NCBI GenBank assembly: GCA_020344395.1
Contig: CP070824.1
Coordinates: 2,227,470-2,264,785 of the forward strand
Source: Candidatus Zixiibacteriota bacterium
GTDB lineage: Bacteria > Zixibacteria > MSB-5A5 > GN15 > FEB-12
Reading direction: 5' to 3'
DNA length: 37,316 bases
The notes beneath the pieces were generated by a model that worked only from the letters and a program-made list of their open reading frames with translations, searched no databases and had not been told where the DNA came from. Below are positions 1 to 37,316 of the stretch, in pieces. The translations under genes and the position numbers were made by a program. The stretch's first letter is position 1; every line of letters begins with the position of its first letter.

Positions 1-256
1 ATCCCGCCGTAACCGATCTTGCTTACAATCTTGTAGTGCTATACTGCCGTGCCGGTTGATAGGGATACAAACGACTCGGTACGATCATCTCTTGAATCAT
101 CGGTATGCATAAATAGGCAGCTTCCAAACGGTGCTCCTCAGATCTTATGATGTTGACATACCGGAAGATAGGAAACGCGCGCCCCCAATGCAAACTCAAA
201 TACCAAGCAGGCCGAGTGCCCCACCGCGTATTATGGATGGCTCCCCATCCCACACA

Positions 257-862
257 TTATTGACAAAGTGGCAGGTCTGTGGATGGCAGCCTGAACAGAT
301 GAGTGATTAGCGTAGTCAGATCAGCGATGTCTATCAGGCCCTCGGGGTCCTGGTTAACATTCGCCTCCTTCTCGTGGCAGATAATACCCTCATCATAAAA
401 CAAGAAGGTTATCAGCGCTGTAAGGTCTGCAATGTCGACAATATCGTACTCATCTCCATCAACATTTCCGGCCAATCCCACACACTCGTCCAATGGTGCC
501 CTCTTGACTACTACGTTTGACATCTGTGACCAGTTTCCCGCGTCATCAGCCGCCCTGATGGCAAACCAGTAGTCCTTACCGCCTTCCAGCCCCGATACCG
601 TGAAGAACTCACGCGAACCGGCTTCCCTTGGACGTATGGGAAGTGTCACTTTGGTCGCCGAATCCCAGTTGTCAACGGTGAGAACGTTATCTGAATATCT
701 CAGTTCGTATACGGACGCTCTGCCGATATAACCGTCGTCACCAGGCGCCGTCCAGGTCAGTTCCAGACAGGAAGGATATACGGTACAAGCAGCCACCGAA
801 ATTAGAATGGCTAAAATCGTTCCACGGCCCGGAGATAACCTGATGATCGTGTCGTAACCCAT
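257..862 (-). CDS. Secreted fibronectin type III domain protein with C-terminal dockerin-like domain
   Basis: Hydrophobic N-terminus; FN3 signature LTWTAPGDDG...YELRYS...GLEGGKDYWFAIRAADDAGNWS; duplicated dockerin-like repeat GNVDGDEYDIVDIADLTALITFLF / ANVNQDPEGLIDIADLTTLITHLF; SD AGGAG upstream of ATG. Confidence 0.8.
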   Translation of the reverse strand: MGYDTIIRLSPGRGTILAILISVAACTVYPSCLELTWTAPGDDGYIGRASVYELRYSDNVLTVDNWDSATKVTLPIRPREAGSREFFTVSGLEGGKDYWFAIRAADDAGNWSQMSNVVVKRAPLDECVGLAGNVDGDEYDIVDIADLTALITFLFYDEGIICHEKEANVNQDPEGLIDIADLTTLITHLFRLPSTDLPLCQ

Positions 863-885
863 GGTGTTGTATCTCCTACATCACA

Positions 886-915
886 AATGTAATGTCGCTT
901 GCCTGCCTGTGTCAA
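886..915 (-). promoter_or_regulatory. Putative sigma70 promoter for the FN3-dockerin gene
   Basis: Minus strand TTGACA-N18-TACATT just upstream of the SD. Confidence 0.5.
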
Positions 916-1194
916 CCTGAAAGGGTCGGCGACGATGAAGTGGGTTTTGGGTTTCCCGTGCGATCAACTCTCGGAGTCCTGTCATCCTCCGGAAAACCGG
1001 GCTAATTGGAGCTTACGCGTATCACTGCGGTTACCTGATGGTCCAAGGTACCTCCAGTGTAGGCATAATCCCTTGCCGTGTCGAACCTTAAATCAGCTCT
1101 GAACGGCTCAAGTCGGCCGGGTCGCCCATTCGCATGCGGTGGGTTCCTCGCGTCCCATTACGAATATCTATAATCACATCCGTCCCGTCTTAAG

Positions 1195-1280
1195 CGGAGA
1201 GGCAGGGATTCGAACCCTGGATAGGGGCTTCCTATACACGCTTTCCAGGCGTGCGCCTTAAACCACTCGGCCACCTCTCC
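1195..1280 (-). tRNA. tRNA-Ser (anticodon GGA), CCA not encoded
   Basis: GGAGAGG/CCTCTCC acceptor stem; D arm GCCGAGTGGTTTAAGGC; anticodon arm CACGC-CTGGAAA-GCGTG; long variable arm ATAGG-AAGCC-CCTAT; T arm CAGGG-TTCGAAT-CCCTG; discriminator G followed by CTT. Confidence 0.97.
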
Positions 1281-1306
1281 GGAAAACCCTTGTGGTTTCA
1301 CGGGGT

Positions 1307-1335
1307 AATATATCCTGAGAACTCAGGATCTCCAA
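1307..1335 (-). promoter_or_regulatory. Putative sigma70 promoter of tRNA-Ser with palindromic spacer
   Basis: TTGGAG-N17-TATATT, 26 nt upstream of the tRNA 5' end; ATCCTGAG-TT-CTCAGGAT inverted repeat at 1312-1329. Confidence 0.55.
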
Positions 1336-1369
1336 CTGTAAGTAATGGAAAAAAGAGATAGGTCCCGGC

Positions 1370-2782
1370 TCAGTCACCCTTGAAAGCCGAGATCATGATA
1401 TTAGAGCCTTCAAGACTCACTTTGCAGCAAGTCTGATCCTCGAGAATCTCACGGTAGAGAATGCCAAAATGAGCCACCGAGCCTGCATAAAGGGTATCTT
1501 CCACAATAATGCAGGAATCCCGATATTCCTTCATCTTCTCTTCAACTTCGAGTTTCTGCTTTTCCAGGGCTTCAATGTTTCCCGGCAGCCCTTCCTTAAA
1601 AGCCTCCAGTTTGGCCAGCGCCTGCTCTTTATCTGGAGGGAGGCTGTCACCGGCCTGAAGCTTGTACAGCGCCTGGAGTGCATCTTTCACCCTTTGGCCG
1701 TCAGCCTGGAGACGGGCTATCTCGTTGGATATCTGGCGATGCCGTTTCATCAACTTGTGGTTATAGGCGACAAAGAGGTCGGTCTTGGTCCCGGCCTCCG
1801 AACCCGCCACCGATGTCCTTATCGCCTTACCGGCGCGAGTTACCCCGCCAACGATCTTGCCGCGCCGACCTTTAATATGAATCTTCTCTTTCGCCGTAGC
1901 CTGGCAGTTGATAAGTTCTCCGCCAACATGCAGATCGTTGCCGGCAATGATTTTCTGACCCTCGGCATACTTCAACGTAATGTCACCATCGGCGCGCAAT
2001 TGCCCCTGACCGTTGCCGAAGAATCCACCCTTAATCATGATATTGCCCTTGGTGTAAATATCCGCGTCCTCGACGTTTCCGGACACCTCAAGGTCGCCAT
2101 CAATCCTTAATTCAAACCCCGCTTTGATACACCCGGCGACCCGAACTGAACCTCTGCAATCGAGGTTGCCGACGCTAAAATCCACATCCCCCCGAACCGT
2201 AAGAACATCGTTGACTGATACCTTGCCGTTCTGGAAAAGTATAGCGCCGCTGGTGGCGGCGCGAAGTTCCAGCCCATCATCGGACAGGACGGTCTTCGCC
2301 CCGTACTTGATGGGGATATCCCGACCCGCGGGCCCCGAAATTTCCTTACCGTAAACATTCCTGCCCGGGACACCCTCAGTCGGCGGAATCTTATGAGCGA
2401 GAACTTTACCTTCCTCGATATTCTGTATGAAATTGATGTCGTGGTAATCGATCCGCCCGTCCTCATCTTCCTTGGGAGTGTGTTTGTCCAGGGTGTCAAA
2501 ATGATAGACTATGGTTGACGAGTTCCCTCGCTTGGGCTTAACGCCTTCAGCAGCTCTGAGCGGTGTATTGAAGGCGCGCTCATCAACCGCTTTCTTGATA
2601 CCCTCTTCGTCGATTCCGTATTTGACCCCTGCCGCCTCGAGGGCCTTCATGACGTCCTCGAATGTGGGATCGGATTCCTCCGAAGACGGATTACGCAGGA
2701 GCAGTGAGGCAACCATTGAGTCTTTTGAGATCGTGACCTTAACTAGCTCACGGGTACCGGTCTGTGTGCCCGTACTGGTCAT
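1370..2782 (-). CDS. fapA: Flagellar assembly protein A (DUF342/FapA family)
   Basis: Typical motifs GVKYGIDE, GRIDYHDINFIQNI, IPPTEGVPGRNVYG, GDVDFSVGNL beta-solenoid and a C-terminal coiled coil; flagellar context. Confidence 0.88.
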   Translation of the reverse strand: MTSTGTQTGTRELVKVTISKDSMVASLLLRNPSSEESDPTFEDVMKALEAAGVKYGIDEEGIKKAVDERAFNTPLRAAEGVKPKRGNSSTIVYHFDTLDKHTPKEDEDGRIDYHDINFIQNIEEGKVLAHKIPPTEGVPGRNVYGKEISGPAGRDIPIKYGAKTVLSDDGLELRAATSGAILFQNGKVSVNDVLTVRGDVDFSVGNLDCRGSVRVAGCIKAGFELRIDGDLEVSGNVEDADIYTKGNIMIKGGFFGNGQGQLRADGDITLKYAEGQKIIAGNDLHVGGELINCQATAKEKIHIKGRRGKIVGGVTRAGKAIRTSVAGSEAGTKTDLFVAYNHKLMKRHRQISNEIARLQADGQRVKDALQALYKLQAGDSLPPDKEQALAKLEAFKEGLPGNIEALEKQKLEVEEKMKEYRDSCIIVEDTLYAGSVAHFGILYREILEDQTCCKVSLEGSNIMISAFKGD

Positions 2783-2796
2783 CCGCGCTCCCCTTC

Positions 2797-3201
2797 CTAA
2801 GCTCGCTCCGTGTCCTCTTTCGGTGCGGATAGAAGGCGCCGGTAGGCACGTTCCACTACTAAGGAAATTTCGTGGCTCTTGAATGGCTTGGTAATATACT
2901 CGTCTGCTCCAAGCAGCAGGGCATCCTTGACCGTATATGTGTCACCATAGGCCGTCATCATGATAACGCCCACGCCCGGATAGTCTTTCTTGATGACGCG
3001 CAGAAGGTCAAATCCGCCCATACCGGGCATCTTCATGTCCGTAATCACGAGCTGTGGGCTCTCGTTTTTCAGCACTTCCAGAGCCTCTTCCCCGTCTCCG
3101 GCCAGCAATACGCGATACCCGTCGCGAGAAAGAATCTTGTCCAGCAGATCTCTCATGCCGACTTCATCGTCCACGATAAGTATGGAAAGAAGATTCTCCA
3201 T
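2797..3201 (-). CDS. Single-domain response regulator (receiver)
   Basis: ILIVDDE, VITDMKMPGMGG (phospho-Asp), MMTAY, YITKPF; no output domain. Confidence 0.92.
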   Translation of the reverse strand: MENLLSILIVDDEVGMRDLLDKILSRDGYRVLLAGDGEEALEVLKNESPQLVITDMKMPGMGGFDLLRVIKKDYPGVGVIMMTAYGDTYTVKDALLLGADEYITKPFKSHEISLVVERAYRRLLSAPKEDTERA

Positions 3202-3274
3202 TGCCCTCAGTCGTCCCTCATCTTATCACCTGGAAGTTAATCGATTCAATCAGGGCGTTCACCCGCTATCCCTG

Positions 3275-3691
3275 CTAACCCAGCAGGGTTGCGTTGAGCG
3301 CCCCTATGAATTCATCCAGCTTGATCGGTTTGTACACTACCTTGCAAGCACCGAGCACGCCGGCTTGATTGACCAGTTTCTCGGTGGCATTTCCGGTGAT
3401 GACTACGATGGGCGTACGAGGCGACAACTCCTTGATCCGATCAAGGGCATCCAGCCCCGACATCTCCGGCATCACCAGATCCATTGTCACCAGGTCGTAG
3501 GTCGTCTTGCTGACCAGCCCCACGGCTTCAGTTCCGCTGGAGGCCATGTCAACTTCGAAGGCGTCCGTCAACTCGCAGAAATCTCTAAATACGTCGCGCA
3601 CCCAGGGCTCGTCATCCACAATGAGGATTTTGAACGGCTGGCCTTTTTCACGGGCCTTCCGACTCAGGTTTTCAAGATCATTATCTGTCAT
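3275..3691 (-). CDS. Single-domain response regulator (receiver)
   Basis: ILIVDDE, VTMDLVMPEMSG, VVITG, VVYKP; start moved to ATG 3691 because the TTG at 3760 abuts a sigma28 -10 box. Confidence 0.88.
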   Translation of the reverse strand: MTDNDLENLSRKAREKGQPFKILIVDDEPWVRDVFRDFCELTDAFEVDMASSGTEAVGLVSKTTYDLVTMDLVMPEMSGLDALDRIKELSPRTPIVVITGNATEKLVNQAGVLGACKVVYKPIKLDEFIGALNATLLG

Positions 3692-3763
3692 ATGCTTACT
3701 CACTTGGCGGGCGTTGCAATCCGCTTGTTTTGGCGGTGAGCCAAATCCGGCTCCCCTCAAGGT

Positions 3764-3790
3764 TTATCGGCAATCGGGGCCGCTTCCTCA
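3764..3790 (-). promoter_or_regulatory. Putative sigma28 (FliA) promoter for receiver-receiver-fapA
   Basis: Perfect -10 GCCGATAA (3764-3771) in intergenic DNA; weak -35 TGAG at N15. Confidence 0.6.
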
Positions 3791-3849
3791 ATCCGCTGAA
3801 TACACCAATTCGCATGGCCGACCGGGATTCTCGCACCTGGCGCATAGAA

Positions 3850-4218
3850 TCACGCCATCAGGTCCCTGAGTTGAGAGAGAGAGCCCAGGACCCTTGAGCA
3901 TTGCTCCAGTATACCGTGAAGCTTCACCTCAACATGATCCTTGGCGAGTCTTCCTGAGGGCACTTCGTAGGCCATAACCTCCTTATGCTGGGCCGCATTG
4001 AGGATGGTCGTAACCTCCTGGACCACTTTCACCGTCCCGTTTATCAGTCTGACAAAATCAGGTTCCAGGACGACGAATTTACCGCTGGTATCCTTCTGCT
4101 TAAACCTGGCCAGCAGGATAGCGAGGTTGACAGCCAGTGATTTGACCTCATCATTGAGCCGGTCAACTTCGCAGATGATCTGCGGAACCTGGTCTTTTGT
4201 TTCATTGTTCTCAGACAT
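3850..4218 (-). CDS. Small helical protein resembling an isolated, degenerate MCP signalling-domain hairpin tip
   Basis: EVKSLAVNLAILLAR...GKFVVLEPDFVRLINGTVKVVQEVTTIL aligns by eye with the MCP consensus QTNLLALNAAIEAAR..GRGFAVVAxEVRKLAxxTxxxTxEIxxLI. Confidence 0.6.
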   Translation of the reverse strand: MSENNETKDQVPQIICEVDRLNDEVKSLAVNLAILLARFKQKDTSGKFVVLEPDFVRLINGTVKVVQEVTTILNAAQHKEVMAYEVPSGRLAKDHVEVKLHGILEQCSRVLGSLSQLRDLMA

Positions 4219-4257
4219 TCTATCTCACCGATTCACCGAACCGCTGTGTATCCGCCT

Positions 4258-5118
4258 CTAACCGGGCGATTTAGCTCCTGTCTCCTGAGCTTGCCGACCG
4301 GATGACATCACCGAGCCTATCCCGAGCATACGGCGGTTTACCTCGGTGATGGCGAGAGCCGCGGCCTCAATACGTTTCAGACGAGTGAGGGTTTTCTGAT
4401 CATAACCCTTGAGTTGAATCCGCAGACATTGAGCGCTGCCCACGATCACCTCCAGAAGATTGCAGGCCTCATGAAAGGCCGCTGAGGCCAGTTCATCCGC
4501 TGCAACCACCCGCTCTCCAGGGACAACCATACATCGAATCGCATCGAAATCCTGCTTAGTCTTGTCCAGCTCGAGTTCCAGGGCAGATATTATCTGTTCG
4601 TAGATCAGCCGCTCCATCGAAATACTGAGTTGATCCGCCACTATCGCCAGCAGTCCGAGATGATGATCGGCAAGGCCCTGCGGCCGTCGGCAGCCCAAAT
4701 TCAGTACTCCAATAAGCCGCTCATCCCTGACCAGGGGATAAGAGAGAACGCATGCGAAATCGACTTCCGGATCGAAATTGCTCTTCTTAGTGCGATCGGA
4801 CAGCAGGATTGGCTTGCGGCTGCGTGCCGTCCACCCGGACAGACCATCCCCTAACTTCAGCCTGAAATTCTCGAGTATCTCGATCCGAGAACCGAGCGTT
4901 GCCCGTTCCTCCAAACGTTTGCCCGCAGAATCGACAAGGAACAACGTAGCCGCGTCGAATGGCACCAACTGCTGCACAAGGCCGAGCACATCCCGGTAAA
5001 CGGTTCCGGATGCCCGGTCTCTGCGGCATCGTGCTGAAATCTCGGCCAGCAGACCGATCTTCTTCCAGAAATCCGGCGATTCGATGTTACCTTCCGGCCG
5101 CACTTTGTCAGCGTACAA
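4258..5118 (-). CDS. GAF domain protein with C-terminal HisKA/DHp helix pair and no HATPase domain
   Basis: GAF motifs GDGLSGWTARSRKPILLSD and VLSYPLVRDERLIGVLNL; H-box-like AAFHEACNLLEVIVGSAQ (His216); ORF ends ~20 aa after the DHp; TTG start coupled to the upstream stop. Confidence 0.75.
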   Translation of the reverse strand: MYADKVRPEGNIESPDFWKKIGLLAEISARCRRDRASGTVYRDVLGLVQQLVPFDAATLFLVDSAGKRLEERATLGSRIEILENFRLKLGDGLSGWTARSRKPILLSDRTKKSNFDPEVDFACVLSYPLVRDERLIGVLNLGCRRPQGLADHHLGLLAIVADQLSISMERLIYEQIISALELELDKTKQDFDAIRCMVVPGERVVAADELASAAFHEACNLLEVIVGSAQCLRIQLKGYDQKTLTRLKRIEAAALAITEVNRRMLGIGSVMSSGRQAQETGAKSPG

Positions 5119-5119
5119 G

Positions 5120-5731
5120 TTACCTGCCTCTCATCAGCATTTTCGTTCGCGTGGCCAGCCTCTCGGCCAGACGATTCTCAAGACGATCGAACAGATCCAA
5201 CTTTTCGGACGCCCGCAGGACCAGATCGGGATCATCACGGTTGTTATCAGGATCACCCTGAATCACCCGTCTGGCACAACATATTTCCCGAAACGGCTCG
5301 GCCGCGAGCATTCGTCCTCGTTGCAGATCGAGGAGGCGATATTCCCCCTGTACAACACCCACTGTCTCCCAGCGGTGCAACAGCAGCGGAATGCCTGTCT
5401 TCTTCTGGATTTCCAGCCTTTCCTTGGCCACCTGAACGACCAGCAGATAGCGCATCCCCAGTTCTCTGCCCCAGTCAATCAGACTATCCACATCATAAGC
5501 CGCGTGCGGGAAGGGCGGGGTTTCCTCACCCAGTCTCTCGGACAACACGACCCTCAGATCTCGATTGCGTGTGAGATGCTGAGCGACTTTCTGGGTGATG
5601 GCAGACTCCATCCAAGGCAATGCCGGTTGCTCAACGTGCAACAGCACGGTTCGAGTGTTGGACAACAGATTACCGCCGCCGCAGATAAGGATGGCCAGAA
5701 GCAGCCTGATTATCATGCGCCTGTTTACCAT
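5120..5731 (-). CDS. Putative exported protein (possible CsgG/TolB-N/FlgT-like alpha-beta fold)
   Basis: Basic plus hydrophobic signal-like N-terminus; pattern ...GRELGMRYLLVVQV...YRLLDLQRGRMLAA...RLAERL resembles that fold class; fold assignment tentative. Confidence 0.6.
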   Translation of the reverse strand: MVNRRMIIRLLLAILICGGGNLLSNTRTVLLHVEQPALPWMESAITQKVAQHLTRNRDLRVVLSERLGEETPPFPHAAYDVDSLIDWGRELGMRYLLVVQVAKERLEIQKKTGIPLLLHRWETVGVVQGEYRLLDLQRGRMLAAEPFREICCARRVIQGDPDNNRDDPDLVLRASEKLDLFDRLENRLAERLATRTKMLMRGR

Positions 5732-5740
5732 GGCCCTTAC

Positions 5741-6253
5741 CTACTCCGCCGGCTGGCGATACATGTATTGTTTTAGGACTCTGCGCACCGATCCGTCGAA
5801 ATCCGTATAATTGCCCGCAATCAGATCGATTTCCGCCTTACTCAACATATCCTCCAGCCGCTCCCGGGACAGGAACTCAATGCCGGTCAGGCAACCTTCC
5901 TCTGTCTGTTCCACTCGCTTGGTAAGTCCCAGAACGTCGTCGAGGGGTTCAATATCCTGAAGGATGAAGTGCATCGACACAATATCGCCGCAGCAAATGG
6001 CTTCATTGAGGTCCACCAACACTCCGCCGGCTGAAATATTTAGCACGGTACCGGCGATGACCCGATCATTCCCGTCCGGCCAAAAGCCGCCATGGGTATC
6101 CTTAAGGGTCTGCAGAGACATCGGGGTCGATATCTCGAGCCGAATGAAGCGCCTCTTGTTGCGCCGCTCCACTTTGAACGGACGGCGAACATCCGTGTCG
6201 CCGGTGGCAGTGTCGACCTCACTGATTAACTTGACCTTCGAATCTGGTTTCAT
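5741..6253 (-). CDS. PilZ domain protein
   Basis: RRFIR (RxxxR) and NISAGG motifs, GIEF; ATGA overlap with the upstream stop supports start 6253. Confidence 0.85.
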   Translation of the reverse strand: MKPDSKVKLISEVDTATGDTDVRRPFKVERRNKRRFIRLEISTPMSLQTLKDTHGGFWPDGNDRVIAGTVLNISAGGVLVDLNEAICCGDIVSMHFILQDIEPLDDVLGLTKRVEQTEEGCLTGIEFLSRERLEDMLSKAEIDLIAGNYTDFDGSVRRVLKQYMYRQPAE

Positions 6254-7026
6254 TGCTTGCTCCCATATGCAAATTGACTTTCTTTGTCCGGGTTCCATAA
6301 TTGTAGCTTCCGGTTCAAGCGGCTGCGGCTCTGAAGAGTGTACCGAAAGACCGACTGCGGCAGCAATTGTCTGGCCGCCCTCGGCAGAAGCCTCAGGCTC
6401 TCTTCTCTCACCAGAAACTCAATGCCCACCATGAACTGACCGTCCTCATCCTGAAAACTATGGCATACTCTGCCCAGAACCATCGGCGGCAGGAACGCCT
6501 GTTCCCAGTCGACATTGATCAGCAGGTACACTCCCTCCTGGAGGCAAGTCGGCACCTTCATGAGCAACCCGCCGCTTGACAGATTGACGCTGTCGGTGGC
6601 CACCCACCGCAAACTCGACAGGCTCCGACGGGAATGCGTGGCAACGGGGAAAGCCGCCATACTTACCGAACGCTTCAGGTCAAGACGAAGGAACCGTCGC
6701 TGAGAAAGGGGTGTGGCCTTCTGGTTCAGTATAAAATTGCACGTGCCGCCCAGGCTGCGCTTCAATCTCGCCCGTACCGATACTTTCTGCCCTTTGTAGG
6801 AAAACCGTAGCACGACGGACTGCAGATTTGCAAGGTTACTGAGCGGTCCCTTACGATCTCCGCGCTCGACCGTAATCTGATGCGGTTGCACCGAAATTAC
6901 CCGGCCTGTCAGACTCTTGCCCTGAAATTGCTCCGAGAATATGGCAATCTCGGTCCCGACCAGGCAGGAAAGATCGAATGCCTGTGTTGCCACAAACCTC
7001 CCTGATGAGGAGCCTTCATGTGCCAT
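6250..7026 (-). CDS. YcgR-like flagellar brake protein (N-terminal barrel + PilZ)
   Basis: QRRFLR and NLSSGG motifs, GIEF; N-terminal beta-rich domain; ATG 7026 follows AAGGA and the upstream stop. Confidence 0.8.
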   Translation of the reverse strand: MAHEGSSSGRFVATQAFDLSCLVGTEIAIFSEQFQGKSLTGRVISVQPHQITVERGDRKGPLSNLANLQSVVLRFSYKGQKVSVRARLKRSLGGTCNFILNQKATPLSQRRFLRLDLKRSVSMAAFPVATHSRRSLSSLRWVATDSVNLSSGGLLMKVPTCLQEGVYLLINVDWEQAFLPPMVLGRVCHSFQDEDGQFMVGIEFLVREESLRLLPRAARQLLPQSVFRYTLQSRSRLNRKLQLWNPDKESQFAYGSKQ

Positions 7027-7027
7027 A

Positions 7028-7768
7028 TCAGAACAGTCCTTTCTTTCGCATCTCATTCTGGTCAGAAAGAATGCGAGCGGCTAACTCCGTCCGCTTAGGT
7101 CTGGTGAACTCCTTGACTGCCTGAGGCAGGAGACGAAGAGTCTCTTTCGGGAAGAGCCTGGCCAGTCTTTCCGCCAGGATGAATTCGACTCCAGCCTGCC
7201 TCACCTCGCCCTGATCAACCGTCCTTTGACATATGGCTGCCATTATCCCGGGCAATCCCTGACCTTCAACGAACTCCAGCCTCACCAACAGCAGGGAGTT
7301 CACGTTTATCCTGTCCTGAACTGTTATCAGGGCTCCGCCCCCGCTGATGTTTACACAGCGCGATTCCAACCAGATAAGATCACTCTTCAGCTCCTGCTGC
7401 GGCGCCACCGGCGTGTAAAGAGCTTTCGTGTCCGTACCGGTTCGGACGAACAGGCGCCGCTGAACCCGTTGAAGTCTGGTCGGAGGGCTCAACACCATCT
7501 GCCGGCCATGTTTGAGCCGGCGCCTGATAATCCTCGAATGAAATTGATAAGCAGCATCCTCTCGCGTGAAGGTTACCACCGTCGGTATCTTATCCCTGAG
7601 GCGCGTGTGCCCGCGAACGAATTCAGGCTGGGTGATGACTATGCCGCCATTGACGAAATCTTCGATGCGTGCCTCGTAGATTCCTGCCGCCTTATCCTCA
7701 CCTACGAGCAACGTTATCTTCTCATGCACTCTGAAGAGGTGTTCGGTCTTTTGATCCAGGGCGCGCAT
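7028..7768 (-). CDS. YcgR/DgrA-like flagellar brake protein (YcgR_2 + PilZ)
   Basis: YEARIED...FTREDAAYQFHSRI N-domain; QRVQRRLFVR, NISGGGA, GVEF; C-terminal MRKKGLF. Confidence 0.88.
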   Translation of the reverse strand: MRALDQKTEHLFRVHEKITLLVGEDKAAGIYEARIEDFVNGGIVITQPEFVRGHTRLRDKIPTVVTFTREDAAYQFHSRIIRRRLKHGRQMVLSPPTRLQRVQRRLFVRTGTDTKALYTPVAPQQELKSDLIWLESRCVNISGGGALITVQDRINVNSLLLVRLEFVEGQGLPGIMAAICQRTVDQGEVRQAGVEFILAERLARLFPKETLRLLPQAVKEFTRPKRTELAARILSDQNEMRKKGLF

Positions 7769-7785
7769 TTACCATCCCGCCAATA

Positions 7786-8964
7786 CTATGACTTCGTGGC
7801 GGCAGCCAGGTTAACCCGGCCTTGCTCGACAGCCAGTTCAAGAATCTTGCGTGCCAGCGCCGTCCGTGATTGATCGCTTCTATTCTGGTAGATAAAATCC
7901 TGCCCTGTCTTGATGGTGCTCGCGAAGAATCGCTTGGCCTCATCGTAGTCACCAATCCGCCGCGAAAGCTCGGCGATCATGTACGAGGCCTGGATCTGCT
8001 GCGGACCGGGAGCGATATCGCGTCCGGCCGAGAAGGCCTTCTTGTAGTGAAACGCCGCCTTCTGGAGTGCCTCGTGCTCGTTTGTGACTATCTCCGGCCA
8101 TGCCTTGCGCAGATCGCCCAGAAACTTCCCAAACGATTCGTGGCTGCCGAAACCGGTCCCGCTGTCCCCATCGCCGGAGCCCAGTGTGGCCTGCTTGTAT
8201 TCCTCGATCAGACTACCCAGGCTGGACAACTTGCCTCGCGTTTCTTCGATACAACCCGACAGGCCGTCCAGTGATTCGCGGTACCGATCTTGAAAAGCCA
8301 GCATTTCCGATTTCAGATCAGCCGCGATTTGATCCGTCTCGATATGTGATCTGACCTGTTGCTCGAATGTCTTCAGTTCAGTCTCGACAGAGTCCACCAC
8401 CTGGTTCAGTTGGCCGTATTCGTTGTCCAGCTCATGCATCAATCCGCTTACATGAAGGTGTTGAGGGTTATCACCCTTTTGGAGATCGCGATATACCCAG
8501 CCTATCCGCAGATAGAACCTGCCGAGATCCAGTTCGTTGGCATGCTCGGCCAGGAGTTCATCATAAATGGCCAGATGAAGCTTCAGAACCGCCGATTCGT
8601 TGGGATAGCGGTGTATGTCGATTGCCTCGCCGAACTGCTTGATGATCGACTCGGCGGATGACAATTGCTCCAGGTGTTTGTCCTTCACCTGCTTGAGTCG
8701 ATAAGTGCGGAAGGTGTTGTCACTCTTCCAGTCCTTGTACTTGCTGGTGAGTTCGCGCGTGTAGAAGCAGTTGCTACAGGTAGCGGTGAAGAAGACCAGT
8801 GGGTTAAATGCCTGGTAGCGGGGAGTTCGCCAGGTTATGCCCATGGGACTAAAATCGGAATCCCTTCCATCTTCAGTATATGCCCCAACTCGCACCATCT
8901 CAAACTCGTTGATTGTCCTGCATATCGGACACTCAATCTTCAGCAATAAGAACGGATTATCCAT
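7786..8964 (-). CDS. DUF2225 family protein with internal coiled-coil insertion
   Basis: CPIC...DSDF...NPL...CSNCFY zinc-ribbon N-terminus; LRIGWVYRD; C-terminal YKKAF...YMIAELSRRIGDYDEAKRFF TPR-like helices. Confidence 0.8.
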   Translation of the reverse strand: MDNPFLLLKIECPICRTINEFEMVRVGAYTEDGRDSDFSPMGITWRTPRYQAFNPLVFFTATCSNCFYTRELTSKYKDWKSDNTFRTYRLKQVKDKHLEQLSSAESIIKQFGEAIDIHRYPNESAVLKLHLAIYDELLAEHANELDLGRFYLRIGWVYRDLQKGDNPQHLHVSGLMHELDNEYGQLNQVVDSVETELKTFEQQVRSHIETDQIAADLKSEMLAFQDRYRESLDGLSGCIEETRGKLSSLGSLIEEYKQATLGSGDGDSGTGFGSHESFGKFLGDLRKAWPEIVTNEHEALQKAAFHYKKAFSAGRDIAPGPQQIQASYMIAELSRRIGDYDEAKRFFASTIKTGQDFIYQNRSDQSRTALARKILELAVEQGRVNLAAATKS

Positions 8965-8989
8965 CAGTCAAATCTCCAATTGTATAGCG

Positions 8990-9424
8990 CTAGTTGCGAC
9001 TCAGAAAGGCCAGTTCACCCTCGGTTATCGGTAAAGTACGCCTGATTCTTTCCGCAGGCACACCGGTGGACAGCATTTTGCGAGCCAGACGAACCGTCTC
9101 CGCACGATCCCGGCGGCCCGACGCAGACCCTCCGTCATACTCACTCTCCTGCGGAGTAGCCGGCGATCCAGCATCACCGGAGGAAGTATCGAAGTGCAGG
9201 TATTCGCCCCCTGTAGCCTTGATGGATCGTGGCTGCTTCGCGTCGGATTTTCCCGATGCCACATCCGGTTTGACGGCCAACGACTTATGCTGTTGCGTTT
9301 TCTTCTTTCGACGGAACGCGGTAAAAATGAGCGCCCAGAGGAACCCTGCGGCAACGTATCCCAGCACGTTCAGTCCTGTGTCTACGAATCTTTCGCTGAA
9401 AACATCCATGTTAAAGACTTCCAT
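8990..9424 (-). CDS. Hypothetical single-pass membrane protein with C-terminal HTH-like segment (DUF2802/DUF6115-like)
   Basis: N-terminal TM followed by RRKKK, low-complexity linker, C-terminal LARKMLSTGVPAERIRRTLPITEGELAFL; SD AGGTAGGA. Confidence 0.7.
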   Translation of the reverse strand: MEVFNMDVFSERFVDTGLNVLGYVAAGFLWALIFTAFRRKKKTQQHKSLAVKPDVASGKSDAKQPRSIKATGGEYLHFDTSSGDAGSPATPQESEYDGGSASGRRDRAETVRLARKMLSTGVPAERIRRTLPITEGELAFLSRN

Positions 9425-9450
9425 GTCATCCTACCTCTCTGTCCGGAAAA

Positions 9451-9774
9451 TCATGCCTTCAGGTCGACATGGGTGGTGTCGTCGACATCACCGTCGTCCG
9501 GAGGCAAAGCTCTCTTTTGCCCTGGCGAATCGTCCACATTACCCTCTGCATCTTCCCCTGTCTGTGCGTCCCGGGGAGACTGATGATCTTCTCCGAGCAC
9601 CACTTCATCCTGCATCTGCTCTCTCTTCCGCTTGGTCAGATCATCCTCCATCTTCTCCTTGAGGGCTCGCGACGACTGTCTCTGTTTCTCGCGCTCCGAC
9701 TCCTGCATCGGGTTGACTTTGCCGGGCGGTTGATATGAAATCGCGTCCGTTCCATCCAGCGGCGTATCCACCAT
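9451..9774 (-). CDS. Hypothetical charged/disordered protein ending in HVDLKA
   Basis: SD GGGAG; co-oriented and tightly packed after fliA; charged coiled segment. Confidence 0.65.
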   Translation of the reverse strand: MVDTPLDGTDAISYQPPGKVNPMQESEREKQRQSSRALKEKMEDDLTKRKREQMQDEVVLGEDHQSPRDAQTGEDAEGNVDDSPGQKRALPPDDGDVDDTTHVDLKA

Positions 9775-9804
9775 CAGACACGCTCCCTGTTCGTGTTCTT
9801 CCTG

Positions 9805-10638
9805 CTATCCCGTCAGGGCAAACTTTTCCCTGACCATATTTCTGAGTTTCATCACTGCTCTGGTGTGAATCTGCGATACCCGAGATTCGGAAATCGACAT
9901 CACCTCACCGATTTCCTTGAGCGTCAGCTCCTCGAAGTAATACAGCGCAATCACCAGCTTTTCCTGTTCCGTCAGACGATCGATGGCCACCACTAGGTAT
10001 GAACGTAACTCACCTCGCTCGATTTCACCGAGGATGCTCCCGGCCACTGTGTCACTGACCGTTTCAATGCGCGGAACCTGACGATTGTCGTCCTCGGGAT
10101 AGACAATTTCGTCCAGGGACAGCATGTTGGTGCTGGAGACATCGTCGATGGCCAGGTGAAGCTCACGGTCTGACATATCAAGTTGCTTTGCCAACTCTCT
10201 TCTCTCCGGCGCGCGACCCAGCTCATTCTCCAGAACGGTCATGGCCCTGTCAATCTCTCGTGACTTGGCCCGGGTCGACCTTGGCACCCAGTCCAGAGCG
10301 CGCAATTCGTCAAGTATGGCACCCCTAATCCTGGGCACGGCGTAGGTCTCGAACTTGACTCCACGATCGGGATCAAAATGCCCGAAGGCCTCGATCAAAC
10401 CGATCACACCGGTATTGATCAGATCGGTCAGTTCTACCGATCTGGGAAAACCCATGGCCATCCGCGTAGCCACGTTCCGTACCAGTGGGAGGTATTTGTT
10501 CAGAAGTGTCTGGCGACTTTCTTCCGTGCCGTAACGCTGGTAACGAATCCAGTCGTGTCTGGATACGTCCCATCTCTTTCTTCGCTTCGTTGCCTGTGGT
10601 TTGTCCGTCGTGATGGTTGATTCTTTCGCTTCAGCCAT
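9805..10638 (-). CDS. fliA: RNA polymerase sigma factor FliA/WhiG (sigma28)
   Basis: FETYAVPRIRGAILDELRALDWVPRS; LYYFEELTLKEIGEVMSISESRVSQIH; start 10638 preferred (10680 is an alternative) given the promoter position. Confidence 0.96.
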   Translation of the reverse strand: MAEAKESTITTDKPQATKRRKRWDVSRHDWIRYQRYGTEESRQTLLNKYLPLVRNVATRMAMGFPRSVELTDLINTGVIGLIEAFGHFDPDRGVKFETYAVPRIRGAILDELRALDWVPRSTRAKSREIDRAMTVLENELGRAPERRELAKQLDMSDRELHLAIDDVSSTNMLSLDEIVYPEDDNRQVPRIETVSDTVAGSILGEIERGELRSYLVVAIDRLTEQEKLVIALYYFEELTLKEIGEVMSISESRVSQIHTRAVMKLRNMVREKFALTG

Positions 10639-10687
10639 TCGTCCACGTCTCCCGAGGGGTTTTTCTAGCGTGCTAACCATATGAATG

Positions 10688-11542
10688 CTATTCCCTTATA
10701 TCGGCGCGGGCCGGAGTATTGTTAATTGTTGAATCTGTCCCGGTGATAGGACCAACTCTCCTCTCAGAGTCGATCCGGGCGGCTAACTCTGTAAGCTCTT
10801 GAGATACAACAGAATCACCCGCCACCGAGTATATTGAGTCTTGTGACGCTATCGACTTCCGTACAACCGGGTCCTCGCTGACAACACCAGCCAACTCGGG
10901 TACCTTCGATAGGAAGCGTCCGCTCACAGCGCAGAATTTCTGATATATATAGTGTGCTTCTTCGCCGTCTTGAGCCCGATTGAGCAGGAGACGACAGTCA
11001 AGCCCGTCACCCGACCGCTGCAGGAACTTGTATAGACCGTAGGCGTCAGATATTGACGTAAACTCCGGGATGAGCACGATCAGGCTCACGTCAGCTCCGT
11101 ATGTCATCGCTGTAAGGGCTGTCGAGACACCGGAGGCCTGATCCACGATTATCGTATCATACAACCGACTGCCCTCGCGCAACGTCTGCATGAACCTGCC
11201 GGCAACATCAATCTCATGCAAACCCAGGTCCGGATCACAGCCAACAGCCGGTAGAATGTCCAGCTTATCGGAAACCGAAGTAACCGCCTCCTCGAGCGTG
11301 AGTTTCCCCCGGGCCACCTCGCCGATACCAAAATCGCAGGTCTGATTGCACAGAATGTGTATGTTTCCACAGTAGAAGTCGGCATCGACCAGCAGCACGC
11401 GCTTCCCCAGCGCGCTCAGACGCTCGGACAGGTTGAATGCCAGCACGGATTTGCCTACCCCTCCTTTGCCGGACAACAACGTGATAATCCGTGCTTCGTG
11501 GCCAGGTCGCGTTCTGGAGTCATGAAGCTTGAGTCTATTCAT
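10688..11542 (-). CDS. flhG: MinD-like flagellar number regulator FlhG/FleN
   Basis: Deviant Walker A SGKGGVGKS, VDAD, PEFTSISDAY; located between flhF and fliA. Confidence 0.88.
   Translation of the reverse strand: MNRLKLHDSRTRPGHEARIITLLSGKGGVGKSVLAFNLSERLSALGKRVLLVDADFYCGNIHILCNQTCDFGIGEVARGKLTLEEAVTSVSDKLDILPAVGCDPDLGLHEIDVAGRFMQTLREGSRLYDTIIVDQASGVSTALTAMTYGADVSLIVLIPEFTSISDAYGLYKFLQRSGDGLDCRLLLNRAQDGEEAHYIYQKFCAVSGRFLSKVPELAGVVSEDPVVRKSIASQDSIYSVAGDSVVSQELTELAARIDSERRVGPITGTDSTINNTPARADIRE
10698..10724 (-). promoter_or_regulatory. Putative sigma28 promoter inside the flhG 3' end, upstream of fliA
   Basis: TAAC-N15-GCCGATAT versus consensus TAAA-N15-GCCGATAA. Confidence 0.7.
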
Positions 11543-12677
11543 GGCATGACTCCTGTCGCATTATGGCGCTAACCATCTGATCTACACTCGGAAGGTAGAC
11601 CCGACCCAACCCGCTGGGAGCATCAGACACGAGCGAGAGGCTCAGGCCGGTCGCTTTACATGCGGCAACGAAACAGCCCCACCGCCTGGTAAGATCAAGC
11701 ATGGTCATTACCAGATGCGTAGGTTCCAGAGACATCACACCTTCAACCAACCTCGCCATATCGCCGCTATCGAAGAGACTCGATAGAACCAAGACTCGAC
11801 AATTAGGCTTCAATCGCTCTACTTGAATCGCGAAACCGGCAACACGCTCGGGGTCGGCCGACAAGGCCGGAGTGTCTATCAGAAGAACCTCGGAATCGGA
11901 CGGCTCATAAGCGGTTGATACCTGCCGCGTATCCAGGACATCGGTTCCGAGGAGATCACCGTAGCTGTGAATCTCATCCAGACCTCCGATCTTGCTTTCA
12001 TCCAGCGATACCAGCCTGACTTTCACGCCGCCCGACACCAGTTCGGCGGCGACTTTTCCCAGCACCGAGGTCTTTCCGACTCCGGCCGGTCCCATGAACA
12101 TGACCCTGTCCCCCGGTTTGAACTGAGGCTGCGACGCCATCAAATCAGACAATTGGGAAGACATTTCGCTCCGCACCGCCTTACCCAGCGCACCGGCCTT
12201 CCCTCCGGCTCGAAGAGCGTTGGTCAATACGGCCAGTGCGAATTCCTCGGGCAGCCCGGATCCCAGCAGCGCATAATAGATGGCCTGCGTGCTTTCGTCG
12301 TCAACGCCCGTGCCGGCACCGGTCGAGCTACCCATGCTCAGGAGCAGATCAAGCTTGCGGTTAACGGCATCCAGACGTGAAGACAGACTGCCGGCGTCAC
12401 CGTACCGCTGATCCATGGGCCCGACTTCCATCGGATTCGGCCCTGAGACGGTTCGGTCGCCGACGCCATCCACCTGCGACATCCCATCCTGTCCCAAATT
12501 CGTACCGGCTTGAGAGGCGGCCGGCTTGTCAAGACATGCCGTCACCTCGATCTTGCTCTCTCCCTTGTCGCCGACCGTCTGGCGCGTTTTCAGCACCACG
12601 GCGTCGCCCCCCAGTTCCGTGCGCACCGCTTTGAGCGCCGCCGCCACGGAATCAGCTGTGAACGACTTGATTATCAT
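11535..12677 (-). CDS. flhF: Flagellar biosynthesis SRP-type GTPase FlhF (divergent)
   Basis: B-domain MIIKSFTA..AALKAVRTELGGDAVVL..IEVTA; P-loop GPAGVGKTSVLGK; follows flhA; other G motifs degenerate. Confidence 0.88.
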   Translation of the reverse strand: MIIKSFTADSVAAALKAVRTELGGDAVVLKTRQTVGDKGESKIEVTACLDKPAASQAGTNLGQDGMSQVDGVGDRTVSGPNPMEVGPMDQRYGDAGSLSSRLDAVNRKLDLLLSMGSSTGAGTGVDDESTQAIYYALLGSGLPEEFALAVLTNALRAGGKAGALGKAVRSEMSSQLSDLMASQPQFKPGDRVMFMGPAGVGKTSVLGKVAAELVSGGVKVRLVSLDESKIGGLDEIHSYGDLLGTDVLDTRQVSTAYEPSDSEVLLIDTPALSADPERVAGFAIQVERLKPNCRVLVLSSLFDSGDMARLVEGVMSLEPTHLVMTMLDLTRRWGCFVAACKATGLSLSLVSDAPSGLGRVYLPSVDQMVSAIMRQESCHE

Positions 12678-14754
12678 CTTGCACCTTCACCATTCCGGTG
12701 GACACGAGTTCCACGCTCGGTATTATTTCGTTGTAAGAGAGAACCGCCACCTGCGGCAGCGATGATTCGATCAGTCTCCGCAGGCCCAGCCTGATATTGG
12801 GCGAACAGATCAAGACCGCCGTCAAACCGTTGGTCTGTATCCTCTCCGCCTCTTCTCCGATTCTCTTGATGAGCAGTTCAGACATGGCCGGATCCACCAC
12901 CAGCATGATCCCCTGCTTTGTATTCTGCACCGACTCAGCCAGCTTCTGTTCGATTGCTGGATCAAGCGTAAACACATTCACTCGACCATCCCTGTCCTTG
13001 TACATCTCCGTAATCTGCCGCTTCAGCGCCATGCGGGCATATTCAGCCAGCACGTCCGGTTCCTTGGTCGAGCCGATGTAGTCCGATACCGTCTCGACAA
13101 TACTTGCCATATCACGAATTGACACTCGCTCGGAGAGAAGCGCTTGCAGTACTTTGTGCAGCGTGCCCAGGGGGACCACCTCGGGAATGACCGAATCCAC
13201 CAATGCGGGATAATCCTCTTTGAGTGTATCCACCAGATGCTGCACGTCCTGACGAGTGAGAATCTCGGCGGAAGCACTGCGGATTATCTCAGTCAGATGC
13301 GTCGCGACCACGGCCGAGGGTTCAACGACAGTGAAGTTCTTCGCTTCAGCCACGTCACGCAGCGTCGGAATAATCCAGGTGGCTTTCAGATTGAAGGCCG
13401 GGTCTTTGGTCTCAAATCCGTCAATATCTTCATTAAGGAAACCCGGGTTGATGGCCAGCAGATGATCGGTCATCAGTTCCCAACCGGCCACCGGTATGCC
13501 CTTGATCTTCACCCGGTATTCGTTTGGTTTGAGTTGAACATTGTCGCGGATTCTTATCGGCGGAACCACTATGCCCAGTTCGCCGGCTAGCTGCTTCCGA
13601 ATTGTCGAGATGCGTTCGAGCAGGTCGCCTCCCTGGTTGGCATCGACCATCGGGATCAGGCCGTACCCTATCTCCAGGCCAATCGTATCCACCTTGATCA
13701 GATCTTCCGTCCGTTCAGCCGCACTCATTTGCTGTTTTTCTCTGGCCTTCCTGGCTTCCTCAGCCTTTTCGGATTCAACCCGTTTGCGCATGGCTCCGCG
13801 AGTCGCCAGTCCGATCACACCCACAGCCAATCCCAGTACGATGAACGTCGACGTCGGCATTCCTGGCACCAGTCCGAATAGAAGAAGCACCGTCGCTGCA
13901 ACGAGAATAGCGCGAGGCTGACGCGTCAGTTGAACGGCCAGATCAGCTCCCATGTTGTTGGTGGATGCAGCCCGGGTAACGATGACACCCGAGGCCGTGC
14001 TGACGAGCAGAGCCGGAATCTGGGTCACCAGGCCGTCACCAATTGACAGCAGCGAATACGTTCGCATGGCGTCCGGCAGCGACATATCGTTGATAGCCAC
14101 CCCGATGACGAATCCACCGATGATGTTTATCAGCGTAATAAGAATGCCGGCCACCGCGTCGCCGCGTACAAACTTCGAAGCGCCGTCCATCGCACCGTAG
14201 AAATCCGCTTCACGGGAAATCTCTTCGCGCCGACGACGAGCCTGGGAGTCGTCTATGATACCGGCGTTGAGGTCCGCATCGATGGCCATCTGTTTGCCCG
14301 GCATCGCGTCCAGGGTGAACCTGGCGGCAACTTCTGAAATACGCCCGGCCCCTTTCGTGATAACCACAAACTGAATGATCACCAGAATGACGAAGACGAT
14401 GAATCCCACGACATAATTGCCCTGGACCACGAAATTACCGAACGAGTTGATCACTTCACCGGCGTAGGCCGTACCCAGTATCAGGCGTGTGGAAGCCACG
14501 TTCAGCGACAACCGCATCAGCGTGACGATCAGCAGCATACCGGGGAACACGGAAAGATCGAGAGGGCGCGTCACGTACAGGGTCGACAGCAGGACAACCA
14601 GAGAAAAAGTGATATTGAAGGCCAGGGCGAAATCGAGGAACTTGGTAGGCAGAGGAATCACCAGCACGGTGACGATTCCGATCACACCCAGCGCAAGGAT
14701 GACATCAGAACGTGAAGCCAGCTTCGATACCAGATTGTCGTCAGGGCCTGCCAT
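12652..14754 (-). CDS. flhA: Flagellar export gate protein FlhA
   Basis: RISEVAARFTLDAMPGKQMAIDADL, FYGAMDGASKFVRGDA, IRIRDN, VLSYNEI. Confidence 0.98.
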   Translation of the reverse strand: MAGPDDNLVSKLASRSDVILALGVIGIVTVLVIPLPTKFLDFALAFNITFSLVVLLSTLYVTRPLDLSVFPGMLLIVTLMRLSLNVASTRLILGTAYAGEVINSFGNFVVQGNYVVGFIVFVILVIIQFVVITKGAGRISEVAARFTLDAMPGKQMAIDADLNAGIIDDSQARRRREEISREADFYGAMDGASKFVRGDAVAGILITLINIIGGFVIGVAINDMSLPDAMRTYSLLSIGDGLVTQIPALLVSTASGVIVTRAASTNNMGADLAVQLTRQPRAILVAATVLLLFGLVPGMPTSTFIVLGLAVGVIGLATRGAMRKRVESEKAEEARKAREKQQMSAAERTEDLIKVDTIGLEIGYGLIPMVDANQGGDLLERISTIRKQLAGELGIVVPPIRIRDNVQLKPNEYRVKIKGIPVAGWELMTDHLLAINPGFLNEDIDGFETKDPAFNLKATWIIPTLRDVAEAKNFTVVEPSAVVATHLTEIIRSASAEILTRQDVQHLVDTLKEDYPALVDSVIPEVVPLGTLHKVLQALLSERVSIRDMASIVETVSDYIGSTKEPDVLAEYARMALKRQITEMYKDRDGRVNVFTLDPAIEQKLAESVQNTKQGIMLVVDPAMSELLIKRIGEEAERIQTNGLTAVLICSPNIRLGLRRLIESSLPQVAVLSYNEIIPSVELVSTGMVKVQDDNQVVHS

Positions 14755-14757
14755 GGA

Positions 14758-15828
14758 CTATTCCGTTACCTTCTTTTTCAAGCGATAGACATAAGCCAGA
14801 ATTTCCGCCACTGCCCGGTAGAGCTTCTGGGGCACCACGTCACCCACTTCGCACACCTTGTAGAGCGCCCTGGCCAGCGGCCTGTCTTCGACGATGGGAA
14901 TATCATGCTCTCGGGCGATCTCTTTGATCTTCTCCGCAACCAGCCGGGCACCTTTGGCCACCACCTGGGGCGCGCTCATCAGATCCAGGTCATACTTGAG
15001 GGCAACGGCCAGGTGAACCGGGTTGGTGATCACGACATCAGCTGTAGTCACGTCCGCCATCATCCGCTTGCGAGACATCTCACGCTGTATCTGCCTCACC
15101 CTTGCCTTTATTTGAGGGTTACCTTCAGTATCCTTTAACTCGTCGCGAACCTCCTGCTTGGTCATGCGAATTGATTTCTCGTGCTCGTACCGCTGGTAGA
15201 TGAAATCAAGAATGGCGATGACCAGTATTCCGGCTCCCACTTTCAGTGCCACCGTTAGAGACATCTTGACCATGGTCACCGCGAACTGGGACACGCTCAT
15301 ATCAGGCAGCAGGAAAAACTCGTCGAACTCAGCCGAAATCGCCTTGTAGGCGATGAATCCGATGATCATCAGCTTGATACTGTCACGAATGAGCGTCACC
15401 AGCGAACGCAGCGAGAACAGACGCTTGAGTCCTCTAATTACGTCCAGCTTTTCGAATTTGGGTTGGGCTGCTTTAGGCGTTATCTTGAAGCCGACCTGGG
15501 CCACGTTGGCCAGCACAGCCACTGACACTGTCAACGCGAACACGGGACCGAGCATGCCGAAGAATTGGCCTATGCTGTTGGTGAAGACGCTCGCAAAGGT
15601 CGGATCGGAGCCGGCAATCGTCGGGGCGTTGGCCATGATCTGTCGCATGAATTGCTGCAACCCGCCGGACAGATGAGAACCAGCAATCCAGAGCATGAGT
15701 CCGCCGATTACAACCATAACCGCAGAGTTTAACTCGACCGATTTGGCCACGCGGCCTTCTTCACGCGCCTTTTCGCGCCGGCGTACTGTGGCTTTCTCAG
15801 TTCGTTCCTGTAAGGGTTGCTCTGCCAT
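14758..15828 (-). CDS. flhB: Flagellar export switch protein FlhB
   Basis: ERTEKAT..RREKAREEG, MTKQEVRDELKDTEGNP, autocleavage TNPVH, APQVVAKG. Confidence 0.97.
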   Translation of the reverse strand: MAEQPLQERTEKATVRRREKAREEGRVAKSVELNSAVMVVIGGLMLWIAGSHLSGGLQQFMRQIMANAPTIAGSDPTFASVFTNSIGQFFGMLGPVFALTVSVAVLANVAQVGFKITPKAAQPKFEKLDVIRGLKRLFSLRSLVTLIRDSIKLMIIGFIAYKAISAEFDEFFLLPDMSVSQFAVTMVKMSLTVALKVGAGILVIAILDFIYQRYEHEKSIRMTKQEVRDELKDTEGNPQIKARVRQIQREMSRKRMMADVTTADVVITNPVHLAVALKYDLDLMSAPQVVAKGARLVAEKIKEIAREHDIPIVEDRPLARALYKVCEVGDVVPQKLYRAVAEILAYVYRLKKKVTE

Positions 15829-15834
15829 CTAGCC

Positions 15835-16623
15835 TCAAGCCTTTCCCATAACACCCAAAAATGACCCGAGCTGTCCGTCCAGGTACCCGGTCGCCCGCTG
15901 CAAAACGTAGGAAAAGATCGGGAGTGAAAAGGCCAGGATCACAAGGCCGGTACCGATCTTCAGCGGAAAGCCAACGATAAACACGTTCATCGTCGGCATC
16001 ATCTTGGCTACGATACCAAGTGCCACATCCGTCAGGAACAGCGTCACCGTCACCGGGGCAACCAGTTTCAGCGCCAGGGTGAAGACATAAAAGCTGTACT
16101 TGATAACTAACTCACCGGCGCTTCCGGCCACGACTACATGACCGGGCGGCATCACCGTGTAGCTGTCCGCAAAGGCGGAGATAATCATGTGATGACCGTT
16201 GATCGTGAGAAAAATCAGCGTGGCTACCACATACCAGAGCTGGCTCATAACCGATTGCTGTGTCTTGCTCGTAGGATCCAGCACCAGGGCCATGGCGAAA
16301 CCAATCTGGTAGCCCACCAGTGAACCGGCCCCGTGAACAGCATAGAACAAGAGCGCAAAAGTGAAACCTATTATGGCACCTATGAATACTTCGCGAAAGG
16401 CAATGCCAAGCAGCTCCGGGAGTGATCTCACTTCGGCCAGATTCGGATCCGGCAGAACAGAGACCAGGATAATCGAGAACAACAGTACCAGCCCGGCCTT
16501 GGCCATCCGGGGCACAGATCGATGTGACAATATCGGCGAGATAACAAACAGCCCGCTGGCACGAAGGAGAATGAGCAGGAAGATCTGTAGCTTGTCTGCA
16601 CCGTAGTTTACGAACTCGAACAA
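15835..16623 (-). CDS. fliR: Flagellar export protein FliR
   Basis: AGSLVGYQIGF, FLTINGHH, PTMNVFIVGFPLKI; TTG start with GAGG SD. Confidence 0.95.
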   Translation of the reverse strand: MFEFVNYGADKLQIFLLILLRASGLFVISPILSHRSVPRMAKAGLVLLFSIILVSVLPDPNLAEVRSLPELLGIAFREVFIGAIIGFTFALLFYAVHGAGSLVGYQIGFAMALVLDPTSKTQQSVMSQLWYVVATLIFLTINGHHMIISAFADSYTVMPPGHVVVAGSAGELVIKYSFYVFTLALKLVAPVTVTLFLTDVALGIVAKMMPTMNVFIVGFPLKIGTGLVILAFSLPIFSYVLQRATGYLDGQLGSFLGVMGKA

Positions 16624-16664
16624 CTCGAAATCCTCGCAATTATCCTTTATCGCCCCACCTTTAA

Positions 16665-16681
16665 TTCAAGTCTTGTGCCGA
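16665..16681 (-). promoter_or_regulatory. Putative sigma54 promoter upstream of fliR (-12 GA variant)
   Basis: TCGGCAC-AAGAC-TTGAA in the 217-nt fliQ-fliR gap. Confidence 0.55.
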
Positions 16682-16840
16682 AGTGAAACGGTTCGAGAAA
16701 TTAGCTTAACTTCTCTATCGCCAGCGACTTAGCTAATGGCCGGCGTCGTGAAATCTCGCCCGCAACTCAGATTGTGGAAATTGTTACCACCGCTGTGGGA
16801 AAATAGTTCAAGGCAAGCGATAATGGTACCGTCAGTCATT

Positions 16841-17110
16841 TCAACCTACCAGGCCGGGGATGAGGGTGAAAATGTGGCGGGCAAAATCAGTCAAAGTGTT
16901 GATCATCCAGGGCAGGAAAATTAACAGAGCCAGCGCCACAGCCAGAATCTTGGGCACGAACGTTAATGTCATCTCGTTGATCTGGGTGACAGCCTGGAAG
17001 ACAGATACGATCAGGCCGATGATCAACCCGAACGCCAGCATCGGTCCGGCCACCAGCAAGACAACAGTCAACGCTTCACGACCAATACCTACTACCATCT
17101 GGGGGGTCAT
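16841..17110 (-). CDS. fliQ: Flagellar export protein FliQ
   Basis: VSVFQAVTQINEMTLTFVPKI. Confidence 0.97.
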   Translation of the reverse strand: MTPQMVVGIGREALTVVLLVAGPMLAFGLIIGLIVSVFQAVTQINEMTLTFVPKILAVALALLIFLPWMINTLTDFARHIFTLIPGLVG

Positions 17111-17124
17111 TACAGTCTACCCTC

Positions 17125-17877
17125 CTATACCTTAAACGACTCAATAAGAGATTTCACCAGCAGGTACCATCCGTCGACAAGAACAAACAGGAGAATCTTG
17201 AATGGCAACGAAACAATAATAGGCGGTAGCATCATCATCCCCATAGATAACAGAACCGATGCCACCACCATGTCGATAACCAAGAACGGAATAAAAATGA
17301 CAAACGCTATTTGAAAGGCCGTGCGCAATTCCGAGATTACGAATCCCGGAATGAGAACGTGCAACGGAACATCATCCGGTGTCTCCGGTTGATCCAGTCC
17401 CGCAATGCTTACAAACAGGGCCAGATCCTGTTCTCTCGTCTGAGCCATCATGAATTTGCGGAAGGGAGCGGCGCTCTTGTCATATGCTTCCTCCCCGCTT
17501 ATTTCACCGTCGAGGTACGGCCTGATACCCTCGTCGTAAGACTTGTTCGCCACCGGTGCCATGACAAAAAACGTCAGAAACAGTGCCAGCCCGACCAGGA
17601 GTTGGTTGGGAGGCATCTGCTGCGCACCCATGGCATGCCTGAGAAACGACAGCACCACGGCAATACGCACAAATGATGTTGCCATGATGAGAAGAGCCGG
17701 AGCCAGTGAAAGCACTGTCAGCAACACCACGATTTGCAGCGTAGTCGACAGATCCGAGGGAGACGTGGCCTCCTCAACTCCAACAGATATCTTGGGGAGA
17801 GACTGCGCCGCGCTCGACGCCGCCAGGATAACTAGAATTATGCCGGCCAACAGAACCGGCCTCAGGGCTTTTTGCAT
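17125..17877 (-). CDS. fliP: Flagellar export protein FliP
   Basis: TSFVRIAVV, PPNQ, SELRTAFQI, GMMMLPP, FVLVDGW. Confidence 0.98.
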   Translation of the reverse strand: MQKALRPVLLAGIILVILAASSAAQSLPKISVGVEEATSPSDLSTTLQIVVLLTVLSLAPALLIMATSFVRIAVVLSFLRHAMGAQQMPPNQLLVGLALFLTFFVMAPVANKSYDEGIRPYLDGEISGEEAYDKSAAPFRKFMMAQTREQDLALFVSIAGLDQPETPDDVPLHVLIPGFVISELRTAFQIAFVIFIPFLVIDMVVASVLLSMGMMMLPPIIVSLPFKILLFVLVDGWYLLVKSLIESFKV

Positions 17878-17956
17878 ATCCTATATCTCTTGTTTCAACA
17901 CCGCAACATCCATGTCACGGTGATTTATCACGGCTACTGACCGTGACTCCTGCCGG

Positions 17957-18535
17957 TCAGCCTTCCTGAGCCGCCGGATCTCGTTGCAGACCAAGCTGCC
18001 GTAGTCTACTAGAAGCACCGCCCAATAGGCGTGCGAAACTACCCGGTTCCTCCTTTTCCGATTCGCCCGCAAGGATCACCGCTGTTTCGTCGGCGTCCAT
18101 TTCCGTAAGGATAGATATCTGAGCGTCCGTGACCCCTACCAGGACCGACCGATCAGCCACTCGGATCAGCGACACGGTCTTCTTGGGGCCGACGTAGGTC
18201 GACTGGATTACCTCAAGCAACGCTTTACGACCGGAGCGGCGCTGGCGAGAGGACATCAGCCGTTTCAGCAGATACAATCCTAAATACACCAATATGATCA
18301 CTACGACCAACGCGCTGATCATCTTGAGCATGCTCCACACCGGAGTTGCAGGTGCAAACCCGGATGAGGATTGACTCGTGCCCGATCCTTCCGCTTCAAC
18401 TTTCTGCCTTTCGCCGGTCGGCACCACGCGATCGGCGGAGACAGGGTCGATGTCGATGATGACCAGGCCGGTGACCGCAAGCACCAGGATGATCGTCACC
18501 ACCACGAACACGTTCCGGTCGCGTTTTTTACTCAT
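17957..18535 (-). CDS. fliO: Flagellar protein FliO/FliZ
   Basis: TM helix then LEVIQSTYVGPKKTVSLIRVADRSVLVGVTDAQISILTE; lies between fliN and fliP. Confidence 0.88.
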   Translation of the reverse strand: MSKKRDRNVFVVVTIILVLAVTGLVIIDIDPVSADRVVPTGERQKVEAEGSGTSQSSSGFAPATPVWSMLKMISALVVVIILVYLGLYLLKRLMSSRQRRSGRKALLEVIQSTYVGPKKTVSLIRVADRSVLVGVTDAQISILTEMDADETAVILAGESEKEEPGSFARLLGGASSRLRQLGLQRDPAAQEG

Positions 18536-19205
18536 CGGCCAGTGCCTTTAGCCGTTCTTCCGGCGTCATCAATTGTGTGATGCGGAGTCCGAAATTCTCG
18601 TCGACAACTACCACTTCACCGCGTGCGACGACCTTGTAGTTTATCAACAGATCGACTGGCTCTCCTGCCAGCTTGTTCAGCTCGACGACCGACCCGGGGC
18701 CAAGCGCGAGAATATCAGATATCGGCATTTTGGTCCGACCCAGTTCAATCGAAACCGGCAAGTCCACGTCCATGAGCAGGTCGATGTTACGCGGTTCCGG
18801 ACTGGAAGCAGGCTCCTGCAACTGCTGGAACTCGACGCTGGACACAGGTGCCGATCCAAAATTGATATCATCGGGCGAACCCGCCGCGTCTTCCTCAGGC
18901 AGATCCTCCAGCATTGCCATCATGGCTGCCTCTGCCTCCGGATCGTTGGCATCTCTGTCATTAACAGCTTCGGACTCGTCGCTCTCCACCGATGGCTGTT
19001 CTCCGGGAGTCTCGACGAGTTCGTCGGCAGGCGCGTCGCCAACGGCCTCAGCCTCTGGACTTGCCTCCGCCTCTTCTACCGCCGGTTTGTCCTCTTCCGC
19101 CACAGGCGACTCGCTGGAATCATCGACTGCCTCTGGCCGGTCCGCCGACACATTCTCCGACGGTTCAGCGTCCGGGGACATTTCCATGTCCTTCTCGTCA
19201 GTCAT
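18528..19205 (-). CDS. fliN: Flagellar motor switch protein FliN with long acidic N-terminal extension
   Basis: NIDLLMDVDLPVSIELGRT...LNKLAGEPVD...GEVVVVDENFGLRI SPOA domain. Confidence 0.93.
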   Translation of the reverse strand: MTDEKDMEMSPDAEPSENVSADRPEAVDDSSESPVAEEDKPAVEEAEASPEAEAVGDAPADELVETPGEQPSVESDESEAVNDRDANDPEAEAAMMAMLEDLPEEDAAGSPDDINFGSAPVSSVEFQQLQEPASSPEPRNIDLLMDVDLPVSIELGRTKMPISDILALGPGSVVELNKLAGEPVDLLINYKVVARGEVVVVDENFGLRITQLMTPEERLKALADE

Positions 19206-20202
19206 TCTCCATCTCCTCGCTTACATTGTCGTGTATTTCGATTACCTGGAAGGCGCGCTTCTTTCCGCTGACGCCGGGACTGGCAATCATCTTCTTCTTC
19301 CTGTTGACACAAATATCTATGCTCTCGCTGATTTTCTTCTCGGAAGGGACTACATCACCAACCTTCAGATTCATGAAATCCTGCATCTTCAGCTTCGTCT
19401 GAAGAAGCTCCGCGGATACAAAGGTCGGGACCTGTTTCACGTTGTGGATATTCGTCTGGCGGTCGGAGTCCTGTGCTTTTTTCTTGGTGGCATCGATCCA
19501 GTTCTGCGCCGAGAGCTTACCCACGATCGGTTCGAGAGAAACGTACGGATAACAAATGGTAAGCAATCCGGTCGACTGGAAGAGACGTGCCTGAAATGAA
19601 ATCACCACAACTGTTTCACCGGGCGGCACGATCTGGATGAACTGCGGATTTGTTTCGAAGCTCTTCTGATCAATATTGATCTGAACCAGGTGCTCCCACG
19701 ATTTGGTGAGTTCACCGTATAGCCGCTGGACCAGACGGGACAGCACCGACCGCTCGATCCCGGTCAGTTCTCTTTCCGTCTCCAGAGTCTTGCCGTGCCC
19801 GCCGAACATGCGATCAATCACCGCGAACGACAGGGTCGGGTTGAAATCCACCAGACACACCGCGTCCAGCGGCTCCGCCGAAAACGTGTATGTGCACGAC
19901 GGCGACACCAGTGACATGATGAACTCCGAATAGGTGATCTGGTCGACCGAAACCAGATCCACATCGACAATGGTCCGAAGCACCGCTGACAACATTGATC
20001 CGAAATGCCCGGCGAAGTTGTCGTGAAGGTTCTCCAGTGTCCTGATCTGATCTTTGGAGACCCGGTTGGGATGCTTGAAGTCGTAGGCAACGACCGACCG
20101 AAGATTCTCCTCCCGGTATTCGGCACCCCTCGGCTCCTCATCGCCTGCTGTGACGGTCGTCAACAGGGCATCAATTTCATCCTGTGAAAGAATCTTGGCC
20201 AC
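19198..20202 (-). CDS. fliM: Flagellar motor switch protein FliM
   Basis: CheY-binding LSQDEIDALL, YDFKHPNRVSKDQIR, IDRMFGG, ETNPQF. Confidence 0.97.
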   Translation of the reverse strand: MAKILSQDEIDALLTTVTAGDEEPRGAEYREENLRSVVAYDFKHPNRVSKDQIRTLENLHDNFAGHFGSMLSAVLRTIVDVDLVSVDQITYSEFIMSLVSPSCTYTFSAEPLDAVCLVDFNPTLSFAVIDRMFGGHGKTLETERELTGIERSVLSRLVQRLYGELTKSWEHLVQINIDQKSFETNPQFIQIVPPGETVVVISFQARLFQSTGLLTICYPYVSLEPIVGKLSAQNWIDATKKKAQDSDRQTNIHNVKQVPTFVSAELLQTKLKMQDFMNLKVGDVVPSEKKISESIDICVNRKKKMIASPGVSGKKRAFQVIEIHDNVSEEMEND

Positions 20203-20212
20203 GTCTTAATCC

Positions 20213-20809
20213 CTATTGAAGCACGAAGTCCGTATAGTAGACTCCTTCTATTTCATCCGTATCCAGCAACTGCGAGACACGCTTCTTGATTTGGTAGCGT
20301 ATTACTTCCTTCTGCTTGACGTCCGTTAACTGGGCCACCGTCTTGGAGGACAGAATGGTGATCAGGGCATCGCGCACCAGCGGCTCCCGGCCCTCGAATT
20401 CCTGGGCCATTTCCGCCGACGCAAGATCGAAGCCGAACGACACAGAAAGGAATCTCGACCCTCCAGTGCCGGCCGGGTTGACCACTATATCCTGAATACT
20501 GTAGACCACGGACTGGCTGGCCTCACCCTGGCCCTTCCTGCTCTTCTTCTTCGGCTTGGGTTTTGGCTTTTCCTCCGGCTCCTTATCGTTGGCCGCCGCG
20601 ACTTCCTCGGTGTCGGTAGTCGACCCGCCGTCCGATCCCGCCATCATGGGGCGAACCACAAAGAGCGCGAGCACTATCCCCAGCAGGACTACACCCAGAC
20701 CGATACCGCCGAACAAGAACAGCTTACTGTTCCCCCCCCTTTCAGTTCCTTCCTCGGCAACTGTTTCCTCTCCAACTTCAACCGTCGTTTTTTCATCATC
20801 CGCAGGCAT
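20213..20809 (-). CDS. fliL: Flagellar basal body-associated protein FliL
   Basis: Single TM; VVNPAGTGGSRFL, VRDALITILSSKT, VYYTDFVLQ. Confidence 0.93.
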   Translation of the reverse strand: MPADDEKTTVEVGEETVAEEGTERGGNSKLFLFGGIGLGVVLLGIVLALFVVRPMMAGSDGGSTTDTEEVAAANDKEPEEKPKPKPKKKSRKGQGEASQSVVYSIQDIVVNPAGTGGSRFLSVSFGFDLASAEMAQEFEGREPLVRDALITILSSKTVAQLTDVKQKEVIRYQIKKRVSQLLDTDEIEGVYYTDFVLQ

Positions 20810-20821
20810 AGCATACTCCCG

Positions 20822-21037
20822 TCAACTGGCGGCGTCGGGACCCGGAGTCAGGCTCCGGGTCGTCGACATCCGCTTGAAATCGGCCACTCGATCGATGATC
20901 TGGTCGATCGTCTCCTTGACCATGATCTTCTTGCCCGTGGTAAGGGTTATCATGGTCTCCGGGATCGACTCCAGAAACTCAATCAGGTCGGCGTTTATGA
21001 CCACTTGCGCGTCGTTTATCCGCGTTACTCGTATCAT
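20822..21037 (-). CDS. flbD: Flagellar protein FlbD (SwrD)
   Basis: MIRVTRIND..VVINADLIEFLESIPETMITLTTGKKIMVKE. Confidence 0.93.
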   Translation of the reverse strand: MIRVTRINDAQVVINADLIEFLESIPETMITLTTGKKIMVKETIDQIIDRVADFKRMSTTRSLTPGPDAAS

Positions 21038-21042
21038 CTAAG

Positions 21043-23046
21043 TTATCTCTTCAAGTTCACCAGTTCATCCAGCATGCTATCGGATGTAGTGATGATCCTG
21101 GCATTGGCCTGAAAACCACGCTGAGCTGTGATCATGCCCGTGAATTCCTGGGCAATATCAACAGCCGATGACTCCAGCGTTCCGGATGTAATCTCACCTG
21201 CGATGGTGGCGCCGGCGATCCCTTCTATGGCGTCACCGGAGTTGGCCGAGGTCTGGTAGAATGAACGTCCGGCCTTGCGCAAGCCGGCCTGGTTCGTGAA
21301 ATCGGCCAGCATTATCTGCGCCAGGATTCGGCTGACACCATTTGAGAAGATGCCCGAGATATTTCCGCTCTGATCGATGGAAATGTTCTCGAGAACGCCC
21401 AGACCGTACCCGTCCTGCTGGACAAAGGTGGCGTCGTGCCTTCCTGAGGCAAATTGCGTCAAACCATCATATTCGCCGATGGTGCCGGCATCGTAGGCGA
21501 TCCGCATGATGCTCGCGCCGTTGCGCGGGTCGATGGTAACTGCTGTGGCGCCGCCGAAATACTCGAATGAGTTCAGGGAGCCGTCACTGTTGAAAGAGAC
21601 AAAACCGGTCTCACCACCGGTAATCACCTCGATGCCCGTCAACGAAGTTGTCCATTCCCAGCGGTTATCCACGATTGATTTGAAAAACTCTATCATAAGA
21701 GTGTGTTTACCGCCAAGTGAATCGAAAACGTTAATCGATGTTGACCACAGAGTTGGATCCGTCTGAACGATCAGATCGCCCGCCGTGGCACTGATCCCGT
21801 TCGGCGAAGTCAAGATTACACCGCCGCCACCCAGCCCGTCCAGACCGGTCACCAGGCCGGTAGTGTCATTGAATATGAGGTCCAGCGTGGTCATAACCGG
21901 ACCTGCAGCCGCCCCATAACCACGATCGGGCAGGAAAGTGTCAGTGGCGACAAAAGTCGAAGCCGCGCCGCCAGTCGAACTGATCCGCGATCCTACTCCG
22001 GAAACACCAAAGATCACTCCGAGGATATTCCCGGCCGTTGCTCCTCCGCCGGCTCCTGTTGTTAATTGACCATCCACTGCAGCCAGTGAATCAAAATAGT
22101 AGTCCGACGGGGCACCCGCCTTGTCTCGCACTATCTGGATTTCGCCGCCGGTAAGAGAGGCTGTCACACCGTTGATCTGATTGATGAAGTTAACTAAGTC
22201 GCCGACAGTCGTTGAGCTATCCAGACCGTCAATTCTCTGCTCGGTGCCGCCGTCCACAGATAGGCCGAAGTCATCGAATATGGTCACCCCAAGGTCGCCC
22301 AGTGTCATGCTGGCCCCCAGGTTTCCTATCAATCCGCCGGTCCCGTCATTGCCGACATTGCTGCCGGTGAAGGATGACTGAACGGCCTGCGCTCCGGTGA
22401 TCGTTATCGTGTGCGTACCGCCAACCCCATCCACGGCTTTCCCGCTGACCTGATCGATGCCGGAAGTTCCGGAGCTAATAAGATGGGGCCAGGAATCGGT
22501 GGCCGTTGCATTGATGTTTTTGGCCAGCGTCACCAGTTCCGTCGGCTTGGCCGGATCCTGCTGACCGAACGGCAGCGTTATGTTTTCGATAACGGCTATC
22601 GACGGAATGACCCCGCTGGCATCGGCCAGCTTACCCTGGACAAACAGACCGGTCGACGGGTCGACCAGGTTTGAGTCGGCGTCAAAGCCGAAACCGCCTG
22701 CCCGGGTGTAGAACGTATTTCCATTGTTATCAGCCAGGATAAAGAATCCTGCCCCCTGAATGGCCAGGTCAGTGATCTGACCGGTGGTTTCCAGACCACC
22801 CTGCAGGAACATGTTGTCAATTGCTGCCACCTGCATTCCCAGACCCAGTTGCTGCGGGTTGGTTCCGCCGGTCACCGCACTCGGCCGACCGGCCCCCTTG
22901 AACGTCTGAACCAACGCCTCCTGGAAATTAACGCGACCAGGTTTGTATCCGATCGTGTTGACATTGGCGATATTGTTGCCAATGACATTCATCTTCACCT
23001 GGTGGTTCTTCAGACCGGACACGCCGGCAAATAATGAACCCATCAT
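21043..23046 (-). CDS. flgE: Flagellar hook protein FlgE (long form)
   Basis: GVSGL...IGNNIANVNTIGYK, DLAIQGAGFF, YTRAG, VFDSLG, LESSAVDIAQEFTGMITAQRGFQANARIITTSD. Confidence 0.96.
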   Translation of the reverse strand: MMGSLFAGVSGLKNHQVKMNVIGNNIANVNTIGYKPGRVNFQEALVQTFKGAGRPSAVTGGTNPQQLGLGMQVAAIDNMFLQGGLETTGQITDLAIQGAGFFILADNNGNTFYTRAGGFGFDADSNLVDPSTGLFVQGKLADASGVIPSIAVIENITLPFGQQDPAKPTELVTLAKNINATATDSWPHLISSGTSGIDQVSGKAVDGVGGTHTITITGAQAVQSSFTGSNVGNDGTGGLIGNLGASMTLGDLGVTIFDDFGLSVDGGTEQRIDGLDSSTTVGDLVNFINQINGVTASLTGGEIQIVRDKAGAPSDYYFDSLAAVDGQLTTGAGGGATAGNILGVIFGVSGVGSRISSTGGAASTFVATDTFLPDRGYGAAAGPVMTTLDLIFNDTTGLVTGLDGLGGGGVILTSPNGISATAGDLIVQTDPTLWSTSINVFDSLGGKHTLMIEFFKSIVDNRWEWTTSLTGIEVITGGETGFVSFNSDGSLNSFEYFGGATAVTIDPRNGASIMRIAYDAGTIGEYDGLTQFASGRHDATFVQQDGYGLGVLENISIDQSGNISGIFSNGVSRILAQIMLADFTNQAGLRKAGRSFYQTSANSGDAIEGIAGATIAGEITSGTLESSAVDIAQEFTGMITAQRGFQANARIITTSDSMLDELVNLKR

Positions 23047-23058
23047 TTTTAGGTTACC

Positions 23059-23106
23059 TCCTCGCGGTTACGCAAGGTCTCCCCATCTCTTATGGGGACC
23101 GACCCT
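23059..23106 (-). promoter_or_regulatory. Structured flgE 5' leader (two adjacent hairpins, the second touching the SD)
   Basis: GGTC-GG-TCCCCAT-AAGAG-ATGGGGA-GACC, then CTTGCG-TAAC-CGCGAG overlapping GAGGAGG; no U-tract. Confidence 0.5.
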
Positions 23107-23140
23107 GTACCTTGTTTATATGTTAGCTTACAATCTGTCA

Positions 23141-23539
23141 TCACAGTATCACAGCCGAGTCAATTGAGGTCACAACACCGTCCCGGAGATTCTCGCGATC
23201 GAACACCGTCACCACCGTTCGGTTCTTCACCGACACCACCAGCGCCGTATCATCCAGAAGCACGAGGGTTTCCCGTGAACCTTTCCCCGACGCTTTATCA
23301 ATAGCGCCAGCGATTCGGCCCAGTTGATCGTCGGTTAACTCGATTTTGCGTGAAAACAGCCTGCGTGAGGCGTGTTTCGAAAACGACACCGACCGGTCGG
23401 CCGCCAGTTCCCGGGAGAACATCTCGCGGAATGACTTGCCGTCCGACTCGTTGGCCGTCCTGGGTAGTCGACCACGCTCGGCGATCTCCAGCAAGTTGAC
23501 CGGTCGCTGATAGTTGGCTACACTCACACCTTCTGACAT
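23141..23539 (-). CDS. Flagellar operon protein TIGR02530 (Flg_new)
   Basis: FSKHASRRL..RKI, KASGKGSRETLVL, VVSVKNRTVVT, VVTSIDSAVI; lies between flgD and flgE. Confidence 0.9.
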   Translation of the reverse strand: MSEGVSVANYQRPVNLLEIAERGRLPRTANESDGKSFREMFSRELAADRSVSFSKHASRRLFSRKIELTDDQLGRIAGAIDKASGKGSRETLVLLDDTALVVSVKNRTVVTVFDRENLRDGVVTSIDSAVIL

Positions 23540-23573
23540 ACTCTGATCTCTCCTTCACTCACCCGGTGATTCG

Positions 23574-24269
23574 TTATTCCCCGCCACTGCTGCCGCCCGG
23601 CTCACCCACGGTTTTCACATCGCCCAGAGCGATTTCCGTCCCGTCGACCATCAGAAAGGCGACACCGTCCCGGTAAATGACCGATGACACCACACCGATC
23701 AAGGAAAGACGCGGCGTCATCGACGAACCGGCTAATGATGTCCCGCTCGCACTTACCGTGTAGAAGCCTTCTGCTACTCGATTGCCGCGCTCGTCTTTCC
23801 CATCCCACTGGACGTTCCCGTTACCGGCGTTTGCATCTTCGACCGTTAATGTACGAACCACATTTCCTTCGGCATCAATGATCTGGAATTCGAGCATCCT
23901 GGCCGGCTCTGAACAATAGTATGAAACGGTCGGCTGGTTCTGATCGTTAAGGTAGACGCCCGAAAAATCAGCTTCGATCTCCCGGCCGATGAAGCCAGCC
24001 GCCATTACGTTATTCATTGACTGCATTTGCAGATAATCCCACTGATTGGACGCCTCTATTCCGCTGGCGATGTTGCTCATCTGTTCCAGTGTCGAGAACT
24101 GCGCCAGTTGTGCGATGAAATCCTCGTCCTCCATCGGTTTCAGCGGGTCCTGGTGACGAAGTTTCGTAACCATCAATTGAAGAAAATCGTCCTTCCCCAG
24201 CACGCGCTGGGATCCGGTGGCCTTCGCACTGCCATCCGGATTAGTCTGAATAGGAGATATGAACGACAT
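23574..24269 (-). CDS. flgD: Flagellar hook capping protein FlgD
   Basis: [36 protein letters not shown]; FlgD-Ig WDGKDERG. Confidence 0.96.
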
Positions 24270-24281
24270 GTTTAAGGCCTC

Positions 24282-25883
24282 CTAGGCATAAAGATTGACC
24301 CCGTACCGGCTGATCTCTCCTACCGAAGAAGGAGTTGCCATCGACATCAATTGTTCCGTCTCATTTGCAGAATCTCTGGTAATTGCGGCACCCCGGCTGC
24401 GCAATCTACTGGAAAAGTGCGGTCGTCTTTCATAGAACGGAAGGCGCTCCTCCCCACCGCCTACTGTCACTTCCAAGTGATCGACCTTGATACCGGCCCG
24501 CGAAAGCTGATCATTCAATTGATGGAGAGAACTTTCAACGGCTGCCTTGGCCTGCACTGAATCGACAACGACCCGTGCCACCAGAGCATCTCCTCGCATA
24601 CACAGATTTAGTCGCGCCGGTCCGAGATGTTCCGGCTCTACCTTGATCATGATCGTCTGGTTGTGGGGCCTGAAGGACTGCTGAAAGCGATCCGGCAAGA
24701 TAAACCTGATCGATTCGGACTGATGGAGGCGATCCGTCGGGTTTGTCGACTTGTCGCTACTGTCGGCTGACAGATCAGTCGAAGCACGATTCGGGGTCAC
24801 CGGTCTGGTCTGATCGGTTCTGGCTTGATCGGCCAGTGTCAATTCCTGGATCATCTGCCTGTCCTTAACCTCAACGGCGGCCTTTCGAAGGGTTGCGCTG
24901 TCTCTGGGCTTGGCGGACTGTTCATCATGCAGGTCCGCCTCAGGATCGTCAGGATCAGACGTCTGGAACAGGGGCTCTTGGGCCTGGCCCGATGGCTCCG
25001 GTTGACGATCACCCACAGGGCGCTTTTCAACTGTCCTGGGATCGAGTTCGGTAAGGGAAAGGCTTGCCCTGACGTAAGATTCATGGCCCGCATTCTCAAC
25101 AAACAGCCTTACTTCAACTTTGTCATCACTCGCTTCCGCCGGATGGTGAGCGGTTGTGGGCAGGATCTCTATCGCCTTGACGTTTACTTTCGCCGCAACG
25201 TCGGCAAGCAGCTGCATCGACACCGCCGGTGTTTTCAGGGCAACCCGACTCGGACCGGCCGATCCCTTCATGCCGGACAACTTGCCCGAATCAGGTAACG
25301 ACGAATCCCCGGGATCCGCCAGCAGTTCTTTAGCAATTGAAAGTCTTATAGGTTGCGGATCTGATTTATCAGTCTCGATAACATCGAGTTCAATCTTATT
25401 ATCATACGATAGTGATTTAACAACCTCATACTTCCCGGGCCCGAGTTCCACCGGTAGCAGGGTGGTCAGATCATGAATCTCACGAATCGGCAGAGCGCGA
25501 AAATCCAGTTGCCGGACCCCATGCTCAGCTTGTTTGTCCGAAGTTAACGACGTTTTGTCCGCTATGACATTCACGTCAGAAGGGTTTGATAGTCGCTCGT
25601 CCGCCACGCCGGGGGTCAGTGCGTTCATCAGGGACCTGGAAACGAACTGCGGCTGGCAAGTCGACTCCGGCGGCAGTTCTGCATTCAGCAGCATGTCAAA
25701 CGACGGCTGTTCCTCCCCGACCAGCGTCATCCTGCCCTGCGCCGGCTGCAGAAGTAATCCCAGGACATCGGCAAACCGCTGACCTTCAACGACCCCGTTC
25801 ATAGCCGGGACTTCGCCGAGCCCGGGTTGGTCAGCAATGCCCGGAAACATGTCCAGAAGATTTTCTGATGGCGCTAACATCAA
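24282..25883 (-). CDS. fliK: Flagellar hook-length control protein FliK
   Basis: Long low-complexity N-terminal region; C-terminal IKVEPEHLGPARL...LHQLNDQLSRAGIKVDHLEV domain; upstream of flgD. Confidence 0.85.
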   Translation of the reverse strand: MMLAPSENLLDMFPGIADQPGLGEVPAMNGVVEGQRFADVLGLLLQPAQGRMTLVGEEQPSFDMLLNAELPPESTCQPQFVSRSLMNALTPGVADERLSNPSDVNVIADKTSLTSDKQAEHGVRQLDFRALPIREIHDLTTLLPVELGPGKYEVVKSLSYDNKIELDVIETDKSDPQPIRLSIAKELLADPGDSSLPDSGKLSGMKGSAGPSRVALKTPAVSMQLLADVAAKVNVKAIEILPTTAHHPAEASDDKVEVRLFVENAGHESYVRASLSLTELDPRTVEKRPVGDRQPEPSGQAQEPLFQTSDPDDPEADLHDEQSAKPRDSATLRKAAVEVKDRQMIQELTLADQARTDQTRPVTPNRASTDLSADSSDKSTNPTDRLHQSESIRFILPDRFQQSFRPHNQTIMIKVEPEHLGPARLNLCMRGDALVARVVVDSVQAKAAVESSLHQLNDQLSRAGIKVDHLEVTVGGGEERLPFYERRPHFSSRLRSRGAAITRDSANETEQLMSMATPSSVGEISRYGVNLYA

Positions 25884-26638
25884 TTCTCCGCAATTGTTAT
25901 CATCTGTTTGGAAAGACGGGCCGCCCGCTTAGCCGACATCAAGGCCAGCACCTGCGAGGCCTGTTTCTGCTTCATGCGCGGCAGGATAGACACCACGGTG
26001 TCATCATCAAGATTAGCCATAAGCTTGGCTACCGAGCGTGCCTCCATGCCGTCATAAAGCTTGGCCAGATTGGCTGTTCGGGTCGATTCCGCCTGCTCCA
26101 GTTTCAACACCTTCTGGGAAACTTTCTTGTCAAGATTGCGCAGTTCCTTCTCGCGAGACTTGAGGTCCTTCTCCCACTCCGCCAGCCTGGTTTTCTCGGA
26201 TTCTATCCAGTTGACCTCTTTTATGGAATCTTCCGGCGACATTCCACCCGTTTCCCCGGTTGCCAGTTCGCTGTCGACCGGCTGGTAGTCGAGGAATTCC
26301 AGGTTCTTCATGATATTTTCAAGAACCGACTGATCCGTTTCCAACGTGGCCAGGATGGAGTCCTCTTCGCTCTGCGGGCTTTTTGTCTGGGCCGGCTGCT
26401 GTGCTGTTGATCCAGCCTCACCGGTGACCGCCGGTTTCTCTGGTCCCGTGGCTTCGCTTTGTGATGAACCACCGGTGCCGACCAGAAGTAGGGTACCAAC
26501 CACAACTACTACGGTCAGGAACAGTCCGGCCGCACCGAACACGATGTATCTAAGAAACGGGATCTTTGCAGAACTTTTGGATGTGGCTTGCGCCTTTGTT
26601 AAATCCTGATTATCTGCCTGTGTTGTTTCGTCTGCCAT
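25880..26638 (-). CDS. MotE/FlbB/YlxF-like flagellar protein (TM + coiled coil + MgtE_N-like helices)
   Basis: LAKLYDGMEARSVAKLMANLDD..VVSILPRMKQKQASQVLALMSAKRAARLS; upstream of fliK. Confidence 0.85.
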   Translation of the reverse strand: MADETTQADNQDLTKAQATSKSSAKIPFLRYIVFGAAGLFLTVVVVVGTLLLVGTGGSSQSEATGPEKPAVTGEAGSTAQQPAQTKSPQSEEDSILATLETDQSVLENIMKNLEFLDYQPVDSELATGETGGMSPEDSIKEVNWIESEKTRLAEWEKDLKSREKELRNLDKKVSQKVLKLEQAESTRTANLAKLYDGMEARSVAKLMANLDDDTVVSILPRMKQKQASQVLALMSAKRAARLSKQMITIAEN

Positions 26639-26678
26639 ATCTAATCCAGTAAAACGCTATTTCTCCACGCCTGTGATT

Positions 26679-26695
26679 TGCAACCCCCATGCCAA
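26679..26695 (-). promoter_or_regulatory. Sigma54 (-24/-12) promoter heading the flagellar operon
   Basis: TTGGCAT-GGGGG-TTGCA matches TGGCA(C/T)-N5-TTGC(A/T), 40 nt upstream of the ATG. Confidence 0.85.
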
Positions 26696-26911
26696 CCGTT
26701 CGTGTGGCCCGTTAAGCCATTATTGGATCGTGGGTTATGCTGGGCATGACGGCACTGCGGAGACCTCAGCCTCACTTCGTCTGAGAAATAGTTTCCGGCA
26801 CCAGAGGAAAGAATTGAGCGCCCGTGAGCGTCGCGCTGCCACCTCGACGATATGTTTGACGAAGGTCCAGCCCGCATGCATATGGAGGTTGAGTGGACCG
26901 CTCAACTATGC

Positions 26912-28213
26912 CTAAGAAACCACGCCCTCGACATACTTTTCGCAAGCCGACTTGATCGCAACCTTAATAACCTGTCTGCCCCCGGGGAAATCGCGCGGCA
27001 ACTTTACCTTGATATAATTGTCCGCCACCCCCCAGTAAAAGCCGCCATCTGTCTGATGTCCCTCGGCTATGACATCAAGAGTCCTGCCCACCTGCCGTCC
27101 GTTGGCCTGCGCCCGCAGTTCCTTCGAGAGTTCAGTGAGGATTGCGTTCCGCGCTTTGATCACATCCGGGCCGACCTTCTCGGGAAGGGCGGCCGCATGT
27201 GTCCCCGGTCGGTCCGAATAGCTGAATACATGCAGGTAATCAATCAGCCCGGATTCACATATCTCTCTCGTTTCCGCAAAATCCTCAAACGTCTCTCCCG
27301 GAAAGCCAACAATCACATCAGCCCCAATGATAGCTTCCGGTACAGCATCCTTTACTGATTCCAGCCTCCTGAGATACCGCATCTGGTCGTAAGGCCGCCG
27401 CATGATGCGGAGAATGCGCGGTGACCCGGACTGCATCGGGATATGAAAGTGCCGGCAAAGCCGTCCTCTGAACTGCCTATAAACCTCAAGCAACTCATCT
27501 GTTACGGTCTGCGGCTCAATCGATGATATACGCAGCTTGGCAAGGTTCGTTTGATCAAGGATTATCCTGCACAGCCCGGCCAGATTCCCGATCCTGGGTT
27601 CCGACTCGCGCCACCGATAGTGACCGATATTTACCCCGGTCAGCACAACTTCGTTGAAGCCCTGCTCGAGAAGAGTCTTAACCTCTTCGATTATCTCCCC
27701 AGGCGAACGGTTCACCAGCCGTCCTCTCACCGCCGGCAGGACACAGAACGAGCAGCGCTGATTGCATCCATCGGAGATCTTCAACCAGGCGCGGTTGTGA
27801 TCGTGGAAATCGGCTGGCCCTTCAGGCCTGTCGTCGGCGTCCGTATTCGTGAAAAGATCTGGCAGACGGTCGGGAAGGATCTTCCCGATCTCGGACTTCT
27901 GCGCGTTAGGTATGACAACGTCCACCCCCTCCCAATCCGTCATCAAATCCGGCGCTGCATCCACATAACAGCCGGCTACGACTATCGACGCCTCTGGATT
28001 CTCACGGATCGCTCGACTGATAATATTGCGGCTGCTGGAATCGGCTCGGTGCGTCACTGTACACGTATTAATGATATATAGATCGGCGGGCTCGCCATCT
28101 TCGGCCCGAGTAAAGCCAAAGGGATAAAGCTCGGCGGCCATCTTCTCGGTCTCATACTGATTGAGCCGACAGCCAATCGTGTGCACCGACAGCTTCTTTC
28201 TATCCTTTTCCAT
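26912..28213 (-). CDS. mtaB: tRNA t6A37 methylthiotransferase MtaB
   Basis: TIGCRLNQYE, INTCTVT..AD, AGCY, radical SAM GCNQRCSFC, RISSIEP, HFHIPMQSG, HVFSYSDRPGT. Confidence 0.93.
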   Translation of the reverse strand: MEKDRKKLSVHTIGCRLNQYETEKMAAELYPFGFTRAEDGEPADLYIINTCTVTHRADSSSRNIISRAIRENPEASIVVAGCYVDAAPDLMTDWEGVDVVIPNAQKSEIGKILPDRLPDLFTNTDADDRPEGPADFHDHNRAWLKISDGCNQRCSFCVLPAVRGRLVNRSPGEIIEEVKTLLEQGFNEVVLTGVNIGHYRWRESEPRIGNLAGLCRIILDQTNLAKLRISSIEPQTVTDELLEVYRQFRGRLCRHFHIPMQSGSPRILRIMRRPYDQMRYLRRLESVKDAVPEAIIGADVIVGFPGETFEDFAETREICESGLIDYLHVFSYSDRPGTHAAALPEKVGPDVIKARNAILTELSKELRAQANGRQVGRTLDVIAEGHQTDGGFYWGVADNYIKVKLPRDFPGGRQVIKVAIKSACEKYVEGVVS

Positions 28214-28277
28214 CACTCAACAATATAGTGAAACTACCCGCTGGAGCATCTTTTTATTTGGAGCACACAAGCGCTGG

Positions 28278-30953
28278 CTACGGACACGGCGCGAGCGGAA
28301 CATACGATATGAAAAGGTAGTCGATCAACATCGTCAGATCGCCAATATCCTGCCCGGCCTCACCATTCAAGTTTGCTTCATCAGGACAGCAGAAACAGGG
28401 ACTCTCCGGATCGATGAACAGGTAGCTGATGAAACACGTAAGGTCCCCTATATCAACACTTTCTTCGGCATCACAGTTGACATTTCCGGTCACACCGACA
28501 CAACAACTCTCGCATTCATCACCGATTCCGTCATCATCACTGTCAGCCTGGTCGGGGTTATACACATCCGGGCAGTTATCACAGACGTTACCGACGCTAT
28601 CGAGGTCGTCATCCGCCTGCTCGGGGTTTAAAGTATCGCTACAGTTGTCGAATAGCCCCATCGGACAGGATGTATTTTCCTGGTCGGAATCTCCCCAACC
28701 GTCGCCGTCAGAATCAGTGCATGGATCACAGACATCGCCGACCCCGTCACCATCCGCATCCGCCTGATCCGGATTGAAGATACCATCGCAATTATCGCGC
28801 AGGCCGCCTGTCGGGCAGAACCAGTTGCTGAATGCCGTATCTCCCCACCCGTCACCGTCCGTGTCGGTGCACGGATCGCAGATATCCCCAATTCCGTCAG
28901 CATCCGTATCAGTCGTATCATCGCTGGCCACTCCGGGGCAGTTGTCTTCCGGACATGTGTTTGCCGGATAACCCGGATCACCGTAGCCGTCGCTATCGCT
29001 ATCAGTACAAACGTCACAACTGTCGCCGATACCATCCTCGTCTTCATCTGTCTGGCTCGGATTCACGACGCCGTAGCAGTTGTCGCACGAATCACCGACA
29101 CCATCCGAATCTGCATCGGGTTGGCCCGGATCGAACACCAGGTCGCACACATCGATATCACCGCAGATACCGTCATCGTCGATATCATTATCCTGATCAT
29201 ATGGACACTCGTCGCAGATATCGCCGTGACCATCGCCGTCGGCATCAGTTTGATCAGGATTCGGCACCATGGGGCAATTGTCAAGCAGATCACAGATCAG
29301 ATCGCTGTCGGCATCGGTGCAATCCCAGCAGTTAACACCTCTCGCTCCAATGAGTGTGCCGCACTGATTGAATATAGAGCCCGGAGCACACGGCGAGCCG
29401 GCATCGATGGTGAGATCATGTACCGCTGTATCGCAGAAGAACGGAGTGAGAGACATATTGCCGTCCGTCCAGAGTTGATCGGCGTAACTGCCAATCCAGT
29501 CTCCCCCCGCGTTTCCGTAGATATCACAGCACTCAAGGACAACAACAGTGTGCGCACCTCTCGTGCTTATTGTCGCAATAGCGCCGCCGGATTGACCGTA
29601 GGAGAGAATGCAACCTTTGAGTTCCGCATGCACGCCCTGTACACAGAGAGCACTGCCGCCATAATCAGCTGAGTTATCATAAAAAGTGCAGTTGACCAAC
29701 TGCATATAACCCCAAGAGACAGCACAGACAGCACCGCCGTACTTACTCACGTTACGCACGAAGAGACAACGGGATATTCTGGGGCCGGAGTCAGCACCAG
29801 TCAAAAGCACATCCGCAGGGCCTGAATCATAGCCGGGGAATGAAGGTCGGCCTATGTTGATCGCTCCACCCGGATACTCCGCCCCGTTGTCGACAAACAC
29901 ACAATTCTCGATGGTTGGCGAAGCACTATCAGTTAATATAGCCCCTCCCTCCCAATGGTAGCCATTTTTGATTGTGAAGCCGCTCACGAGCGACGTTGAG
30001 TCCTCGCCTGATACAAACCGAAACGCGCGGTGAAGATCGGTGGAATCTGCCTCACAGTCGATGATTGTCTGCTCGGGACCATTTTCCGACAGGAGAACCA
30101 GGTCCTTTCCGCCGAAATCGAGGTCACGGTTTCCTGGACCCGCATAAGTGCCTGGTCCGATAAGTACGGTGTCGCCGTGACCGAGTGCCGCTGAGTCGAT
30201 TCCCTCCTGTATGGTCTGAAAGTCGCCCGGCACATGTATGGTAACGGGTGGAATTGCGGTACAGCATATGGTCGCCTCAACCAGAAGAGCATCGTCCTCT
30301 CCATACAGGTCGAATAGGGTGCTCCATTCGCTGTCATGAAACGCGCTGGAACGATACTCCCCGGCATGCGGTCCCGTTGCTGAATCAGATATGCACACGA
30401 GCCGGTCGCCGGGCCCTCCAATCATAGTCCAGCCTATATGGAAGTCCTCACCGTCAACGAACGCACGCCCAAAAGCCGAGAAGTCTGCCTCAACCCAATC
30501 AGCAGACGACGGCAACACCTCGTACGGTATATCAACTGAGTCCAGAACCTGACCCGGCAGACCAGTTCCATCATCGGCCCAGACGTATACTCGCATGTCA
30601 GGCGTACCGAGCTTGGAATAGCCGAGCACGAGTATTCGAACAACTTCAAGGCTGCAGACATACCCTGGTTCAGCCGTGAATCGAGTGGCGAAATGGCTGT
30701 TAAGGCTGGATGAGGTTATCTGCCAACCCCAAAACGCAGTCGCAGAATCATCATAGTAGTACTCTATCCAGCAAGTGTCGGCGAAGCTTGCCGGGGAAAC
30801 GCTACCTGTAACGGATGGAAGCGGGGCGTTAACACTTCGGGCGAGGTCCCGGTCAGGCAGTTCGGTAGCGTCTGCTTGCGCGGTCAGACAACATACCACC
30901 GCGATCGTCACGCCTGCGATCACACGGATCAAGCACCTGAGACTCAGGTTCAT
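28278..30953 (-). CDS. Large secreted protein: N-terminal beta domain, right-handed beta-helix, thrombospondin type 3 repeats, C-terminal dockerin-like domain
   Basis: Signal peptide ending near AQADA; VPGDFQTIQEGID..GDTVLIGPGTY; GGAI / FxxN repeats; DNCP..NPDQxDxDxDGxGDxCD repeats; duplicated DIGDLT..I.YLF. Confidence 0.87.
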   Translation of the reverse strand: MNLSLRCLIRVIAGVTIAVVCCLTAQADATELPDRDLARSVNAPLPSVTGSVSPASFADTCWIEYYYDDSATAFWGWQITSSSLNSHFATRFTAEPGYVCSLEVVRILVLGYSKLGTPDMRVYVWADDGTGLPGQVLDSVDIPYEVLPSSADWVEADFSAFGRAFVDGEDFHIGWTMIGGPGDRLVCISDSATGPHAGEYRSSAFHDSEWSTLFDLYGEDDALLVEATICCTAIPPVTIHVPGDFQTIQEGIDSAALGHGDTVLIGPGTYAGPGNRDLDFGGKDLVLLSENGPEQTIIDCEADSTDLHRAFRFVSGEDSTSLVSGFTIKNGYHWEGGAILTDSASPTIENCVFVDNGAEYPGGAINIGRPSFPGYDSGPADVLLTGADSGPRISRCLFVRNVSKYGGAVCAVSWGYMQLVNCTFYDNSADYGGSALCVQGVHAELKGCILSYGQSGGAIATISTRGAHTVVVLECCDIYGNAGGDWIGSYADQLWTDGNMSLTPFFCDTAVHDLTIDAGSPCAPGSIFNQCGTLIGARGVNCWDCTDADSDLICDLLDNCPMVPNPDQTDADGDGHGDICDECPYDQDNDIDDDGICGDIDVCDLVFDPGQPDADSDGVGDSCDNCYGVVNPSQTDEDEDGIGDSCDVCTDSDSDGYGDPGYPANTCPEDNCPGVASDDTTDTDADGIGDICDPCTDTDGDGWGDTAFSNWFCPTGGLRDNCDGIFNPDQADADGDGVGDVCDPCTDSDGDGWGDSDQENTSCPMGLFDNCSDTLNPEQADDDLDSVGNVCDNCPDVYNPDQADSDDDGIGDECESCCVGVTGNVNCDAEESVDIGDLTCFISYLFIDPESPCFCCPDEANLNGEAGQDIGDLTMLIDYLFISYVPLAPCP
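28510..29320 (-). repeat. Thrombospondin type 3 (Ca-binding) coding repeats
   Basis: Multiple DxDxDGxGDxCD / DNCPxxxNPxQ units; boundaries approximate. Confidence 0.85.
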
Positions 30954-31017
30954 ACGTCCCTCCCGCTATGAGTGACACAAACAGGGAGCCCTGCCCGGGC
31001 TCACCTGTGCTCAGTAC

Positions 31018-31045
31018 ATTATGATCGATTTTCACAGTTTGTCAA
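31018..31045 (-). promoter_or_regulatory. Putative sigma70 promoter of the TSP3/dockerin gene
   Basis: TTGACA-N16-CATAAT; SD GGGAGG before ATG 30953. Confidence 0.65.
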
Positions 31046-31182
31046 GGATTCAGTGGGGCACCACAGAGCCGGGCTCAGGATCGATTGGTGACTCAATGGA
31101 GGGCGGTCTTGCGCCATGCCATAACAAAGATGAGCACATTTGGCGGTCGTCTTGATTCCCCCACAGAGTCCCGATTAGAGAC

Positions 31183-31218
31183 AAAGAAAAACAGCGACCC
31201 GACCGGGCCGCTGTTTCT
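31183..31218 (-). terminator. Intrinsic terminator after rpsA
   Basis: AAACAGCGGCCC-GGTC-GGGTCGCTGTTT hairpin followed by TTCTTT. Confidence 0.85.
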
Positions 31219-31241
31219 GATTCAGTCCGTAAACCTTCGGA

Positions 31242-33482
31242 CTATTCGGTCTTCTCCTCGGGAGACTCACCAGCCGGTGCATCCCCGGAAGACTCCTCCT
31301 CGCCCGCAGCTGCTTCGTCCACGGATCCGCTCTCAGACAGCTCTGTGCTGGTCGTCTCGTCAGGTTCCTCCACGACCCCTGTCCCTTCATCCAGGTCAGG
31401 GGTGTGTTCTGATTCCCTGGCTTCAGGAACGTCGGCGGTCTCAGCAGCAGTTTCAGCCGGTGCCGCGACGTCAGCCGGGGTTGTCGGCGCGGCGGGCTCT
31501 TCCGGCACGGCCTGCGACGCCGCAGCCCTGATGTCATCGGGCATCGCATCGCCCACAGTACCCGCCGAAGCAGTGGTGTGTTCGGCCAGGTACTGCTCGT
31601 ACTCAGTCCGTTCCCGCTTCTTATAGTACGCCACAACCGAGAGAACAATCTTGTGCTGAACGCGATCAAACTCAATGACCTGAAGGGGGATTTCCTCACC
31701 CTCCCTGAAAAAGCCGGTAGGGTTGGCCATCTCTCGGGACCCAAGCTGACTGCTCGGGACAAATCCCTCCACGCCATCGCCCACATCCACGACTACCCCG
31801 CGGTCCAGCACCTTCACTATGGAGCCGAGACACTCTGTCCCGATCGCCAGTTTCTCGGCCAGAACCGGCCAGGGATCCTCAACCAGCTGCTTATAACCGA
31901 GAGAGATCCGTCGAGTGTCATGATCAATCCTGATCACCTTAACATCGACCGTGTCCCCCTTCTTCATGATTTCCGACGGATGTTGAACTCTCCGGGTCCA
32001 GGACATATCGGAAATATGCACCAGACCGTCAATCCCCTCCTCCAGTTCGACAAAGGCTCCAAAGGCGGTAAGATTCCGTACCTTGCCCGTGACAACCTTG
32101 TCGATAGGATATCTATCTTCAATTGTCAGCCAGGGATCCGGTTCCATCTGCTTGATACCGAGCGATATCTTCTCATTGTCTTTGTCAACTGAGAGGACTA
32201 TCGCGTCAACCTGGTCATTGACACTCATGATCTTGGAGGGATGCTTGATGTGCTGAGTCCAGGACATCTCTGATATGTGAATCAACCCCTCTATCCCCTT
32301 CTCCAGCTCGACAAAGGCACCGTAATCTGTAATGGAGACTACCCGTCCCGTCACTTTCTTGCCGACCGGGTATTTTCCCTCAATGTCCTCCCACGGATAT
32401 GGTGTCATTTGCTTCAGCCCGAGCGATATACGCGAGGTCTTGTCGTCAAAATCAAGGATCTTGACATCGATCTTGTCGCCCAACGATACCACTTCCGATG
32501 GATGCCTGATGCGGCCCCATGACATATCCGTAATATGCAGCAGGCCGTCCACACCACCCATGTCTATAAAGACACCAAAATCGGTGATATTTTTGACCGC
32601 ACCCTGGCGTATCTGTCCGACTTCGATCTCGTTGAGTAATTTACCGCGCATCTCTTCGCGCTCTTCCTCGAGCACCACGCGCCGTGAAACGACAATATTG
32701 CGTCGGTTCTTATTCAGCTTGATAATTTTGACTTCCATCATTCGGTCGATGAGGGCGTCGAAATCAGGCACCTGACGCAGTGATATCTGAGAACCCGGGA
32801 GGAACGCGTCCACACCCAGGATGTCAACCACCACGCCACCCTTGATACGACGGGCCACCCGTCCCTCGATGGTGTCGCCGGCATCATGTACCTGGCGGAT
32901 CTTGTCCCAGACTCGCATGAAATCGGCCTTCTGCTTTGACAGAATCAACTGGCCGTTGGAGTCCTCGATCTGCTCGAGAAAGACCTCGATCGCATCACCC
33001 ACGGCGATGTTGATGGGACGCGGAAATTCGCCGATGGGGATAATCCCCTCGGATTTGAAGCCGACATCCACGATCACATCATCCATGGTCACGCCGAGCA
33101 CACGACCGTTGACGATCTCCCCCTCCTTGATGTCCTTGATGGTGGAGTCATACATTGCCACCATGGCGTCGTAATCAACTTTGTCATATACGACACCCGA
33201 GACATCTGTGATCTTTACTGCTTTTACCTCCGGGACTACTTCGGCGGCCGGCTCCCGTGATACCCTGGTTCGAGCTCTCTCAGCTACCCGCTCCCGCCGA
33301 GCGGTCATCACCAACTCCTGCTGACTCTGGTCCTCTGCCTTTACAGCAGCACCCGTGGCCTCAGTGACCTTGGTCTTGGTGATTTTGGTCTTGACCTTGC
33401 TGGTCTTTCTGCCGCTGGACGCCTTGCGCTTGGACGCCTTCCTGGCGGCAGTTTTGGTTGTTGTTTTTTTGGCCGTTGCCAT
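31242..33482 (-). CDS. rpsA: 30S ribosomal protein S1 with basic N-terminal and acidic C-terminal extensions
   Basis: Six S1 domains (VDVGFKSEG, AFLPGSQI, DGLLHITDMSW, EGLIHISEMSW, DGLVHISDMSW, EGFVPSSQL); start ATG 33482 chosen, downstream of GGAGG. Confidence 0.95.
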   Translation of the reverse strand: MATAKKTTTKTAARKASKRKASSGRKTSKVKTKITKTKVTEATGAAVKAEDQSQQELVMTARRERVAERARTRVSREPAAEVVPEVKAVKITDVSGVVYDKVDYDAMVAMYDSTIKDIKEGEIVNGRVLGVTMDDVIVDVGFKSEGIIPIGEFPRPINIAVGDAIEVFLEQIEDSNGQLILSKQKADFMRVWDKIRQVHDAGDTIEGRVARRIKGGVVVDILGVDAFLPGSQISLRQVPDFDALIDRMMEVKIIKLNKNRRNIVVSRRVVLEEEREEMRGKLLNEIEVGQIRQGAVKNITDFGVFIDMGGVDGLLHITDMSWGRIRHPSEVVSLGDKIDVKILDFDDKTSRISLGLKQMTPYPWEDIEGKYPVGKKVTGRVVSITDYGAFVELEKGIEGLIHISEMSWTQHIKHPSKIMSVNDQVDAIVLSVDKDNEKISLGIKQMEPDPWLTIEDRYPIDKVVTGKVRNLTAFGAFVELEEGIDGLVHISDMSWTRRVQHPSEIMKKGDTVDVKVIRIDHDTRRISLGYKQLVEDPWPVLAEKLAIGTECLGSIVKVLDRGVVVDVGDGVEGFVPSSQLGSREMANPTGFFREGEEIPLQVIEFDRVQHKIVLSVVAYYKKRERTEYEQYLAEHTTASAGTVGDAMPDDIRAAASQAVPEEPAAPTTPADVAAPAETAAETADVPEARESEHTPDLDEGTGVVEEPDETTSTELSESGSVDEAAAGEEESSGDAPAGESPEEKTE

Positions 33483-33587
33483 GTCTCTAAAATAAACCTC
33501 CATCGATTCCAACGGTCTTGAATTTTCCCTCGGGAAACCGTCGGACGGCCCACTCATGGACAATCAAGATTGCAGAGCAAGCCCACC

Positions 33588-33615
33588 AGTATACGAAAAA
33601 TCCGCGAATTGCCAA
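33588..33615 (-). promoter_or_regulatory. Putative sigma70 promoter of rpsA
   Basis: TTGGCA-N16-TATACT in the plsC-rpsA gap. Confidence 0.6.
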
Positions 33616-33646
33616 GTTCTTTTTGGTCAAATCGTGATTTTTCACT

Positions 33647-34294
33647 TTAGTCGACCGATTTATCAGAACCTTTAAGTCCGGTCACACGCCGGCGGATCTC
33701 CCCGATCCGCACCATCACAGATTGAGCCACGGCCCTGAAGTTCTCTTTCCCGGACTTGCCGTCAGCCGCTTCTGAAGGCAGAAGAGGCGTGCCCAGAGTC
33801 ACTGACATTCTCTTGCGACCCAGGAAGCAGTCCAAGAGCCTGTCGGTGCCGTGAAGATAGCATGGCACTATCGGAACTTCTGTCTCGAGTGCGATTTTTC
33901 CTATCCCTACTTTTGGCTCCAGGAACCGACCCGTCCGTGATCTTGTGCCCTCAGGGAATAGCACCAGTCCGAAGTCAGATCGTATCACCTCGAGAGCCGC
34001 AGCCAGAGCATGCCGATCAATCGATCCGCGGCGCAGGGGTATCGCATTGACGCGCCTGAGGATGCGCCCGAACAGCCAGTTCTTGAAAAGCTCTTTCTTT
34101 GCCAGAAAGTACACTTCCCGGTTAAGCCACGAACCGGCCACCAAAGGATCATAATATGATACATGGTTGGAAGCGAGGATGAAGCCACCCCGGGCAGGTA
34201 GATTGTCCCTCCCGGTAACTCTGATCCTGAACAGCACCGAAGTCAGAAGGCGCGTCAGGCTCCAGCCCAGATAGTACAGAATCTTGATTCTCAC
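33647..34294 (-). CDS. plsC: 1-acyl-sn-glycerol-3-phosphate acyltransferase
   Basis: SNHVSYYD (HxxxxD), FLAKKELF, FPEGTRS, VPIVP; GTGA overlap with cmk. Confidence 0.9.
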   Translation of the reverse strand: MRIKILYYLGWSLTRLLTSVLFRIRVTGRDNLPARGGFILASNHVSYYDPLVAGSWLNREVYFLAKKELFKNWLFGRILRRVNAIPLRRGSIDRHALAAALEVIRSDFGLVLFPEGTRSRTGRFLEPKVGIGKIALETEVPIVPCYLHGTDRLLDCFLGRKRMSVTLGTPLLPSEAADGKSGKENFRAVAQSVMVRIGEIRRRVTGLKGSDKSVD

Positions 34295-34992
34295 GACATG
34301 GCGGTCTTGAAAATAGTAAGAACCCGCTCGACCTGATCTTCGACAGTGCAGTTGCTCGTGTCGACGACATAAGCGTCGCTGGCCCTGGTCAACGGCGAAT
34401 GCTCCCGGGTGGAATCGTATCTATCCCGCCGCTCAAGGTCTGCGATTTGATCTTCAATGGTGGTGGCAACGCCGGCGCGGGCAAGATCAATGAGCCGTCG
34501 CTGAGCTCTCTGCTCAGCGGTCGCCTGCAGATATATTTTTAGATTGGCGTCCGGGAATACCACCGTCGTGGTGTCGCGACCTTCGGCCACAACTGAGCCC
34601 TTTTCGCCGATCTTGCGCTGCTTGGAGACCATAGCCTCCCGCACTCCAGGATGGGCCGACACCTCTGACACAGCCGCTGTAACTTCCGGGGAACGTATCT
34701 CTTCGGTTACATCCTCACCAGCCAGGAACACCCGGTTTACGCTCTCACCGGTCTCGAAGCCTATGGAGAGCTTCTGCGCCAGTGCCGTCAGGGCTCCCTC
34801 ATCCCCGGGAGAGATTCCGTGCCGGAGCGCGAAATAGGTCAGGGCGCGATACATCGCACCCGTATCGAGATACTTGTACCCCAGCCTGGCCGCTACCAGG
34901 CGCGCCGTAGTTGACTTGCCGGATCCGGCCGGGCCGTCAATCGCGATCACCTTATCCTTTAACCAGCTCAGGTTGTAAGTCATTTCGTCCAT
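34291..34992 (-). CDS. cmk: Cytidylate kinase
   Basis: IAIDGPAGSGKST, LDTGAMYRA, EGRDTTTVVFPDA, RDRYDSTREHSPL; start ATG 34992 (or 34983). Confidence 0.96.
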   Translation of the reverse strand: MDEMTYNLSWLKDKVIAIDGPAGSGKSTTARLVAARLGYKYLDTGAMYRALTYFALRHGISPGDEGALTALAQKLSIGFETGESVNRVFLAGEDVTEEIRSPEVTAAVSEVSAHPGVREAMVSKQRKIGEKGSVVAEGRDTTTVVFPDANLKIYLQATAEQRAQRRLIDLARAGVATTIEDQIADLERRDRYDSTREHSPLTRASDAYVVDTSNCTVEDQVERVLTIFKTAMS

Positions 34993-34999
34993 GGCGATG

Positions 35000-35028
35000 A
35001 ATCTACGCCGCCGGCTTTGGCATCGCAA
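35000..35028 (-). promoter_or_regulatory. Putative sigma70 promoter of cmk (leaderless or near-leaderless)
   Basis: TTGCGA-N17-TAGATT ending 7 nt before the ATG; no SD. Confidence 0.6.
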
Positions 35029-35163
35029 GATGAAAGTATCGCCGGCCAGACTAGCCCCGGAGACTTGTTTTCACGCGATTTCCTGCCGGCACACATGGCC
35101 CGCTACAGGTTCTGCCACAGGACCGGTCACTTAAGTTCCCGAAGGACCAGGGTGATGGAGACC

Positions 35164-36051
35164 CTAGTAGAAATCTATAGATAGCGACCTGAACCGATCG
35201 TCCAGGTCAATCTCGATTTTGCTCGGGGAATTTTCGTACCCATCATTGACGAAGTAGCCGTTCTGCTTTATCAGTCCGATCCGCCTGAGCAACCGGTCAT
35301 GATCACTTCCTGACACCCGTAAACCGGCGTCACGAGGAACCCTCAGACGCACCTTTGTGTCTTCTCCTCTGAGATCGACCTTGACCTGTGGGAGCAGGTC
35401 GCCCAGCTTCAAATAGACCACGGCATCATCTGCATCCAAAGACAATTCGCGAAGCGGAGTAGTTGAGAGATTTAGATGGATGTCCGAGCGATCCCCGTGG
35501 CATTCCAGGTACAGCGGGATCTGGTCACAGAACGCAATTTTCCAGTCATCCGGTTCATCCCGATCAATCGTCACGAATTTGCCCAGCGGCGACCAGGAGG
35601 TGCGCTTAAGTACAACCTCCACAGCGTTATCGGTATAAGAATAGTCGATCACCGGCTTGCGCGTCCACTCGCGGAAGCGTCCATAGATCAACTTATCAGT
35701 GGCATCACGAACCGTCAGGTCGCTGCTGCCGAGCCTCACTTCGGCGGTCATTTTCTGAATGGAAGGGTCATATTCCTCCGATATCGTCGTCGTGCTGAAA
35801 TAGTCGCCCCCGCTCCAACTGATGGCAAAGTAGACCATCACGGCCGCAAACGCGACTGTCGAAAGATACGAAAGGAACTCCAGGCGGGTGCCGGTAAACA
35901 TCTTCTCAATGCCGATGGCAATCAAAAAGAACGCAAGGTATACCACCGTGTCGACGAGGAACTCGATCTCAATCTCCCCGAAGTTATGCAGCAAAAACAG
36001 AATGCCAATCAGAATCAACAGCATGCCCCATCTGAACCTTGCGGGTGTCAT
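35164..36051 (-). CDS. LiaF/LiaI-like (DUF5668) membrane protein with C-terminal toast-rack-like beta domain
   Basis: WGMLLILIGILFLLHNFG...LIAIGIEKMF TM block; beta-repeat C-terminus (IHLNLS..LRELSLDA..VYLKLG..VRLRVP); ATGA-coupled to pspC. Confidence 0.72.
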   Translation of the reverse strand: MTPARFRWGMLLILIGILFLLHNFGEIEIEFLVDTVVYLAFFLIAIGIEKMFTGTRLEFLSYLSTVAFAAVMVYFAISWSGGDYFSTTTISEEYDPSIQKMTAEVRLGSSDLTVRDATDKLIYGRFREWTRKPVIDYSYTDNAVEVVLKRTSWSPLGKFVTIDRDEPDDWKIAFCDQIPLYLECHGDRSDIHLNLSTTPLRELSLDADDAVVYLKLGDLLPQVKVDLRGEDTKVRLRVPRDAGLRVSGSDHDRLLRRIGLIKQNGYFVNDGYENSPSKIEIDLDDRFRSLSIDFY

Positions 36052-36506
36052 ACGTTCCCTCCGTCATTCTTGCCATTAGGTTGGTTCTCGTTGATCGCAC
36101 CATTCACTGACCCCGGCGACTCGCCTGCCTTTGATTTTCCCCTTCCAAAGAACAACAACGCCAGGCCCGCGAGAATCAGGAAGCCTGGCCACAACTCCTC
36201 GAAGTCAAACCAGAACCAGAACTCACGTGCCATCAGCACGACACCGATCAAAATCAGGATAACCCCTGGAATATATTTGTGCCATGAGGAATAATGGTAC
36301 TGAACCTCCGCGACCTGACCTTCCGGGCGCCTGGGCATGGCAATCCAGGCCACGATGTACGCCAGCAGCCCGCCCAGCCAGGCAAAGCACAGTATGACCA
36401 GGATGATCCGGACCAGCACCGGGTCAATCTCGAAGTATTCGCCCAGACCGCCGCAAACGCCCGCTATCACCTTGTTGCTGTCTGAAAGGTACAACCTCTT
36501 TTCCAT
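36048..36506 (-). CDS. pspC: PspC domain protein fused to a LiaI/LiaF-like TM domain
   Basis: KRLYLSDSNKVIAGVCGGLGEYFEIDPVLVRI...AYIVAWIAMP; GVILILIG...LWP..LILAGL. Confidence 0.85.
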   Translation of the reverse strand: MEKRLYLSDSNKVIAGVCGGLGEYFEIDPVLVRIILVILCFAWLGGLLAYIVAWIAMPRRPEGQVAEVQYHYSSWHKYIPGVILILIGVVLMAREFWFWFDFEELWPGFLILAGLALLFFGRGKSKAGESPGSVNGAINENQPNGKNDGGNV

Positions 36507-36573
36507 GCTTACACCTCGATCCTTGTCGTCCCTCGACGCGGCCCGGGCGGGTCAACCGCCTACCCGGTTAGCC

Positions 36574-36601
36574 TATACGTGCACTAGTCCTTAAAGTTAC
36601 C
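36574..36601 (-). promoter_or_regulatory. Putative ECF sigma (SigW/RpoE-like) promoter of the pspC operon
   Basis: GGTAAC-N16-CGTATA fits the AAC-N16-CGT ECF pattern, upstream of envelope-stress genes. Confidence 0.6.
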
Positions 36602-37316
36602 TGAATCGCGGCTCTCGCTTCGGCCAAGTCGTTGCAGGCAACTGCGGGCCATCTCGCGGTTGGGCGAACTTGCATTTTCCGAGATTCCTCTTACGATATC
36701 CAAGGCCTGCCTTACCTCTATCGAATCCGAACTCCGTCGAGCAATCTCACAGCAGGCCGTTAGCAGGTTGAGTTCGGATAGGACCAGCGAGTCGTGCACC
36801 TTTCGAGTCGAGTCTATTAGAGTTAGCTCGCGGAGTGCCTTGACTTCGACTCGGGGTCGGAGAAGGGCCAGTGCCGAATCTCTCATATCTCGCCAGAACC
36901 CGAGCGTCTGGCCTGAGTCATTAGCTTGATGCTCAAACAGTTCTACACCACTCGCAGGACTGAACGCGTCAGTGGCACTGGTTTCCTTTTTCCTGACAGG
37001 AACTTGGCGGTCTATCCCTAACTCAACCGTTTCTGCCGTAATAGACCGCTGTGGCTCGTCAATAGTTGCATCGGTACGATCACCTGCACCGATCTCCGAT
37101 GGAGCGGGCTCAGGCACTGGCTTACGCTGCGGGCGATAGTTTGGATCCTGAGTCTCTTCCTGTAGATCCGGCAGTTCCGGGCTCGGCTTCGCTGCCTCGA
37201 ATTCACCGGATCTATCAGCATCTACAGCCTCGCCCTTTTTGTCTCTCCGGGGCGCGGTTTCAAGCGCAGCTTTGCCCACTGCCCTACCATCGGTATCTGC
37301 CGGAACTGGAGAACTC
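36584..37316 (-). CDS. Hypothetical protein, 5'-truncated by the window edge (possibly an anti-sigma factor C-terminus)
   Basis: Frame stays open to the window end; Pro/Glu-rich linker then a helical C-terminus; function only inferred from ECF/pspC context. Confidence 0.55.
   Translation of the reverse strand, partial: SSPVPADTDGRAVGKAALETAPRRDKKGEAVDADRSGEFEAAKPSPELPDLQEETQDPNYRPQRKPVPEPAPSEIGAGDRTDATIDEPQRSITAETVELGIDRQVPVRKKETSATDAFSPASGVELFEHQANDSGQTLGFWRDMRDSALALLRPRVEVKALRELTLIDSTRKVHDSLVLSELNLLTACCEIARRSSDSIEVRQALDIVRGISENASSPNREMARSCLQRLGRSESRDSGNFKD

Follow-up and report, generated by a model that had tools for sequence, protein, structure and literature searches.

A phylum-conserved run of PilZ, receiver and chemoreceptor-tip-like genes downstream of fliA in a Candidatus Zixiibacteriota flagellar cluster

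The window, i.e. the whole stretch of 37,316 nucleotides analysed here, carries a run of thirteen tightly packed and co-oriented genes after fliA, identified from the open reading frame (ORF) list and Pfam. Every gene that the original prediction had named downstream of fliA was found, all of them on the minus strand. The run makes up the distal portion of the main flagellar gene cluster in this member of Candidatus Zixiibacteriota, and this portion is conserved across the phylum. The features are listed below.

10698-10724, minus strand: sigma-28-type promoter-like site 1, in the 3'-terminal part of flhG and 25 nt upstream of the fliA start codon (ATG)
9805-10680, minus strand: fliA (sigma-28), upstream anchor of the module, with Pfam Sigma70 r2, r3 and r4
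9451-9774, minus strand: 107-aa acidic low-complexity protein, poorly conserved
8990-9424, minus strand: 144-aa membrane-anchored protein (H144), weakly DUF2802-like, whose C-terminal helical motif is conserved
7786-8964, minus strand: DUF2225 protein with a four-Cys zinc ribbon and a TPR-like C-terminus
7028-7768, minus strand: YcgR-type PilZ protein, 246 aa, PilZNR plus PilZ
6250-7056, minus strand: second PilZ protein, 268 aa by the longest ORF, PF07238
5741-6298, minus strand: third, short PilZ protein, PF07238
5120-5731, minus strand: exported/periplasmic 203-aa protein with a TolB-N/LptE/FlgT/CsgG-like fold
4258-5118, minus strand: GAF plus HisKA protein (GAF-DHp), with a dimerisation/phospho-acceptor domain and no ATPase domain
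3850-4218, minus strand: 122-aa tip-like protein, soluble and homologous to the signalling hairpin tip of chemoreceptors
3764-3790, minus strand: sigma-28-like site 2 (GCCGATAA, weak -35), upstream of RR1
3275-3691, minus strand: receiver RR1, single-domain, PF00072, 138 aa when started at the ATG at 3691
2797-3201, minus strand: receiver RR2, single-domain, PF00072, with an aromatic residue at the position equivalent to CheY Y106
1370-2782, minus strand: FapA (DUF342) family protein, last gene of the run, PF03961 plus PF20250
1194-1280: tRNA-Ser, next after fapA

The gaps within the run, computed from the ORF list, range from -49 to 89 nt, and this spacing together with the co-orientation suggests that the genes probably form a single operon. 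Terminator-like sites in the window were not above chance (8 found, 8.2 expected). The longest ORF of RR1 spans 3275-3760, with the ATG at 3691 as the likely true start, which gives the same 138 residues as in the relatives.

The host is an uncultured sediment bacterium, and the related loci belong to Candidatus Zixiibacteriota. An identical gene order, flhA-flhF-flhG-fliA-H144-DUF2225-PilZ (two or three copies)-exported-GAF/DHp-(HK+RR)-tip-RR1-RR2, was read in all 18 order-level loci, which represent three families. Most relatives have an additional HisKA pseudo-kinase and receiver (HK+RR), both absent from this window. The order is thus strongly conserved, and a lack of conserved order fails as an objection to the original prediction. 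RR2 was followed by fapA in 11 of the 18 loci (two of the other seven end at a contig edge), and wherever fapA occurs RR2 lies directly upstream of it. The core from fliA to the tip-like gene was retained in 12/12 loci from six further, more distant families; these loci were chosen via their tip-like match, so that the presence of the tip is there by construction. Between families the number of PilZ genes varies from one to three, and GAF-DHp, the extra HisKA protein with its receiver, cheW and fapA may each be present or absent. In family f3, cheW is found immediately downstream of the tip-like gene.

Sigma-28 (FliA) promoters have TAAA-N15-GCCGATAA-like elements. Both sequences proposed as sigma-28-type sites are present in the window, but only site 1 is conserved within the order. 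Site 1 (10724-10698) reads TTAAC-N15-GCCGATAT and matches the -10 element in 7/8 positions, and site 2 (3790-3764) reads GCCGATAA with an 8/8 match and a poor -35. The heptamer GCCGATA occurs eight times in the window against 4.3 expected, so a single site is not above chance, and the two sites were told apart by conservation and not by sequence match. At a fixed -25 nt before fliA, GCCGAT[AT] was observed in the window and in 17/18 order-level loci, mostly accompanied by ATAAAT 15 nt upstream, and in 0/12 distant-family loci. Site 1 overlaps the last conserved FlhG codons and the Shine-Dalgarno region, and its constraint may therefore be partly coding; the leader from this candidate site would be only about 10 nt. 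Clear -10 matches to site 2 were found in 2 to 4 of 19 loci. A similar element lies ~200 nt upstream of one flagellin gene. The sigma factor itself exhibits 64-81% identity to those of relatives.

Four of the genes encode proteins that are probably structural or assembly accessories or little conserved. The 107-aa protein gave no Pfam or NCBIfam match, and an orthologue was detected in 5/18 loci. H144, present in 18/18 order-level loci by HMM, begins, in alignment, with a hydrophobic helix that a variable linker joins to a conserved C-terminal part; PF10975 (DUF2802) did not match the window protein and matched 6/17 orthologues weakly (best E 0.0047). The DUF2225 protein scored 81.9 bits for PF09986 (cut-off 21), is 45-66% identical to those of relatives and has invariant C12, C15, C63 and C66. 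According to the accessible part of the source, motility is impaired in a Leptospira biflexa DUF2225 mutant (PMC12236494). The 203-aa exported protein has an N-terminal hydrophobic segment and no Pfam match, and its family counts only 140 representatives among 1.84 billion proteins. Its AlphaFold2 model (pLDDT 94) resembled the TolB N-domain (Z 13.3), CT253, FlgT (Z 12.5), LptE, PelC and CsgG by Foldseek and VIA.

The three PilZ proteins scored 32.3 (246-aa protein), 29.6 (6250-7056) and 25.8 bits (5741-6298) for PF07238, with a cut-off of 22.5. Among them only the 246-aa YcgR-type protein has the PilZNR plus PilZ architecture (PF12945, 30.1 bits against 23, residues 16-96; PilZ, residues 103-197). 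The c-di-GMP-binding motifs RxxxR and [D/N]xSxxG are intact in all three window proteins. Both were found in 17/17 orthologues of the YcgR-type protein (7028-7768) and in 18/18 of the third, and at the expected position in 13/16 of the second, where two further orthologues have no motifs and one has an off-position match only. In support of the original prediction, the genome also contains three GGDEF and four HD_5 (HD-GYP-type) genes.

GAF-DHp has a GAF domain by Pfam and a C-terminal HisKA H-box (FHEACNLL in the window protein, NHEINNPL in the consensus), and it ends ~70 residues past this box. PF00512 is precomputed on its homologues, and HATPase_c is absent from the window protein by Pfam and from the listed homologues. 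The phospho-acceptor His is kept in 14/19 aligned sequences: in all seven loci without a neighbouring HisKA protein, and lost in 5/12 of those that carry one. This co-variation is consistent with the module requiring at least one phosphorylatable DHp. The extra HisKA protein of the relatives, which has RetS among its PDB sequence matches, has an ATPase-like domain that lacks the G1 and G2 glycine motifs.

Both receivers are strong PF00072 matches (RR2 108.7 bits, RR1 97.2 bits) with no output domain in either, and in alignment all acceptor residues (DD, D, T and K) are present. RR1 is 48-69% identical to its counterparts in relatives; for RR2 the figures are 45-70% inside the order and 56-62% for the distant families. 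No ATP-binding kinase domain was found in the module, so the phosphoryl source must lie outside it. The intact receivers support the proposed stripped-down phosphorelay, but the module is not a self-contained one. FapA, encoded directly after RR2, scored 216.3 bits for PF03961 (cut-off 31) and 160.5 bits for PF20250 (cut-off 27).

PF00015 gave no hit to the tip-like protein of the window up to E 10 (gathering score 34.6 bits), and matched 6/17 orthologues, all below the cut-off (best E 6e-6). A profile of the 17 orthologues, on the other hand, matched the hairpin tips of 2CH7 (TM1143) and 3JA6 over residues 122-238 (E 8e-7), as well as Tsr, Aer and PcaY, and full-length MCP-sized frames in relatives (~E 1e-12). 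Judged by these profile matches, the 122-aa protein is homologous to chemoreceptor hairpin tips. Where source names are given for its 138 homologues, they are all "hypothetical" except for one automatic "Zn finger" label. The AlphaFold2 model (pLDDT 71) has three helices (residues 6-42, 52-76 and 89-121), and the long antiparallel coiled coil with methylation helices of receptors is lacking in this protein, since 122 residues leave no room for methylation helices.

In line with the original prediction, a scan of the gene-bearing strand for ORFs of 80 aa or more found no che genes in the window, and the CheY-binding peptide LSQDEIDALL is present at the start of FliM. The genome as a whole does not lack a Che system, however. 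The only two CheW-domain matches both lie on other contigs, and a canonical Che cluster on another contig encodes CheA, CheB, CheR, CheZ, two CheY-like receivers, CheW and one MCP. In this genome the module is accordingly an addition and not a replacement, and the complete-looking Che cluster, which has a CheZ and CheY-like receivers of its own, could fully explain the FliM docking peptide here. RR1 and RR2 share only 24-33% identity with the CheYs of the che cluster and are without the DWNMP motif of those proteins.

Relatives with few che genes bear on the same point. Of 41 relatives, 37 yielded a CheW domain, and none was detected in the other four, G004, G009, G015 and G019 (85-100% complete); in G029, G035 and G038 the only CheW is module-encoded. 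MCPsignal was found in none of these seven (0/7), in which one weak match to the CheA dimerisation domain and no convincing CheA were seen; these are draft genomes, where absence means not found and is not proven. All seven nevertheless have the tip-like gene and six have FlhA, and FliM keeps LSQ[DE]EIDALL in all four that were checked. The full gene order was also read in four of the seven.

We prefer to regard the run as a flagellum-associated control or accessory module that works alongside the canonical Che system and does not depend on it, a judgement that we hold as evenly balanced. The run is kept across the phylum, even in flagellated relatives where che genes were not found, and may thus be an undescribed way of controlling the flagellum. 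The joint circuit that had been predicted stands in part: the order is conserved, the c-di-GMP motifs are present and the receivers are intact, but a Che system exists, a kinase is missing and site 2 is unconserved.

As to mechanism, the sequences suggest the following. The module genes would be transcribed together with fliA, in part from the candidate sigma-28-type promoter in the final stretch of flhG. The PilZ proteins, including the YcgR-type one, would respond to c-di-GMP by acting on the motor. Both receivers would be phosphorylated by a kinase whose gene lies outside the module, in this genome possibly CheA or another histidine kinase, and GAF-DHp may serve them as a ligand-gated phosphatase or as a His-phosphotransfer hub. 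One receiver, for which RR2 is the better candidate, would pass its signal to FliM, the neighbouring FapA or both, and the tip-like protein would be a scaffold or decoy for CheW-type or DHp-type partners. The DUF2225 protein, the DUF2802-like membrane protein and the periplasmic TolB-N/FlgT-fold protein would be structural or assembly accessories and not signalling parts. Gene adjacency by itself suggests that c-di-GMP sensing may be joined to phosphotransfer.

Alternatively, the signalling genes (GAF-DHp, the tip-like protein, the receivers, and the HisKA pseudo-kinase and receiver of the relatives) might control how active sigma-28 is, or govern the expression of late genes and the switch between lifestyles, and not act on the motor itself. 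fliA is always the first gene of the module, and in four genomes of family f11, one of which is a single contig at 94% completeness, FlhA, FliP and flagellin were each found in 0/4. Both f11 loci fetched (G105 and G181) keep fliA, a small kinase-type gene directly after it, a PilZ-like gene, a receiver and the tip-like gene; between these two the HisKA pseudo-kinase was detected in G105 only, where FlgN, FliW and an HDOD gene are annotated nearby. At least part of the signalling set thus appears to be tied to sigma-28 and not to a working motor. Still, the f11 clusters may be decaying remnants, and this genome encodes FlgM, which is usually the anti-sigma-28 factor. Moreover, the module has no recognisable DNA-binding or sigma-binding domain, and FapA and YcgR-type proteins are known, as far as the accessible parts of the sources go, to act at the flagellar pole or motor. 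We therefore find this explanation unlikely.

A lack of any common circuit, with a mixture of late flagellar accessory genes (for structural, assembly and brake proteins along with two-component parts that have no relation to them) held together after fliA by operon inertia only, is to us a similarly improbable account. It would suit the differing content between families (PilZ, GAF-DHp, HisKA plus receiver, cheW and fapA) and the periplasmic TolB-N/FlgT-fold, DUF2802-like and zinc-ribbon/TPR proteins, which are unlike signalling proteins. But order and content are kept across families with proteins only 25-60% identical, the GAF-DHp His and the neighbouring HisKA protein co-vary, and cheW is inserted exactly beside the receptor-tip homologue, which together argues for functional links, at least among the signalling genes.

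There is also little to recommend the strongest version of the original prediction, a self-contained, non-canonical sigma-28-controlled circuit that supplies a CheY-like switch signal, merges it with c-di-GMP sensing and replaces the chemotaxis proteins: tip-like gene and FliM peptide persist in Che-poor flagellated relatives (7/7, and 4/4 checked), the receivers have their acceptor residues and RR2 its aromatic switch residue, and the site before fliA is conserved, but this genome has CheA, CheW, CheB, CheR, CheZ, CheY-like receivers and an MCP, neither the module nor the relatives' extra HisKA protein (without G1 and G2) offers an ATP-binding kinase, and site 2 is not conserved.

The preferred module, working alongside Che, can be compared with several known systems. 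In the phosphotransferases Spo0B and ChpT and in RetS-type pseudo-kinases, the DHp domains are unable to autophosphorylate and act between receivers or on kinases. GAF-DHp likewise has a HisKA H-box and no ATPase, and the relatives' extra HisKA protein, without G1 and G2 glycines, is similar to RetS-type pseudo-kinases. GAF-DHp differs from Spo0B and ChpT by its N-terminal GAF sensor and shows no sequence-level membership of their families.

The tip-like protein resembles the 213-aa soluble receptor of Thermotoga maritima (PDB 3G67/3G6B), presumably the one named Tm14, in that both are cytoplasmic and without a sensing domain (profile against these chains, E 0.027-0.031), but it is about half as long. 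Its tip consensus is LALNLAIYLAK, as compared to LALNAAIEAARAGE in the 2CH7 chain, and, unlike signalling-domain-only receptors, it persists in genomes without any CheW domain.

YcgR, MotI (DgrA), FlgZ and MotL are c-di-GMP flagellar brakes or clutches, according to the accessible part of the source (PMC13277936). The 246-aa protein shares their PilZNR plus PilZ architecture, and the RxxxR and [DN]xSxxG motifs and the flagellar cluster setting are also alike; the difference is that here three tandem paralogues, all predicted binders, directly follow fliA. FapA proteins, as described in the accessible portion of a recent preprint, are pole- or flagellum-associated regulators with EIIA-Glc as partner in Vibrio and PilM in H. 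pylori (bioRxiv 10.64898/2026.10.23.761471). The FapA of the window has both Pfam domains and is encoded with flagellar genes, as in Vibrio vulnificus, Borrelia burgdorferi and Helicobacter pylori. It is distinguished by the conserved single-domain receiver immediately upstream (14-nt gap), and genes for EIIA-Glc and PilM, the partners given in that portion of the source, do not adjoin it.

In the polar-flagellum cluster of Vibrio, Pseudomonas and Shewanella, flhA-flhF-flhG-fliA is followed by cheY, cheZ, cheA, cheB and, further on, cheW and a DUF2802 gene. The Zixibacteria cluster shares this four-gene backbone and likewise continues with signalling genes, and a DUF2802-like membrane protein (weak match) is encoded nearby. 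In contrast to the polar cluster, the places of cheYZAB and cheW are here taken by genes for the DUF2225 protein, the PilZ proteins, a DHp protein that lacks a kinase domain, a fragment of a receptor tip and the two receivers; this genome has its che genes on a different contig.

The thirteen genes that follow fliA are all encoded on the minus strand, none departing from the shared orientation, and are separated by gaps of -49 to 89 nt. Upstream of them the order is fliK, flgD, flgE, fliL, fliM, fliN, fliO, fliP, fliR, flhB, flhA, flhF, flhG and fliA; fliP and fliR are separated by an 89-aa ORF, taken as fliQ from its position. The window is one entire 37,316-base contig of a draft assembly in 440 pieces (84.8% complete), and the run ends at fapA, followed by a tRNA gene. 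The features referred to in the text are:

10724-10698, minus strand: probable sigma-28-type promoter before fliA
9805-10680, minus strand: fliA
4258-5118, minus strand: GAF-DHp, encoding a GAF and HisKA protein
3850-4218, minus strand: tip-like gene, encoding a 122-aa protein
3790-3764, minus strand: second sigma-28-type site, upstream of RR1
3275-3691, minus strand: RR1, single-domain receiver
2797-3201, minus strand: RR2, single-domain receiver
1370-2782, minus strand: fapA
1194-1280, minus strand: tRNA-Ser (anticodon GGA), 89 nt past fapA, closing the gene run

Most of the gene labels in the original prediction were borne out by Pfam, which assigned DUF2225, three PilZ proteins (one of them carrying the YcgR N-terminal domain), a GAF protein, two single-domain receivers and FapA. 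The LSQDEIDALL peptide at the start of FliM is present as described, and che genes are absent from the window, the rest of which consists of housekeeping genes. On either side of the flagellar cluster lie two likely surface proteins, one of 201 aa (257-862) with a weak fibronectin type III match (23.9 bits, cut-off 25), the other of 891 aa (28278-30953) with beta-helix and thrombospondin type 3 repeats. A sequencing-run search for the stretch listed no RNA run; about half of the sampled words were contained in two sediment DNA runs from one study.

The gene arrangement was confirmed in relatives, and since it is conserved across a phylum it is far beyond chance. Nearly all related loci found by a DUF2225-based search carry Candidatus Zixiibacteriota or a synonym in their title. 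Eighteen loci from three families of the host's order, taken from relatives in which GAF-DHp matches over its full length and picked for long contigs, all share the order from flhA to RR2; fapA follows RR2 in 11 of them, and two of the remaining seven end at contig ends. Twelve more distant loci from six further families, selected via their tip-like match, share a core of fliA, DUF2225 (10/12), one to three PilZ genes, GAF-DHp (10/12), a probable pseudo-kinase with a receiver, the tip-like gene, RR2 and fapA.

The pseudo-kinase is a further protein of GAF-HisKA type, about 615 aa long, located between GAF-DHp and the tip-like gene in 12 of the 18 order-level loci and accompanied at the same place by a third receiver in 11 of these 12; both are absent from the window and from six loci. 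An example is found at L038:7628-9475 (minus strand), and in most loci a receiver of 123 aa comes after the protein. The ATPase-like domain aligns to a real kinase, and the protein is probably a pseudo-kinase because the G1 and G2 glycine motifs are lost. No orthologue was found elsewhere in the host genome (84.8% complete), where paralogue-level matches do not exceed 30% identity over 199 aa.

Family f3 has a cheW gene immediately after the tip-like gene (L050:5866-6921, minus strand; L047; L048; matches in G026, G029, G032, G038 and G040), and in three of the genomes with this neighbour it is the sole CheW-domain match. In the L050 protein about 190 residues precede the domain as an N-terminal tail, Lys/Ala/Pro-rich and then acidic.

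Two sigma-28 sites had been proposed, of which one was supported by conservation and the other was not. The site at 10724-10698 reads TTAAC-N15-GCCGATAT and is located in the last flhG codons, 25 nt upstream of the fliA ATG. At equal distance the element recurs, mostly as ATAAAT-N14/15-GCCGATA, in 17/18 order-level loci, most of which are invariant at its synonymous positions; it was not seen in the 12 distant loci. Since it coincides in part with conserved FlhG residues and the ribosome-binding site, we grade it as a probable sigma-28-type promoter and not higher. An element similar to the one before fliA lies upstream of one flagellin gene. At 3790-3764 the -10 element is perfect and the -35 element poor, and no conservation of this site was found in relatives. 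The exact pattern TAAA-N14-16-GCCGATAA gave no match in the window, and TAAA-N14-16-GCCGATA gave 12 matches genome-wide; six downstream ORFs that were scanned comprised three without a Pfam match, an HDOD protein, a single receiver and PilM, with no classical late flagellar gene among them. Two of the 12 matches, at G000:C1:1113458 and G000:C1:2799318 in the host genome (loci L148 and L149), are located 38-40 nt before genes for an HDOD/HD protein with a weak HisKA match and for a single-domain receiver; both genes may be additional sigma-28 targets that act in signalling. FliA itself has 291 aa with region 2 beginning at residue 59, and may carry an N-terminal extension of about 40 residues, kept in most relatives (coverage 1.00 in 12/18 loci).

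Searched by themselves against Pfam and NCBIfam, the 107-aa, 144-aa, 122-aa and 203-aa proteins of the window gave no match. A profile of 17 orthologues of the 122-aa protein matches the hairpin tips of solved chemoreceptors (2CH7, E 8e-7), as well as Tsr, Aer and PcaY, and also finds full-length receptor-sized frames in relatives; PF00015 matches 6 of the 17 orthologues. At the matching position the consensus is LALNLAIYLAK, compared to LALNAAIEAARAGE in receptor 2CH7. The model has a helical hairpin and a third helix (pLDDT 71), and its structure neighbours in the ESM Atlas were all below the naming bar. The 138 database homologues are named "hypothetical" at source, bar one automatic "Zn finger" label, and are mostly from Zixibacteria where a taxon is stated. 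A complex prediction for two copies with host CheW (residues 30-177), run without controls, scored 0.20 against a mark of 0.32 and carries no weight on binding in either direction. The 203-aa protein is modeled at high confidence (pLDDT 94) with the TolB-N / LptE / FlgT / CsgG-like fold of periplasmic lipoproteins, and its family has 140 representatives among 1.84 billion proteins. The receptor-tip fragment and this periplasmic TolB-N/FlgT-fold protein appear to be two families without a name; the named homologues seen of both are mostly from this phylum. In the 144-aa protein, a membrane helix at the N-terminus is combined with a conserved C-terminal motif weakly like DUF2802. The 107-aa protein is acidic, disordered-looking and poorly conserved; it was rejected as FlgM, with no Pfam match here and an FlgM match on another contig.

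The whole-genome search found a canonical che cluster on another contig (L003, G000:C1:2137999-2150326), comprising a HEAT-repeat protein, a receiver, CheR, two CheY-like receivers, CheZ, CheA and CheB, and the genome also has a CheW and one MCP; the module is thus no replacement for Che in this organism. The HEAT-repeat protein at the start of this cluster has 635 aa, and the cluster is flanked upstream by a GAF-SpoIIE (PP2C) phosphatase and downstream by a PAS histidine kinase. Among 41 relatives, four gave no CheW-domain match (completeness 85, 94, 98 and 100%), and in three others the cheW inside the module is the only one. These seven gave no MCPsignal match and, bar one weak hit, no match to the CheA dimerisation domain. 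All seven have the tip-like gene and six have FlhA, and the FliM motif LSQ[DE]EIDALL is kept in all four of them that were examined. Going by these relatives, the module is independent of Che. For relatives without CheA or MCP matches, it is simplest to assume that some CheY-like receiver still docks on FliM, for which we infer the receivers of the flagellar cluster to be the obvious candidates.

RR1 and RR2 both have all acceptor residues, and RR2 has an aromatic residue at the CheY switch position. The GAF protein ends in a HisKA dimerisation domain with the H-box FHEACNLL in the window (consensus NHEINNPL), and no ATPase domain was found in it. With no module protein predicted to bind ATP, phosphoryl groups would have to come from outside. 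In a small sample of related genomes, the GAF-DHp histidine is kept in 7/7 loci without the pseudo-kinase and lost in 5/12 loci with it, a pattern that fits a requirement for one or more phosphorylatable DHp domains, serving as a hub for phosphotransfer or phosphatase activity. Both c-di-GMP motifs are kept in the three PilZ proteins and in nearly all orthologues. The host genome search gave three GGDEF and four HD-GYP-type domains but no EAL domain. Three of the four PilZ proteins found in the host genome belong to the module, the total being three from the genome search plus one of 268 aa seen only in the protein scan. The module as a flagellum-linked set of c-di-GMP readers and kinase-less two-component proteins is partly supported, its mechanism being one that we infer.

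A rival reading, that the signalling set controls late gene expression, comes from family f11. FlhA, FliP and flagellin gave no match in four f11 genomes (G105, G078, G204 and G181), one of which is a single contig and 94% complete. In the two f11 loci fetched, L137 (G105) and L143 (G181), the genes after fliA are a small kinase-type gene, one PilZ-like gene, one receiver gene and the tip-like gene. Of the two, only L137 gave a match to the HisKA pseudo-kinase; this is the annotated locus, and FlgN, FliW and an HDOD gene lie close by. Genomes lacking the flagellar core and retaining the fliA set indicate that part of the set tracks sigma-28 and not a working flagellum, and this pattern keeps the rival reading live. 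In f11, either the sigma-28 regulon has persisted after loss of the flagellum or the cluster is in decay.

For motor control, we sketch a pathway that as a whole we hold to be improbable: a flagellar pathway of Zixibacteria lacking both CheA and receptors, where the free tip fragment (with its own CheW in one family) and ATP-less, GAF-gated HisKA proteins would set receiver phosphorylation, the receivers would dock on FliM and FapA, and three PilZ proteins would add c-di-GMP. Such a pathway would be the sole switch input in lineages without a CheA or MCP match, and would act in parallel with classical chemotaxis in the host.

Leptospira biflexa requires a gene of the DUF2225 family for normal motility (PMC12236494). 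In Vibrio, Borrelia and Helicobacter, FapA proteins act as regulators at the flagellar pole (10.64898/2026.10.23.761471), and a comparative preprint counts both FapA and PilZ proteins as flagellar components (PMC13277936). In the titles and abstract starts of literature on DUF2225, DUF342 and Zixibacteria flagella, motility and chemotaxis, the Zixibacteria cluster is undescribed; supplementary tables of two flagellar comparative preprints may list some of the families. The kinds of domain are known, the arrangement is undescribed and two protein families appear unnamed. To our knowledge, a few cultured phyla are the source of nearly all that is known of flagellar control; the uncultured phylum described here retains about a dozen genes as a fixed set behind fliA. 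If the module receivers dock on FliM, a switch would be driven without a CheA-receptor array, and a role would be shown for a receptor tip detached from its receptor. Because these are small, soluble proteins, binding and phosphotransfer can be assayed in vitro without culturing the organism. The known systems with which a DHp hub of this kind would compare are Spo0B, ChpT and RetS, which serve in phosphotransfer or as phosphatase hubs.
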